From Candidatus Cloacimonadales bacterium (GTDB lineage: Bacteria; Cloacimonadota; Cloacimonadia; Cloacimonadales; JAFGVF01), in assembly GCA_963667035.1 (NCBI GenBank), contig OY762964.1, positions 128,001-192,000 on the forward strand: 64,000 nucleotides of DNA. The letters run 5' to 3'. This document shows positions 1 to 64,000 of the stretch, piece after piece. Under the pieces are notes generated by a model. The model was not told the origin of the DNA, ran no database searches, and worked only from the letters and a program-made list of their open reading frames with translations. Numbering within the stretch: position 1 is the stretch's first letter; every line of letters begins with the position of its first letter. Made by a program: the position numbers and the translations under genes.

Positions 1-2
1 GA

Positions 3-473
3 GAACAGAATTTTATTGGGCATGATAAAGATATGGATATTGGAGTTCATATATCAGAGTATAAAGAATCTCTTATCCCACACTTAACAAAAAACAACTG
101 GGAAGTCATTCGAGTATTAGGAACAATTCAACAAGGATTGGAGCTATCCCTAAAAAAAAATGGTCATAAGATTGATATTTTCTTTTTCTACGAAGATGGT
201 AATCAAGTTTGGCATGCAGCTTGGCAAGGTCAAAAGATTGACGGAAAACGCTATAGAAGAATGATAAAGTACAGTTATGAAAAGTTTAATTTAAAAGAAA
301 TTGAATTTCTGAATCACACCTTTTCAGCTCCAGATAATCCGGAGAAATACATCATAACTAAATATGGTGAAAATTGGCGGACTCCTATCAAGAATTGGGA
401 TTGGGCATTGGGTCCGGCTAATTCAGAATTAACTGATATTATTGTGTCAGAGGTTAAACGCAAAAAATTATGA
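3..473 (+). CDS. LicD/fukutin-family phosphotransferase (5'-truncated by window edge)
   Basis: The frame is open upstream of the ATG at 33 and reads EQNFIGHDKDMDIG (LicD-type DxD motif), then KIDIFFFY and P..PEKYI...YG.NW..P. Adjacent to tagD. Confidence 0.8.
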   Translation, partial: EQNFIGHDKDMDIGVHISEYKESLIPHLTKNNWEVIRVLGTIQQGLELSLKKNGHKIDIFFFYEDGNQVWHAAWQGQKIDGKRYRRMIKYSYEKFNLKEIEFLNHTFSAPDNPEKYIITKYGENWRTPIKNWDWALGPANSELTDIIVSEVKRKKL

Positions 474-871
474 AGAGAGTAATAACTTACGGTACATTTG
501 ACTTATTCCATTATGGACATCTCAGACTCTTAAGAAGAGCCAAATCTCTAGGAGATTATCTTATTGTAGCTGTCTCAACCGATGAGTTCAATACTTTAAA
601 AGAGAAAAAATGTACATATCCGTGCTTTGAAAGAATGGAGATTGTAAAAGCAATTGAGTTTGTTGATGAAGTTATTCCTGAAGATAGTTGGGATCAGAAG
701 ATTTCAGATATCCAAAAACACAATATTGATATATTTGTTATGGGTGATGACTGGAAGGGTAAGTTCGATGAACTGAAGGAGTATTGCGAAGTAGTCTATC
801 TAGAGCGTACTCCCGATATATCAACAACTCAAATTAAAACCAATATTAAGGAAAATCCTATTAATGAATAA
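470..871 (+). CDS. tagD: Glycerol-3-phosphate cytidylyltransferase
   Basis: ITYGTFDLFHYGH (HxGH), VAVSTDEFN, MGDDWKGKFD and RTPDISTT motifs; 133 aa. Confidence 0.93.
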   Translation: MKRVITYGTFDLFHYGHLRLLRRAKSLGDYLIVAVSTDEFNTLKEKKCTYPCFERMEIVKAIEFVDEVIPEDSWDQKISDIQKHNIDIFVMGDDWKGKFDELKEYCEVVYLERTPDISTTQIKTNIKENPINE

Positions 872-1586
872 AACGATTTGGATGTATTGGGAAGACCCTA
901 AACATGGAGTTAAACCACCTTATATTGATTTATGTATGGAAACAATTGAAAGAAATAAAGGTGATTACAAGATTGTTATAGTTACCCCAAACAATGTACG
1001 AGATTTTCTTCCTGACATAACACCAAGAGTTTTTAAAATCAAGAAAATTGCTCATAGAGCAGATTATATACGAGGTCATTTATTACTTAAATACGGTGGA
1101 GTTTGGCTTGATAGCGATGTTATATTACTCAAAACATTGAATCTAGACGACTGTTTTAAAGACCATGACTTTGTTGGATATGGTAAAGATATTGGAGAAC
1201 CATCCATTAACTTCTTCGGTGCAAAAGCCGGATGCCCTCTTGTTGAGAAATGGGTTTCCGGAATGGATAAGAAAATGAAGAGTTTTATTCCTAAGTATAA
1301 GTTCAAATGGACCGAACTTGGATATTCTATCTTATGGACTTACTCTAAGAGCTATGACTATTACCATATTGATTATAATTTAATCGCTCCTGTCGCATGG
1401 CAGGATTGGGAATTGTTCTTCGATAATAAAACTAAACTTAATAATATTATTACAAATAAAACTATATCTATGATGCTCTTCAACAAGAATATGTTTCAAA
1501 AACTGGAAAGAATTAGTAAAAAAGAAATACTTAGTGCAGATAACCTTCTTGGAGAAGTGTTCAGATATGCCCTAAAAGAGGTCTAG
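864..1586 (+). CDS. GT32 / capsular polysaccharide synthesis glycosyltransferase
   Basis: IWMYW start and ADYIR..LL.KYGGVWLDSD (DxD) motif. Confidence 0.85.
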   Translation: MNKTIWMYWEDPKHGVKPPYIDLCMETIERNKGDYKIVIVTPNNVRDFLPDITPRVFKIKKIAHRADYIRGHLLLKYGGVWLDSDVILLKTLNLDDCFKDHDFVGYGKDIGEPSINFFGAKAGCPLVEKWVSGMDKKMKSFIPKYKFKWTELGYSILWTYSKSYDYYHIDYNLIAPVAWQDWELFFDNKTKLNNIITNKTISMMLFNKNMFQKLERISKKEILSADNLLGEVFRYALKEV

Positions 1587-1587
1587 T

Positions 1588-2436
1588 TTGAAGAAAATCT
1601 CTGTTGTTATTTCTGTCTATAACCGTTCTGACCTATTGTATAAATGTTTAACATCCATAAACAATCAAACTCTCATTCCGTATGAAGTAGTGCTATCAGA
1701 TGACGGTTCACAAGAAGACATTACAGCTTTTATTACTAAACATAAAGACGAGTTTTCTTTCCCTATAGTTTATTGTGAACAAGATGATGCAGGTTTCCGA
1801 CTTGCAAGATGTAAAAATAATGGGATTAAAGAAGCTAGTGGTGACATTTTAGTATTCCTAGATCAAGATATTGTTACGACCAAAACCTATATTGAAACCA
1901 TTTCACAAAATATCCGAGAAAGTCGTTTTATAGTAAGTCTTCCAGCAAGAACAACCGAAGAACAAGCTATCTTAATTGACACTGAGTGCATAGTTGATTC
2001 ATCGTACTTATCAGTTATTACTCCCGCCCAGATTAAGCATATCAGAAAACAATATTGGAAAGAGAAGCTATATTACCATCTTAACTTACTTAGGTTGAGA
2101 AAGACAGGGATAAAACTTAGAGGTGGTGTATTCTCAATTTATAAGAAGGATTTAGTCAGTGTAAATGGGTTTGACGAGAACTTTGTTAGATGGGGTAATG
2201 AGGATGACGATTTAGGGAGAAGACTCAATAATCATGGAATCGTAGGAATGAATCCATTTAAGAAAGACTTCACAGTCCATCTCTATCATAAACAGAATAA
2301 TGATGGGAACTCCAGAGAGAATAAAGATTACTTTAAAAAATTAAAAGCCAAATATAAAATGGGTTATTACTTCTGTGAATTTGGTATAAATAACTCTAAG
2401 GATACTGACCCTATAAGAGTTAAGAGATTCAATTAA
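1588..2436 (+). CDS. GT2 family glycosyltransferase
   Basis: ISVVISVYNR, DDGS, FLDQD, VNGFDENF..WG.EDDDL motifs. Confidence 0.9.
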   Translation: MKKISVVISVYNRSDLLYKCLTSINNQTLIPYEVVLSDDGSQEDITAFITKHKDEFSFPIVYCEQDDAGFRLARCKNNGIKEASGDILVFLDQDIVTTKTYIETISQNIRESRFIVSLPARTTEEQAILIDTECIVDSSYLSVITPAQIKHIRKQYWKEKLYYHLNLLRLRKTGIKLRGGVFSIYKKDLVSVNGFDENFVRWGNEDDDLGRRLNNHGIVGMNPFKKDFTVHLYHKQNNDGNSRENKDYFKKLKAKYKMGYYFCEFGINNSKDTDPIRVKRFN

Positions 2437-3434
2437 ACCGATAGTTTTTGCCTTATACTGCTAAATACCTTATCCGGCTTTATGAATTTCATGCAGTTAT
2501 GATGTCCTAAAGGGCACTTCTTGTGACCATGCATACCGCAAGGTCTGCAATCCAAATCAACTTCAAAAAGAATATCATTATCTCCATAGGGATAATAACC
2601 GTATCTCTTCACCGTTGGACCAAAGAAAGCAAACACAGGTATCTTAACGGCATTGCCTATGTGCAATGCTCCGCTATCATTACAGATTAACGCTCTACAC
2701 TTTGAAAGTAAAGCTGCAGATTCCGTTATAGATAGCTCTCCACAACTGTTAATTGCTGTGATTCCCGCTTCAGAGATGATTCTATCTGCCAGTTCTTTCT
2801 CAGCCTTGCTTCCAATGAATACTAGCCTATAACCATCAGCATTAAGTAATTCAACAAGTCTGACGTAATATTCTTCCGGCCATCTTTTAGTAGCCCATAC
2901 CGAGCCGGGAGCTATTGCAATCGAATTCTCGGATTCTATATATTTCTCTGCCTTATTCTCTTCTTCCTGAGTAAAATAAAGCTCAGAATGCCAATCTGGT
3001 TTTTGGTCTGTGAAATTGCTTAACAATCCCAGATTCTTCTCAGCTTTATGAACATTCCGGGGATGCTTGAAATTCTTTGTCAGCAAATGCTTTCTATAAT
3101 CCTGATTAAAACCGTAGCGTTCTTTAACGCCTGCAAGGAAGAGTAAAAGCAAAGTTCTGAGAGACCGATGCGGAGTTAAAGCTAAGTCATAGTTTGATTT
3201 GCTTAACTTGAATAGTGTAGAAACAAATCCCTTTAGATTGAAACCGGACTTATCCAAGCAAATTATCTCATTGATGTAAGGATTATGCTTAAGCACAGAT
3301 TTATTGCTTGATTGAACCAGCACATCTATTACTGCTTCCGGGAAAAGCTTTTTAGTCTCCCTGATTAGAGGTGTGATTAAGATTACATCACCAATAAAAG
3401 CTGTCTGGACTATCAATATTCTTTTATAATTCAC
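2433..3434 (-). CDS. waaF: GT9 ADP-heptose:LPS heptosyltransferase (WaaF-like)
   Basis: ILIVQTAFIGDVIL, APGSVWATKRWP, NDSGALH, FGPT and the C-terminal CRPC...C...H.C motif. Start moved to the GTG at 3434 (ORF track begins at 3458). Confidence 0.8.
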   Translation of the reverse strand: MNYKRILIVQTAFIGDVILITPLIRETKKLFPEAVIDVLVQSSNKSVLKHNPYINEIICLDKSGFNLKGFVSTLFKLSKSNYDLALTPHRSLRTLLLLFLAGVKERYGFNQDYRKHLLTKNFKHPRNVHKAEKNLGLLSNFTDQKPDWHSELYFTQEEENKAEKYIESENSIAIAPGSVWATKRWPEEYYVRLVELLNADGYRLVFIGSKAEKELADRIISEAGITAINSCGELSITESAALLSKCRALICNDSGALHIGNAVKIPVFAFFGPTVKRYGYYPYGDNDILFEVDLDCRPCGMHGHKKCPLGHHNCMKFIKPDKVFSSIRQKLSV

Positions 3435-4509
3435 CGACAATTTCCTTGTATAACTCAATATGCTTATCTATATTCACAGAGATATCAAAATCATGTACTG
3501 ATTTCTTAGCATTCTTACCTAGTTTCTTTCTCAGTTCTTTATCCTCGACTAACTCCATAATGGCTTTTGCTAAGGCATAATGATCTTTCTTAGGTACCAG
3601 CAATCCATTCTCTCTATTAGTAATCATTTCAGGAATCCCACCGGCATTGGTACAAACACATGCTATACCGCAATTCAAGGCATCAATTACACTAGTACCA
3701 AGTCCTTCCAGCTTAGATGACAGCACAAATATATCAAAAGCATTCAGATAGTCATATACATTAGGTTTATACCCCAATAAGATAAATCTATCCTCAACAT
3801 CATGCTTTTTAATGAGTCTGTTTATCTCGTCAGTAAGTTTTCCGTCTCCTACCGAAACAAATAAAACTTCCGGATGCTTATTCAGAACCAGTTTAGCTGC
3901 ATTTATCAAAGTTGGATAATCTTTATGCCCAGTATGAGCGGCAACTGTACCGATTAACAAAGAATGATTAGGAATTGTCTCATCGATTATCTTAAAATTT
4001 GGATTAATACTATCAATCTTCTTTAAATCAATAGCACTTCTTATTACACTTAGCTTGTCAGTGGGAATACCACCGTCTTTTACAACATGATATATGTTAT
4101 CGGAAATACAGATTAATCTTTTCAAGAAGATATTATTATATTTTAGTCTGCTAAAGAAGTTACCCCTAATCGGGAAATCAACTCTTCTTGAAGCAACCAC
4201 AGGTATACCTGAAAACATTGAACACATTAATCCTATACTTAAGGCATGTGAGTTGTGACAATGAATAAGAGAAGCTTTGACTTTCTTAGAGTAAACAGCT
4301 ATTCTAACAGCAGAAAGGATATCGCCTTCAGATTTCAATGAAAATAGCTTATACGGTATATTATTGTTTTCTGCGTACTCATGTAATTTTGAGTTTTTTC
4401 TGCAGATTAAAGTTACATCAATCCCTTTTTCAATAAGCCCAAGAATAAGATAGACAGCTTGTTGCTGTCCTCCTCTCCATTCTGTCTCAGTATCAATGTG
4501 AATTATCAT
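3424..4509 (-). CDS. GT4 family glycosyltransferase
   Basis: WRGGQQQ, SRRVDF, DIFVLSSKLEGLGTSVIDA, GGIPE motifs. Confidence 0.9.
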   Translation of the reverse strand: MIIHIDTETEWRGGQQQAVYLILGLIEKGIDVTLICRKNSKLHEYAENNNIPYKLFSLKSEGDILSAVRIAVYSKKVKASLIHCHNSHALSIGLMCSMFSGIPVVASRRVDFPIRGNFFSRLKYNNIFLKRLICISDNIYHVVKDGGIPTDKLSVIRSAIDLKKIDSINPNFKIIDETIPNHSLLIGTVAAHTGHKDYPTLINAAKLVLNKHPEVLFVSVGDGKLTDEINRLIKKHDVEDRFILLGYKPNVYDYLNAFDIFVLSSKLEGLGTSVIDALNCGIACVCTNAGGIPEMITNRENGLLVPKKDHYALAKAIMELVEDKELRKKLGKNAKKSVHDFDISVNIDKHIELYKEIVGEL

Positions 4510-5252
4510 TTTCTATTTAGTTCCCACAGCTTAACATATTTCCAGAAATGTCCCATAGAAGAATTTACACACAGGATAAAGCCTTCTTTACCATCTAATA
4601 ATCCTGCTTTAAAAAAATACATGGATATGAATTTCCAGACACTTCTGCAATACGCCCCAATCAAGCTACATTTCTTATTCTTATTGTGTAGTCTTTTGCT
4701 ACTTAAAGATGAATAGAATTTCATCTTTTCAATATGGCTATCAATAGTCGGATAAGTATAATGCAAAAGTACATTGTTAATATGACCGATTTCACCTTCA
4801 ATATGAACGGATTCATGAACGGATTTATCATTGAATCTACCTTTGTCTTTTCTAAAAAGTCTTAAGGTATAATCCCCACCCCATCCACAGTGCTTAATCT
4901 GTCTGCCAAGATAAAAGGAACGCCTAAGTATTCTATATCCGTTCAAACTGCCGGTATCATCAATAATTGCTTTAATCTTGCTTGCTAAATCAGGAGTAAC
5001 AACTTCATCCGCATCAATAGAGAGAATCCATTCGTTACTGCATAAATCTACGGCTTTCTGTTTACATTTGCCAAATCCAAGCCACTCGCTCTCGTAAAGC
5101 TTACAGCCGAATTCTGTGGCTATAATCTTGCTATTGTCGGTCGAGCCTGTATCAAGAACTACAATCTCATCCACCCATCGCAATGAGTTGAGCATTCGAG
5201 GAAGATTAGCTTCCTCATTCTTTATGATAACAGAAACACTTAGTTTAGCCAT
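4506..5252 (-). CDS. GT2 LPS beta-glucosyltransferase (KdtX/WaaE-like)
   Basis: KNEE, DTGSTD, WLGFG, WILSIDADE, VHE motifs. Confidence 0.88.
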   Translation of the reverse strand: MAKLSVSVIIKNEEANLPRMLNSLRWVDEIVVLDTGSTDNSKIIATEFGCKLYESEWLGFGKCKQKAVDLCSNEWILSIDADEVVTPDLASKIKAIIDDTGSLNGYRILRRSFYLGRQIKHCGWGGDYTLRLFRKDKGRFNDKSVHESVHIEGEIGHINNVLLHYTYPTIDSHIEKMKFYSSLSSKRLHNKNKKCSLIGAYCRSVWKFISMYFFKAGLLDGKEGFILCVNSSMGHFWKYVKLWELNRK

Positions 5253-5254
5253 TA

Positions 5255-6202
5255 TTAGTACTTTTTCAGAAGATTATAGTTTCTGAAACCGCCTATCTGC
5301 TTACCACTGTTAAAAATCTCTTCTATAGTACTCAAAGCTCTATATCTGAATTGTTCATGCTTGTGTAATTCTCTATACGGGTTCGGTTTACCTTCGGCTT
5401 GAAGTTTATCTGCCCAATTGAATTCACTAATCATCTTCTCCATGACTTTTGGGTGAGTGCCATGAAAAACTCCAAGTCTATCCAATGGACCATAATCAAA
5501 TTCTTTAGGAGCTTTATCATAATAATCGCTGGCTTTTTTCTTACCCCAGTGAACTGAATCGAGAGCTTTACGCTTATTTTGCATTAAATGCGGAGGTCTT
5601 ACCCAACCGTAATGGTATATTTCTGCATCCACGTTAGCAACACTAATCTTATGTGTACCTTCCGGTTGTCTGGGATTATCATAATAATCATAACGTCTGA
5701 AGGACTGAGCGGATTGCCATGAATAAATATCCGGTTTGTTTTTAATTATCCTGATTTCGTGAGGATACCAACCATGACCTACATGGTAATGATTATAGTC
5801 TCCCCAGAAATGCTTGTATCTAAAGAGTAATCCATCTACTTCGTCCACATTAAGAAGCTCTTCGCAACGCTTTTTTATCACCGGAAGATATTTCTCATGT
5901 ACAACTTCATCTGCTTGCACGTAGAATAACCAATCTCCGCTACATTGCTCCTTTGCAATGTTGGTTTGCATCCCGTTGATGACACCCTTTTTAAAAAACT
6001 CTTCTTCCCAGATTGTATCAATAATCTTTATCTTAGGATCACCAATAGCTTCTATCTGCTCTCTGGTTGTATCATCATCATCGCCTTTACCAACTGCAAT
6101 CACAAATTCATCACATATAGGGAGAATGGATTTAATTGATTCAATGACTGGATAATACAATTTAATTCCGTTTCTGACAAAACTGAATCCGCTTATACGC
6201 AT
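5255..6202 (-). CDS. GT2-like glycosyltransferase
   Basis: ISGFSFVRNG, GDWLFYVQADEV, YHYGWVRPP motifs within the LPS cluster. Confidence 0.8.
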   Translation of the reverse strand: MRISGFSFVRNGIKLYYPVIESIKSILPICDEFVIAVGKGDDDDTTREQIEAIGDPKIKIIDTIWEEEFFKKGVINGMQTNIAKEQCSGDWLFYVQADEVVHEKYLPVIKKRCEELLNVDEVDGLLFRYKHFWGDYNHYHVGHGWYPHEIRIIKNKPDIYSWQSAQSFRRYDYYDNPRQPEGTHKISVANVDAEIYHYGWVRPPHLMQNKRKALDSVHWGKKKASDYYDKAPKEFDYGPLDRLGVFHGTHPKVMEKMISEFNWADKLQAEGKPNPYRELHKHEQFRYRALSTIEEIFNSGKQIGGFRNYNLLKKY

Positions 6203-6330
6203 AACAATGTTGCTCCTATTAATAATCTCAACACTAAAATCATCAATAAGCTTATTGTAAAGGAATATTTAAGTATAGAATGCCTATATTAACAACATCC
6301 AAGTTAATTGTGGGCTTGTTTAGCTAATAT

Positions 6331-7395
6331 CTATAACCATTTATTCTTTTTAAAGATTCTCATCATCAACAAAGCAATAATCACGATAAGAACCCACCAT
6401 ATAGGATAAGCATACTTGAAATGTAACTCAGGCATAAACTCAAAGTTCATACCATAGATCCCGGCGATAAATGTTAAAGGTATAAAGATAGCGGCAAAGA
6501 TAGTGAGAAGTTTCATTATACCGTTCATTCTGTGACTCATCATCGATAAATACAATTCTAACAGATTAGCTGTTGCATCTCTGATTATTTCTACTGTATC
6601 AATAACTTGACTTACATGGTCAAACAAATCTCTGAAGTATACTTCCGTGGATGTATTCAACATATTGATGTCCATTCTCTGCAAAGTCTTCATAGCTTGC
6701 TGCAATGGTAAAATGCTCTTTCTAACGAGCATCATCTCTTTACGAAGTCTATAGATATCCTCAAGGGTCGTTCTATCAGGATTTTCTAACACCGATTCTT
6801 CCAAAACCTCAATTTCATCTCCAATGTTTTCAAGCACGAGATAGTAGTTATCAATTATAATATCCAACAGTAGATACAATAGGTAATCAGAGGTTTCTTT
6901 TCTAACCCTTCCATGTCCGTTTCTCAAACGTTCTCTTACTGCTTCGAACACATCACCCTTTCTCTCTTGAAAAGAAATAAGGGAGTTCTTAGCAAGATAA
7001 AAGCTAATCTGCTCAGCATCCACACTAGTTCGTTTCTCATCGAAAGTAAGCATTTTTAAGATTATCAAAACACCGTTATCGAATACTTCAATCTTTGGTC
7101 TTTGATCAGTGTTAACAATATCTTCCAATGCCATAGTATGTATAGAGAAATGATGTCCTATCTCTGTAATAATCTCAGTGTTTTGAAGACCATCAATATT
7201 CAGCCAGTTTACCTTATCGGATTCTATCTTCTTAACTGCTTCTTTGATGGTAGGAAATCTATCTTCCAGAATATTACTCTCATCATAAGAGAACATTCTG
7301 ATTAAAGTAGGTTCTTTTCTCTCTCTTCCTATATAAACAATACTTCCGGGTGGTAAACCCTTCTTCTTCCCTGATTTTCTTACATATTTGGACAT
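6331..7395 (-). CDS. corA: Magnesium/cobalt transporter CorA
   Basis: GLPPGS, EDIVNTDQRPK and the GIYGMNF signature with two C-terminal TM helices. Confidence 0.95.
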   Translation of the reverse strand: MSKYVRKSGKKKGLPPGSIVYIGRERKEPTLIRMFSYDESNILEDRFPTIKEAVKKIESDKVNWLNIDGLQNTEIITEIGHHFSIHTMALEDIVNTDQRPKIEVFDNGVLIILKMLTFDEKRTSVDAEQISFYLAKNSLISFQERKGDVFEAVRERLRNGHGRVRKETSDYLLYLLLDIIIDNYYLVLENIGDEIEVLEESVLENPDRTTLEDIYRLRKEMMLVRKSILPLQQAMKTLQRMDINMLNTSTEVYFRDLFDHVSQVIDTVEIIRDATANLLELYLSMMSHRMNGIMKLLTIFAAIFIPLTFIAGIYGMNFEFMPELHFKYAYPIWWVLIVIIALLMMRIFKKNKWL

Positions 7396-7417
7396 AGTAT
7401 CCTCTTCTTCGGCTTAA

Positions 7418-9196
7418 CTAGTCAAACATTATACCAACCCCGACTACACCTATACCGCTATGACCTCCAACTACGGGGGAAATCGGCATTATATATTCGG
7501 GTCTTCTACCTGTGATAGTTGTTAGTCGTTCCGCATATTGCTGAGCCCTTTTTGGATTATCGGCATGGACTATGCAGTATTTCCATAGTTTACGCTCTTT
7601 TAGTCCTTTTCTTATAAGCTCAACCGTTCTATTCATATTTCCGGCTCTACTGAAACTATTACCTAATGTTTTAGGTTCACCCGTACCATCCATTAATACA
7701 ATCGGCTTTATGTTTAGCAAAGATCCGATAAATCCTTTAAAAGGTTTAATTCTACCCCCTCTAATCAGATACTTCAGGGTAGCAACATCAGTGTAAAGTG
7801 TAGTATTATTTATCCATTCATTGCTCTTCTCTAATATTTCATTTATTTCCATACCTGCTTTAATCGATTCTGCAACCCTTAGAGTAACCAATCCCATGGA
7901 TGCTGAAAGGTGCTTTGAATTAATCAGATGTACATTATCCAGTGGTAAAGTATTAACTATTGTCTTAAATGTACTGTATGTCCCGCTAAGATAATCGGAA
8001 ATGGTAAGAACAATCACATCATCGTAATACTTTTGCACAAACTCCATCACATTCTTAGACATTCCGGGATTAGGTTGTGCCGTATCGGGATGATTGGCTT
8101 CCGTTCTCAACATTTTATAGAACTTCTCAGGGCTCATATTCTTTTTGTCCAGATACTGCTTAGCCCCAAAAGTTATTCCTAAAGGTAGCTGGGATATCTG
8201 ATACTCATCTATTATATGTGCAGGAAGATCGCATGTTGTATCGGTAATAATACCAATCTTGTATTTTCTCTCATGAGCAATCTCATATTGTCTGACCATA
8301 TCATCAATCTTTGAACCGCTAACATCTCCAATGCTTTGAAGTATCTCAAAGAGCTTTTGAGGTTCATTGGAATGAATGTGAAGATGAATCTTGCTCTCAT
8401 CTCCTGCAACAATCAGGCTATCACCCATATCCTGCAGTTTCTTCTTTATTTCAATTATAGATAATTTGCTATCTGTGATAATAGCTTCATTACAATATCT
8501 GTATTTTCCCGGCTTCTCGGTATGATCATCTATCTCTTCAATGTTAATAGCTTCAACACCATGCACATGATGTCCTTTTAACGAACCTTTATGTATGAAG
8601 TCTACAATGCCTTCCAAGAACTCGACAAAACCGCTTGCTCCGGCATCTACAACTCCGGCATCAGCAAGTGCTTTAAGCTTGCTAGGAGTGTCTTTCAATG
8701 AAGCTCTGGCTGTTTCAAGCGAATCAGTCAACAGGTGTAGAAAATCAGTTGTTTTATGACTTCTCTTCTCCAAATCATCCGCCCACTCTCTAATCACGGT
8801 AAGCATTGTACCTTCGCGAGGATTCATCAAAGAATCATAAAGATGCTTTACCGCTTTCTGTGCACTCTCGGCAAATTTCTTTACTGATATATCACCCTTC
8901 TTGGGAAGTTCTTTACTCAAACTGTGAATGTACTGAGCAAAAATAATTCCCGAATTTCCTCTTGCTCCCGAAAGAGCTGAATCTGAGACAGAGTTTAATG
9001 TCTTATGCAAGCTTTTCTCACTTTTACTCTTATCAAGAATCGCTTGCATAGTCATGGCCATGTTAGTACCGGTATCTGCATCAGCTACCGGGAACACGTT
9101 AATTTTATTAAGATAGTTCCGACTCTTGATAACTGCTCTACCACCGGCTATTAATCCTGCATGAAAACGTTTACCGTCTAAATACTTAATCTTCAT
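7418..9196 (-). CDS. DAK2 (FakA-like) domain fused to DegV (FakB-like) domain; fatty acid kinase
   Basis: N-terminal INVFPVADADTGTNM, GARGNSG, EGTMLTV, VVDAG; C-terminal TDTTCDLP, LSGTYS, GGRI, IKPI, H.G.G (DegV). Confidence 0.9.
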   Translation of the reverse strand: MKIKYLDGKRFHAGLIAGGRAVIKSRNYLNKINVFPVADADTGTNMAMTMQAILDKSKSEKSLHKTLNSVSDSALSGARGNSGIIFAQYIHSLSKELPKKGDISVKKFAESAQKAVKHLYDSLMNPREGTMLTVIREWADDLEKRSHKTTDFLHLLTDSLETARASLKDTPSKLKALADAGVVDAGASGFVEFLEGIVDFIHKGSLKGHHVHGVEAINIEEIDDHTEKPGKYRYCNEAIITDSKLSIIEIKKKLQDMGDSLIVAGDESKIHLHIHSNEPQKLFEILQSIGDVSGSKIDDMVRQYEIAHERKYKIGIITDTTCDLPAHIIDEYQISQLPLGITFGAKQYLDKKNMSPEKFYKMLRTEANHPDTAQPNPGMSKNVMEFVQKYYDDVIVLTISDYLSGTYSTFKTIVNTLPLDNVHLINSKHLSASMGLVTLRVAESIKAGMEINEILEKSNEWINNTTLYTDVATLKYLIRGGRIKPFKGFIGSLLNIKPIVLMDGTGEPKTLGNSFSRAGNMNRTVELIRKGLKERKLWKYCIVHADNPKRAQQYAERLTTITGRRPEYIMPISPVVGGHSGIGVVGVGIMFD

Positions 9197-9216
9197 CAAA
9201 CCTACCAAATCATGTA

Positions 9217-9759
9217 TTACTCAAGAGCTGCCTCAATAGCTTCCACTATTTGTGGATTCTCAGGAGTCGTTCTTGATCCAAACCTATTTATTACTTTTCC
9301 CTCTTTCGAGACAAGAAATTTATTGAAGTTCCAGGTAATTTTACCTCCGAAGTCATGCCCTGCTTCATTTGAAGTGAGGTATTCATACAGCGGATGAATG
9401 TTGTTACCTTTAACATCTATTTTTGAAAACATTGGGAAAGTAACATTATATGTCGTCGTGCAAAACTGTTTTATTTCTTCATTTGTTCCGGGTTCCTGCT
9501 TCATGAAGTTGTTTGCCGGAAATCCAAGTATCACCAGACCTTTATCTTTGTACTCCTGATACAATTTTTCCAATCCTTCATATTGACCTGTAAACCCGCA
9601 TTTTGATGCTGTGTTGACAATCAAAATAACCTTCCCCTTAAACTGCTCAAAGCTGATTGAATCACCATCAATTGATGTAGCTTCAAAATTATATATATCA
9701 GTTGCTAGTACACTCATAGTTCCTCCTAATAGTATCAGTAATAGTATAATGATTTTCAT
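9217..9759 (-). CDS. Glutathione peroxidase family protein (Cys type), likely exported
   Basis: VNTASKCGFT, GFPANNF..QEPG, WNFNKFL; hydrophobic signal-like N-terminus after RBS GAGG at the ATG at 9759. Confidence 0.92.
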   Translation of the reverse strand: MKIIILLLILLGGTMSVLATDIYNFEATSIDGDSISFEQFKGKVILIVNTASKCGFTGQYEGLEKLYQEYKDKGLVILGFPANNFMKQEPGTNEEIKQFCTTTYNVTFPMFSKIDVKGNNIHPLYEYLTSNEAGHDFGGKITWNFNKFLVSKEGKVINRFGSRTTPENPQIVEAIEAALE

Positions 9760-9845
9760 TGTTAACCTCATTCCGTTTTTATTATAATATAACTCCCTAG
9801 CATCTTCTGACAATTATCAATTGTCTTCAAGCACTTCCCCCTTAC

Positions 9846-9981
9846 CTCTCAGCAGTAATTCTTGGCAGACACTTGGGAAACACTTAGGCAACCCTTGGGT
9901 AATCCTTGGGTTAATTAGCAAGAAATTGCCAATTTATTACCAAGATAGTAGCAACTTGAAATCACTGATTACTGCTGAGAG
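9846..9981. repeat. Intergenic element with 14-bp terminal inverted repeats and internal 11-bp periodic units
   Basis: CTCTCAGCAGTAAT (9846-9859) / ATTACTGCTGAGAG (9968-9981); five CTT(G/A)G-starting 11-mers at 9861-9915; CAA at 9919, 9930, 9941, 9952. Homologous copy near 26064-26213. Confidence 0.85.
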
Positions 9982-10360
9982 AAGAAAGAGAACATAATTT
10001 GTCGGGAGTAAAAAGAAAAGTGTGTAAACCTCAATTCAAAAGGACTAAATGAGCAACCGCCTTATGATCCGGATTAGCTACTGAATATTATCATTCTTGG
10101 TACCTATGGTAGTCAGTCCAATGTTATAGATAGTTTTTGTAAGTAAGATTCACAAACTCCAAGCTTAATCATTTCAGCAAAAACTGTAAAATTATACTAA
10201 ATTTACTGAAAAAACACAAAATAAGGTGAAAATATGTTCCGAGAGCAAACATGATAATTAGCACAATTACATATTTTTCATATTTATAATGAACAATCAT
10301 TCAGTGAGGTGGTTAAGCTTATAATGCTTAAAGATAGTTATTTCGCCAGTTATTTGAGAG

Positions 10361-10398
10361 TGTAAACTGTTTTACATGTAACAACCTATAGCTTGACA
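10361..10398 (+). promoter_or_regulatory. Palindromic operator (TGTAAA-CTGT-TTTACA) and TTGACA -35 box upstream of the Mbx-like operon
   Basis: Palindrome at 10361-10376 and TTGACA at 10393-10398; the -10 box is weak. Confidence 0.45.
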
Positions 10399-10473
10399 AA
10401 TAATTTGCTCAACAGCCTTATATGTACATAATATAAGGAAATATGCAAGCCGACTATATAAACAGGAGGTTAT

Positions 10474-10968
10474 ATGAAAAGATTAAAATCGGGGATTATT
10501 CTCTTTTTAATCCTTTTTCTTTTCTGGATACTTTTGGCCGGTACAGACAGAAACGAGCTAATAGCCGGAGCTTTAATAGCTGTGTTTATATCACTGATTT
10601 TTGCTCCCGGATTAAGCAAGGTTGGGTGTATTAAGATAAACCCCAAATCACTATTGTTTATTTTTCTCTACATTCTTGTCTTTCTAAAAGAATTGGTTAA
10701 AAGCACTCTGGATGTTGCAAAGAGAGTAGTCTCCAGAGATTTACCGATTAATCCGGGTATTGTAAAAGTCAAAACCACTCTTAAATGTCCAATTGGAAGA
10801 ACAATTCTAGCAAACTCAATAACCTTAACACCCGGGACGATGACGGTTGAAACCAGAGGTGAATACTTCTATATCCATTGGATTGATATTAAGGGAAACA
10901 ACATTCAGGAAGCAACCGAATCGATAGTATCAACTTTTGAAAAGTATTTGGAGGTGATTTTTGAATAA
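10474..10968 (+). CDS. mnhE: Mrp/Mbx antiporter subunit E (MnhE/MbxA)
   Basis: PINPGIV and LANSITLTPGT..V motifs. Confidence 0.92.
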   Translation: MKRLKSGIILFLILFLFWILLAGTDRNELIAGALIAVFISLIFAPGLSKVGCIKINPKSLLFIFLYILVFLKELVKSTLDVAKRVVSRDLPINPGIVKVKTTLKCPIGRTILANSITLTPGTMTVETRGEYFYIHWIDIKGNNIQEATESIVSTFEKYLEVIFE

Positions 10969-11230
10969 CATAGCCATGATTATATTTCAGATTGCTTTTC
11001 TAATCATAACGGGGGCAATGTTGCTTTCGTTCATCAGGTTCATTAAAGGACCTACTTCTGCCGATAAGGTTGTTGCCTTAGATGCGATGACAATCTCGGG
11101 AATCTCCCTGATTGTGTTTGTTGCCCTTAATGCCGGCAGAATTATTTACCTCGATGTAGCTCTCGTTTATGCTTTGATAAGTTTTCTGGGAGTTGTTGCG
11201 GTTGCAAGATATCTGGAGGGTGGATTATGA
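10961..11230 (+). CDS. mnhF: Mrp/Mbx subunit F (MnhF/MbxB)
   Basis: GPTSADKVVALD, YLDVALVYALISFLG. Confidence 0.92.
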   Translation: MNNIAMIIFQIAFLIITGAMLLSFIRFIKGPTSADKVVALDAMTISGISLIVFVALNAGRIIYLDVALVYALISFLGVVAVARYLEGGL

Positions 11231-11562
11231 TGCAGATTATAGGATCAGTCATTTCACTCATCGGTGCAATTTTCATATTTTTAGGTGCTCTTGGTGTTTT
11301 AAGAATGCCGGATGTATACAATCGTATGCAAGCGGGGACAAAAGCAACTACTTTAGGCTCTATGCTAACACTACTGGGAGTTGGTATCGCTATCCCCGGT
11401 TGGCTGGGAAGAGTTATTATACTGATTGTTTTTATACTTCTTACAAATCCGATAAGTTCACATGTTCTTGCACGTGCAGCACATTTTAAAGGTATAAAGC
11501 TAACAGATAAATCCATTAAAGATGATCTTAAAGACGATGCGGAAGGAGAGATAGATGCTTAG
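11227..11562 (+). CDS. mnhG: Mrp/Mbx subunit G (MnhG/MbxC)
   Basis: G.LRMPDVYNRMQAGTKATTLG, LTNPISSH. Confidence 0.92.
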   Translation: MMQIIGSVISLIGAIFIFLGALGVLRMPDVYNRMQAGTKATTLGSMLTLLGVGIAIPGWLGRVIILIVFILLTNPISSHVLARAAHFKGIKLTDKSIKDDLKDDAEGEIDA

Positions 11563-11809
11563 TACAATTATTATTATAGTCCTCTCTTTAGTCAGTATAT
11601 ATGCCGCAATATACGCAGTTTTAGCAAAAAAGCTTGTTAATGCAGTCATCTCAACCGGCGTCATAAGTCTTAATGCCTCAATAATATTTCTATTTCTTGC
11701 TTCACCGGATGTTGCCATGACGGAAGCTTCAATAGGTTCAGCTCTCACTACTGTTGTCTTTCTGTATGCTCTTAAGCAGATTAAGAAGTTTGATAAGGGG
11801 GAAAAATGA
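11555..11809 (+). CDS. DUF4040 / MbxD-type small membrane subunit
   Basis: SPDVAMTEASIGS motif; 84 aa, hydrophobic. Confidence 0.85.
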   Translation: MLSTIIIIVLSLVSIYAAIYAVLAKKLVNAVISTGVISLNASIIFLFLASPDVAMTEASIGSALTTVVFLYALKQIKKFDKGEK

Positions 11810-12501
11810 TTAAGTATCTACTCATTATAATCGTCCTTATAGGTATGGGAGTTATATTCTATCCCCTGGTTAACGCAAACTCAATGAACCGGGATATGAG
11901 TATGCTATCGCAAGAGTATATTGTTCGAAGTGCCTCAGAGTTAAACATTCCTAATGTTGTAACAGGCATAGTAGTTACTTTTAGAGGACTCGATACTTTA
12001 GGGGAAGTAACCGTTCTTTTCTTAGCAACAGCAGGAGTGGGATTTTTACTCAAGAAAAAAGAGATAAGAGATTGTTGTAAAAGAGACGGTTCGGAGATTA
12101 TAAAAACTGCTTCAAGTATGCTGACACCAATAATTATACTATTTGGAATATACATTTTCATTCATGGACATCTAACTCCGGGAGGAGGATTCCAAGGAGG
12201 TGTGGTAATAGCTTCTGCATTCCTTCTACTGATTATGGCTTTTGCCGGATTCAAAATGTCCCATTTACTTATACATTTAACAGAATCACTATCCGGTTTT
12301 ACTTATGTGCTAATTGGTACCGTGGGATTGGTTCTGTTTGGTATTAACCACTTTTTGAATCCTCTTTGGTTACAACCCGGGACTTGGGGAAACCTGATTT
12401 CCGGAAGTGCAATACCAATTATTTATAGTCTGATAGGAATCAAAGTAGGGGCAGAGATGTCCAGTTTACTTGATTCTCTTAAAATGGAGGAGGATGAATG
12501 A
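11806..12501 (+). CDS. mnhB: Mrp/Mbx subunit B (MnhB; MbxE-F type)
   Basis: NVVT.IV..FRGLDTLGE and GHLTPGGGFQGG motifs. Confidence 0.9.
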   Translation: MIKYLLIIIVLIGMGVIFYPLVNANSMNRDMSMLSQEYIVRSASELNIPNVVTGIVVTFRGLDTLGEVTVLFLATAGVGFLLKKKEIRDCCKRDGSEIIKTASSMLTPIIILFGIYIFIHGHLTPGGGFQGGVVIASAFLLLIMAFAGFKMSHLLIHLTESLSGFTYVLIGTVGLVLFGINHFLNPLWLQPGTWGNLISGSAIPIIYSLIGIKVGAEMSSLLDSLKMEEDE

Positions 12502-12869
12502 TAGTAACAATTACAGGATTTATCCTAATTCTAATCGGAATCTGGGCTATGTTAACAAGAAAGAATATTATCAAGATTATCCTTGGTTTTGCTATTGCCG
12601 ATACCGGAGTGAACATTGTTATAGTAACTCTCGGGTATCTTAAGGGTAAAACAGCACCGATTCTCGATAATGCAGTTACCGGAAATATAGCATTACAAGC
12701 CGGAGCTGATGCGGTAAACAAAGTAGTAGACCCAATACCTAGTGCTCTTGTGCTTACTGCTATCGTAATAGGATTAGCTGTTACAGCCCTTATGCTGGCT
12801 TATTCCATAAGATTGTACAAGGTTAGTGGAACCCTGAATATTGATGAGTTTAAGGAGCAAAAATGGTAA
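12498..12869 (+). CDS. mnhC: Mrp/Mbx subunit C (MnhC/MbxG)
   Basis: DPIPSALVLTAIVIG motif. Confidence 0.92.
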   Translation: MIVTITGFILILIGIWAMLTRKNIIKIILGFAIADTGVNIVIVTLGYLKGKTAPILDNAVTGNIALQAGADAVNKVVDPIPSALVLTAIVIGLAVTALMLAYSIRLYKVSGTLNIDEFKEQKW

Positions 12870-15800
12870 ACCCTATATACATGATAGCAATGTTTTTAGT
12901 TGTAGCATTTCTGCTTGCCCTAACCGAGAAAGTAAACCGAAAATTGAGTTTTGGTTTATTCTACCTATCTCTTACCTCCGGTTTAGTTTTATCACTGCTC
13001 AGACTTGCTGAGTTAGTCTCTACCAACAACGGATTAGATGTAATATATACAGCCGGATTTGAAGCTCCTTTATCCATTGTCTTGAGTTTTGGCATGAAAG
13101 AAACCGTAATGATTATTCTGGTTAATCTGGTTGGGATACTGTCCGGAATATACTTGTTTAAAGATTTCAAACGTAATGTGTACCAACCCTTAGCGTTATT
13201 CATGCTTATCCTTTTAGGAGCTAACGGATTGATTATGACCCGAGACATATTTAACACCTTTGTGTTCTTAGAAATCATATCTATTTCGACTTATGCTTTC
13301 ATCGGAATAAAAGGGACCAAAGATTCTTTGGCAGCAGGCTTTAAATATATGATGGCAGGAGGAGTAGCCAGTTTGTTACTCTTACTGGGAATTGTTTTTG
13401 TTTATAAATATACAGGGACTCTTAATCTCGACTATTTGATAGCTAATGGAGCAAGCGGAGCTCTTGGTTACAAAGTCGCCGTATTCATGCTTGTTATGGC
13501 TGTTATAATTGAATTGAAGCCATTCCCGGCAAACGGGTGGGCATTAGACCTTTATCAATCTGTTCATCCGGGTATTGGTGCAATTGTCTCATCGGTAAAT
13601 ACGGGTGCTTTACTATTCTTACTGTACAAGTTGATACCTGCGATGCCTGATAATCTCGTTCTATTAGTATCAGGGACAGGACTTTTAAGCTTTGTAATGT
13701 CTAATCTTGTTGCTCTAAGACAGAAGGACTCGGGAAGACTATTGGGTTATTCATCAACAGCTCAAACAGGATTGATTATTTTTGTTATGAGCAGATTAAA
13801 GCTAATGAATGTTGACTCCTCGTTGATTATGATGATGTCATTAGGCTTGTTCATAACCAACCTGTTCTCAAAAACAGGATTATTCTGGTTGAAAGGTGTG
13901 ATAGCTGACAAGAATATCAAAGAATGGAGTTCTATAAGAACTAATCCTTTTTTACTATTGATGTTTATAATATTCACAGTTGCTCTTGCCGGATTACCAC
14001 CATTCCCCGCTTTTACAACTAAATGGGAAATAGTTAAGGTTTTAGCAAACGGTAATAGATGGTGGGTACTAAGTGCAATCCTTTTAGGCTCACTATTCGA
14101 AGCTACATACATTTTCAGATGGATTGGTTATGCTTTAAAAAGAAAGATTGTCAATACCTCTTTTAATGACTCAATCTCTACAATAGTCCCTATTGCAATA
14201 TCCGGTTTATCCATATTCATGCTTTCAATTATGTCAGGAGTAATCAATTATCAATGGCATTTGACTGTTTTAATGCCTATTGTGGCATTACTGGTATTTG
14301 CAATACTAGATCCGCTTCCGTTGAAACTCAAAGGATTTCTAGCAATAATACTATTGAGTCTGTGGTCCTGGAAATTTGTGTATCCTTCGTTGTCCGGAAT
14401 AGGCTATTTCTTTGGCTTAATCCTAATAGCAGGAAGTATAGTACAGATTTTCGGTTTCATACATCATAAGCATGACAGAAAGGGTTTGTTTCCTCTTCTA
14501 ACTATGCTAATTGTTTCAATGGGAAATCTACTGCTTGCAACCTCTAAACTGAGTTTCTTTGTCAGTTGGGAGTTTATGACTTTAGCAGGATACTTCCTTA
14601 TAATGAGAGGAAAACAAGCTGAGAAACCGGCGCTACGATTTATGGTATTTTCTCTTGCAGGTGCCTACACGATTCTATCAGGACTCAATCTTTTACCGAC
14701 TATCAGTACATCAGCACCATTTTATCAACAAGTCTCTTATCTAAACATAGGTCTATTACCTATTGCTTTACTAAGTGTAGGTTTTCTTCTTAAGATGGGA
14801 GCCTTTGGTTTACATGTTTGGTTACCGGATGCTTATGCCGAATCGGAAGATGAATTCACTTCCGTACTCTCCTCTGTTTTCTCAAAAACAGGAGTATTAG
14901 GTTTGCTCCTTGTTCTTGTAATGGGAAGAAGATACTTATTTAATCATGCTTATTTACCTGATATTCTGAGTTGGATAGGAGTGTTAACTGCTTTCTTTGG
15001 TGCTTTAATGGCAGTTTTCCAGGAAGATGTTAAAAAGCTTCTGGCGTACTCAAGTATGGGGCAATTAGGTTACATTATACTAAGCTTTGCTACAATGTCA
15101 CACTTAGGATGGATAGCGGCTTTCTATATGACTATGAATCATTTCCTGTTCAAGGTTCTCATCCTTATGGCAATAACAGGAGTTCTATATAGAACCAAAA
15201 CCAGGTGGATATATGAAATGGGTGGTTTGATTAAGAAGATGCCTATATCGTTCATCAGTGTACTGATTGGCATAATAGCTGTATCGGGAGTACCACCGCT
15301 AAGTGGGTTCGGAAGTAAATGGCTTATATACACCTCCCTGATATCAAGAGGTTTCTACCTTCAGGCTGGCTTAGCTTTCTTCTCGGGAGCAATATCGTTC
15401 CTATATCTATACAAGTTGATTCACACAGTTTTCCTTGGTCAGGCTAAAACTGCACATAAATCGGTTAAGGAAGCTCCTATCTGGATATTGATACCTCAGA
15501 TTATCTTCATGATGCTGATTATGGCAATATCCGTTTTCCCGAATTTGATTACTTATCCCGTTTCCGCAATGGTTAATCAATATATACCTAAACCGGAATG
15601 GTTAACCTGGAGTGGATATACATTTACTCTACAATCGGAAATACTCTCGGGTAAATGGAATGGAAATACTGTAATGATGGTTACAATAGGTGTATTCATG
15701 CTTCCATTACTTTGGTTACTTTGGGTTAAAACAAAGGTAGAGAAAGTAAAGCAGTTAAACATAGTATTTGCTGCCGAAAGACCATTGAAGCCTGAAACAA

Positions 15801-16012
15801 CTCATTTCGCCCATAATATGTTTGCTCCTTATAATAAAGCTTTAGGATTTTTAGTTAATCCAAGAGCAACTGCTTTCTGGAATGGAGTCCGAGAATGGAC
15901 TAATTCGTTAAGTGCAATGTTCTCGCATATCTATACAGGTAACGGACAAACATATCTTTTACACATCTTCCTCTACGTAGTCGGATTGTACTTTTTGGGA
16001 GGTATAAAATAA
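12863..16012 (+). CDS. Fused double MrpD/NuoL-M-type proton-conducting subunit (MbxH+MbxH'-like)
   Basis: 1049 aa with two antiporter-like modules: FVFLEI...LLGYSS...GLPPFPAFTTKW and FVSWEFM...HVWLPDAY...LLAYSSMGQ...GVPPLSGFGSKW. Confidence 0.88.
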   Translation: MVNPIYMIAMFLVVAFLLALTEKVNRKLSFGLFYLSLTSGLVLSLLRLAELVSTNNGLDVIYTAGFEAPLSIVLSFGMKETVMIILVNLVGILSGIYLFKDFKRNVYQPLALFMLILLGANGLIMTRDIFNTFVFLEIISISTYAFIGIKGTKDSLAAGFKYMMAGGVASLLLLLGIVFVYKYTGTLNLDYLIANGASGALGYKVAVFMLVMAVIIELKPFPANGWALDLYQSVHPGIGAIVSSVNTGALLFLLYKLIPAMPDNLVLLVSGTGLLSFVMSNLVALRQKDSGRLLGYSSTAQTGLIIFVMSRLKLMNVDSSLIMMMSLGLFITNLFSKTGLFWLKGVIADKNIKEWSSIRTNPFLLLMFIIFTVALAGLPPFPAFTTKWEIVKVLANGNRWWVLSAILLGSLFEATYIFRWIGYALKRKIVNTSFNDSISTIVPIAISGLSIFMLSIMSGVINYQWHLTVLMPIVALLVFAILDPLPLKLKGFLAIILLSLWSWKFVYPSLSGIGYFFGLILIAGSIVQIFGFIHHKHDRKGLFPLLTMLIVSMGNLLLATSKLSFFVSWEFMTLAGYFLIMRGKQAEKPALRFMVFSLAGAYTILSGLNLLPTISTSAPFYQQVSYLNIGLLPIALLSVGFLLKMGAFGLHVWLPDAYAESEDEFTSVLSSVFSKTGVLGLLLVLVMGRRYLFNHAYLPDILSWIGVLTAFFGALMAVFQEDVKKLLAYSSMGQLGYIILSFATMSHLGWIAAFYMTMNHFLFKVLILMAITGVLYRTKTRWIYEMGGLIKKMPISFISVLIGIIAVSGVPPLSGFGSKWLIYTSLISRGFYLQAGLAFFSGAISFLYLYKLIHTVFLGQAKTAHKSVKEAPIWILIPQIIFMMLIMAISVFPNLITYPVSAMVNQYIPKPEWLTWSGYTFTLQSEILSGKWNGNTVMMVTIGVFMLPLLWLLWVKTKVEKVKQLNIVFAAERPLKPETTHFAHNMFAPYNKALGFLVNPRATAFWNGVREWTNSLSAMFSHIYTGNGQTYLLHIFLYVVGLYFLGGIK

Positions 16013-16923
16013 TGCAGGAAATTATCATAAAGATACTATTTGCCTTCATATCATTAGCTGTAGTTACAGTTTGGGGGCTAACTTTAAATGGAATGGTAAG
16101 AAAGATATATGCCAGAGTTCAAGGTAGAATAGGTCCACCTGTCTGGCAACCATTCATTGATATTATCAAAAACTATAGCGTAAGAACCGGAGTTACGCAC
16201 GGTATAATGTTCTATTTAGGACCTGTTTTCCGCATAGCTGGTGGCATCGGAACCTATATGTTTATACCTGTAATCTTTGGTTCGGTTATATTCTCAAACT
16301 TTTCTATGGGTGGAGACCTGCTTCTGGTGATGTATTTCATCTTCTTTGGTCAATTGGGAATGGCTTTGGGAGCAGGCGAGGGAGGTCACCCCTATTCAGC
16401 GGTTGGTGTAAGTAGAGGACTTGCCCAAATGACTGCATTTGAAGTCCCTTTTGCCATCTCCGTGATAAGTCTGGCTTTGCAATATCATACTCTCAATATT
16501 ACCGATATAGTTGCCGCTCAACAAGGTGGGATTTCTCATTGGACTATGGTAACTAATCCTCTAGCTGTTATTGCCGCTATGATATCGATGTTGGGTATGA
16601 ATATGTATAATCCATTCTCAATTGTAGTTGCACCGCAAGAAATACCGATGGGACCTCCGACCGAGTATCAGGGAGGATTTCTTAGTTTCTTGGCAACGAA
16701 CAGAGGAATTTTCGCAGGGGCAAAACTAGTTTTGTTTATGAATCTGTTCTATGGCGGAGCAACAAATCTACCGGTGCTTATGTTTAAGACTTTTGCAATA
16801 TATATGTTTAGTGTTTTTGTGGGAGCGGCTTTCCCACGTTACAGAACCGAAGACTCAATCAAATTCTTCCTTAGAATTCCAACTGCAATTGCCTTGTTGG
16901 GATTGCTTTACACCTATTTATAG
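16012..16923 (+). CDS. NuoH/MbxM-like membrane subunit
   Basis: RKIYARVQGRIGPP..QPF.D..K, PF.I..APQEI..GP.TEY, PRYR. Confidence 0.92.
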   Translation: MQEIIIKILFAFISLAVVTVWGLTLNGMVRKIYARVQGRIGPPVWQPFIDIIKNYSVRTGVTHGIMFYLGPVFRIAGGIGTYMFIPVIFGSVIFSNFSMGGDLLLVMYFIFFGQLGMALGAGEGGHPYSAVGVSRGLAQMTAFEVPFAISVISLALQYHTLNITDIVAAQQGGISHWTMVTNPLAVIAAMISMLGMNMYNPFSIVVAPQEIPMGPPTEYQGGFLSFLATNRGIFAGAKLVLFMNLFYGGATNLPVLMFKTFAIYMFSVFVGAAFPRYRTEDSIKFFLRIPTAIALLGLLYTYL

Positions 16924-16931
16924 GAGAAATC

Positions 16932-17600
16932 ATGAACGAAAAAGATAAAGATAAAGATAAAACCGTTGTTGATAACTGGACAGTAGATAGCAAAACCCTT
17001 GCTAATGCTGACTTACCCCCGGAGGAGAGAGAATGGTTTAGTGATTCGAGACCTCAACCTGCTAAACCCGCATCTTGGGCTCCTATGGAGAAGTTCTTGA
17101 ACTGGGCAAGAGCCAATAGTCTGTGGATTCTTGCTTTTGGAACGGGTTGTGGAGCAGTTGAGTTACGTCCGTTACTCACTTCAAGGTATGACATATCAAG
17201 ACTTGGGATGGCACCACGACCTACTCCGAGACAAGCCTCTGTCTTTATGATTGGAGGTTATGTTTCCATTAAGACTCTGAAAAGAGTTGTAAGGAGTTAT
17301 GAACAGATGCAGGGACCTAAGTTTGTTGTTGCCGTATGTTCATGTGCTATAAACGGAGGTATGTATTGGGATTCGTATAATACTGTAAAAAGAATTGATC
17401 AATACATCCCTGTCGATGTATATGTTACAGGTTGTATGCCACGCCCTGAAGCTGTCTTAGCCGGATTTGAGAAACTTAAAGAGTTGATTAAAGCGGGTAA
17501 AGCAGAAGGACAGAATCTATATGCAGAGAAGTTTGATTGGTACAAAGCTAATCAAAAAAGAGTTATCAAAGACTGGAATATGCCTGATTATAACTGGTAG
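16932..17600 (+). CDS. NuoB/MbxJ-like Fe-S subunit
   Basis: FGTGCGAVE, TPRQA, CSCAINGGMYWDSY, IPVDVYVTGCMPRPE. Confidence 0.92.
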   Translation: MNEKDKDKDKTVVDNWTVDSKTLANADLPPEEREWFSDSRPQPAKPASWAPMEKFLNWARANSLWILAFGTGCGAVELRPLLTSRYDISRLGMAPRPTPRQASVFMIGGYVSIKTLKRVVRSYEQMQGPKFVVAVCSCAINGGMYWDSYNTVKRIDQYIPVDVYVTGCMPRPEAVLAGFEKLKELIKAGKAEGQNLYAEKFDWYKANQKRVIKDWNMPDYNW

Positions 17601-17606
17601 GTAAAA

Positions 17607-18131
17607 ATGAAGACATTAATTGAAAAACTAAATCTGCATTTCGACTTGGAGAATGTTAAGTTCCAAAGAGATAACTTATGTTTTGCTACTATATCCAAAG
17701 AAGATGCCGTTGCTTTAATCACCCATTTGAGGGATTTGGAAAACTTTACTCATTTAGTGCTCTTAACGGCTGTTGATAGAATAGAGCAAAACCAATTTCA
17801 ACTTACATATATCTTACATAACTATGAACTGAAGGCTGACTTGGGAGTAAGGGTAATGTTACCTCGAGAGACTCCTGTGATGGTATCTATTCATCACTTA
17901 TGGAAGCAAGCCAGAGTATATCAAAGAGAACTGCATGAGATGTTTGGCATAGATTTCCCGGGAAGTCCCGATGTAAATGTTCCGATGATTCTTGAGGGAT
18001 GGGAAGGAGTGCCCCCTATGAGAAGAGATTTCGATACAAAGAAATATTCGGAAGAGACATTTGACCATCGTCCTAGAAATCACGTAGAACCAGAACGACA
18101 ATTCAAGCAGGAAATGTATCCGGAGGATTAA
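17607..18131 (+). CDS. NuoC/MbxK-like subunit
   Basis: RELHEMFGI.F.G.P...P.RRDF motif. Confidence 0.9.
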   Translation: MKTLIEKLNLHFDLENVKFQRDNLCFATISKEDAVALITHLRDLENFTHLVLLTAVDRIEQNQFQLTYILHNYELKADLGVRVMLPRETPVMVSIHHLWKQARVYQRELHEMFGIDFPGSPDVNVPMILEGWEGVPPMRRDFDTKKYSEETFDHRPRNHVEPERQFKQEMYPED

Positions 18132-19288
18132 TGAAAGATTTATACCCACCAATTGTTGATGGAAAGTCAGTCTATGATATTGACAGTCAGAAGTATCTTA
18201 AGATGTGGCAAGGACCTCAACATCCGGGAGTAACCGGAAACATGAGTCTTGAACTGGATATCAGCGGAGACCAGATTATCAAGTGTACCACACATGTCGG
18301 TTATCTTCATAGAGGATTCGAGAAACTTATGGAAAGACGCAGATACATTAATTGCTTTCCTATTGTTTGCAGGATATGTGTTCCCGAACCGGATACTAAT
18401 GAATACTTGTTTGCAACGGCTACCGAAGAGCTACTCGGAATTGACATACCCGAAAAAGCCAAATGGCTTAGAACTCTTGATCTTGAGCTTTCCAGACTTG
18501 CCAGTTTCTTGATGTGGATTGGAGGACAAAGCGGTTCTTTCGGTTCAGGAACTGTTGCTCAATGGGCTATTGCTCACAGGGATTATGTTCTTGATTTATT
18601 CGAGGAACTTTCAGGAGCAAGAATCTATCACATGTATATTATTCCGGGAGGAGTTAGAGGTGATTTACCAAGAGGCTGGATTGCACATGCTGAGTCTGTA
18701 TTGGCTAAAGTAGAGAAACTTCTAGATGAGATTAAATATGTTCTCTTTAATAATTCAGTCTTTAAAACAAGAGCGGTTGGACTTGGCGTCATTACAAAAG
18801 ATATGATTGATAAATACGGTATAGTCGGACCTAATGCCAGAGGGAGCGGAGTTAAAAGAGATGTTAGAAAAGATACTCCTTATCTGGTATACGATAAACT
18901 TGATTTTGAGATTATCACCGAGACTGCCGGAGATGCTTATGCAAGAGCTGTTGTCAGATGGAAGGAAATGTATCAATCCATCGATTTAATCAGACAGATT
19001 ATTAATAAAATGCCGGTTGAAGGTGATATCTATACAACTTTGCCGAATGTCCTGCATCTGAAAGTTCCGGCAGGAGAAACTTATGTTAAAGCGGAATCAA
19101 CCAGAGGAGAGTACGGTTATTATATGGTCTCGGACGGAACACCTTTCCCAAGGAAAGTAACCGTTAGAGGTCCTTCATATTCTCATGCAATGGCACTACT
19201 TGAAGATTTAGCCGTAGGTTGCAACATTGCTGACACTCATGGTATGATGCTATCATTGCATACTTATCCCCCAGAGATTGAGAGGTAG
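18131..19288 (+). CDS. NuoD/MbxL-like subunit (no NiFe-binding C-terminal CxxC)
   Basis: GPQHPG, GYLHRGFEK, RICVPE, ES.RGE, RGPS; ends HTYPPEIER. Confidence 0.92.
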   Translation: MKDLYPPIVDGKSVYDIDSQKYLKMWQGPQHPGVTGNMSLELDISGDQIIKCTTHVGYLHRGFEKLMERRRYINCFPIVCRICVPEPDTNEYLFATATEELLGIDIPEKAKWLRTLDLELSRLASFLMWIGGQSGSFGSGTVAQWAIAHRDYVLDLFEELSGARIYHMYIIPGGVRGDLPRGWIAHAESVLAKVEKLLDEIKYVLFNNSVFKTRAVGLGVITKDMIDKYGIVGPNARGSGVKRDVRKDTPYLVYDKLDFEIITETAGDAYARAVVRWKEMYQSIDLIRQIINKMPVEGDIYTTLPNVLHLKVPAGETYVKAESTRGEYGYYMVSDGTPFPRKVTVRGPSYSHAMALLEDLAVGCNIADTHGMMLSLHTYPPEIER

Positions 19289-19293
19289 AAGTT

Positions 19294-21096
19294 ATGAGCT
19301 TAAAAGATGTAATATCTCCATTATATGTATGGAAAAGAGCTTTTGAAAAACCCTATTCCATAAAGACCCTGAAAGAACCGAGAATCGGAGCTGACAGATA
19401 CAGAGGATTTCACAAGAATGATTTGGATAAGTGCATTGGCTGTGGCTCATGTGCAGAGATATGCCAGAATGTATCGATTGAGATGAGACCTGTTTCCGAA
19501 ACTAAACACGGCGATAGCGGTCTTAGACCTAAAATAGATTACGGTCGCTGTTGTTGGTGTGCTCTTTGTGTGGATATATGCCCGTCAGGTTCCCTTACTA
19601 TGTCCAATGAATATATCTGGGTAGAAGAAGGTCTGGATAAAGATACAAGAGAAACATACTGCTATATTCCTGGAAAGGATGAGAAACCGTGGGATAATAA
19701 CGAAAAAGGCTACCAAAGACCTAAAGGTTATGAACTGACCAACTTGAAAAGAGTGGAAATGGATCAGTTACCGGCCGATGAAAGAGTAAAGTCATTCATT
19801 GAGATGGTTAAGGGCTTCTCTAAAGAGCAGGCAAAGAAAGAAGCCGACCGATGTATTGAGTGTGGTGTTTGTACCGCTACATGTCCCGGACACATGGATA
19901 TCCCAGGTTATATCAGAGCTATCAGAGAGGACAATCTGGAAGAAGGTTTCCGTATAATCTATGAGACAAATCCTCTTCCGGGAGTATGCGGAAGAATCTG
20001 TACAAGGCGTTGTGAAGAAGTATGCTCTCTTTCTCTTAGAGGAGAAGCGGTTTCAATAAGATGGTTGAAGAGATACATCATTGATAGTGTCGAGTCCATT
20101 GAGTATAAAGAGATTCTATCGGATAAGGTTCAACCTACCGGCAAGAAGATTGCTATTGTAGGAGCAGGTCCCGGTGGATTAAGTGCAGCATACTATCTAC
20201 TTCGTATGGGACATCAAGTCGAGATATATGAGAAGGATAGTGGTGCAGGCGGTATGCTCAGATATGGTATACCTGAATACAGATTGCCTTATGAGATGCT
20301 TGATAAAGACATAAACTTTATTGTCGAGTTAGGTGCCATACTTCATCTTGGTGTTCAGGTTGGTAAAGACATAAGCTTCGATAACCTTTATGATAACTAC
20401 GATGCTATTTTTGCCAGTATTGGTCTTTCAGACTCTTACAAAATAGGCATAGAAGGTGAAGACCTACCGGGAGTAACATCGGGACTTTCAGTGTTAAGAG
20501 ACGTTACGGAAGGGAAAGACCCTAACCTTGGAGATAATGTAGTCGTGATAGGTGGTGGTAACGTGGCAATGGATGCTGCAAGAACAGCTCGACACTTAGG
20601 GTGTAATGTTACGGTGCTTTATCGAAGAAGACTCGAAGATATGCCTGCTGATAAGGAAGAGATTCACGAAGCTATGGAAGAGGGAGTTTATTTCCAATTC
20701 CAAGGTATTCCGCTTAAGATTGAACAATCAGGTGACAAGCTTGATTTCATTTGGGGTGAAGCTGAAATGGTCGATAAAGGTGACGGCAAGCGTCCGGCTC
20801 CTGTTCTTATAGAAGGTAGTAAAAATGTGATTAAAGCTACCAAAGTCATTGCTGCGATCGGTCAGGAAGCTAACTACCAGTGGCTTGAAGGAGAAACTTC
20901 CAAGCAGGTTAAACTCGGTAAGCGTAATATTGAAGCTGACAGATGGGGTAAGACTGACGATCCCAAGATTTACGTTGGTGGAGATATGTTCAATCGAACT
21001 GCCGACGCTATCAGTGCTATTGCCGATGGACACCGTTCAGCACGTGCTATCGATAGTTATCTTAGCGGAGAAGAATTCCCTAAAAATAGATTTTAG
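19294..21096 (+). CDS. NuoI/MbxN 2[4Fe-4S] domain fused to GltD/NfnB-like FAD-NAD(P)H oxidoreductase
   Basis: CIGCGSCAEIC and CCWCALCVDICP; then EA.RCIEC...C...CP, CGRIC...CE..C, GAGPGG, GGGNVAMD..R, YRR. Confidence 0.92.
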   Translation: MSLKDVISPLYVWKRAFEKPYSIKTLKEPRIGADRYRGFHKNDLDKCIGCGSCAEICQNVSIEMRPVSETKHGDSGLRPKIDYGRCCWCALCVDICPSGSLTMSNEYIWVEEGLDKDTRETYCYIPGKDEKPWDNNEKGYQRPKGYELTNLKRVEMDQLPADERVKSFIEMVKGFSKEQAKKEADRCIECGVCTATCPGHMDIPGYIRAIREDNLEEGFRIIYETNPLPGVCGRICTRRCEEVCSLSLRGEAVSIRWLKRYIIDSVESIEYKEILSDKVQPTGKKIAIVGAGPGGLSAAYYLLRMGHQVEIYEKDSGAGGMLRYGIPEYRLPYEMLDKDINFIVELGAILHLGVQVGKDISFDNLYDNYDAIFASIGLSDSYKIGIEGEDLPGVTSGLSVLRDVTEGKDPNLGDNVVVIGGGNVAMDAARTARHLGCNVTVLYRRRLEDMPADKEEIHEAMEEGVYFQFQGIPLKIEQSGDKLDFIWGEAEMVDKGDGKRPAPVLIEGSKNVIKATKVIAAIGQEANYQWLEGETSKQVKLGKRNIEADRWGKTDDPKIYVGGDMFNRTADAISAIADGHRSARAIDSYLSGEEFPKNRF

Positions 21097-21104
21097 TATA
21101 AACC

Positions 21105-21165
21105 GGGGGCACGGACATCCCTGTCCGCTCTCCCTAATATGCCGGCTGGAAGCCGGCGTACCTGG
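21105..21165. repeat. REP-like palindrome pair
   Basis: CGGACAtcccTGTCCG and TGCCGGCTggaAGCCGGCGTACC; same family as the units at 26.5-29.2 kb. Confidence 0.75.
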
Positions 21166-21169
21166 TTAT

Positions 21170-21196
21170 AAAAGCGGACTTGATGTCCGCTTTTTT
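21170..21196 (+). terminator. Rho-independent terminator of the Mbx-like operon (probably bidirectional)
   Basis: AAAAGCGGAC-TTGAT-GTCCGCTTTTTT. Confidence 0.8.
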
Positions 21197-22161
21197 ACAA
21201 ATGAATGAAATACTTTATCCTCGAAGTTTTATTCAGCTCTAACCATTTATTTATAACTGGATTTCTAATCTTCCAATTGGATCGAAGGGCTTTTGCTAAT
21301 ATAATTAAATGCTTTTCGATAAAGATTCTGTTTAAGCTTGTAGGTGTTTTATCATAGTATTACTCAAGAATTTGGATGTAATAGTCTTGATACTTTTGGG
21401 GCCATTTTTTTTCTTTGAGAATATTGGAAAGAATGAGTGAAAGCGAAGATATGGCATATTCAAGTTTCGCTTCATCTTTTCTTAATATTTTCATTAATAA
21501 AGCAACAAAAGCAATCTCATTCTGATCTTTTTTATATAGTTTGACTAACAATGATTTGTTGATCAGTAGAAACTGATGCATATCACTTATCAATGAAAGA
21601 TCATTAAAAGAGAATAAGGAAGAACCTTTTTAATATTCTTTAAACTCCTCAAACTTGTTTAGGGATTCTTTTAATGCAAAATACATCTTATATATTTCCT
21701 CAACAGTCCAGTTTAAAAACACTTTTTTGTCTGTCCTTTTAAATGTATCTGATACATTAAAATAGTAACCTCCGTCACTTCTCCATTTCCCATTTGTATG
21801 AATACCATAAAAAAAACAACATTCTATCATTCTCTAGAAAGCTCTTACGAAACTTATTATCTATAGTAGGTCTATTGTCCGATTACTCCAAAATCAATTT
21901 CCAGTATTTCATATTATCTAAAGAAAAACTAGTGTCGTCAATCTTCTTTTTTATGTCTGATTTTAGAGATTTGCTAACTTCTAAATTGTAATAATGAATT
22001 CTCAATAAATCATTATTAGAAAGAGTCTCCTTTAATAATAATTCATTGATAACTGGTTCAATGTATCTATTAAAATTTTTATATATCTTGAATGCTGAGT
22101 AAACAAGTTTACCCATCACTCCTGAGAAGGCTTCGAAGGGTTCCATCATGAAGACTTCCAT
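21195..22161 (-). pseudogene. Decayed ~320-codon chimeric gene of unknown function
   Basis: Track ORFs 22161-21883, 21830-21630 and 21593-21360 join through three in-frame TAA codons (21883, 21630, 21360) and one frameshift in an A8 run (21809-21816). The frame ends at the TAA at 21195-21197. The first ~22 codons match the N-terminus of the 26721 protein. Confidence 0.65.
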
Positions 22162-22320
22162 TTTGGATTACCGTTATCGCCTGGGAGTGATCAACTCTCC
22201 TACGCGATCCTTTTCTTGTATTTACCCTTCTGCAGTTAGGTATTAGTTTTAGATGCTAAATGCTTAATTATAAATGCTGAATTGGTATTGTGTTTCTTGT
22301 TTTTGTTTTTAATTTAGCTT

Positions 22321-22441
22321 TTAGCATTTACAATTTAGCATTGTATTTGCATTCAACTATAGATTATAGACTATTAACTATCACCTGTGAGATCTCGTCT
22401 CACTATCCCTTGCTCACAATATGCCCGGTTTAGTCACAAAA
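22321..22441 (-). repeat. Left copy of conserved upstream motif plus AATGCTA-type heptamer block (inverted relative to 26314-26390)
   Basis: Reverse complement of 22398-22441 matches 26314-26357 at 37/44 nt; reverse complement of 22321-22342 matches 26369-26390 exactly. Confidence 0.85.
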
Positions 22442-22523
22442 TGGTAAAGTTTTTTATCCCCTGTTGAATTACAATTCTATAAATAAAAGAGTATATAGTT
22501 TTTTTCTAATTGCCTCTTTCTAT

Positions 22524-25382
22524 TTAGTTTTGTCTCTTTCGAGTTTTTAAACCTAAGAAATATTTATAAAGATATGCTATGCTATATTTTTTCCTTCCCC
22601 CATAAGTATGCTTTTCAGAGATTATACCATTTACAATTAACAAATCTTTTAAATCGTCTGGATTATCATGTGTAATATTCTGGTTCATTCTTATTATTTC
22701 TCTGAGAATCTCATAAAACTCTCTCTTTAAAAAATGATTATACTTATATTTACTATAATGGGGCAAATCTCTGAAATAGTCGATCACTACTTGTAAATCC
22801 TTATTCCCAGCTTCAGCAGCAAGGTCATTAAAATGATTTTTCACAGCTTCACCTCTAGCATCTGGAGAAGCATAGTACAGTGGTGATAGAATTGGGTTAA
22901 CATTACTATCATTACTAATCATAAATATATCTATAGCTTTCTTGATTAAATCAAGTAAAGGTCTTATACTCATAGTTGAATCTGCATTCTTTAAATTCCT
23001 AAAGAACCATTCATAACTTGATCCGTAAAATGCTATATTATCCCCTCTTCTATCAGCCGATTCTCCAAAAAATGAGTTAACATACGGCAACAAAATATCT
23101 TTATTGACAGGTATCTGATTATTATCAAAACTTCTTTCACTGGTTCCCTTTTTGACAAGATTATTGTTCTCATAATATTTTAACATACCCCTAAAGTCAT
23201 TTCCTACAGAAGCAAAAACCCATTTAAAGAAGAAACTCATGATTTCATCTTTATCCCACTCTAAATCAATGTTCTGAGATTTTAATTCTTGCTTATTGGT
23301 AATATTTCTCAATTTATTGAATAAATCTGTTCTAATAAATATTTTTGAGTAAATGTTTTCAAATGGGGATGTTCTCCAATACTTTATCAAGGGAGAAACA
23401 CACTTATCCCAATGAATTGGTAAAGCAACAAAATCTAATTGGTCAATCAGTATTAATAGCTTTGTTTTCCTTTCGTAAAGCCAGTTATCTACATATTTTA
23501 AACACTTTTCAAAGTAATTTACAACCTCATAATTGTTAATACACTTATCAAAATGAATTTTCATCTCACTTGTGTCAGTTATTGGTTTCATATATTTTTC
23601 AATAAAAGAACGCTCAATAGGTATTTTCCTATTTTTAATCTCAATAAATATTACATGCCATAAGTAAACTATCCAGAAGGCATTAAAGTATACTTCAGGA
23701 TCTTTTATTTCATCTACTTTTATCCATTTAGCAATTGTGAATAATCTATCTCGTTTATGATCACTCTGAACGGAAACAAGAGGAATCGTAATAATTTTAT
23801 CCATTATTTGAGCTTTACTCTTTAACTTCATCATGAACTTTTCATTTTGCAATGCCTTGTATAAGAAGGTTTTCCCTGTTCCTTTACTACCAATGAGCAA
23901 GAAATGCTTTTTTTGGAAAATATTATACATTTTAACTCTGTAGTAAAAATACTTATCAAGATATTCATCTGTGAAGATAATATCTTCAGCATACAAATCT
24001 AAACACTCTTCTTTCATTGTATTAAGTAGGTTTTTTCTTACATCTAAAACATTCTTATCTGAGACATTAGTAATTGCATTAATTCTATCAACATCTTCTT
24101 TTGTTTCTTCCAGTAGCTGCTTAGATATTGAATCCTTTAAACGATGTTGCAGTGAATTAAATAAATCGTTATAGTCATTAAATGCTTTCCTCGAAATTAA
24201 ATGTATAAAATTGTCTTTATTCTCAATGGAAGTTCCAATTTTACTTAACGTACTATTTCTAGTAATATTAAAGCACTCAATGATTGGAGGATCATCATCA
24301 ATATCAGCTTCAAATAGTTCTAAGATATATTGATCAATATCTTCTTTGAATTCATTGAATAGAGACCAATCATCATTAATTGCATTAACTATAAATGATT
24401 CTTTATTTACTCTGTTCTTTAAAGAATTTTCAATAAAAAAATATAGACCTGGTAAAGTTTGCTTATTGTTTCCGAAAAATCCAACGTTTATTTTTGATAA
24501 TCCGTTTGCTAAAAATGCAAAAATATCATTAAATCCTGTCCTACTATCTACTAATATAACATCAGGAGAATATTTACTACTTTCAAGCTTATTTAACATC
24601 AAAGTAAATTTATTTACAAGATGTTCTGAATCAGTAATATCTAAACGAGCTAAACCTTCTAGATAATGATCAATATTTCGATTTAATAAGTGATTATCAC
24701 CTTCAATAATACTTTCATCTAAATTCCCTGCTAACATCATATAAATTGAGCCTTCTCCTGAATACTCTTTATCAATTTCAAGTACATAATCCTCTACATT
24801 CACATTTTGCTCATATTGTGAATCCATTAAGTATTCCACAATCCCATTATGATGCTGCTGTGAAGATTGCCCTATACCGTAAAAGTTAGAATAACCTGGT
24901 GCTTCAAAATCACAATCTAAAATTAGCACTTTGTACTTACAATGAATTGACAAGTAAGATGCGAAACTTGCAAGGGTTGTACTTCTTCCAAGACCTCCTT
25001 TGTAACTGTAAAAAGTTACAATAGGTGTTTGCTGATATTGCATCAATTCAGGACAATTAAATTTGTCAATAATATGTGAAAGTCGTCTTCTGTATCCTAA
25101 ATCAATACGATTAACTTGAGAATTTGGATCTTTCAATTTATTAAACAAATCACTGTAATAAGAGTCATGCTGTAATCTTTCTTCATCGATAAGTTCAAAA
25201 AACGCTTTAGTTTTAATAAATACTTTTTCCACTCGTTTGTCATAACACTCATTATGAAAAATTATCACGTTAATTTGACCATTTACATTCAAAGTTATTC
25301 TGAAATCTACGATTAATCTTTCTTGTACAAAACGAGAAAGCTCATTGTTTAAATAATTTATTTGCTTGAAAACAAGTATCAT
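22524..25382 (-). CDS. Large double P-loop ATPase: ParA/MinD-like KGGxGR-variant domain plus second P-loop NTPase; putative defence protein
   Basis: TFYSYKGGLGRST, LDCDFEAPG, VDSRTGF; second Walker A GSKGTGKT and Walker B-like LILIDQLD; KIFIRTD. Confidence 0.8.
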   Translation of the reverse strand: MILVFKQINYLNNELSRFVQERLIVDFRITLNVNGQINVIIFHNECYDKRVEKVFIKTKAFFELIDEERLQHDSYYSDLFNKLKDPNSQVNRIDLGYRRRLSHIIDKFNCPELMQYQQTPIVTFYSYKGGLGRSTTLASFASYLSIHCKYKVLILDCDFEAPGYSNFYGIGQSSQQHHNGIVEYLMDSQYEQNVNVEDYVLEIDKEYSGEGSIYMMLAGNLDESIIEGDNHLLNRNIDHYLEGLARLDITDSEHLVNKFTLMLNKLESSKYSPDVILVDSRTGFNDIFAFLANGLSKINVGFFGNNKQTLPGLYFFIENSLKNRVNKESFIVNAINDDWSLFNEFKEDIDQYILELFEADIDDDPPIIECFNITRNSTLSKIGTSIENKDNFIHLISRKAFNDYNDLFNSLQHRLKDSISKQLLEETKEDVDRINAITNVSDKNVLDVRKNLLNTMKEECLDLYAEDIIFTDEYLDKYFYYRVKMYNIFQKKHFLLIGSKGTGKTFLYKALQNEKFMMKLKSKAQIMDKIITIPLVSVQSDHKRDRLFTIAKWIKVDEIKDPEVYFNAFWIVYLWHVIFIEIKNRKIPIERSFIEKYMKPITDTSEMKIHFDKCINNYEVVNYFEKCLKYVDNWLYERKTKLLILIDQLDFVALPIHWDKCVSPLIKYWRTSPFENIYSKIFIRTDLFNKLRNITNKQELKSQNIDLEWDKDEIMSFFFKWVFASVGNDFRGMLKYYENNNLVKKGTSERSFDNNQIPVNKDILLPYVNSFFGESADRRGDNIAFYGSSYEWFFRNLKNADSTMSIRPLLDLIKKAIDIFMISNDSNVNPILSPLYYASPDARGEAVKNHFNDLAAEAGNKDLQVVIDYFRDLPHYSKYKYNHFLKREFYEILREIIRMNQNITHDNPDDLKDLLIVNGIISEKHTYGGRKKYSIAYLYKYFLGLKTRKRQN

Positions 25383-25391
25383 TATTTCTCC

Positions 25392-25898
25392 TTAAGGTGT
25401 TATGTGCTGGAGTATCTCGCTTCTATATTTTGTAGCAATGTTTAAAAAAGTATCAACATCATTTTCAGATATAGTTTGAGTGTTATTACAATATCGAGTC
25501 TTAATATTCCAACTTTTTACAATTGAAGGAATTACTTTGTTATATGTTTTGTCCAATAGTAAGACTTGTTTCGAAGATCGGCAATTACAAAGGATCCATT
25601 GTAATTTTTTTTCTATATCATGCCTATAAATCTGCAACACACTTGGATTTTGTCTATTTCTAAAAGCAACTGTACTTTCATTGAGGCTGTATAAAGAACT
25701 ACTTCTAGGATAATTAGATAACTCATATATGCAATATGAAGATATGCATTCTATAATGTGTCCAGCTAGATAGAATACATTGAGATTAATCATGTTTCTT
25801 TCGGAATTACTGGCAAGATTATTTCTTACTTTAACTAGCTCTTGGCAGTTGAACATAATTCTATAGGCAGAATCTTTGTAAACAAGATGACTACTCAT
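25392..25898 (-). CDS. HEPN-like protein (putative RNase effector)
   Basis: FYLAGHIIEC, RHDI and W...RY motifs typical of HEPN-like helical proteins; RBS AGGAG before the ATG at 25898; 9 bp from the ATPase gene. Confidence 0.65.
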   Translation of the reverse strand: MSSHLVYKDSAYRIMFNCQELVKVRNNLASNSERNMINLNVFYLAGHIIECISSYCIYELSNYPRSSSLYSLNESTVAFRNRQNPSVLQIYRHDIEKKLQWILCNCRSSKQVLLLDKTYNKVIPSIVKSWNIKTRYCNNTQTISENDVDTFLNIATKYRSEILQHITP

Positions 25899-26063
25899 TC
25901 TACTTGCACTCCTTAACACAAATTGATAACTTGAGTTTCTAATGTCAACTTATTTTTAGGTTGTATTATAAACTAGAAAAGTAAAACCTCTTTTTTTACA
26001 ATTGCTTAGAAGCATATATCCCAATTCTATTAAATCAAGCTAGTCTTCCTCATTTCTCCCTCA

Positions 26064-26213
26064 TCTCCCGGCAGTAATTCCTGTGAGACACTAGGGAAAC
26101 CCTTGTGAAACACTCGGGTAATCCTTGGGTTAAATACCAAGAAGTAACCAATTTGTTAATAAGTTAAAATTAAAATGAGAACACTAATTACTACAGAGCG
26201 TAGAGAGGGAGAA
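26064..26213. repeat. Second copy of the 11-bp periodic inverted element
   Basis: Shares GCAGTAATTC, GGGTAATCCTTGGGTTAA, CCAATTT and CACT.ATTACT with 9846-9981; five 11-mers at 26080-26134. Confidence 0.8.
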
Positions 26214-26256
26214 GAAATGCAAATGAAGAATAAAAGATTAAGAATGAAGAATTAAA

Positions 26257-26481
26257 CCACCCCGTCGACAAGTCTCCACCCTTCCATAGAGGGGAATTAA
26301 AAAAAGTTTGGGGTTTTGTGACTAAAACGAGGATTTTGTGAGCAAGGATAAGTGAGAGAGGAAAATAAAATGCTAAATTGTAAATGCTAAATGCTTAATG
26401 TTAAAAGCAAAGAGAATGCAAGATGCAAAATGATAAGAAACCATCCCGTCGACAAGTCGCTACCCCTCCACAGAGGGGAAT
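26257..26481. repeat. Two copies of a ~41-nt REP-like unit CCAYCCCGTCGACAAGTC...CCCYTCCA.AGAGGGGAAT
   Basis: Copies at about 26257-26297 and 26441-26481. Confidence 0.8.
26314..26390 (+). repeat. Right copy of conserved upstream motif plus heptamer block
   Basis: TTTTGTGACTAAAACGAGGATTTTGTGAGCAAGGATAAGTGAGA then AATGCTAAATTGTAAATGCTAA. Confidence 0.85.
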
Positions 26482-26514
26482 GGTTCTACTTCACTAAAGC
26501 TATGTTCTGACTTT

Positions 26515-26650
26515 ATAGCTCTGCGAGCTATGTGCAAGTGAGGGTACTTGCACTACAAACTGGGTACGCCGGCTTCTAGCCGGCAACTCTTTGCGGACAG
26601 GATGTCCGCATTCCGTTAAGATGCGAGCTGGAAGCTCGCGTACCCGGTAA
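26515..26650. repeat. Composite multi-hairpin REP/BIME-like unit, copy A
   Basis: Consecutive stems ATAGCTC/GAGCTAT, GTGCAAGT/ACTTGCAC, GCCGGCT/AGCCGGC, GCGGACA/TGTCCGC, GCGAGCT/AGCTCGC. Confidence 0.9.
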
Positions 26651-26720
26651 ACTTAGGAGTACATTGACTGTGTCAATGCACTCCGAAACAATTATAAACC
26701 AATCAAATAAGGAGATCATT

Positions 26721-27176
26721 ATGAAAAGTTATTTAGGATTCCCTTTCAAATCGATGTCCGGCAAACATGGAAAGCTTGTGTATTGCTGTGATGAAGATGG
26801 AAACATCATGTGGGTTCGAGAGTTTGTAATGCCGGAGATTACCGAGCATAATCACTACATGGGCAATGTTTCTAAACAGCTTGCAGTTTTCAAAAGTCTG
26901 CTCAATCCGGAGTATATCAATGATTTGAAAGATTATACCGATCGGTACAAACTAAGTTACCGACACAAATGTAGACCACCGAGTTATTCGGCGTTACTTA
27001 GAAAGATGATGTTTCAACTCAAAAAGAATGGTTATCCCGTTGATTTGTTAACAGTAACCCCGCAAGTAGTAGTAGATATCGGATTACCAATAAGGACAGT
27101 GAAAGAAGCAATTGAAAACGAATTGTTACCAATGATTCCGCGATATGATGATTTGACGCATTGGATTGTGGAGTGA
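26721..27176 (+). CDS. Hypothetical protein with N-terminal PFxxxSGKxGKLVY motif (reminiscent of DUF6266-like proteins)
   Basis: Strong RBS AAGGAG before the ATG at 26721; 151 aa. Family resemblance is from recall only. Confidence 0.7.
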   Translation: MKSYLGFPFKSMSGKHGKLVYCCDEDGNIMWVREFVMPEITEHNHYMGNVSKQLAVFKSLLNPEYINDLKDYTDRYKLSYRHKCRPPSYSALLRKMMFQLKKNGYPVDLLTVTPQVVVDIGLPIRTVKEAIENELLPMIPRYDDLTHWIVE

Positions 27177-27186
27177 AAAGGGGCGC

Positions 27187-27544
27187 CCCCTTTAGGGTCG
27201 TTGGTCATTGGGTACTCGTTTCCATGGGCTAAAGCACCATGGCTATTAATAGGTTATCCCTTCAGGATGGGGATATTAGTACTGCAACTCCCCTGAGTTG
27301 CTGTGACGACGAAGTCGGCAGATATAAAAAATCAACTAAAGTATATTTAGAATGTGATATAGCTCTGCGAGCTATGTGCAAGTGAGGGCACTTGCACTAC
27401 AAATCGGGACCGCAGGCTTCTAGTCGGCAACTCTCTGCGGACAAGATGTCCGCGTTCCTACAAGATGCGAGCTAGAAGCTCGCGTACCTGGTAAGATGTC
27501 TGCGTTCCTACAAGATGCGAGCAGGATGCTCGCGTACCCGGTAA
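27187..27544. repeat. Composite repeat block 1 (CCATGGG-type palindrome, linker, multi-hairpin copy B at 27359-27544)
   Basis: Directly repeated at 28734-29155, including an identical GATATTAGTACTGCAACTCCCCTGAGTTGCTGTGACGACGAAGTCGGCAGATATAAAA. Confidence 0.9.
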
Positions 27545-27545
27545 A

Positions 27546-27570
27546 ATGGCGACCGATATACGGTCGCCAT
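27546..27570 (-). terminator. Hairpin terminator after the 28183-27581 gene
   Basis: ATGGCGACCG-ATATA-CGGTCGCCAT, followed by a T-run on the minus strand. Confidence 0.7.
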
Positions 27571-27580
27571 ATTTACATGA

Positions 27581-28183
27581 TTAACATTTAAACTCGTCTT
27601 TGATTACAATCTCTAAGGAACTATCCCTCTCCGGATTAAAGCTAACAGAGAAACCTACATCAATTGTATTCTTTAGATACTTATGTAATTGGGGACTATT
27701 CTCTTCAAAGGATGCAATCAATCTTCTGAAGGTGTTGTACATACTGTGGTTGACTTTCCTGATAAATGAATCCAAGTATTTCTCTTTACAGGTCATACTA
27801 CCTATAAGATTGCCAATCTTATTCATTTTATCCCTATAATATTCAGCTTCAACATCTGAGTTTTCCATACTCTTCTGCCAACGCTCTTCTTCCAGTTCTT
27901 TGTAGATACTATACAATAAACGACCACAAGCTTGTTCTTCTTCCGCCATTTTGTAACACCTTTTTATATAGTCTCCCCGCATTACATTCAGATAATCAAG
28001 ATAGGGAATAGGGTTGACATCAAAAGCTTTGAAGAGTAGATTTAGTCGTGACATCGGAATTGATTGTCCGGGATGTATAAGTACTTCAATAAAATATTGA
28101 ATTACTTCCACTTTGAGAAAGATAGGAAACGGGTGTTCCTGTGTTAAGATATACCCATGACCTATAGTAATTACATAAATCAC
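27581..28183 (-). CDS. Hypothetical helical protein resembling the C-terminal putative DNA-binding domain of large ATPase regulators
   Basis: GTG start with RBS GGAGG. Motifs Y..EVLIHPGQ.I and RK......F.R.I..F....PQL..YL.NTI..G...SF.PE recall that domain (recall only). Confidence 0.55.
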   Translation of the reverse strand: MIYVITIGHGYILTQEHPFPIFLKVEVIQYFIEVLIHPGQSIPMSRLNLLFKAFDVNPIPYLDYLNVMRGDYIKRCYKMAEEEQACGRLLYSIYKELEEERWQKSMENSDVEAEYYRDKMNKIGNLIGSMTCKEKYLDSFIRKVNHSMYNTFRRLIASFEENSPQLHKYLKNTIDVGFSVSFNPERDSSLEIVIKDEFKC

Positions 28184-28288
28184 GATATCCTCCCAATGAG
28201 GGTAAAAGAGTTATAGTCTTGAGATGAGGATACGCTTTAACGATTTACGGGTTTGGGCAGTGAATCCTTAACAACTACCCTTATCTCC

Positions 28289-28387
28289 CTATGAATGCGA
28301 CGACAAATGTTTTAAATCCAAGGCTGGATTTACCGTTGTTAAAGAAGCCACAACGGGCCATAAAATTACGGCATAACAATTGCTCAT
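28289..28387 (-). CDS. Putative 32-aa small protein MSNCYAVILWPVVASLTTVNPALDLKHLSSHS
   Basis: Strong RBS AAGGAGG before the ATG at 28387; in frame with the downstream gene but separated from it by stops. Confidence 0.3.
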   Translation of the reverse strand: MSNCYAVILWPVVASLTTVNPALDLKHLSSHS

Positions 28388-28527
28388 AACTCCTCCTTTA
28401 TAATATAATGCTATTTTTGTACAAATCGTTTGGATTGTCAAATAGAATATTTATGTCTAAAATGTTGGATGGTATAAGAAAGCACAACATGTACGATAAC
28501 TCCCTTTAGTTGCTGTGATGAGAAAAT

Positions 28528-28713
28528 ATAGCTCTGTGAGCTATGTGCAAGTGGGGGTGCTTACACTACAAACCGGGACCGCAGGCTTCTAGCCGGCAAC
28601 TCTTTGCGAACAGGATGTTGGTGTTCCTACAAGATGCGAGCTGGAAGCTCGCGTACCCAGTAAGATGTCTGCGTTCCTGCAAGATGCGAGCTGGAAGCTC
28701 GCGTACCCGGTAA
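28528..28713. repeat. Composite multi-hairpin REP/BIME-like unit, copy C
   Basis: Same hairpin order as copy A with a duplicated GCGAGCTGGAAGCTCGCGTACC unit. Confidence 0.9.
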
Positions 28714-28733
28714 GATTCAGACTGGATATTCGA

Positions 28734-29155
28734 CCCCTTTAGGGTCGGTGTTTATTGGGTATCCGCTACCATGGGTTAAAACCCATGGCTATTAATAGGC
28801 TATCCCTTCAGGATAAATAACAAGGATTCAAAAGTATAAGAACCATAGCTACTATCAGGTTTTACCTTCAGGATTGTGATATTAGTACTGCAACTCCCCT
28901 GAGTTGCTGTGACGACGAAGTCGGCAGATATAAAAGTTCAGTTAATCAACTAAAGAATATTTGGAAAGGGATATAGCTCTGCGAGCTATGTGCAAGTGGG
29001 TGCTTGCACTACAAACCGGGACCGCCGGCTTCTAGCCGGCAACTCTTTGCGAACAGGATGTTGGTGTTCCTACAAGATGCGAGCTGGAAGCTCGCGTACC
29101 CGGTAAGATGTCTGCGTTCCGGCAAGATGCGAGCAGGATGCTCGCGTACCCGGTA
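28734..29155. repeat. Composite repeat block 2 (includes multi-hairpin copy D at 28973-29155)
   Basis: Direct repeat of 27187-27544 with an internal partial duplication. Confidence 0.9.
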
Positions 29156-29233
29156 GGATGGAGATATTTGTACTGCAATTAATTCATAAGTTATTAATCA
29201 AACAGTAATAAAAAATTTGACCTCCCACATGCC

Positions 29234-29272
29234 TTAACATAGAATTAACTAAATCTTAATTGCCAATTAACA
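29234..29272 (+). promoter_or_regulatory. Pho-box-like direct repeats upstream of phoP/phoB
   Basis: TTAACA, TTAACT, TTAATT, TTAACA at 29234, 29245, 29256, 29267 (exact 11-bp spacing), matching the TT(A/T/C)ACA PhoP consensus. Confidence 0.75.
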
Positions 29273-29320
29273 GCTGATTAGTATTTTTAACTGAAAAGAC
29301 TAAAACAAAGCGGTAGGAAT

Positions 29321-30016
29321 ATGGAAAACAAAAAACTAATATTCATTGTTGAGGATGAGGAAGATATCAGAGAATTGATATCATTACATTTGCAGGATGC
29401 CGGATTCCAGACCGAAGGGTTTGAAACCGGAAAAGAGATGTTTGCAAGACTTGAAGATGATATGCCTGACCTCTTAATGTTGGATTTAATGCTACCCGAT
29501 ATGGATGGAATGGACATTTGCCGCCATATTCGTCAATCCGGTAAATACGAACAGTTACCAATCATTATGCTTACTGCAAGAACCGATATTACTGATAAAG
29601 TTATGGGACTTGAGTTTGGAGCTGATGATTATTTAACCAAACCTTTCTCACACAAAGAGCTATTGGCAAGAATTAAAGCTATTCTGAGAAGAACAAAGCA
29701 CGTTCCTAAGAAAAGTATTTCGGAAGACATTCTTAAAATGGACAAGAACAGATTTGAAGTTTATGTACATGGCGAGAAAATCGACTTAACAACAACAGAA
29801 TTCAAGATACTGGAACTGCTTTTATCAAGACCGGGTTGGGTATTCTCTCGTGAAAAGATTTTAGATTTTCTGTGGGGAACCGATAAGATAGTTATCGATA
29901 GAACAGTCGATGTGCATATACGCCATTTAAGACAGAAAATGGGCGAGTTGAGTTCAAATATCAAAAATGTTAGAGGGATTGGTTACAAATATGACCCTGA
30001 GAAAACTGTCGATTAG
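29321..30016 (+). CDS. phoP: OmpR/PhoB-family response regulator (PhoP/PhoB-like)
   Basis: REC domain (VEDE, LDLMLP, GADDYLTKPF) plus winged helix (RTVDVHIRHLR, VRGIGY); upstream of a PhoR-like kinase. Confidence 0.8.
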   Translation: MENKKLIFIVEDEEDIRELISLHLQDAGFQTEGFETGKEMFARLEDDMPDLLMLDLMLPDMDGMDICRHIRQSGKYEQLPIIMLTARTDITDKVMGLEFGADDYLTKPFSHKELLARIKAILRRTKHVPKKSISEDILKMDKNRFEVYVHGEKIDLTTTEFKILELLLSRPGWVFSREKILDFLWGTDKIVIDRTVDVHIRHLRQKMGELSSNIKNVRGIGYKYDPEKTVD

Positions 30017-31709
30017 AAACAAAATATTCATAAGCTATCTCTTTATTGCTTTAATACTGTCGGTTCTGGTAGTTATTATCGGAAGTAACATACTCAACAG
30101 TAATTACATCGATATTCTGACAGAAGAGCTCAACGAGCAGAATAAACAAGTTGAGAAGATTATTCTTACGAATAGAGATGATATTGATAAAGAATTGCAG
30201 AATATCTCTAATGTTATATCCAAACGTATTACCGTTATTGATGAGAAAGGTATAGTAACTTTTGACTCCTTTGCCGACGAAGAAAAGCTTGATAATCATC
30301 TGAGTAGACCGGAGATAAAAGAAGCCTTAACCTCAGATTACGGTATTTCTATTCGGTTTAGCGATTCTGTAGGTTTCAATATGCTTTATCTGGCAAGAAG
30401 CATAAATCATCCTTTGGGAAAATACTTGAGAATTAGTGTTCCCTTAAGAGATCTAGACTCAATTCAACATAACTTTCAGATGGGTATTTTGGAAACTCTT
30501 TCCATTATCTTCTTAATAATCCTAATACTTTCATACATACTTTCAAGTCGATTCTATAAGCCTTTAAAAGAGCTAACGGAGGCTTCTAACAAAGTGGCTG
30601 AAGGCGATATGAATGTTGAAGTGCATTTTCTAACCGGAGATGAATTTGAAACCGTTGGGAATAGCTTCAATAAGATGATAAACGAAGTTAAGAGTAATGT
30701 ATATTCTATAGAGCAACAGAAAGCCGAGTTAAGCGGTATTATTACTTCATTATCAGAATGCCTTTGGGTTATTAACAAAACAGGTAAAATAGTCATTAGC
30801 AATCCTTCCTGTCAAAGAGTGTTAAAACTGTCTACAAATTCATCTGAAGGGTACTGGCATCAGATTAAAGATGCTATGATTCTGGATATGATTGGTGAAA
30901 CGCTTAATAAAAAGACAAATATAATTAAACCAATAACCCTGAATAATCAGGATTATATCTTTAGCTCATCTTATTTACATAAATATGAAAGAGCTATCTT
31001 TATTATGCAGGACGTTTCGGAAATCAAGCATGTTGAAAGAATGAAGCAAGATTTCATAGTTAATATGGCTCATGAGTTAAGAACTCCCATAACAGCTATT
31101 AAGGGGTTTGCGGAAATGCTCGAAGCTTCTGTGCCTGAAGAAAAGAAGAGATTTCTTAAGATAATAAGAAACCATTCCGACAGACTCGCTAATCTTGTGG
31201 AAGATATTCAAGTCTTGATTAACCTCGAACAGATGGGAAAACTTAATCTCGAGCAGGTAAAGCTTAAGAAGTTTGCAGATAACATCAAACAGCTTTACGA
31301 ACACAAGACATCTTCATCAACAGTAGACTTGATAGTCGAGGTTGATGAATCAATCGATGATTTCTACGGTGATATATATAAGCTTGATCAGATATTTATA
31401 AATCTGATTGATAATGCCATGCGTTATACAACTGAAGGCTTTATAAAGCTTACAATCAATAAAGAAGAATCTCTTGTAGTGTTTAGAGTTATCGACACAG
31501 GATGCGGTATTGAATCAAAGCATCTTGAAAGGCTATTCGAGAGATTCTATGTAGCCGATAAAGCCAGAAGTAGAAAGATGGGTGGAACAGGATTAGGTCT
31601 AGCTATTGTTAAGCACATTGTAATGCTTCATAATGGCTCGGTTAATGTTGCCAGTACTTTAGGAAAAGGCACTACGTTCACTATAAAGATACCGACTAAT
31701 TTGAAATGA
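29991..31709 (+). CDS. phoR: PhoR-like sensor histidine kinase (HAMP, PAS, HisKA, HATPase)
   Basis: NHLSRPEI..A periplasmic motif, AHELRTP, NLIDNA, FERFY..DKARSR..GGTGLGLAIVKH. Confidence 0.85.
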   Translation: MTLRKLSIRNKIFISYLFIALILSVLVVIIGSNILNSNYIDILTEELNEQNKQVEKIILTNRDDIDKELQNISNVISKRITVIDEKGIVTFDSFADEEKLDNHLSRPEIKEALTSDYGISIRFSDSVGFNMLYLARSINHPLGKYLRISVPLRDLDSIQHNFQMGILETLSIIFLIILILSYILSSRFYKPLKELTEASNKVAEGDMNVEVHFLTGDEFETVGNSFNKMINEVKSNVYSIEQQKAELSGIITSLSECLWVINKTGKIVISNPSCQRVLKLSTNSSEGYWHQIKDAMILDMIGETLNKKTNIIKPITLNNQDYIFSSSYLHKYERAIFIMQDVSEIKHVERMKQDFIVNMAHELRTPITAIKGFAEMLEASVPEEKKRFLKIIRNHSDRLANLVEDIQVLINLEQMGKLNLEQVKLKKFADNIKQLYEHKTSSSTVDLIVEVDESIDDFYGDIYKLDQIFINLIDNAMRYTTEGFIKLTINKEESLVVFRVIDTGCGIESKHLERLFERFYVADKARSRKMGGTGLGLAIVKHIVMLHNGSVNVASTLGKGTTFTIKIPTNLK

Positions 31710-32200
31710 GTTCCGAGAAGTTAATAACTAATTATTTACCGTTAGTAAGAAAGATTGCATCTCAATATAAGGATTATGGGATGCCTTATGAAGATCTTGT
31801 CCAAGAAGGACTGATAGGTCTTATGGAAGCTCAGAATTCTTTTAGAGAAGAAGAGAAAACACCCTTTGGTGCGTATGCAATTTTTTGGATAAAGAAATAT
31901 ATTTTAGCTGCGTTGGATTTGGAAACAAACACCTCATTCAACGCAGTTGAAATAAATGATAATTACACAAAACAGGAAGATATTCAAGAGATAGAAGAAG
32001 TTTCCAGCTTACCTGATAACTTCTTTCCTACTGAATTCCCCGAAATAGAAAAGAAAGTATTAACTGCATCTTACTTCCAATCTAAAACATTGCAAGAGAT
32101 TGCTGATAATTTAGGTTTATCTAGAGAGAGAATAAGACAGATAAAAGCAAAAGCTCTAAGACGAGTAAAATCTCTTAATCTTATTTTACCTAAAGATTAA
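31706..32200 (+). CDS. Compact sigma-70 family factor (regions 2 and 4 only)
   Basis: EDLVQEGLIGL..A...F...YA.FWIK and TLQEIA..LGLSRERIRQI..KAL; ATGA overlap with phoR. Confidence 0.85.
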   Translation: MSSEKLITNYLPLVRKIASQYKDYGMPYEDLVQEGLIGLMEAQNSFREEEKTPFGAYAIFWIKKYILAALDLETNTSFNAVEINDNYTKQEDIQEIEEVSSLPDNFFPTEFPEIEKKVLTASYFQSKTLQEIADNLGLSRERIRQIKAKALRRVKSLNLILPKD

Positions 32201-32429
32201 TCATAAGCCACTTTTTTACTCAGTTTAAATTTATCCCTCACAACTGAGTAATCAGTTATTTTTAAAGCTACTCATTGACTTACGCTGTAACTATATAAAT
32301 ACAAATTAATTAACAAACTGTTAGTATCATAAGTTAAAAGCATAAAAGACGCAATTTTCCTCAAAAAAGTATTGCCAACTTTTCGCATAGACATAAAAAA
32401 AAGCTTAGCTACATGAGAGGAGATTTTCA

Positions 32430-33470
32430 ATGAGACCCGTTTATTTTGTAATCGGTAACAATCGATTCTTTGGACAAGGTAGAAAACCATGGGATCCAAT
32501 TGATATGTCAATTGTTGAGCGAATCCTGAACGAGCATAGTATTAAGTGCATATTGAAAAGCTATCATGAGATCATTAATGGTGAACCTATCGACAAATCT
32601 ATTCCTGTAATATATTCATTCAGTCAGAGAGAGGAAGTGAGAGAGTATATTAAGGATATGGTTGCTTACCTAACAAGTGAAGGCTACAATGTAATCCCAT
32701 CATCAGAGTTGTTATATTGCCATGAGAATAAAGGTTTTCAGGAACTAGTAAAGAAAAAGTATGATATTCGAGATTTGAAAGCCTACTATTTCTGTGAAAT
32801 AGAAGAAATAGAACATTACAACTTAAAATACCCCCTAGTGTTAAAAAGACTTGATGGCTCTAATGGCAAAGGAGTTTTCCTAATAGAAGATGAAAAGACG
32901 CTTGTCAAACAGGTTAATAGTTTTACCAGTTCCTATACAGGAAATCAAAGAATAGACTTGTTAAGAAGAAAGTATCTTAGAGGAAACAAAGCATACAAAG
33001 AATATCCGAACTATTCCAACTCGAAAGATTATATACATTATAGGAAGCATATTCAGTCGCATAAGAGGTTTGTAATACAGGAATTCATAGAAGGACTAGA
33101 CCATGATTATAGGGTACTTAAGGCAGGAGAAAGATTCTATATAACAAAGCGTCATACAAAGAAAGGCTGTTTCAAGGCAAGCGGAACCAAAATGTTTGAT
33201 TTTGAAATAGAAAATCCATTACCCATACTTGAATATGCTAAAAATATTTCAGATAAAATTAAAGCTCCTTTCTTATCTATGGATATATGTATTAAGAATA
33301 AGGAATTCTATCTCCTTGAATTTCAGGGTTTACACTTTGGTATGAATGTTGTTGTTAAAAGTAAAGGTTACTATAAATACAATGATAATACTTTCAACTT
33401 CATTAAGTGTAAATCGACTCCGGAAGAAGCTATAGGATATGGAGTAGCATATTATCTGGAGAATAATTAA
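32430..33470 (+). CDS. RimK-like ATP-grasp protein
   Basis: YPLVLK...GSNGKGVFLI, IQEFI...HDYRV, SMD....LLEFQ. Confidence 0.75.
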   Translation: MRPVYFVIGNNRFFGQGRKPWDPIDMSIVERILNEHSIKCILKSYHEIINGEPIDKSIPVIYSFSQREEVREYIKDMVAYLTSEGYNVIPSSELLYCHENKGFQELVKKKYDIRDLKAYYFCEIEEIEHYNLKYPLVLKRLDGSNGKGVFLIEDEKTLVKQVNSFTSSYTGNQRIDLLRRKYLRGNKAYKEYPNYSNSKDYIHYRKHIQSHKRFVIQEFIEGLDHDYRVLKAGERFYITKRHTKKGCFKASGTKMFDFEIENPLPILEYAKNISDKIKAPFLSMDICIKNKEFYLLEFQGLHFGMNVVVKSKGYYKYNDNTFNFIKCKSTPEEAIGYGVAYYLENN

Positions 33471-33477
33471 TCTACTG

Positions 33478-34350
33478 TTACTTTGTTGTAACAGCTATAA
33501 TATAATCTCCTGCAGCTAGTCTGTCCTTTATCTCATGTTGCTCTTTAGGGATAAGCTGTGAGCTAATGACAATAATCTTTAGTTCCGGCATCAATAATTT
33601 GAGCTTTTGAGCAGTACCAAGATGACTGTTTGAATGAAAGTCTCCATTGTAGTGGATTACTTTTGTTCCTTTATTGCTCTTGATGTAGTTTGCTATAGAT
33701 TCAGCCATAGTGTCATCTTTTAGACATTGAGCAGCATAGATATTATCATAAGTTACAGATGTATTGGAGTGCATAGCTGTACCCATATTCATCTTCATAA
33801 CTTTAATGAAACGTTCTCTATATTCTCCATCATTGATTTTTATATCCTTAGCTACAAACTCTTTTTCTGCTTCAGGTATTGTCTCCAAGAACTCTACACC
33901 TAGTTTATTCACACTTGAAGCATAATGTCTGGGAACATTAGCGGCTATTATTGGAAGTCGGTTGAGCTTTGCAAATTCCACTATAGGTGAGTAATCTTGT
34001 TTGTAGTTTGACCAAGGACGTGAATTCCCTATAAATTGCTTCTCCGTAATCATGGAATCAAGATATTGATCAAGAATATGCTGTACATCTCTTTCGAACA
34101 TTTCCATCGATACACATACATTGGGGTAATGCTTGTAGAACTTTTTTAAAAAGGCAAACTCCATCTTATGAACAATTGAACTATCATGAAACTCTCCGAA
34201 GAATACAACATCCGCATCCTCAATCTCTTTAACAATTCTATTTAAACTTACAGGTTTTCCTGTTTTGCTTGAGTAGTACTTGTAGCTTTTTGCTTCTACA
34301 AAACCTATCATAGAGATTAGTAATGAAACAATTATTAATGATTTATACAT
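33478..34350 (-). CDS. ChaN family (haem-binding uptake / Tiki superfamily) exported protein
   Basis: DVVFFGEFHD, SMEMFERD.Q, AANVPR, D.TMAESI, H.NG.FHS; signal peptide. Confidence 0.85.
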   Translation of the reverse strand: MYKSLIIVSLLISMIGFVEAKSYKYYSSKTGKPVSLNRIVKEIEDADVVFFGEFHDSSIVHKMEFAFLKKFYKHYPNVCVSMEMFERDVQHILDQYLDSMITEKQFIGNSRPWSNYKQDYSPIVEFAKLNRLPIIAANVPRHYASSVNKLGVEFLETIPEAEKEFVAKDIKINDGEYRERFIKVMKMNMGTAMHSNTSVTYDNIYAAQCLKDDTMAESIANYIKSNKGTKVIHYNGDFHSNSHLGTAQKLKLLMPELKIIVISSQLIPKEQHEIKDRLAAGDYIIAVTTK

Positions 34351-34585
34351 AACAACTCCTTAATATCATTTACAAGATACAACAGACGGCTAAAGAATAC
34401 AAGTTTTTTATCTGAAAAATTATCATTAGTTTAAGCAGACTTATCAATATAATTATGGATATTACCTCAGGTTTTGCTTTACTATTTTTATACGTCGATT
34501 AAAATGATTTAAACAGGAAAGATTGGGATTAAGGAAGAATATCCGACTAGTATTAGGTTTATAGATAAGGAAAGGTGTATAAGTA

Positions 34586-37500
34586 ATGCATAGTAAGAGC
34601 AATCCTGTAATCGTTAAAGTATTTGGTTTTATTCTAATATTTATTCTGCTTGTTTCAGTTTGTTTTGCTGATGATATAAACAAAAGAAAGAAGATATTAT
34701 ATATCAATTCTTTTAGCACAAGCTTCCCGACATATCCGGAACATCTTAATGGTTTAAACTCGGTTTTTAGGAAATACAATTATAAAATAGATTATGAGTT
34801 TATGGATGGGAAAAAATTCTTGTCTGAAGATATAAAAGCAAGTACACATGATTTCCTTCTAAATAAAATTGCAAAGCTAGAATCCTATGATTTGATAATG
34901 GTCTCGGATGATCCTGCATTTGATTTCATTCTTGAGAATAAGGTGTCTTTTTCAAAAACTCCTATTATTTTCTTTTCCGTTAACAATAGGGATGAGGCAC
35001 TAGAGCTTGCCAAGTCACCAATTATAACCGGAGTGACAGAGAGGGTATCAAGCTTTAAGACATTAAGCTTGATACAAAAATTAAGACCACAATTAAAAAA
35101 TATATATATTATTATTGATGAACCTGATATTAAATTTGTGTCTAATAAAAGAGTATCTGATGAATTAGACAAGCTGGATTACAATAGAGTTATTATCAGA
35201 ACTGATAAATATACCCATAAAGAGCTGGGAGAACAGATTGGTCAGATTAATCCTAATGATGCAATAGTCTTTGTTTCAGCCTATCAAAGTAAAGATCATG
35301 TGATTCAAGATTTTAAAAATAGCCAGGATATAGTTATTAAGAATGCCAAAGCTCCTATATTTCATTTATGGGAACACGGAATAGGGAATGGGTTTCTAGG
35401 TGGATATGTTCTTTCTCATTATGACCAAGCTCAGAAGGCAGCCAATTTAGCAATAAGAATGCTAAATAACAAAGAAGTTAATATACCGGTGATTGATACT
35501 GAATCCAGTAATTATTGTCTAATGGATTATCAATTACTACATAAATACAAGATTGATGAATCAAAACTGCCTCCTAATGTCAGATATGTAAATATGCCAG
35601 AGACTGTTTGGAGCCAATTTGGACTTGAGATGGTAATAATCATTGTTCTTGTCGTAGTTGAGTTCTTGATTTTAGTCTTGTTATGGTATCTTTATCATCA
35701 AAGAAAGAAGTATTTGTTAAAGCTTAAGCAGAATGAGGAGAAGCTGAGAATTACTCTCCAATCAATATGTGACGGTGTTATAGCTACTGATACTTCAGGC
35801 AACATCATAATGATTAATGCTGCTGCAGAGAAACTTACGGGATGGAGCAGAAAAGAAGCTGAAGGAAAAAATATCTCGGAAGTTGCAGTAACTATAGATT
35901 CTGAAACAGGGAAACCTTTGGAGAGTCCTGTGTTTAAAGTTCTCTCGGTTAAGAGCGTTATAGGCTCATCTCCTAACACGAAACTAATCTCAAAAACGGG
36001 AGAAGAATTTCTCATTACTGATAAAGCATCACCAATATTGAACTCTTCAGGAGAAACAGAGGGTGTTGTAATGGTGTTCCAAGATTCTACCATTAAGAGA
36101 CATCAGGAAAAACTACTGAAGGAAAGTGAAGAACAGCTTAACATGTTTTTTAATCAGTCTCTTTCTGCATTCTTTCTTTTGGAATTAAAGGAACCGATTG
36201 AAATGGGAGATAAGATTACTATGGGTAAAATTGATTATATTGTAGAGAATCTTACGTTTTCCAAAGTAAATGCTGCTCTTATGAAGATGTATGGTTTGGA
36301 ATCAATGGAGGTGCTCGGGAAAAAATTCAGAGATATTAGGAATTACTATGTGGATAGAAAGGATATACTTATAGAAATAATCAGGAAAGGAAGTTTATCA
36401 CGGATTACTATAGAGCATAATAAGCAGGGTAATACATTATGGGTTCATGGTTACTATTCGTTGATTAAAGACCAACATGGACGTATTGCAGGACTGTTTG
36501 GTACACAATATGATGTTACAGAAAAATACATAAAAGAGCAAAAGATAAAATCTCTTCTTGAGTTACGTAACGGAATACTTGATAACATAATGAGCAGTGC
36601 TGTAGTAAAGGATGTTGATAATGATTTCAGGATTTTGCATTGGAATAAATACATAGAAGATTTTACCGGAATATCTGCGGAAGATGCTATAGGTAAGACC
36701 GATTTCGATGTATATTCCAAAGAAATAGCCCGGAAGAGTCGAGAAATGGATATCGAGGTTTCTAAATTAGCTAATGGTCAAGTCTCTTATGAAACACAGC
36801 TTGCTAATATAAGAGGAGAAACTAAGTACTTTAAAATAGTTAAAACAATAATTCCAAGACAAAATTCTTCAAGATTATTGTTAAGCTTTGCATTTGATAT
36901 TGATGATTTAAAGAGAGCTCAAAATGAGCTTATCGTAGCTAAAGAGAAAGCAGAAACCGCTGATAAACTGAAATCGGCATTCTTAGCAAATATGAGTCAT
37001 GAGATAAGAACTCCTTTAAACAGTATTGTTGGATTTGCTTATTTATTATCTGTAAGCGAGAATCAGACTGAATCAGAAGAGTTCTATGATGTTATAAGCA
37101 ATAGTACTGAACTTCTTTTAACACTGATTAATGATATTGTTGATTATTCTAAGATAGAGTCGGGAGATTTGGCTCTCGTTCAAGAGAACTGCAATATCCA
37201 TGAAGTGCTTACGCATTGTTTACAAACAATTCGTTCCGGTGTTAATAATGATATTGATGTTTTGCTGGACTTAGAATCCGAAGAACCTGTTTATATTACA
37301 ACGGATTCCCAGAGATTACAACAAATTCTATTAAACCTTCTTACTAACTCGGTCAAATATACTCATAAGGGATATATAAAACTAGGATATAAATCAGACT
37401 CAGATTTTATTTCTTTCTATGTCGAAGATACGGGGTGCGGAATTGAGCAAGAACATCACGAAAAAATCTTTGAGAGATTCTTCAAGATAGATGAGTTTAA

Positions 37501-38047
37501 ACAAGGTACGGGGTTGGGGCTTTCAATCTGTAAACTACTGATCGATGCATTTGGAGGTAAAATTTGGCTTAAATCTGAAATTGGGAAGGGTTCAACCTTT
37601 TTCTTTACAATCCCTAATTCTACAGCAGAGAAACCTTCTGAAACTAAAATGGATTTCAGTACTTATATTCCCATACCTATTCGATCTAAAGATAGAAAAA
37701 CTCTCCTGATAGCTGAAGATACAGAAAGTAATTATCAACTACTGGAAAGTGCCCTAACAAAGTCCTATCACTTGTTACATGCTACTAATGGAAAGGAAGC
37801 GGTTAATATGTTTAAAGAACATAATCCCGATGCAGTTTTGATGGATTTGAAAATGCCGGTACTTGATGGTTTTGGGGCTACGAGGCAGATTCGCGAAATT
37901 AATCGGGACGTTCCAATTATTGCAGTTACAGCTTATGCTTACGACACTGATAAAATTAAAGCTTTTGAAGCGGGCTGTAATGATTACATCCCTAAGCCTA
38001 TTGATGTGAAAATGCTTAGAGGAGTTCTCGGACATCATCTATTCTAA
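34586..38047 (+). CDS. Hybrid sensor histidine kinase (periplasmic binding domain, TM, PAS domains, HisKA, HATPase, REC)
   Basis: FLANMSHEIRTPLN, QGTGLGL, LMDLKMP...DY..KP; PAS motifs DGVIATD..G.I...N.AAE. Confidence 0.92.
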   Translation: MHSKSNPVIVKVFGFILIFILLVSVCFADDINKRKKILYINSFSTSFPTYPEHLNGLNSVFRKYNYKIDYEFMDGKKFLSEDIKASTHDFLLNKIAKLESYDLIMVSDDPAFDFILENKVSFSKTPIIFFSVNNRDEALELAKSPIITGVTERVSSFKTLSLIQKLRPQLKNIYIIIDEPDIKFVSNKRVSDELDKLDYNRVIIRTDKYTHKELGEQIGQINPNDAIVFVSAYQSKDHVIQDFKNSQDIVIKNAKAPIFHLWEHGIGNGFLGGYVLSHYDQAQKAANLAIRMLNNKEVNIPVIDTESSNYCLMDYQLLHKYKIDESKLPPNVRYVNMPETVWSQFGLEMVIIIVLVVVEFLILVLLWYLYHQRKKYLLKLKQNEEKLRITLQSICDGVIATDTSGNIIMINAAAEKLTGWSRKEAEGKNISEVAVTIDSETGKPLESPVFKVLSVKSVIGSSPNTKLISKTGEEFLITDKASPILNSSGETEGVVMVFQDSTIKRHQEKLLKESEEQLNMFFNQSLSAFFLLELKEPIEMGDKITMGKIDYIVENLTFSKVNAALMKMYGLESMEVLGKKFRDIRNYYVDRKDILIEIIRKGSLSRITIEHNKQGNTLWVHGYYSLIKDQHGRIAGLFGTQYDVTEKYIKEQKIKSLLELRNGILDNIMSSAVVKDVDNDFRILHWNKYIEDFTGISAEDAIGKTDFDVYSKEIARKSREMDIEVSKLANGQVSYETQLANIRGETKYFKIVKTIIPRQNSSRLLLSFAFDIDDLKRAQNELIVAKEKAETADKLKSAFLANMSHEIRTPLNSIVGFAYLLSVSENQTESEEFYDVISNSTELLLTLINDIVDYSKIESGDLALVQENCNIHEVLTHCLQTIRSGVNNDIDVLLDLESEEPVYITTDSQRLQQILLNLLTNSVKYTHKGYIKLGYKSDSDFISFYVEDTGCGIEQEHHEKIFERFFKIDEFKQGTGLGLSICKLLIDAFGGKIWLKSEIGKGSTFFFTIPNSTAEKPSETKMDFSTYIPIPIRSKDRKTLLIAEDTESNYQLLESALTKSYHLLHATNGKEAVNMFKEHNPDAVLMDLKMPVLDGFGATRQIREINRDVPIIAVTAYAYDTDKIKAFEAGCNDYIPKPIDVKMLRGVLGHHLF

Positions 38048-38560
38048 ATATTGCTTGGTAACTCTGAACTTGTCCTCTTTGTAACCGTTTGCAACAGCAA
38101 TTGATATGATATACTTTAAGGTCTCCTGATTCATTTCCTGAGACCTACTTAATATCCAGGCATATCTCTGATGCGGTTCGCCTACTAAAGCCCACTCATA
38201 ATTATCATCAATATCAATAATCCAATAATCTCCCCAGAAGATGTTCTTGCCAAATACACGAACAAAGCTTACTTTCAGTTTGGAATTGTCTTTATTTACA
38301 ACTCTGGCTTGTCCCTCTATCTGTTTTAGCTCTCCATTACTCTTCTTGCAACTGTTAATCACTTTGATTTTATCATTTTGTAAGTAGTATTCTGCTGTAG
38401 TATTTGAACTGCAAGCACGTTGAAAAGGATTGGGAGTTCTAGCAACTTCATACCATTTCCCTGCATATCGCTTCAAATCTATATTGCTAGCAGTAGTGAC
38501 CTCCATCGCTAACAAGCATGATAAAGAAACAAGTATGGTAATTATAAATAAATACTTCAT
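38039..38560 (-). CDS. blc: Lipocalin (Blc-like)
   Basis: YAGKWYEVAR, GDYWI..ID..Y, YAWILSR. Confidence 0.88.
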   Translation of the reverse strand: MKYLFIITILVSLSCLLAMEVTTASNIDLKRYAGKWYEVARTPNPFQRACSSNTTAEYYLQNDKIKVINSCKKSNGELKQIEGQARVVNKDNSKLKVSFVRVFGKNIFWGDYWIIDIDDNYEWALVGEPHQRYAWILSRSQEMNQETLKYIISIAVANGYKEDKFRVTKQYLE

Positions 38561-38678
38561 CAACAACCTCCTGAAGATAGATTAATCGTGTTCTACTCTA
38601 TAGCAATCTGTAAACACGAGCGATTATGAAACAAAGGACTAAGCGGACAAGGGATATAGAGTTTAATTAATTTTTTTA

Positions 38679-38731
38679 TTGACATTCGAACTAAATGTTG
38701 CAAATTAGCACTCGTGCTTTAGGTTTGCTAA
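38679..38731 (+). promoter_or_regulatory. Sigma-70 -35 box and CIRCE (HrcA operator) upstream of groEL
   Basis: TTGACA at 38679-38684; TTAGCACTC-N9-GTTTGCTAA at 38705-38731 (two mismatches to CIRCE in the right arm). Confidence 0.85.
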
Positions 38732-38748
38732 GCACATCATTGATATAA

Positions 38749-40419
<1,671 letters not shown>

Positions 40420-40443
40420 TAGAATATCATTGCAATATATTGA

Positions 40444-40474
40444 AGGGTTTACCAATATTGGTAAACCCTCTTTT
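40444..40474 (+). terminator. Terminator after groEL
   Basis: Perfect palindrome AGGGTTTACCAATATTGGTAAACCCT followed by CTTTT. Confidence 0.8.
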
Positions 40475-40610
40475 ACTTTATACTTGCCATTTCCATGAAT
40501 AGAAATAAGCTATCACTATTAAGATGGCGAGTCACACATAAAAGTATCCACCCTAGGAAAGTTAAAGTTTTACCAAGAAAAATACTACGTAAACTATCCC
40601 TCCACCCACA

Positions 40611-40790
40611 CGTTACTCCCATGAACAATATTTACTCAATCCTTACTCATCTCTTACTCAACACTTACTCAAAACATGATTTTGGAGTTGGAAATTAGTA
40701 AGATGTCTGGGAGTGTTATATCTCAATTCTGTCTATGTTGCTCAAGTGCATAACGGGAGAAGGGAGTAAAAAAGAAAAGTGTGTAAACCT
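40611..40790. repeat. Intergenic element with four 11-bp TTACTCA units and a tail shared with 10004-10031
   Basis: 11-mers at 40631, 40642, 40653, 40664; GGGAGTAAAAA(A)GAAAAGTGTGTAAACCT at 40762-40790 and 10004-10031. Confidence 0.75.
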
Positions 40791-41036
40791 TAATATGCGA
40801 TTAAGCATATAATAGCTTTAATGCATATTTTGAGTGTTTTTTATACTGATTATGCTATATAATCAAGCTATATATGCATGTTGATACATTCTTTATGGGG
40901 AGACTAAATTAAAAAAGTATTATTTGACAATATAAATCCTGATAGAACAAATAGAATTGTGGCGTTTATAAAAGTATCTAAAAATTCTAGTAAAATTCAT
41001 GGTATTATTGGTAGTTATTTTATAAAAGAGGTAAGT

Positions 41037-42323
41037 GTGAAAAAGAGATATTGGTTTTTATTTATAATCATGTTATATGAATCCCTTTGTTTCGGTCAGG
41101 AATACTTTGAAGAGTTGTTTAGTTCAGAGTCAAGAATAAAGGGATTTCAGGAAGACTCAACTGGAGTAATGTATCTTGCAACCCGTGATTGTTTATTTAA
41201 ATCAGTAGATAATGGTAGTTCATGGCAACAGATTTTTGATGAAGCGGGAGTTGAGACAATAGGTGTTAATTCTCTTGACTGTATCTATGCACTTTCATAT
41301 CCACCATTACTTAGTATGCATTATTCAATTGATCAAGGGCTTACCTGGAATGTAATGAATAGACCAACCGGCTATGATCTTGTTGATCTTTTTATAACAT
41401 CAGATGATACAATGTTTTTGACCGGTTGGGGCTGTATTTATAAATATGACAGTGATAATGAAGATTGGGTTCAGGTTTTAGCATGTACTTATGAAGAGAT
41501 TGTGACTTCGATTGTTAGTAATGAAAATAATGTTCTTTTTGCCAGTTCCACAAATTTTGAGGGCTCAGGAACTACAGGAGGAATATACCGATCTGATGAC
41601 CGGGGGGACACATGGGAGCATATCGGATTGGATTACTATTTTGTCCAAGACTTAACGATAAATTCAAATGGAGAGTTTTTTGCTTGTACTTCCGGGCATT
41701 CAACAACAGGTGATACAGTGATTATGCATTCAATAGATCAGGGAGAAACTTGGAATCAGTGTTTCAGTTATGCAAGCCAGATGTTTACTATCATAAACGA
41801 TTCAAATGATAATCTGTATGTTGGAACGGGAAATTATCCTATTAGTTGGGCAGGAGTTCAGTTCTCGCAAGATAATGGTCAAACTTGGAATCAGCTTCAG
41901 ACAAACCTGATACCCAATAATGCCCAGGTTGACTATCTCTACTGTGATTCCGATAATTACTTATATGCAATAGTTAACGGAGATTATCCTCCTTACACAT
42001 TATTGAAGAGTCTGGAACCGACAACGACTACAGTTATCGACGAAGATTTTGTGGCTCCTGTAAATCAAATTTCTAATTACCCAAACCCCTTTACAGACGA
42101 AACAACGATTGTTCTAAGACTTCCATCCAAGAGTATAAGAGAAGCAAAAGTCGAAATATTCAATGTGAGAGGGCAGAAGATTAGAGAAATACCCGTAGAG
42201 CAACAGGAAGTAAAATGGGACGGGAGAGATGATCAATGTCAAAAAGCCCCTTCAGGAGTCTATTTCTATAGAATAAAAACAGAAGATAGTATTTTGACAA
42301 AGAAATGTATTTTAATGAAGTAG
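41037..42323 (+). CDS. Secreted BNR/Asp-box beta-propeller protein with FlgD/T9SS-like C-terminal domain, paralogue 1
   Basis: Repeated S.D.G.TW Asp-boxes; NYPNPF...IFNVRGQKIR...WDG.D......SGVYFY. GTG start after GAGGT, as in paralogue 2. Confidence 0.85.
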   Translation: MKKRYWFLFIIMLYESLCFGQEYFEELFSSESRIKGFQEDSTGVMYLATRDCLFKSVDNGSSWQQIFDEAGVETIGVNSLDCIYALSYPPLLSMHYSIDQGLTWNVMNRPTGYDLVDLFITSDDTMFLTGWGCIYKYDSDNEDWVQVLACTYEEIVTSIVSNENNVLFASSTNFEGSGTTGGIYRSDDRGDTWEHIGLDYYFVQDLTINSNGEFFACTSGHSTTGDTVIMHSIDQGETWNQCFSYASQMFTIINDSNDNLYVGTGNYPISWAGVQFSQDNGQTWNQLQTNLIPNNAQVDYLYCDSDNYLYAIVNGDYPPYTLLKSLEPTTTTVIDEDFVAPVNQISNYPNPFTDETTIVLRLPSKSIREAKVEIFNVRGQKIREIPVEQQEVKWDGRDDQCQKAPSGVYFYRIKTEDSILTKKCILMK

Positions 42324-42590
42324 AAAACTGCAAGCATTCTATCAAGCTTTGATGGTTGCTACTCTCGGAGATACATAAACATAAGGTATCTATATAAGGT
42401 CTGCAAAAATGAATCTTTTAGATTGTACGGCTCTTTACTATGAAAGAAATTGTTAATAATGAAAAAAATAAAAAACATTTGACAATAAAAATCATAACTA
42501 ATTATATCTAATTGTGGCGTTTAAGAATGTATCTAAAAGTACTAGTAAAATTCATAGTATTATTGGTAGTTATTTTTTAAAGAGGTAAGT

Positions 42591-43868
42591 GTGAGCAAGA
42601 GACATTGGTTTTTATTTATGATACTGTTATGTGCATCCCTTTGTTTCGGTCAGGAACACTTTGAGGAGTTGTACTCTTCGGATTCAAGAATATATGATTT
42701 TGGAATAGACAATCTGGGGAATCTTTACTTAACAAATAATGGTGGTCTCCATCGTTCAACAGATAATGGGAATAGTTGGGAATTAATTTTTAATGATCTA
42801 CAACCTGTAAAAATTTGCTTTACTCCTACAAATGGTTTATACATGTATAATCTTTATAATTATTATTTTTCTCCTGATATACAAACTTGGGATATGATTT
42901 CTACTCTTAACCTTATTGGAACAAGAGATATATTCCTAGATTCACTAGGAAATCTATTCATTTACGGGTGGCGAGGTATTGCAAAATCAATAGATGGAGG
43001 TTGTTCATGGCAACAAACATTTTCTACAAACGTAGGAGAGGAATTCAATACTTTTATTGAGTCATCAGATGGCACATACTACGCCGGTTCTACAGCATAT
43101 GCTGCAGACACAGAGAACCCGGGAGGTTTTTACAGATCCTTCGATCAGGGAGATACATGGGAGAATATCGGATTGCCAAATTATTACATCCGATCTATAA
43201 CTGAAACATCCAACAACGAGTTGTTGGCCTGTACTTCCGGACATACAACAACAGGTGCAAGAGTGATTATGCATTCAACTGACCAGGGAGCAACCTGGAA
43301 TCAGTGTTTTAGTTATACCAGTCAGATGTTTACTATCATAAACGATTCTAATGATAATCTGTTTGTTGGAACGGGAAATTATCCTGTTAGTTGGGCAGGA
43401 GTTCAGTTCTCGCAAGATAATGGTCAAACTTGGAATCAGCTTCAGACAAACCTGATATCTAATAATGCCCAAGTTGATTATCTCTACTGCGATTCAGATA
43501 ACTATTTATATGCAATAGTTAACGGAGATTATCCTCCTTACACATTATTGAAAAGTCTGGAACCAACAACGACCACTGTTATCGAAGAAGATTTTGTAGT
43601 TCCTGTAAATCAGATTACTAATTTCCCAAACCCCTTTACAGACGAAACAACGATTGTTCTGGAATTTCCATCAAAAAGCGTACAAAGTGCAAAGTTAGAA
43701 ATATTTAATGTGAGAGGGCAGAAGATTAGAGAAATACCCGTAGAGCAACAGGAAGTAAAATGGGACGGAAGGGATAAAAGGGGCAATAAGGTTCCATCCG
43801 GTATTTATTCCTATAGAATACAAACGGAAGCCGGTATTTTAACAAAGAAATGTATATTAATGAAGTAA
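42591..43868 (+). CDS. Secreted BNR/Asp-box beta-propeller protein with FlgD/T9SS-like C-terminal domain, paralogue 2
   Basis: Same architecture; C-terminal half nearly identical to paralogue 1. Confidence 0.85.
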   Translation: MSKRHWFLFMILLCASLCFGQEHFEELYSSDSRIYDFGIDNLGNLYLTNNGGLHRSTDNGNSWELIFNDLQPVKICFTPTNGLYMYNLYNYYFSPDIQTWDMISTLNLIGTRDIFLDSLGNLFIYGWRGIAKSIDGGCSWQQTFSTNVGEEFNTFIESSDGTYYAGSTAYAADTENPGGFYRSFDQGDTWENIGLPNYYIRSITETSNNELLACTSGHTTTGARVIMHSTDQGATWNQCFSYTSQMFTIINDSNDNLFVGTGNYPVSWAGVQFSQDNGQTWNQLQTNLISNNAQVDYLYCDSDNYLYAIVNGDYPPYTLLKSLEPTTTTVIEEDFVVPVNQITNFPNPFTDETTIVLEFPSKSVQSAKLEIFNVRGQKIREIPVEQQEVKWDGRDKRGNKVPSGIYSYRIQTEAGILTKKCILMK

Positions 43869-43969
43869 AATATTATGACTCTTTTAGAAAGAATTTTCTT
43901 GCTAATTACAAAACTGGATACTTTAAAGGGTTACCTCCCACTATCACTATTAAGACATCGGGAATAGAT

Positions 43970-44689
43970 ATGAAAACAACCTTTCTTATAATAGCACTAT
44001 TATGTTCTGCAATTCTTCCTGCTTTGGAAACTGCTAGAGATACTTTAAGCTTTAAAAAGTATGAATATGGGATAGATTCCCTTGTTTTCCCTCTGGCATT
44101 GATAACCTATGGAGTTGTTGGTATCGAAAGTGATGAACTTAAACTATATAATAGTGAGATTAAAGAAGAAGTAAATGAGCATATTGATGAAAAACTTACT
44201 ATTGACGATTTCACTCAATACTTACCATTTACGGCTGTATATGCATTTAATGCTTTCGGAGTAAAAGGGAAGAACACTTTGCGTGATGAGACTCTAATCT
44301 TAGGAACAGCTTATGGATTAATGGCAGTGTCGGTTCTCAGTCTAAAAAAGATAACAGGAGTTGAGAGACCTGACGGTTCAACTAACAATTCATTTCCTTC
44401 CGGACATACTGCAACCGCTTTTATGGGTGCGGAGTTTCTCTATCAAGAGTATAAACATAAATCTATCTGGTATGGGGCAATAGGGTATGCTATTGCTTCA
44501 GGTACCGGAGCTTTCAGAATGTATAATGACAGACATTGGTTCACGGATGTTGTTGCGGGAGCAGGCTTTGGTATTCTCAGCACAAAACTATCTTATATGA
44601 TTTACGAAAGGATTGAAAAAAAGAAACTCCAAACTAAGGTTACGCCATATTACGAAGATAAGAAATTCGGATTTGTGATTGCTTTCTAA
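43970..44689 (+). CDS. PAP2 family phosphatase
   Basis: K......RP, SFPSGHT, R.....H...DV..G motifs; signal-like N-terminus from the ATG at 43970. Confidence 0.9.
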   Translation: MKTTFLIIALLCSAILPALETARDTLSFKKYEYGIDSLVFPLALITYGVVGIESDELKLYNSEIKEEVNEHIDEKLTIDDFTQYLPFTAVYAFNAFGVKGKNTLRDETLILGTAYGLMAVSVLSLKKITGVERPDGSTNNSFPSGHTATAFMGAEFLYQEYKHKSIWYGAIGYAIASGTGAFRMYNDRHWFTDVVAGAGFGILSTKLSYMIYERIEKKKLQTKVTPYYEDKKFGFVIAF

Positions 44690-44695
44690 ACTGAA

Positions 44696-45349
44696 TTATC
44701 CTAAGGTATATATCCCTAAGTAATTATCTTGATTAGTATCTACCAAGATAAACTCTTTCTTTAGGATAAATCCATTCTCTAGCATCAATTCTTTTAATTC
44801 TTTTGGAGTAGTAAAGTATCTGGTAGAAACTATTCTATCTTCGAATTTGACTTCCATGCATTTTGTCTCTTGATTGTAAGGGACATCACTGTTCTTTGGA
44901 GGATTACACATTGTGTTAATCCAAATTTCACCATTATTCTGTAGAATAGCAGATAGCTTCTTAATAACTTTAGTTCTGTCTTTACCAATTATACAGTGCA
45001 GAAAGAAACTGTCGATAATCAGTTCGTACTTTTCTTTTCCCTGACCTTCCGATACAATATTCTTGCAAATGAATTTTGCTTCAACATTCAAATCCTTTGC
45101 TCTCTTTTGAGCTGTTTCAATTGAGGAGGGAGCAATATCAATTCCAACATACTCTTTGCATAGCCGAGAGAAAGAAAACAGATAGGGTGATGTTCCGCAC
45201 CCCAATTCTAAAAGTTTATCGCATTTAGTGAAAGCAGTATTTTCTAAAAACCAACCCCAGTCATTCTGAAACTGATAATCTTCAGTTTGCCAATTTTACC
45301 CATTTTTATACTTTAATTCGTGGAGCTCATAATTAGTCTTTTCTACCAT
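44696..45349 (-). pseudogene. Class I SAM-dependent methyltransferase interrupted by a premature TAA
   Basis: The ATG at 45349 (RBS GAGG) is in frame with motif I LLELGCG, but codon 18 (45296-45298) is TAA. Confidence 0.75.
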
Positions 45350-45505
45350 ATCAACCTCTATGTAATTATTAGGATTAAATGTTATGTTGTAAAGGGGAAT
45401 ATAGCCATTTATTCTATTTTTAATCTATAGTATTGTTTGCAAATAGATTTGACATTGCTATACTGATTTATTTGGTTTACTCAAGTGCAATGGAGGTTAG
45501 TAAGA

Positions 45506-46186
45506 ATGAATGTTAGTTTTAAAGAAATAGATAATCAGATGGAATTTCGACTTACTGATGTGGATGATAAATATATACCCGTTTTTGAAATGTGTTATTA
45601 TAGCAGAGATTCGGAAGGCTTCTTCAAGAGATTTTCTAAAGATATTGAGAATCTTGAGTTAATAATGTCTAATTTTAGCAACCAAGCTGAGAATATGTTT
45701 AATCAATTAGGCTATTTCACTCCCGTTCTATGGGAGGAAGCGTTAGAGGAATTCTGTGTAAGAATTCAAGGTTCAGATATCAGATGGTGGCTTACCGGTA
45801 GCTGTGCATGCTGTATTAGGGGAATAGAACTTAATCCTCATGATGTAGATATTATTATTGATTCTAGAGATAAACAGAAAGTGATAGATTTATTTTTGAA
45901 TTGGATAATCGAGCCTATTGTAGATGCATCCGGTTGGGTTACTAAGGATTTTGGAGTTTTGTTCAAACATGCCCGTATAGATATTGCCTCAGATCCGAAT
46001 CCTGTTTTAGATAGCCCTGAACCGGTAGATTGTGGACCCTATGCACAGGCCCATTTGGAAACGGTTGATTGGAGAGGATACAAGATTAAAGTTCCTCCGC
46101 TTCATTTGCAGGAATATGTGAACAGAAAAAGAGGTAGAATAGATAGAGCTGATATGATAAGAGATACAATAAACGGCAAGAAGTAG
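45506..46186 (+). CDS. Nucleotidyltransferase family protein (ANT(2'')/Lnu-like fold)
   Basis: WWLTGS......G....PHDVDI (GS + DxD); RBS GGAGG before the ATG at 45506. Confidence 0.7.
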   Translation: MNVSFKEIDNQMEFRLTDVDDKYIPVFEMCYYSRDSEGFFKRFSKDIENLELIMSNFSNQAENMFNQLGYFTPVLWEEALEEFCVRIQGSDIRWWLTGSCACCIRGIELNPHDVDIIIDSRDKQKVIDLFLNWIIEPIVDASGWVTKDFGVLFKHARIDIASDPNPVLDSPEPVDCGPYAQAHLETVDWRGYKIKVPPLHLQEYVNRKRGRIDRADMIRDTINGKK

Positions 46187-46199
46187 AAACTTCTTGCCG
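46174..46199. terminator. Hairpin between convergent genes
   Basis: CGGCAAGAAGT-AGAA-ACTTCTTGCCG, 11-bp stem. Confidence 0.65.
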
Positions 46200-46214
46200 C
46201 TATTATAATGAAAC

Positions 46215-47645
46215 TTAGTTAATAGATGTTATCTTAAGAGTCCAGACATAGTCACATGGCGGATTGCTCCTTAACTCTTCAGGAATCTCTATTACGCAAC
46301 CTTTTCTACCTTTCTTTGTCCAACTGAGTGATTTATCATAGCCCAAGAGAAAAACTTCAGCTTCTTTATTAGGTCGATGCGATTCAATCTCAATCTTATC
46401 GGGTATAGTTTTCTCATTCTCATTGCAAACATAGAAGAAATAAGTGTTACCATCTTTGAGTTGAGTTAGGCAAATATTATTCTCTTTGTATGGTTTAAGC
46501 GGTTTACTGTAATATATGCCTTCGCTATTAATATTCATCCATTCTGCAACGCCTTCTAGTCTTTTGTAAGCATCAGGGGCCCAGTCGCCATCTGGAGTCG
46601 GTCCGATATTAAGGAGTAGATTACCTCCTTTTGCAACAACATTAACTAATAACTGAACTAATTCTTCAACAGATTTATACTTATGTTCTTTGTTATAAGA
46701 CCAACCCGGAGCCATTGGAACACATGCTTCCCAAGGTACAAGTAATGCCTCCTCTGGAACTTTGTTTTCAGGAGTGAGATAGTTTTCATATTCTCCTTCA
46801 ACCCATCTATCCACAATTATCAAGTCTTTCTGATGAGATCTAACCATTTTTGCTATAGATTCCATATCAATATCTTGATTATAATCTTTTGTTATTGCCC
46901 AATCTTTGAATTCTTCTGGTGTGTTATCTCTTGGTCTTATCCAAGCACCGTCAAGCCAAAGAATATCAATCTTTCCGTATTCAGTCATTAATTCTTCGAG
47001 CTGAGTGTTGGTGAATTTCTTGTAGCTTTCCCATTTCTCAGGATATTTAGAAGGATTGTAGTTTACATGTCTCGGACCTTTAGGATAGAATGACCACCAA
47101 TAATCTTCACAATGCCAATCCGGTTTGGAGAAGTATGCTCCAATCCAAAAGTTATCATTTCTGAAAGTATCGAAGATTTCTTTCGTAATATTGGCTTTTG
47201 GTTGTTTGGAGAAAGGTGTTTTTGGTGAAGTAATCTTGTAGTCGGTTGTTTTAGTATCGAACATACAGAAACCATCATGATGTTTAGTTGTGAAAACAAC
47301 ATACTTCATTCCTGCTCTCTTCGCTGAATCTGCCCATTTATGAGGATCAAAGAAGACCGGGTTGAAAGTTCTTTGAAGGTTCTCATAATCTTCAACATAA
47401 TCCGGATAACTCTCAAATCTGGCTAAATCACGACCAATCCAATCTTCAGAGCAGAGAGTCCATGATTCCATAACTCCCCACTGGGAATATGGTCCCCAAT
47501 GCATCATCAATCCGAACTTTAAGTCTTGAAAATCAGCAATCTTTGCTTTAACTCCCGGCTCATCCGGTTCATGGTACTCTTTGTTGTAAGCAGATAACAG
47601 AATTGAAATTGATAAAATAAGAAGAATTAGAAAACCTTTTCTCAT
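46215..47645 (-). CDS. Alpha-L-fucosidase (GH29)
   Basis: KFGLMMHWG, TTKHHDGFC, ILWLDG, GGNLLLNIGP; signal peptide. Confidence 0.93.
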   Translation of the reverse strand: MRKGFLILLILSISILLSAYNKEYHEPDEPGVKAKIADFQDLKFGLMMHWGPYSQWGVMESWTLCSEDWIGRDLARFESYPDYVEDYENLQRTFNPVFFDPHKWADSAKRAGMKYVVFTTKHHDGFCMFDTKTTDYKITSPKTPFSKQPKANITKEIFDTFRNDNFWIGAYFSKPDWHCEDYWWSFYPKGPRHVNYNPSKYPEKWESYKKFTNTQLEELMTEYGKIDILWLDGAWIRPRDNTPEEFKDWAITKDYNQDIDMESIAKMVRSHQKDLIIVDRWVEGEYENYLTPENKVPEEALLVPWEACVPMAPGWSYNKEHKYKSVEELVQLLVNVVAKGGNLLLNIGPTPDGDWAPDAYKRLEGVAEWMNINSEGIYYSKPLKPYKENNICLTQLKDGNTYFFYVCNENEKTIPDKIEIESHRPNKEAEVFLLGYDKSLSWTKKGRKGCVIEIPEELRSNPPCDYVWTLKITSIN

Positions 47646-47893
47646 TGCGTCCTCTTTTTGAATGTATTTTTATTTCACACTAAAAATGGTGTTTTAAGAT
47701 TTGTCTGTCAATTACTAATTTGTCTTAATGAGTAATCATTTTTTGGTCAGTATTGATTTGTAGGAAGGAATAGTTACATTTTGATTGTCCATAACTAAGG
47801 ATCAAGCAAGGTGATATGATATATCCTTAAAATTATCTTGACTCAGATTTTGTGGAAATGATATTAAATAATTCTAAAATATTAAGGAGTTAT

Positions 47894-49021
47894 ATGAGAA
47901 AGATATTTTGGTTGGCGGGAGAGCCGTCTGGTGATCTTCATGCTTCCTTTGTAATGCAAAAACTCAATGAACACGATAATGAGCTTGAACATTATGGAGT
48001 AGGCGGATATCGTATGGCTCATCAAGGTTTGAAGCAACTTTATCCATTTAAACAGTTTAATGTAATGGGTTTCATAGAGGTAGTAAAACATCTTAATTTC
48101 TTTAACAATGTAGAGAACGGTATAGCAAAATGGCTTGAAAAGAATAAACCCGATCTGGTAGTGCTTGTTGATTATCCCGGTTTGAACTTACGAATAGCTA
48201 AGATTGCTCATGAACTTAGAATTAAGGTGTTTTATTATATTTCTCCAACAGTATGGGCTTGGAAACATAATCGAGTAAAAAAGCTTAAGAAGTATTGCGA
48301 ATTCGTGGCTTGCATCCTTCCTTTCGAAGAGGATTATCTGGTGAGCAGGGGTGTACATGCCAAATATGTCGGTAATCCGGTTGCAGAAGAGATAACTGTA
48401 ACTTTGAGCAAAGAAGAATTTGCCGAGAAGTATGGTCTTGATGTTAATAAGAAATGGATTGGTTTCATGCCCGGTAGTAGAGATATGGAAATTAAAAGAC
48501 TACTTCCTGAGTATTTGCATGCTGTTGAGGTCTTTAATGACGATACTATGGAATATCTGTTTTCCTTGTCATCCTCGGTTGATAGAAAGCTCTTCATGAG
48601 ATTATTTGATGAGAAAAAAACAGCTAACTGTCATTTGATTTTTAACGACAATTATAATCTAATGAAGCATAGCTATGTAGCATGTGTTACTTCTGGCACT
48701 GCTACTCTTGAAGCTGCTTTAATAGGGAATCCCTTCATTATTGTCTATAAAACTTCTCAGACATCCTACTCTGTTGGCAGGAGAGTCATAAAGCTTGAAT
48801 ATATTGGCTTGCCTAACTTGATTATGGGTGTTGGTGTCGTACCTGAACTGATTCAAAACAATGCAAAAGGTTTCTCTATATACAGGACTTTACAAGACTA
48901 CATTAACTCTCCTGACTTCTATGTAAAAAAGAAGAAACAGCTTGAAGACTTACATAAAGAAGTAGGAGACAAATCTGCTTCCAAAGAAACAGCCAATCAT
49001 ATTAGAGAGATACTTTATTGA
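47894..49021 (+). CDS. lpxB: Lipid-A-disaccharide synthase
   Basis: AGEPSGDLH, DYPGLN, SPTVWAW, ILPFE, PGSR..EI, SGTATLE, LPN. Confidence 0.95.
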   Translation: MRKIFWLAGEPSGDLHASFVMQKLNEHDNELEHYGVGGYRMAHQGLKQLYPFKQFNVMGFIEVVKHLNFFNNVENGIAKWLEKNKPDLVVLVDYPGLNLRIAKIAHELRIKVFYYISPTVWAWKHNRVKKLKKYCEFVACILPFEEDYLVSRGVHAKYVGNPVAEEITVTLSKEEFAEKYGLDVNKKWIGFMPGSRDMEIKRLLPEYLHAVEVFNDDTMEYLFSLSSSVDRKLFMRLFDEKKTANCHLIFNDNYNLMKHSYVACVTSGTATLEAALIGNPFIIVYKTSQTSYSVGRRVIKLEYIGLPNLIMGVGVVPELIQNNAKGFSIYRTLQDYINSPDFYVKKKKQLEDLHKEVGDKSASKETANHIREILY

Positions 49022-49623
49022 ACATAACTTTGTTTCTTGAGAAATATCTAGCAGCCGGTTTGCTTAAGCTGTTAGATTTTACATGGAGAAAAGAGATAAT
49101 CAATGATACTTTTTCCGGTCCTTGTATTTATATGTTCTGGCACCGTAATCAGATACCATTAGCAGCTGTTAATGCCAAGAAGAAAGCAGGAGTTCTAATT
49201 TCTTCATCAAAAGACGGTGAACTAATTGCCGGCCCGGTTTCAGTACTCGGATATAAACCGATTAGGGGATCGTCAACAAGAGGTGGAAGTGCAGCTTTAA
49301 AAAAGATGCTTGATTATCTGAAAACAGGTCCTGTTGCAATCACACCTGATGGTCCTAAAGGACCTTTAAATAAAATTAAAAAAGGCTCTATCTTGTTAGC
49401 TCTTAAGAGTGGCTGTCCTGTTGTTCCGATAGCGGTCGATGTAAAGGGGGAATGGTTATTCAATTCATGGGATAAGTTCAGATTCCCAAAGCCATTTGCA
49501 AAAATAAGAGTCCATTTTGGTGTTCCTTATTATTGTGAGAAGGAGAAATCGATAGAGTTGATTGCTGATGAGCTGGAGACAATTCTCGGTAAAATGAGTG
49601 AGAATGTTCGTTTTAAAGAGTGA
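49018..49623 (+). CDS. DUF374 lysophospholipid acyltransferase family (LpxJ-like)
   Basis: FWH, S.S.DGE, RGSS.RGG, ITPDGP.GP, SWD....PKPF. Confidence 0.85.
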   Translation: MNITLFLEKYLAAGLLKLLDFTWRKEIINDTFSGPCIYMFWHRNQIPLAAVNAKKKAGVLISSSKDGELIAGPVSVLGYKPIRGSSTRGGSAALKKMLDYLKTGPVAITPDGPKGPLNKIKKGSILLALKSGCPVVPIAVDVKGEWLFNSWDKFRFPKPFAKIRVHFGVPYYCEKEKSIELIADELETILGKMSENVRFKE

Positions 49624-49702
49624 TATGAACATTTAGGATTATTTAGGAACTCAATTTGCATATAATGAATTATAATGGAATATTAACTAAGGAGATATAT
49701 AA

Positions 49703-52006
49703 ATGAAGAACACGATTCTTTCAGTTTTGTTCATTCTTATAACGGGATTAATACTTGCACAACCTGCATCATTAGACCCAAACTATTATACTAATGAAGA
49801 GATTGTTACAGCTCTTCAAAATTACGAGAGCAACTATCCTGATATTGTTAAAGTAGAAATAATTGGTTATTCTCAACAAATTCATATGCCTATTTATGCA
49901 GTAAAAATATCTGATAATGTTGATGTTGATGAAGATGAACCTGAGATATTACTTTGTGGTGAGATTCATGCCGAAGAGGTTTTAGGTGTTTCCGGTGTTA
50001 TGGCATTGATTGATGAGATTCTCGGACATCAGCAGAATTACGGTCAGATGATAGCTCAGGAGGAACTTTGGATTATTCCTACTCTCAATCCTGAAGGAAT
50101 GGAACTTGTAATGGACGGAAGTGATACTTCCTGGAGAAAGAATCAAAGAGATGTAAACAACAATGGCGTTCTTGATTTGAATCCTGCTGTGGGTTATGAC
50201 CTTGACGGTGTTGACTTAAACAGAAACTTTCCGTTTAACTGGGCACATGGCGATACTTTGTATGCAGAAGGTGGTTATGAAGTTTACGATTACTATAGAG
50301 GAGAGAGTCCTTTATCAGAGTCTGAGACACAAGCACTTGACCAATTTCTAAAAGACCATAATATTTTGTATGCTATTCAATGGCATACTTCAAGATCTGG
50401 AAACTTTTCTGAGAAATGTTACTACTCTTATAACTGGTACGAATATAGACCTTCTCCTGATGTTGATGTTGCTCAATCTATCTGTAACGGGGTTGCTGAC
50501 CAAATTATGAAAGTTGATGGCACAGGTCCTTATGAGAGATATGCTTCTGCCGGTAGAACAGGCTCTCAACATGACTATCTGTATTCTGAATACCAAATCT
50601 ATCAATTACTTATTGAATGTGGTACTCTTAATCATCAGCCTTTTGAACCTACCCTCTCAAACATTACATCCGAATTGGTAGATGGAATGATATGGCTTTT
50701 AAAGAGAGCTCTTATCTTTAATAATGATGTAGCGACAAACTCATGCTTTACAGGTATTATTACCGATGCATCTAATAATGAACCTTTAGAAGATGCCGGA
50801 GTATATATTGTTGAGAGGGAGAAACCATATCTTAAACCAAGAACTACAGATAACTACGGAAGATTCTGGAGAGCTTTGTTAGCCGGTAATTATACATATA
50901 GAATCGAAAAAGAAGGATATAGACCTGTTACCGGAACTGTTGCGGTTAATCCAAACACTTGGACAACCGTGAATGTTGCTATGGAACCGGCAACTCCTAT
51001 CACTATAAGAGCCAACGTAAGTTATGATGGTAATCCATTAAATGCTACAATGCAAGTAATAAGCCCTGTAGAAGAGATGATCACTTCTGAGGGCGGTCAT
51101 ATTGTTTATCATAATTATGAAGGACACTATAAGTTAAGATTCCTTTATGAAGGTTATTATCCATGCGAGGTCGAATTAGATCTTACTGCTGATGAAAATC
51201 TCAACGTAGTATTGGAACCAACTACTGTTTACTTCACAGAAGATTGGGAAAATGGTCTTGATAACTGGATGGCAGGATCGGCATGGGTTCTTATGGATGA
51301 TGTCTCTGCTGCCTATGACGGAACATCAATAACTACCGGTTGGGATGGCGGATACAACTTCTATCCCACTAATCAAGCTATAAAACTTACTACTGTTAAT
51401 CCCATTCAATTACCTGCAGAATCAAACATTACTCTTGAATTCTTACAGAAAGTGTTTACAGAATGGGATTTTGACCCTGTGACTGTAGAGATATCTACTA
51501 ATAATGTTGATTTCACAGTGGTTGATGAACAATCCGGTAAGTTTAACTATTGGCATAACAGATATGTCGATTTATCAGATTATGCAGGTCAATCTGTTTA
51601 CTTGAATTTTACATTAACTGACGTTTCCGAAGACGATAGACTTGTAGATGAAGGTTGGACTCTTGATGATATAAGAATATATAGTGGAAGTAGCAGTTAT
51701 GTTGAGACTGATGAAGAAATACAACCGATTATTACAGTTAGCAAACTTCATCAGAATTATCCTAATCCGTTCAATCCTATTACTACTATAAGTTTTGACC
51801 TTTTACAAAAGGAAGCTAAGAGTGCTTCAATAGAAATATATAATGTGCTTGGTCAGAGAATTGAAAAATTCCCTCTTACCCGAGAGCAAATTAACAACGG
51901 TTCTATGGTTTGGAATGCCAAGAACTCTGCGAGTGGTGTTTATTTCTATAGACTGATTGCCGACGGTAAGACAATTGATGCTAAGAAAGCAATCTTAATG
52001 AAGTAG
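49703..52006 (+). CDS. Secreted M14 zinc carboxypeptidase with accessory beta domains and T9SS-like CTD
   Basis: IHAEE (HxxE), NPEG, WRKN, GVDLNRNF, SESET, WH; QNYPNPFNP CTD. Confidence 0.9.
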   Translation: MKNTILSVLFILITGLILAQPASLDPNYYTNEEIVTALQNYESNYPDIVKVEIIGYSQQIHMPIYAVKISDNVDVDEDEPEILLCGEIHAEEVLGVSGVMALIDEILGHQQNYGQMIAQEELWIIPTLNPEGMELVMDGSDTSWRKNQRDVNNNGVLDLNPAVGYDLDGVDLNRNFPFNWAHGDTLYAEGGYEVYDYYRGESPLSESETQALDQFLKDHNILYAIQWHTSRSGNFSEKCYYSYNWYEYRPSPDVDVAQSICNGVADQIMKVDGTGPYERYASAGRTGSQHDYLYSEYQIYQLLIECGTLNHQPFEPTLSNITSELVDGMIWLLKRALIFNNDVATNSCFTGIITDASNNEPLEDAGVYIVEREKPYLKPRTTDNYGRFWRALLAGNYTYRIEKEGYRPVTGTVAVNPNTWTTVNVAMEPATPITIRANVSYDGNPLNATMQVISPVEEMITSEGGHIVYHNYEGHYKLRFLYEGYYPCEVELDLTADENLNVVLEPTTVYFTEDWENGLDNWMAGSAWVLMDDVSAAYDGTSITTGWDGGYNFYPTNQAIKLTTVNPIQLPAESNITLEFLQKVFTEWDFDPVTVEISTNNVDFTVVDEQSGKFNYWHNRYVDLSDYAGQSVYLNFTLTDVSEDDRLVDEGWTLDDIRIYSGSSSYVETDEEIQPIITVSKLHQNYPNPFNPITTISFDLLQKEAKSASIEIYNVLGQRIEKFPLTREQINNGSMVWNAKNSASGVYFYRLIADGKTIDAKKAILMK

Positions 52007-52023
52007 AACTTGATATAATTTAT

Positions 52024-52054
52024 AAGAGGTCATTAACATCAATGACCTCTTTTT
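52024..52054 (+). terminator. Rho-independent terminator
   Basis: AAGAGGTCATT-AACATC-AATGACCTCTTTTT. Confidence 0.8.
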
Positions 52055-52189
52055 ATATCTAGAACAGTCTTTTTATTTAATCCGACAACTAATAATTGTT
52101 AGATTTAGTGCTTGACAATTAAAAGACTTAATTGTTATAAAAGGAGTATTGCAAACGAAACCCTAACCAATCCATCTTTTGGAGGGAGT

Positions 52190-54067
52190 ATGCCTAATAA
52201 TAGATTTACTCTAAGATTTGATAAGAATCTCGAACGTGACTTTCTGACAGACTATTTTAAACAATCTCTGGTTCAGATAAGGGTTTCACACTTTATCTTG
52301 CTGATACTATACATGTCTTTTAACATCATAGATTATTATGCAGTTCCTACTTATTACAGCTATTTCTCAATTATTCGATATATTATTGTGCTTCCTGTAT
52401 TTCTTAGTATCATAGTCTTATCTTATACTAAGTACTTCCAAAAATACTGGCAGATAGCTCTTTTAGTTTCTTATATAGTTGCAGGAGGTGGAATCATTCT
52501 CATGCTGAGAAAAGTTCCATACAATCATTACTATTTATTGGGGATGATGCTTGTATTTACTGCAGGTTTTGCACTGATTAGATTAAGGTTTATATGTGCT
52601 ACAATAGCAGGATGGTCCCTACTTATTCTATATAATCTATGCATTCACTTTTCAATCAAAATGGCTTTTGTGGATGCAACTATGATTAATTTTTTCTTTG
52701 CAAGTTCAATTCTCATCGGTATGATAACAAACTATTATCAAGAAGCAATAATCAGGCGTAATTATTTTCTCAGAAGAGATATGCAGGATAGGGAAGATGT
52801 GGTTCTAAGTGTAAATGATGCTTTGTCAATGAGGATGGATCAAAAGAAGGTAGAGCTTCAAATAAGAAATGAGGAACTACTAAAAGAAATAGAGCATAGG
52901 AATGAGATTGAGAAAGAGTTAATTATCGCTAAAGAGAATGCAGAAAGTGCGAACAAGCTAAAATCAACTTTCATTGCTAATATGAGTCATGAGATTAGGA
53001 CACCTATCAATGCAATTCTTGGACTTAGTGAGATATTAAGTAATGAAAGCGAAAATGAAGAACATAAGAAGTTTATACTATCAATATCAAAAGCAGGAAA
53101 TGTTTTGTTGGACTTGATTAATGATATTCTTGATTTCTCACACTTAGAGTCCAATGAAATCAAAGTATCCCATTCACCGGTAAATCTTAAAGAGCTCATG
53201 GATGAGATGAATACTATCTTCTGGCAGAAGATAAACTCAAAAGGGCTTACTTTTAATATTACCTATCCGGAAGATATTAAGCCGATGCTACTGGATAAAT
53301 CTCAGATAAGGCAGGTATTGATTAACTTGATTGGCAATGCTATTAAGTTTACAGATTCCGGCTCAATATCTATGAACTTACAATATAAGCTGGTATGTAA
53401 ATCAGCATGTAACATAACATTCTCCATATCAGATACAGGTATTGGAATACCTGACGAAGATTTGGAAAGCATATTCACTCCCTTTGTTCAAAGCAGTAAC
53501 AACAAATATGTATCGGAAATGGGAACCGGACTTGGTCTGGCGATTTCAAAAAGAATTGTTGAAAATAGAGGTGGAACAATATCAGTTGTAAGTAAAATTG
53601 ATGAAGGGACAACTTTCACAATTGAGTTACCGGATGTTCAGTTTGCTCAATCCGAAAAAAAGAGCGGACAGATGCCCGTTGCTGATTTAGATGAATGGGA
53701 TTTTGAAGGGAAAAGAGCTCTTATTGTTGATGACATATTGATAAATAGAAAAGTATTGCGTAAACAACTGGAAAGAATGAATCTACATGTTACTGATGCT
53801 GATTCTGCCTTTAGTGCAATGGAAGTTCTAGAAGGAAATGAATTTGATGTATTCTGTTTTGACTTAAGGATGCCTAAAATGAATGGAGCGGAACTAGCTG
53901 AAAAAGTTAAAGAAAATAGTAGATTTAGTAATATTCCCATAATCTGTATAACAGCCTCAATAAATCCCGAAGAAAACTACTGTCTGGAATACTTTAGTGC
54001 CATTTTGTTTAAGCCTTGTAAACATAACCAAATTGCTAAGACAATCGAGAAAGTATTTGAAAAATAG
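52190..54067 (+). CDS. Membrane-bound hybrid histidine kinase (about 6 TM, HisKA, HATPase, REC)
   Basis: FIANMSHEIRTP, NLIGNAIKFT, GTGLGL, IVDD...DLRMP...KP; RBS GGAGG before the ATG at 52190. Confidence 0.9.
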   Translation: MPNNRFTLRFDKNLERDFLTDYFKQSLVQIRVSHFILLILYMSFNIIDYYAVPTYYSYFSIIRYIIVLPVFLSIIVLSYTKYFQKYWQIALLVSYIVAGGGIILMLRKVPYNHYYLLGMMLVFTAGFALIRLRFICATIAGWSLLILYNLCIHFSIKMAFVDATMINFFFASSILIGMITNYYQEAIIRRNYFLRRDMQDREDVVLSVNDALSMRMDQKKVELQIRNEELLKEIEHRNEIEKELIIAKENAESANKLKSTFIANMSHEIRTPINAILGLSEILSNESENEEHKKFILSISKAGNVLLDLINDILDFSHLESNEIKVSHSPVNLKELMDEMNTIFWQKINSKGLTFNITYPEDIKPMLLDKSQIRQVLINLIGNAIKFTDSGSISMNLQYKLVCKSACNITFSISDTGIGIPDEDLESIFTPFVQSSNNKYVSEMGTGLGLAISKRIVENRGGTISVVSKIDEGTTFTIELPDVQFAQSEKKSGQMPVADLDEWDFEGKRALIVDDILINRKVLRKQLERMNLHVTDADSAFSAMEVLEGNEFDVFCFDLRMPKMNGAELAEKVKENSRFSNIPIICITASINPEENYCLEYFSAILFKPCKHNQIAKTIEKVFEK

Positions 54068-54071
54068 ACTT

Positions 54072-54485
54072 ATGAAATATAAAAAGTATGTTACAGCAAA
54101 CAAAACAAGTACAGATCAAAGGAACTCATTAATAAACTTTATCTTGTATTACTTACTATTTTACTGCATCTTTACTATGATGAGATGGATAGGTCTTCTA
54201 AGCTTTCTACCTGATAATCTGTTCGAAACATCAAAATTCATGAGAGGTGATTTCAGCTTTATAGCTTTGCCGATTGAACTTGGGTATTGCTGGTCATTAT
54301 TTGTGATTATTCAACGGAGAAAAATAGGTTTTTGGATACTCTTACTTTTCACGGTTCTGGATTTAATCGTAAAGGGGCTTATATCAAATCTGTTCCCATT
54401 ATATGTAGCTCTTACTCCTTTGGTAATAGTGTTAATTCTTTTTGTTTTACTACGATTAACCGGAGATTGGAGCTATCTTGAGTAG
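54072..54485 (+). CDS. Hypothetical membrane protein
   Basis: About four hydrophobic segments; directly downstream of the kinase gene. Confidence 0.6.
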   Translation: MKYKKYVTANKTSTDQRNSLINFILYYLLFYCIFTMMRWIGLLSFLPDNLFETSKFMRGDFSFIALPIELGYCWSLFVIIQRRKIGFWILLLFTVLDLIVKGLISNLFPLYVALTPLVIVLILFVLLRLTGDWSYLE

Positions 54486-54490
54486 AGATA

Positions 54491-56155
54491 CTATTTGAGT
54501 AAAACAAGCTTACTCGTTAGTGTCCCGCTCTCTTTAACCAAGCGACAATAATAGACTCCTGAACTTCGAGAATATCTATCTAAATCCAACTCTATACGAT
54601 TCATTCCACTCTTATATTGCTGAGACTCTGTTTTCAATATCCTTCTTCCCTTCAAATCAAACAGCTCGATATAGGCGGATTCGCTTGCTGTCAAAACAAA
54701 GCTTATCGTTGTTGCCGGATTGAATGGGTTTGGGTAGACTATCAGTTTATTGTACAATTCTGTAGGATACTGAATGTTGTCGTCTTCATCAATACTATCG
54801 TCACGTATTGCAACAATCATGTTAGAGAACTTACTATCTCCCCCTATACTAACAGACTCAATCCAATAGAAAAGCGTATCTGAATTTACAAGTTCATCCT
54901 CAAATGTATAATCGGAAGGAGTATTCTTTGCATTAATGGGTATTGTATTTCTCTTGATAGCATAATATAGACTAGCTCTGTTCGCTCTGAATACATTGAA
55001 ATGGCTTGTATCGTATTCAGTTTCAGTATGCCATTTTAGCGTAGCTGAATTATTCCAGTTATTAATTACAGCTGATAAATAGTTAAACTCCACGGCCGAA
55101 TCAGTTAGAATAGCTATTGCTTCAGTGTAACCAATATGCCATTCCATATTATCGGTTGCCGTGCCACCATCAGAGGAGTACCAAAGTCTAAGGTTCATAG
55201 AACCATCAGTGTAGTAAGGTAAAGCTGCAGTACGATATATTAATCTATCCCATCCTGATTCTGCATAATCAAGTAACGGATTGCTGTCATAATTCCAGTT
55301 AAGTCCATCTAAAGATTTTCCGATCCATAGCTGACCACCTCTTGTCTGAGTTGCCCCACCTACAGAAGCAATAACCCAATATTCATTGTTCTCGTAAAGA
55401 ATGTTAAAATGCCAGATTTGAGAAGCATATTGTAGATTCCCAGTATAATCGTCAGTATTAATCCAACTACTTCCGTCATTAATAAGAAAATCAACTTCAG
55501 TCTTGTTGCCCCATGTTCCGGTTGGTATAGAGGCAGTTCTTCTGAAATAGGTTCTCGGCGAGGTCTTCGAATTTACCGTATATAGCTCATATTCACTACC
55601 GTTATAAATAATTGATGGAGAGAGGATTCGCTCACCATTAGTGCTAAGGGTGGAAAATGGATAAATAGGATTTGTCCAATTGATGCCGTCTGTTGAGGAT
55701 ATTACTCCAAATTTTTCTTCATTCCATCCTGCATGATTTCTCCAACATAAGTACATTGTATTTTGGTCAGGAGATAATATTAAGTCAGGATCTGAGTGAT
55801 AAAAATTGTTAGGGTCGTAAATATCATCATATGGCAGAACAACAGGATTAGTCAATCCGGAAGGAACAGACCAGATTATACCATCTTGAGAAACTACTAT
55901 TGAGGGATTTTCATATTGAGGAGCGGAATTCGGGAATGGAGTGAAAACCATCCAGTACTTATATCCATTCCATCCATTGGGGATGTAAACAACGTCAGGA
56001 TGTACTACTTCATCATTTCCGATTACATAAGAAGGTATATTGAGATAGTCGTTAGCTCTTACTGCATTGAAAAATACATTATCGATAGCGGGTAAACTTA
56101 AAATACTAACTTGAGCTAATACAATCAAAACAATAATTCTTAACATATCTAACAA
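54491..56155 (-). CDS. Secreted five-bladed-propeller glycoside-hydrolase-like protein with T9SS-like CTD
   Basis: HPDVVY...WNGYKYWM..TP....ENPSI..S.DG..W, SDPD and S.DG.NW repeats; YPNPFNP CTD. Confidence 0.7.
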   Translation of the reverse strand: MLDMLRIIVLIVLAQVSILSLPAIDNVFFNAVRANDYLNIPSYVIGNDEVVHPDVVYIPNGWNGYKYWMVFTPFPNSAPQYENPSIVVSQDGIIWSVPSGLTNPVVLPYDDIYDPNNFYHSDPDLILSPDQNTMYLCWRNHAGWNEEKFGVISSTDGINWTNPIYPFSTLSTNGERILSPSIIYNGSEYELYTVNSKTSPRTYFRRTASIPTGTWGNKTEVDFLINDGSSWINTDDYTGNLQYASQIWHFNILYENNEYWVIASVGGATQTRGGQLWIGKSLDGLNWNYDSNPLLDYAESGWDRLIYRTAALPYYTDGSMNLRLWYSSDGGTATDNMEWHIGYTEAIAILTDSAVEFNYLSAVINNWNNSATLKWHTETEYDTSHFNVFRANRASLYYAIKRNTIPINAKNTPSDYTFEDELVNSDTLFYWIESVSIGGDSKFSNMIVAIRDDSIDEDDNIQYPTELYNKLIVYPNPFNPATTISFVLTASESAYIELFDLKGRRILKTESQQYKSGMNRIELDLDRYSRSSGVYYCRLVKESGTLTSKLVLLK

Positions 56156-56447
56156 TTCTCCTTCTGCAATTTGACGTTAAATCATTTGTGAGTGACAAGT
56201 AAAATCCAAACGATTTACTCTGAAATACAGGTCAAAAACATAATATATGCAAAATCATGGATTCAAGAAATGTATAATTTATCATTTTTAAAAAACTTCG
56301 CAGAATAGTTGTAATTTTCCTGTATGAATGATGATAATAATGTTGCATTAGAAAATAATTGACTTTAAGTTGTCTTTACTTAATTTTGGTATTAACTGGA
56401 AAAAAATATAGAATAAAGAAAATAGATAGTGTCAAGTGGAGGCTATT

Positions 56448-59447
56448 TTGAAGAAAAACCGTAAATGGTATTTATTACTATTAATCGTGGCAACCCTCTT
56501 TATCTTTGCATGTAGCGATGATGAAGATCCTAAGAATCAAACAATTGAAGTAGAACCGGATGCAGATAATCCGATTGTAAACATTTTTTCACCTGCGAAC
56601 AATGCAATAATATCAGTCACAGATAAAATCAATGTTGATGTTTATGTGGTTGATGCAGGCGAGATTGCTGAAGTTAGTTTATTTGTTAATGGCACCTTGT
56701 TTAACACAATAACTGAGATGCCTTGGACATTCTCATGGAGACAAGTATCCGATGCGTTAAATGTGCCTGATGATATTGCTGATGATCAAGGTACTTATGA
56801 ATTAACAGCTAAAGCTGTTGATGTTACAGGTAACGAATCAATATCTAACCCTGTACATGTTCAGTTAACTCATGACAACGTTCCTCCAACGGAACCAAAT
56901 AACCCTTCACCAGCTGTAGAATCTACAGATGTTCAGGTAGTTATGCCTACTTTAACTTGGGATTCTGTTGATACGGATGAATCCGATGAGTTAACATTTG
57001 AATTACTCTATGGCAACAATCCTGATTTAACTGATGCAATTGAAGTTTCAGGTTTAACGGAAAATGAATATCAGATAACTGGCGAAAATTTACCTTTTGA
57101 AACTGAATTTTTCTGGCAAGTAACAGCAAGAGACGGTAGTTATACTGTAGTAAGTCCCGTATGGAATTTCTTTACAGTACTTCCATTGGAACTGCCTACT
57201 GAACCATATCCTTCTAACGAAGAAGAAGATGTACAAATTTCTAATGTTGAGTTTGAATGGGAATGTAGCAATTATGCTGATGATTCTCCAATTACATATG
57301 ACTTTTATTTTGGAGATGATAATGAGAACTTAGCGTTAGTCGCTGAAGGTCTTGAAACAACAAGCTTTACCTTAGAACAAGACTTAGATTACAATAAAGA
57401 CTATTATTGGAGAGTTAAATCTATAGACCAGCATTATCCTGACGGTATGATGAGTTCTCTATGGATGTTTACAACTAGGCACGTTATTAATAACCCGGTT
57501 AGTCCTATACCTGCTAACAATACAAACACAAATCCTATTACAGATCTACAGTTGGGCTGGACCGTAACACACGAAGAAGGTGCTGAACTCAATTATCAAG
57601 TTATTGTTAGCACTCAAACAAACTTTGAGCTTTCAGAGTTTATAATTGCCAATGTTGATGGTTTAACTTCCAATGAATATGTAATCCCTGAAGAATTGAC
57701 TTATGCTAAGAAATACTATTGGCGTGTTTATGCAAAAGCCGGAGCGGATAGTCTTGAAGGACCTCTTTGGACTTTTAATACCTTCAATCCTATCAGTGCA
57801 TTATCTCCTGAAATTGAAGAAGAAGGTTTACCTATCTTTGATATTCAATTTGATTGGGAAGTTGTAGATATTGATGATGTAACCTACGATTTTTATATTT
57901 CAACTAATGATCAGCTAGATGCTCTTCAACCAAAATTAACAGATCTCACAGAAAGTGAACTTGTTTATCCTATTTCAGGTATTGTTGATGATCCTGAAAC
58001 TGTTGAGAATGAAGAATCTGTCCCTCTTGAGATTGAGACTACTTACTATTGGAGAATAGTAGCAAGACACGGAGAGGCTGGTTCTGCAGACTACTATGTT
58101 ATTAAATCTGACATATGGTCATTTGACACAAAAGCTAATCCAATAAGCGATGTAACCGCTCCATCACCTTCTCATAACTCGGAAGACATACTTGTTGTTA
58201 ATCCTACATTCAGTTGGACTTGTTCACATGAAGATGGTGAACCAATGAATTATGAATTCTGGTTTGGTGCTGATGAGTATAGTTTAACAATGATTGCTGA
58301 TAATATTAATCAGACTACTTATCAATATGACACAACTCTAGAGTTCAATAAAGAATACCGCTGGCAAGTTGTTGCAAAAGATGGTGTTTTTGAAAAGGAA
58401 AGTAGCTTGTGGCGTCTCTATACTATCAACCCGTTTGGTGACCCGTTACCGGGAAATAATGAAGTGGGTGTTCCTTTTGATGAGTATACATTCGATTGGG
58501 AACTTGAAGGCTATAGTGAAGATGGTATGACTTATTCATTGTATATTGCTACTAATGAAGACGATCTTAACGGAGCGGAAGCTTATGCTCTTAATTTGAC
58601 AGATCCTCATTATACTGTTACTAATTTGCAACCCGATACTCAGTATTTCTGGAAAGCTAGGGCTATAAATAGCGATCAGTTATCTGATAGTGATATATGG
58701 ACATTCAAGACAATACCTTCCGAATTGTATAATTGGGTAAATATCAGTGGCGGTACTTATGATGTTGGTACTCCTAATGAAGATAGATACTATGACCAAC
58801 AAACTATTGCTGATTTCCAGATGATGGATACTGAAGTAACAAATCTTGCTTATAAAGCCTTTATCGTTGAAGCTATAAATTCAGGAAATGCTCAGATTCA
58901 AGGTAGCTCAGTTAACGGAACTGATGGAACTGAATATTATAGTCTTAGCAATAGTAATGCTAAAATTAAAGTGTCTGAGAATGGCGAATATCTTCTTATT
59001 GAAGAAGGTTACGAGAACCACCCTGTAAGTTGTGTTACTTGGAATGGTGCTGTTGCATTTGCTGAATATTATGACTACAGCCTTCCTACAGAATGGGAAT
59101 GGGAAATTGCTGCTCGTGGCGGTACTACAGATGAATTCCCTTGGGGTAATGATTTACCTGCTGATAATATGGTAGCCAACTACCGTAACAGTGGAGACGA
59201 ATTTGATGAAGGCACAACACCTGTTGCTTATTTCCCTGCTTACCACAATCTTTATGATATGGCTGGTAACGTTTGGGAATGGACAGCATCCGATAGTGAT
59301 ACTGTTGACGGTTACAAAATCCTTCGCGGTGGTAGCTGGAATTCAACAATCAATTACTTGAAATGCTGGGTTCGTAATTTCGACGGAACTAAAAACTATG
59401 ACCCTGAATATTCCGGTAGTATAATCGGTTTCAGATGTGTTAAATAG
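56448..59447 (+). CDS. Large acidic surface lipoprotein: Ig-like domain, about six FN3-like repeats, C-terminal FGE-sulfatase (SUMF1/CLec) domain
   Basis: Lipobox FIFAC; repeated P.P......W......YD.Y...L.....Y.WRV.A.....S..W.F.T; TEVTN, HPV..V.W, LPTE.EWE.AARG, DMAGNVWEW, RGGSW, IGFRC. Confidence 0.88.
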   Translation: MKKNRKWYLLLLIVATLFIFACSDDEDPKNQTIEVEPDADNPIVNIFSPANNAIISVTDKINVDVYVVDAGEIAEVSLFVNGTLFNTITEMPWTFSWRQVSDALNVPDDIADDQGTYELTAKAVDVTGNESISNPVHVQLTHDNVPPTEPNNPSPAVESTDVQVVMPTLTWDSVDTDESDELTFELLYGNNPDLTDAIEVSGLTENEYQITGENLPFETEFFWQVTARDGSYTVVSPVWNFFTVLPLELPTEPYPSNEEEDVQISNVEFEWECSNYADDSPITYDFYFGDDNENLALVAEGLETTSFTLEQDLDYNKDYYWRVKSIDQHYPDGMMSSLWMFTTRHVINNPVSPIPANNTNTNPITDLQLGWTVTHEEGAELNYQVIVSTQTNFELSEFIIANVDGLTSNEYVIPEELTYAKKYYWRVYAKAGADSLEGPLWTFNTFNPISALSPEIEEEGLPIFDIQFDWEVVDIDDVTYDFYISTNDQLDALQPKLTDLTESELVYPISGIVDDPETVENEESVPLEIETTYYWRIVARHGEAGSADYYVIKSDIWSFDTKANPISDVTAPSPSHNSEDILVVNPTFSWTCSHEDGEPMNYEFWFGADEYSLTMIADNINQTTYQYDTTLEFNKEYRWQVVAKDGVFEKESSLWRLYTINPFGDPLPGNNEVGVPFDEYTFDWELEGYSEDGMTYSLYIATNEDDLNGAEAYALNLTDPHYTVTNLQPDTQYFWKARAINSDQLSDSDIWTFKTIPSELYNWVNISGGTYDVGTPNEDRYYDQQTIADFQMMDTEVTNLAYKAFIVEAINSGNAQIQGSSVNGTDGTEYYSLSNSNAKIKVSENGEYLLIEEGYENHPVSCVTWNGAVAFAEYYDYSLPTEWEWEIAARGGTTDEFPWGNDLPADNMVANYRNSGDEFDEGTTPVAYFPAYHNLYDMAGNVWEWTASDSDTVDGYKILRGGSWNSTINYLKCWVRNFDGTKNYDPEYSGSIIGFRCVK

Positions 59448-59468
59448 TTTCTAATAAATCTATTTATT

Positions 59469-59494
59469 AGGGCTCCTGAAAAGGAGCCCTTTTT
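59469..59494 (+). terminator. Rho-independent terminator
   Basis: AGGGCTCCT-GAAA-AGGAGCCCT-TTTT. Confidence 0.85.
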
Positions 59495-59595
59495 ACATGT
59501 TTTCTACATTTGATTGCCGTTTCATCTTTTTATCTTAATTGGTGATAAAAGAGAATTTGTATCTTGTCTCTTTCTAATTAGTATCCTGTTTATCG

Positions 59596-59628
59596 TAACT
59601 GGAATCTAACTGGAATCTAACGGGGATT
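59596..59628. repeat. 11-bp tandem units TAACTGGAATC x2 plus a degenerate third
   Basis: Units at 59596, 59607 and 59618. Confidence 0.6.
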
Positions 59629-59776
59629 GCTCAAGAGACTCATGGGAATTATGAGAGGGCACTGAAGCACAAATGAAAGGTTATTAATCATAATAATGCC
59701 TAAATACTCATACCTTTTGATTGACTAGTTGCAGCTGTGAGTGCATGATTGAATTTAATAAAATGAGGTGGGTAAT

Positions 59777-60427
59777 ATGGACACAGATAAGATTAAAAAT
59801 CGAGCTAAAGAGCTGTTAAATGCTAAATACGGGATTGTTATGCCATGTGTATTATTTTCAATCCTGTTACCTTTAATTATAACTACAATAAATGAAGAAT
59901 CTGGATTATTGACTTTTATTGCATTAAGCCCTATTCCATTTGGTCTAGCCTCCGTAATGCTAAAAGTTCAAAGAGGTAAAAGAGCAGCCTTTGAAGATTT
60001 GTTCAGTGGTTATTCAAAGTATTTCTTTAACACTCTTCTCTTAAATGCAGTGATATCCCTTCTCTCAATTCTAGGAGCAGTCCTATTGGTCGTTCCCGGC
60101 ATTATTATTGCTTTGCGATACAGTATGAGTTGGTTTATATTAGCTGATAATCCTGAAATGGGGTTCAGAGAAGTAATGAGACGAAGCAGAGAGTTGATGG
60201 ATGGCCGAAAAGAGGAATTGTTCTTTTTTATTCTTAGTTACTTAGGTTGGTTCATTCTGTCGTTACTTACGGGTGGAGTATTGTTTATCCTTTATGTCGG
60301 ACCATATCTTTACCTAGCCCTAGCAGGTTATTATCTGAATATTACCGAAAACAATCGAGGAAGAAGTAAAGAAGAAGAGGAAGAAGATAGTTATAATCCT
60401 CCTAGAATAGGAGGTGTAATTGAATAG
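59777..60427 (+). CDS. DUF975 family membrane protein
   Basis: LL.VPGII.AL.YSM..FILA.NP......S..LM.G.K..LF...LS..GW. Confidence 0.85.
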   Translation: MDTDKIKNRAKELLNAKYGIVMPCVLFSILLPLIITTINEESGLLTFIALSPIPFGLASVMLKVQRGKRAAFEDLFSGYSKYFFNTLLLNAVISLLSILGAVLLVVPGIIIALRYSMSWFILADNPEMGFREVMRRSRELMDGRKEELFFFILSYLGWFILSLLTGGVLFILYVGPYLYLALAGYYLNITENNRGRSKEEEEEDSYNPPRIGGVIE

Positions 60428-60481
60428 AAAGAATTGCTTAAACATTTTTTGTAACTTCAAACTCATAATGCATTTTAAAAT

Positions 60482-61036
60482 ATGAACGAGGTGAGTGTGA
60501 TAGAAAATGAAAAAGAGTTAATCAAACGTGCTAAGAAAGATGTGAGTGCGTTTGACAGGTTGTATGAGCATTATTACCCGCTTATAAATAACTATGTTTT
60601 TCATAGGGTAGCGGATGAGAGCACACGATATGAAATAGTGTCGAATGTGTTCTACAAGGCTATGACCAATTTAAGCGGTTTTAAATGGTTTCATAAGTGT
60701 TCATTTTCTGCCTGGCTGTATCGGATTGCAATAAACGAGATTAGGCAACATTATCGACAGAATCAGAGAACTATGAAGATTGAGAAGAAGATATCTTTCA
60801 ATGAGTTACCCAATGATGCTGAAGATATTGAGAAGCCGGATTATCATATTGTGTATGAAGCTATGCAAAGCTTAAAACCGGCAGAGCAGGACTTATTATC
60901 GTTGCGCTATTTCGAGAAGAAAAAATTCCAGGAAATAGCAGAGATTTTGAATGTCAAAGAAGGAGCATTGAAGGTAAGAATGCACCGAATAATGAATAAA
61001 TTAAGAGACCGTATAGAGGAGATTGAAAATGGATGA
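60482..61036 (+). CDS. ECF RNA polymerase sigma factor
   Basis: AFD.LY..Y, FSAWLYRIA.N, L.L.YF......EIAEIL....G..K...HR. Confidence 0.92.
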   Translation: MNEVSVIENEKELIKRAKKDVSAFDRLYEHYYPLINNYVFHRVADESTRYEIVSNVFYKAMTNLSGFKWFHKCSFSAWLYRIAINEIRQHYRQNQRTMKIEKKISFNELPNDAEDIEKPDYHIVYEAMQSLKPAEQDLLSLRYFEKKKFQEIAEILNVKEGALKVRMHRIMNKLRDRIEEIENG

Positions 61037-61502
61037 ATTAAAGAAGAGACTGGAGCAAATGGAGGTTCCTATTATAAAGAACGATCCATTCCAGCAGGAG
61101 CTTAGAAGGCTTCTTATTGCAAAGTTCATCCCGCATCATTCTGCAGGACGAATGTTGCTGAGATTAGGTACTGCACTAGTAATGATTTTAGCTTTGTTTG
61201 GCATCGTTTCGGTTGTTAATCCCGGCTGGGCGTATAAAGTGAATAATATGGCCTTTAATAAAGACCACGAACCGGATATTGAAAGGTTAGATCTACCTGC
61301 ACATCTGGCAAGCTCATCTTATACTTCCATAAACAATCCGGAGATATCTAATCAGATTGACCCGAAACAATATGTCGAGGATAAATCATATGTTATCCGA
61401 AAATATAAATCACCTAGAAATGGTGCAGTAATGATTGTTTCAGAATTTGATGAACGAGGAAATAAAGTCAAAACTAGACTCGTAAATCAATCAGGCATGT
61501 AA
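61029..61502 (+). CDS. Putative single-TM anti-sigma factor
   Basis: Overlaps the ECF stop codon; short cytoplasmic helix, one TM segment, small extracytoplasmic domain. Confidence 0.6.
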   Translation: MDELKKRLEQMEVPIIKNDPFQQELRRLLIAKFIPHHSAGRMLLRLGTALVMILALFGIVSVVNPGWAYKVNNMAFNKDHEPDIERLDLPAHLASSSYTSINNPEISNQIDPKQYVEDKSYVIRKYKSPRNGAVMIVSEFDERGNKVKTRLVNQSGM

Positions 61503-61512
61503 GGAGGAAATC

Positions 61513-62706
61513 ATGCTGCCGTTGTTAAAGAATCTTATATTTACTTTACTAATTCTTACTTGTATCACAGCTCTAAATGCGAAGCCTTGGCTTGGTATTA
61601 CAGTTATGGAGCCAGAAGATGCAGAGTATGGAGTTAAAATTTTTTCTGTAGATAAAGATTCTCCGGCTGATAAAGCAGGTATGGAAATCGGAGACCGGTT
61701 AATAAAGATAAATGGAGAAAAGATTTACACTACCGATCAGCTGAAAAAGATGATAGAATCGAAACAGATAGGTGACAAACTGAAGATTGAACTTATCAGA
61801 GATAAAGAAGATGTTGTTCTCATATCAACACTGGAAGAAAAGCAGATACCCAAAAAACCATTCCTAGGAGTTGTAGTTAATGAATTGGATAAAGAACAAC
61901 AGGAAGAAATGAACTTGGATTACGGTTTGTATGTAAACAGAATAGTGGAAGATTCAAGTGCCGAGAAAGCGAATCTAAAGAAAGGGGATATTCTACTCTC
62001 CATAGACAATGATAAGATTTATACTCCCGGTCAGCTTCGAAAGATACTCAATACACATAAACCTGATAGTGAGATAACTGTTAAATATCTCAGAGACGGG
62101 AAAGAAAAGAATATCAAGGTGAAACTTGGTTCTAAATCTGCAAGTCTAGGACAGATAGACGGCAATGTTTTAAACTATGACTTCTCGGTTATGCCTGATA
62201 AAGTAACTGTACTTAAGTATGATGATAACTTTGATAGATTAGGTATGAAGATTGAAGAAGTTAAAGGAGAAGTTATTGTCAAAGCAGTTGAGGAAAACTC
62301 AGATGCAGATAAAGCAGGTATTAGAAAAGGTGATAAGATAATCTCGGTTAATCGTGAGAAGATTAAATCAATAAAGATGATCGATGGGATTCTCAATGAG
62401 AGAAAAGAGAATGAAGTTGTCGAGATAACAGTTCTTTCAGGCGGGAAGAAAAAGACATTAGAACTGACAGTTGGACCCAAAAAAGCTGAGAAGACTTTTG
62501 ATTTATCGATAGATGATGACGGTATCAGATTCATAATCGACGGGAAAGAAACCGAACTGTTTAATGAAGATGCAATTCCTAAGATTAAAGAATTCTTCAA
62601 AGACCTTCACATAGATGAGTGGATGGATGAATTGAAAGACAATCTGCCTGAAGAAAAAGACATAGATTTATTTTTCAAAAAGCAAGTTAATAAGGAACAG
62701 GTATAA
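61513..62706 (+). CDS. Exported protein with three PDZ domains
   Basis: Signal peptide; three (W/F/R)LG...V...S.A.KA.....GD.I..I repeats; no protease motif seen. Confidence 0.85.
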   Translation: MLPLLKNLIFTLLILTCITALNAKPWLGITVMEPEDAEYGVKIFSVDKDSPADKAGMEIGDRLIKINGEKIYTTDQLKKMIESKQIGDKLKIELIRDKEDVVLISTLEEKQIPKKPFLGVVVNELDKEQQEEMNLDYGLYVNRIVEDSSAEKANLKKGDILLSIDNDKIYTPGQLRKILNTHKPDSEITVKYLRDGKEKNIKVKLGSKSASLGQIDGNVLNYDFSVMPDKVTVLKYDDNFDRLGMKIEEVKGEVIVKAVEENSDADKAGIRKGDKIISVNREKIKSIKMIDGILNERKENEVVEITVLSGGKKKTLELTVGPKKAEKTFDLSIDDDGIRFIIDGKETELFNEDAIPKIKEFFKDLHIDEWMDELKDNLPEEKDIDLFFKKQVNKEQV

Positions 62707-62744
62707 CCTCCCTTTGTAGTAGTGTGCGAATACGGGACATAGTT

Positions 62745-63122
62745 TTACGATGTCCCGTTTTCTTTTATCAGATAGTTGGCCGTATTGACATTCAGAGCTA
62801 TGGGAATGTTTCTTAGAACACATATTCTTATAAGTGTTTGTATGTCATGTTCGTGCCCGTGAGGAGTTTTAACGTCTATGAGAAATATTATTTTGTCTAT
62901 TTCTCCTTCCAGAATATGGGATGCAATGACAATGTCACCACCTTCAGGACCATGTCCGAGAGGTTTAACGGATAATCCTGTGATATTTGATACGTGTTTG
63001 GACGTACCGAGAGTACCGACCAATTCGTACTCTTGCAGAGCTTCCTTATGTTTGTTTGCCCATTCAGCCATAGCGAGTTTTTGAGTGTTGTGAGCTACCA
63101 GTGCTAGAGTTAATTTCTTCAT
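62745..63122 (-). CDS. mgsA: Methylglyoxal synthase
   Basis: LALVAH...K, GT.GT, GP.GGD, HEHDI..L.R.C....IP.A.N..TA; RBS GGAGG before the ATG at 63122. Confidence 0.9.
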   Translation of the reverse strand: MKKLTLALVAHNTQKLAMAEWANKHKEALQEYELVGTLGTSKHVSNITGLSVKPLGHGPEGGDIVIASHILEGEIDKIIFLIDVKTPHGHEHDIQTLIRICVLRNIPIALNVNTANYLIKENGTS

Positions 63123-63316
63123 TATTCCTCCTAGCGACATGATAAAGGGTTGGAATAAATTAGCAAGATAAAGTAACCCGATATTTATGAATTTACAGGT
63201 AAAAATTAATAAAGTCAACTTGCTGACGATACTTGTCGAAAAAATCCTTTACGAAATTTGATTGTTAATGCATGTAGTCTAAATCATAGTTTTATAAACC
63301 AATCTTTGGAGGATAT

Positions 63317-64000
63317 ATGGATCTCAGGATGAAAAAACTGTTTATCCTGATAGTTTTAACAGTTTTCTGCTCCTTACTGATGGCAGTAGGAGAATTAGTT
63401 TATGATGTGACGGTTATTGGAAATCAGAATGTGGATGAATCACTTATAAAAAGTGCATCCAGTATAAAAATTGGTACTAATTACACTGGTGATGATGTCC
63501 AAAAAACCATAAAGAATCTTTATAATCTGAAGGTCTTTGAAGATATTAAGATAGAGTCACAAAAGAAGCAGTCAGGTGTTGAGATTATTATAAGAGTTAA
63601 AGAATATCCGATAGTGAAGAAAATGACCTTGAAAGGTAACAAAGCGTTATCTTCCCGAGAGGTTGATGAAACTATCAATATCCGCATAGGAAGTTATTGG
63701 TCTCCATTCTTAAGAATGTCCAATACGGATAAGCTCAAGACTAAACTTGAAGAGAAAGGCTATCATAATGCTCACATTGATTATATCGTTAATGAGGCTG
63801 ATGATAACACAATTAATCTGACAATTGTCTTCCAAGACGGACGTAAAGTTAAGATTAAGAAAATAAACATTGTTGGAAATGACCAGATTGAAGAGAAGAA
63901 GATTCTTAAGAAAATGAAAACTAAGAAAGCAAGCCTCTTCAGAACCGGTAAGTATGAAGAAGAAAAGTATCAAACAGACTTAAAAGCAATAATTGCTTAT
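63317..64000 (+). CDS. bamA: Outer membrane protein assembly factor BamA, N-terminal POTRA domains (3'-truncated by window edge)
   Basis: Not in the ORF track because no stop is reached. Translation: MDLRMKKLFIL...V.GNQNVD...IKNLYNLKVFEDI...VKEYP......KGNK...KGY...G.KVKIKKINIVGN; RBS GGAGG. Confidence 0.9.
   Translation, partial: MDLRMKKLFILIVLTVFCSLLMAVGELVYDVTVIGNQNVDESLIKSASSIKIGTNYTGDDVQKTIKNLYNLKVFEDIKIESQKKQSGVEIIIRVKEYPIVKKMTLKGNKALSSREVDETINIRIGSYWSPFLRMSNTDKLKTKLEEKGYHNAHIDYIVNEADDNTINLTIVFQDGRKVKIKKINIVGNDQIEEKKILKKMKTKKASLFRTGKYEEEKYQTDLKAIIAY

Follow-up and report, generated by a model that had tools for sequence, protein, structure and literature searches.

The window, by which we mean the whole 64,000-nucleotide stretch analysed here (G000:C1:128001-192000, where G000 is the source genome, a single contig of 3.10 Mb), carries one copy of a gene frame that recurs in the Cloacimonadota and is apparently undescribed. 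Comparison with the sister species G001 showed that the frame consists of a left F gene, a matched box, variable defence-like cargo, an 11-bp-periodic array, a second matched box, a right F gene and a gene G, where F denotes gene 26721-27176 and its family and G denotes gene 27581-28183. The same alignments showed that the F pair and G form a frame whose cargo, like its neighbours on the chromosome, changes from one orthologous copy to another. We regard the system as real and recurring on the evidence of sequence comparison, and we infer its mechanism. The reading that we prefer, which we believe and doubt in equal measure, is that the 44-nt motifs inside the two boxes are twin promoter/operators read by G, that the right F binds its own array family, and that the array edge is a site of DNA gain, loss and rejoining.

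The window locus and its changing cargo

The left F gene, a member of the type-A clade, starts at 22161 on the reverse strand and persists as a 5′ stub (22088-22161). Its homology to other F genes stops after 23-24 codons, and the open reading frame continues to 21883 through unrelated DNA; the place of its 3′ part is taken by 889 bp of foreign AT-rich DNA with broken reading frames (21200-22087; 27.6% GC). The orthologous left F in G001 is intact (153 aa), with 95% identity across 157 nt at the 5′ end. The right F (26721-27176, forward strand) is intact at 151 aa and under purifying selection, with a dN/dS of 0.04 against its G001 ortholog. An earlier note on this DNA was therefore correct in describing a gene that is intact on the right and truncated on the left. 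Given that the left F is cut off, the window copy of the frame is probably decaying.

The left box, M44L, occupies 22346-22457 on the reverse strand, with its core at 22398-22441, and is 85% identical to the G001 copy; the right box, M44R, lies at 26314-26357 on the forward strand. Between them are two cargo genes, both on the reverse strand. Cargo gene 2 (22524-25382) encodes a 952-aa ATPase with a KGGVGR motif and a second P-loop domain, which resembles the PADLOC families PDC-M28B/C and matches NF047398 with 113.7 bits, above the cut-off. Cargo gene 1 (25392-25919) encodes a protein of about 168-175 aa that is HEPN-like according to a language-model lead (score 0.92; HEPN makes up 21% of the cluster), and searches of Pfam, PADLOC and NCBIfam gave no match to it. 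Hence, of the HEPN-ATPase pair originally proposed, the ATPase is borne out by a profile match, whereas the HEPN assignment comes from the language model and finds no counterpart in the profile libraries. To the right of cargo gene 1, in the forward orientation, is array E1 (26028-26232), a member of array family A3 with an 11-bp period; A3 has 8 copies in G000 and 10 in 800 kb of G001. G (27581-28183, reverse strand; 200 aa) is predicted from a weak fold lead to be a DNA-binding regulator. The earlier list of parts had omitted the array and had not recognised G as a third, fixed part.

Several repeats in the locus are passengers. These include a REP-like repeat at 26254-26297 (forward strand; second copy at 26438-26481) and a composite REP-like repeat of a genome-wide family at 26513-26703 (forward strand), with further copies at 27357, 28526 and 28969. 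At least four classes of REP-like repeat are densely clustered on either side of G, between 27184 and 29178. An Rfam scan of 21000-29400 gave no real match. The window had been described as free of integrases and transposases. This stands for tyrosine recombinases and Y1 transposases, neither of which was found when the window was searched for them, and the 13 Y1 transposase matches in G000 are at loci other than the F loci. Two short IS481-like end remnants are present at 40525-40596 (left end) and 43877-43940 (right end). The two remnants are 3.3 kb apart and enclose genes 40959-43868, an arrangement that could be a composite relic.

Back-to-back F pairs occur three times in G000 (the window, L002 and L007) and five times in G001. 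L002 carries PDC-S06 and an HD-CE ATPase, and L007 carries PDC-M04A/B together with an NA37 gene pair. The G001 frame orthologous to that of the window, L042, carries LmuA, LmuC and LmuB (Lamassu); a second G001 frame, L043, has F and G genes that match those of L002, and carries a methyltransferase and a LmuB-like set. The right F is 85-88% identical between L042 and the window, both boxes and the array are kept, and the left F is intact in L042. Cargo is thus not invariant, with an ATPase pair in the window and LmuA/LmuC/LmuB in its ortholog, and the suggestion of a cargo hotspot is supported both by this exchange and by the other cargo of the two further G000 pairs. L042 adjoins a XerC-like gene, and the counterparts of the genes that flank the window frame lie at two other sites in G001. 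Since these genomes are heavily shuffled anyway, differing flanks are no proof that the frame travelled in one piece. In family f3, tandem F genes likewise frame defence-like genes.

Other F loci differ from this plan. At L046:6174-12467 the genes between the two F copies are not defence genes but lipoprotein-like genes and large genes for secreted proteins; this block shares 87% identity with G000 1564942-1571498, a site without an F pair. F genes or fragments adjoin another F without cargo at L047:6942-7891, L059:5453-6038, L153:7111-7998 and L157:7104-8171. Slot cargo had no PADLOC match at L062:7278-9618, L044:6129-9614, L007:9662-12246 and L043:7097-8832; one of these sets is weakly uracil-DNA-glycosylase-like and one is the NA37 pair, and they are candidates for new defence systems.

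The F family and its periodic arrays

F proteins are about 150 aa long. G000 carries 11 intact copies along with several fragments, G001 has 24 matches, and F was found in 97 of 151 genomes of the phylum at between one and at least 25 copies each (348 representatives at E 0.001), in agreement with the earlier proposal of a repeated motif-plus-gene family. Across seven cross-species pairs, dN/dS ranges from 0.04 to 0.13. Residues K2, R33 and Y72 of F are nearly invariant, and further F paralogues in G000 include those at 852178, 202180, 930943 and 1580390. Comparison of F with Pfam, PADLOC, PHROGs, NCBIfam and PDB sequences gave nothing usable. A structure model with a pLDDT of 95 had no Foldseek match at E 0.001 in PDB or BFVD; in VIA, its top match was TraM (48 residues superposed at rmsd 2.5, Z 3.5), followed by other ribbon-helix-helix proteins at Z 2.7-3.2. 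No catalytic or DNA-binding fold was thus recognised in F, which does not prove its fold to be new. Two candidate identities were rejected: HMG-box, for which 2 of 131 members gave weak matches and fold searches gave no support, and DUF6266 (PF19781), for which there was no profile match at F positions in five genomes at E 10. Two single-sequence queries against viral contigs, phages and plasmids gave no F relatives, and a search of the published literature, confined to main texts outside subscription journals, returned no paper that deals with F, with G or with the arrays.

A genome scan for periodic arrays detected 113 in G000 and 2 in a shuffled genome. BLAST from oriented references gave 112 G000 arrays, in seven families of 35, 21, 18, 10, 10, 9 and 8 copies plus one stray copy. 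The arrays are 100-200 bp long, many have dyad symmetry, and most are oriented towards gene starts (76 and 80 of 112). Stability of a folded DNA hairpin is strong in families A0 and A6 and weak in A3, A4 and A5, so a folded hairpin is not a common requirement, and we rejected it as such. Two further arrays in the window, at 9810-9991 (A3) and 40592-40771 (A5), have no F beside them. Close pairs of an A4 and an A0 array occur in G000 at 400453/400674, 1092117/1092286, 1487226/1487391, 1509907/1510085 and 2767546/2767715, two of the five being less than 1 kb from a Y1 transposase gene.

The arrays pair with F family by family. For six of the seven G000 array families, exactly one copy lies upstream of an intact F, although the spread of six F-adjacent arrays over six different families has a p of 0.024 only. 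Among 33 F genes of the two species, an array is present within 1.3 kb upstream of 21 of the 24 non-type-A genes, as compared with one of the nine type-A genes. Family size also follows the presence of F, in a comparison that is based on two species and a draft. A2, A4 and A5 have 21, 9 and 11 copies in G000, whereas the complete G001 sequence has 2, 1 and 3, and no F was found beside these among the 22 of 24 F matches examined there. Conversely, 800 kb of G001 contain 4-7 copies each of A7, A8, A9, A10 and A11, and in each of these families one copy is followed by an F; A7, A8, A9 and A11 were found in G001 only, and A10 has a single copy in G000. Some observations count against the pairing. 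A1 has 18 G000 copies, none of them beside an F, and its F is found in G001 only; the array next to several F genes is the sole copy of its kind, and three of the non-type-A genes lack an array altogether. Genome G054 has at least 25 F matches and one doubtful array in 100 kb. Elsewhere, array density per 200 kb sampled was 7.3 in G000, 0 in G004 (one or two F genes) and one doubtful array in G024 (no F), and density per 100 kb was 5 in G014, 4 in G033 and 2 in G013.

Iteron origins and parC-type centromeres carry direct repeats in helical phase, as do the arrays with their 11-bp period. The arrays might accordingly be iteron-type origins of integrated primase-helicase replicons, with F as an origin-binding or incompatibility protein and solo arrays as leftover origins, a reading that we consider rather unlikely. 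It is favoured by inverted DnaA-box-like words that adjoin array families A6, A7, A8 and A11; such words directly follow the array in the leaders of G000 930943, L051, L055, L056 and L057 and at array A8. However, E1 lacks a DnaA-box-like word, the arrays are present in more than 100 chromosomal copies, no Rep or ParM gene adjoins them, and F and G match no Rep family.

The replicon reading gains from a link between F and primase-helicases. In two complete slots of family f4, the first gene inside the slot encodes a PriCT-2/DUF3987 protein, in one case with a BT4734-like N-terminal match. Primase-helicase relatives are present in 35 of 151 genomes, including 30 of 68 in f4, but with the query used none was found in the eight genomes of f1, the family to which the window belongs. 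Among 150 listed of 716 F matches, which makes these counts lower bounds, at least 24 of 65 primase-helicase loci are within 11 kb of an F, at least 17 within 3 kb and at least 18 divergent; by our own arithmetic, about 2% would be expected within 3 kb by chance. BT4734-like/PriCT-2/DUF3987 modules are described, in PMC11724360, as replicases of integrated mobile elements. Given this description and the genes in the f4 slots, the frame may descend from such elements or receive them. Like those elements, the f4 F-framed slot holds a gene of this kind along with defence genes. The published element has an integrase and a tRNA site, whereas neither was recognised in the open reading frame listings of the two complete f4 slots. 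Against the replicon reading, no primase was found in f1, no array was detected in 30 primase loci (about 1.5 kb beyond each match), in L238 or in L153, and the single-sequence searches of phages, plasmids and viral contigs yielded no F relative. L238 is a viral contig in which, by eye, a primase-helicase precedes Mu-type-transposase-like and ATPase-like genes; a 12.3-kb piece of it contains no F.

Array positions were also compared with gene order, using 391 orthologs between G001:C4:100001-900000 (800 kb) and G000. Synteny is broken at 97 of 390 junctions at about 79% DNA identity, an extreme shuffling of gene order for a single genus, and arrays are present at 49 of the 97 breaks. Among gaps of at least 300 bp, 48 of 55 with an array are breaks, as compared with 30 of 73 without (Fisher p 7e-8); among gene-free gaps the numbers are 16 of 20 and 12 of 26 (p 0.03), and the excess of breaks at arrays is present in every gap-size class of 150 bp or more. 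A few collinear sites have an array in one species only, including one insert of about 211 bp; comparison of filled and empty sites between G000 and G001 revealed no clear target duplication, as would be expected of a MITE, at this divergence.

Insertion sequences cluster at the arrays as well. An IS481-like element of 1389 bp, whose NF033577 match is below cut-off, is present in G000 at 202613-204001 and in five other full copies, with apparent 15-bp target duplications at three. IS481-like loci are within 150 bp of an array in 21 of 25 cases, where the share of intergenic DNA would predict 11%, although several of these neighbours are duplicates of one event. Four IS481-like loci share one junction, indicating that arrays were copied together with the IS scar. 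At 15 loci the IS481-like element is on the side of the array away from the would-be F, the side on which the window cargo also begins. We rejected the idea that the IS481-like element carries arrays as a composite, since the array may adjoin one or the other end of the IS and the outer boundaries are uneven.

These associations could also arise passively if F genes were ordinary host genes, with arrays, REPs, insertion sequences and defence genes simply accumulating in long neutral intergenic DNA. Consistent with this, many unrelated repeat classes crowd these regions, long array-free gaps are often breaks too (the 30 of 73 above), and arrays have no clear 5′/3′ bias for foreign neighbours (25 versus 18). 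Passive accumulation nevertheless leaves unexplained why there is one F per array family, why family size tracks F, why boxes match and why a G lies by each pair, and the break excess in each gap-size class from 150 bp upwards argues against it. We consider it quite unlikely.

The matched boxes and gene G

The reverse complement of 22398-22441 and the right box core at 26314-26357 are identical at 37 of 44 positions, as the earlier note had claimed. When the left core was compared with 360 G000 intergenic regions, it scored 88 against itself, 53 against the right arm, 31 against a third, weaker copy at genome position 586.9 kb, and at most 25 against the rest. Given these scores, the likeness is not due to chance. 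Five of the seven M44 copies that were counted in G000 and G001 by BLAST and alignment lie upstream of an F gene, so that motif and gene family do co-occur in two genomes; at locus L049, which is free of inserted repeats, the 44-mer ends 22 nt upstream of the F start. We conclude from its position that the 44-mers are likely twin promoter/operator boxes of the two F genes, one of the functions originally suggested. A search of JGI metagenomes for the 44-mer pattern gave no match.

Other F leaders have a comparable element, a pair of short direct repeats with a spacing of about 20 bp that are mostly followed by a TATA-like word. Boxes other than M44L/M44R include the CGTAAG box and the TTTATTCC box; two types other than M44 were found before F genes only (4 of 4 and 2 of 2). 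With common repeats masked, the element shared by paired leaders is clear in seven of ten cases (scores of 50-108), marginal in two (36-39) and absent from one (24), against a baseline of 15-36 for unrelated leaders; higher cross scores came from orthologous frames or from the same F type. Boxes thus agree within a pair and vary from one pair to the next.

The 22-nt block is present in exact copies at 22321-22342 (reverse strand) and 26369-26390 (forward strand), as reported, but it does not belong specifically to the cassette. It belongs to an AATGCTA-type heptamer tandem, a generic repeat whose core 10-mer, AATGCTAAAT, is found 39 times in G000, and it is absent from the G001 arms of the orthologous frame. 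Given that it is a common tandem and is not kept in G001, we consider the block a passenger. STRR-like heptamer repeats occur next to four-helix-bundle genes, and the block is a tandem of this sort. In L044 and L063, four-helix-bundle-like genes adjoin heptamers (by eye); the window locus has no such gene, and there the heptamer is only a passenger.

A G paralogue converges on the right F in all three F pairs of G000. G proteins are 71-74% identical between frames with the same box and 22-34% identical between frames with different boxes. Box type thus tracks G type, and G may be the reader of the boxes; the agreement of box type with G type could come from co-descent alone. G had no match in family libraries. 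With a structure model, OmpR/PhoB-type winged-helix domains took six of the first 27 Foldseek ranks at E 0.77-2.1, which is not significant, and VIA matched only a helical hairpin.

The matched boxes could instead be terminal inverted repeats of a cassette moved by an outside transposase or recombinase, with F marking the landing site. The boxes do face outward and are specific to each pair, even type-A′ F orthologs having different boxes that each match the partner, and two copies of M44 are not followed by an F. Nonetheless, boxes also precede unpaired F genes, one of them at 22 nt from the start codon; the arms are 79-84% alike, homology continues raggedly beyond the box, and there is no target duplication. 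In addition, L062 has M44 at one end only, its order being array E1, four other genes and M44L, without F. We find this reading very doubtful.

The earlier note had also raised the possibility of an invertible segment. Contigs of three runs from one sample, which drop rare forms, included one of 16,084 nt that spans 19000-26089 without differences, and showed no joint linking the arms. We disregarded an apparent 22497-to-30971 joint in two runs, which extends over just 20 letters to one side. Inversion of 22.4-26.3 kb by a recombinase acting at the 44-mers is highly improbable, despite the inverted repeats of 44-58 nt that enclose the cargo and the three intact tyrosine recombinases elsewhere in G000, since no tyrosine recombinase was found in the window, array E1 lies within the repeats on the right-F side in both species, the contig is unbroken with no joint between the arms, and the arms differ by seven mismatches.

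Proposed mechanism and comparison with known systems

We return to the preferred reading, in which F, its array and G act together. G would bind the boxes and act on both F genes of the pair. Each non-type-A F would bind its own array family and be needed for upkeep or spread of the array, a role like that of RAYT for REPs but through a different protein. The F-bound array would expose adjacent DNA to recombination or insertion by other enzymes, with strand exchange carried out in trans by host or IS enzymes, and defence genes that land between two F leaders would be retained. The frame may have derived from an integrated primase-helicase element, with the source lineage of the window keeping the frame only.

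A more far-reaching version, which we put forward tentatively as a possibility, is that F is the first of a new class of proteins that propagate their own 11-bp-periodic arrays, one paralogue per family. The arrays would then be a selfish repeat system apart from RAYT and programmed landing sites for defence cargo, insertion sequences and primase replicons; they would drive the shuffling of gene order, and G would coordinate the pair through the operators.

RAYT-REP systems are the closest parallel to the pairing of F and arrays: in Nunvar et al. 2010 (PMC2817692), they consist of a small gene beside a palindromic repeat, with solo repeats in intergenic DNA whose abundance tracks the gene. Array abundance similarly tracks the matching F for six of seven large G000 families and five of five families enriched in G001, with A1 as the exception, in two species. 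Unlike RAYTs, which carry an HUH/Y1 domain, F has no Y1_Tnp match, nor was there one among the families of 131 members. RAYT genes have their cognate repeats, inverted, on either side, whereas the cognate array of F lies upstream only, and the F repeat is a 100-200 bp array of 11-bp period that mostly faces gene starts.

The changing cargo resembles that of P2 and P4 elements, in which conserved genes frame interchangeable anti-phage systems, according to Rousset et al. 2022 (PMC9122126). F frames hold Lamassu, PDC-S06, PDC-M04 and type II methyltransferases, defence being assigned by profile matches, and the same frame holds different cargo among relatives (the window and L042; L002 and L043). 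By contrast, the F frame consists of two paralogues of an unannotated family and G, is present several times per chromosome with differing neighbours, and includes no recognised phage or integrase gene; F has no PHROG family.

The F frame offers a way to locate defence genes in a phylum from which few systems have been described, and PADLOC has no match for several of the genes in its slots. It also connects F, a strongly conserved multi-copy protein that lacks annotation, with a large family of periodic repeats in intergenic DNA. If F maintains the arrays, the two would form a second protein-repeat system next to RAYT-REP, one whose protein had no match in fold searches. Because F and arrays pair family by family, binding is directly testable.
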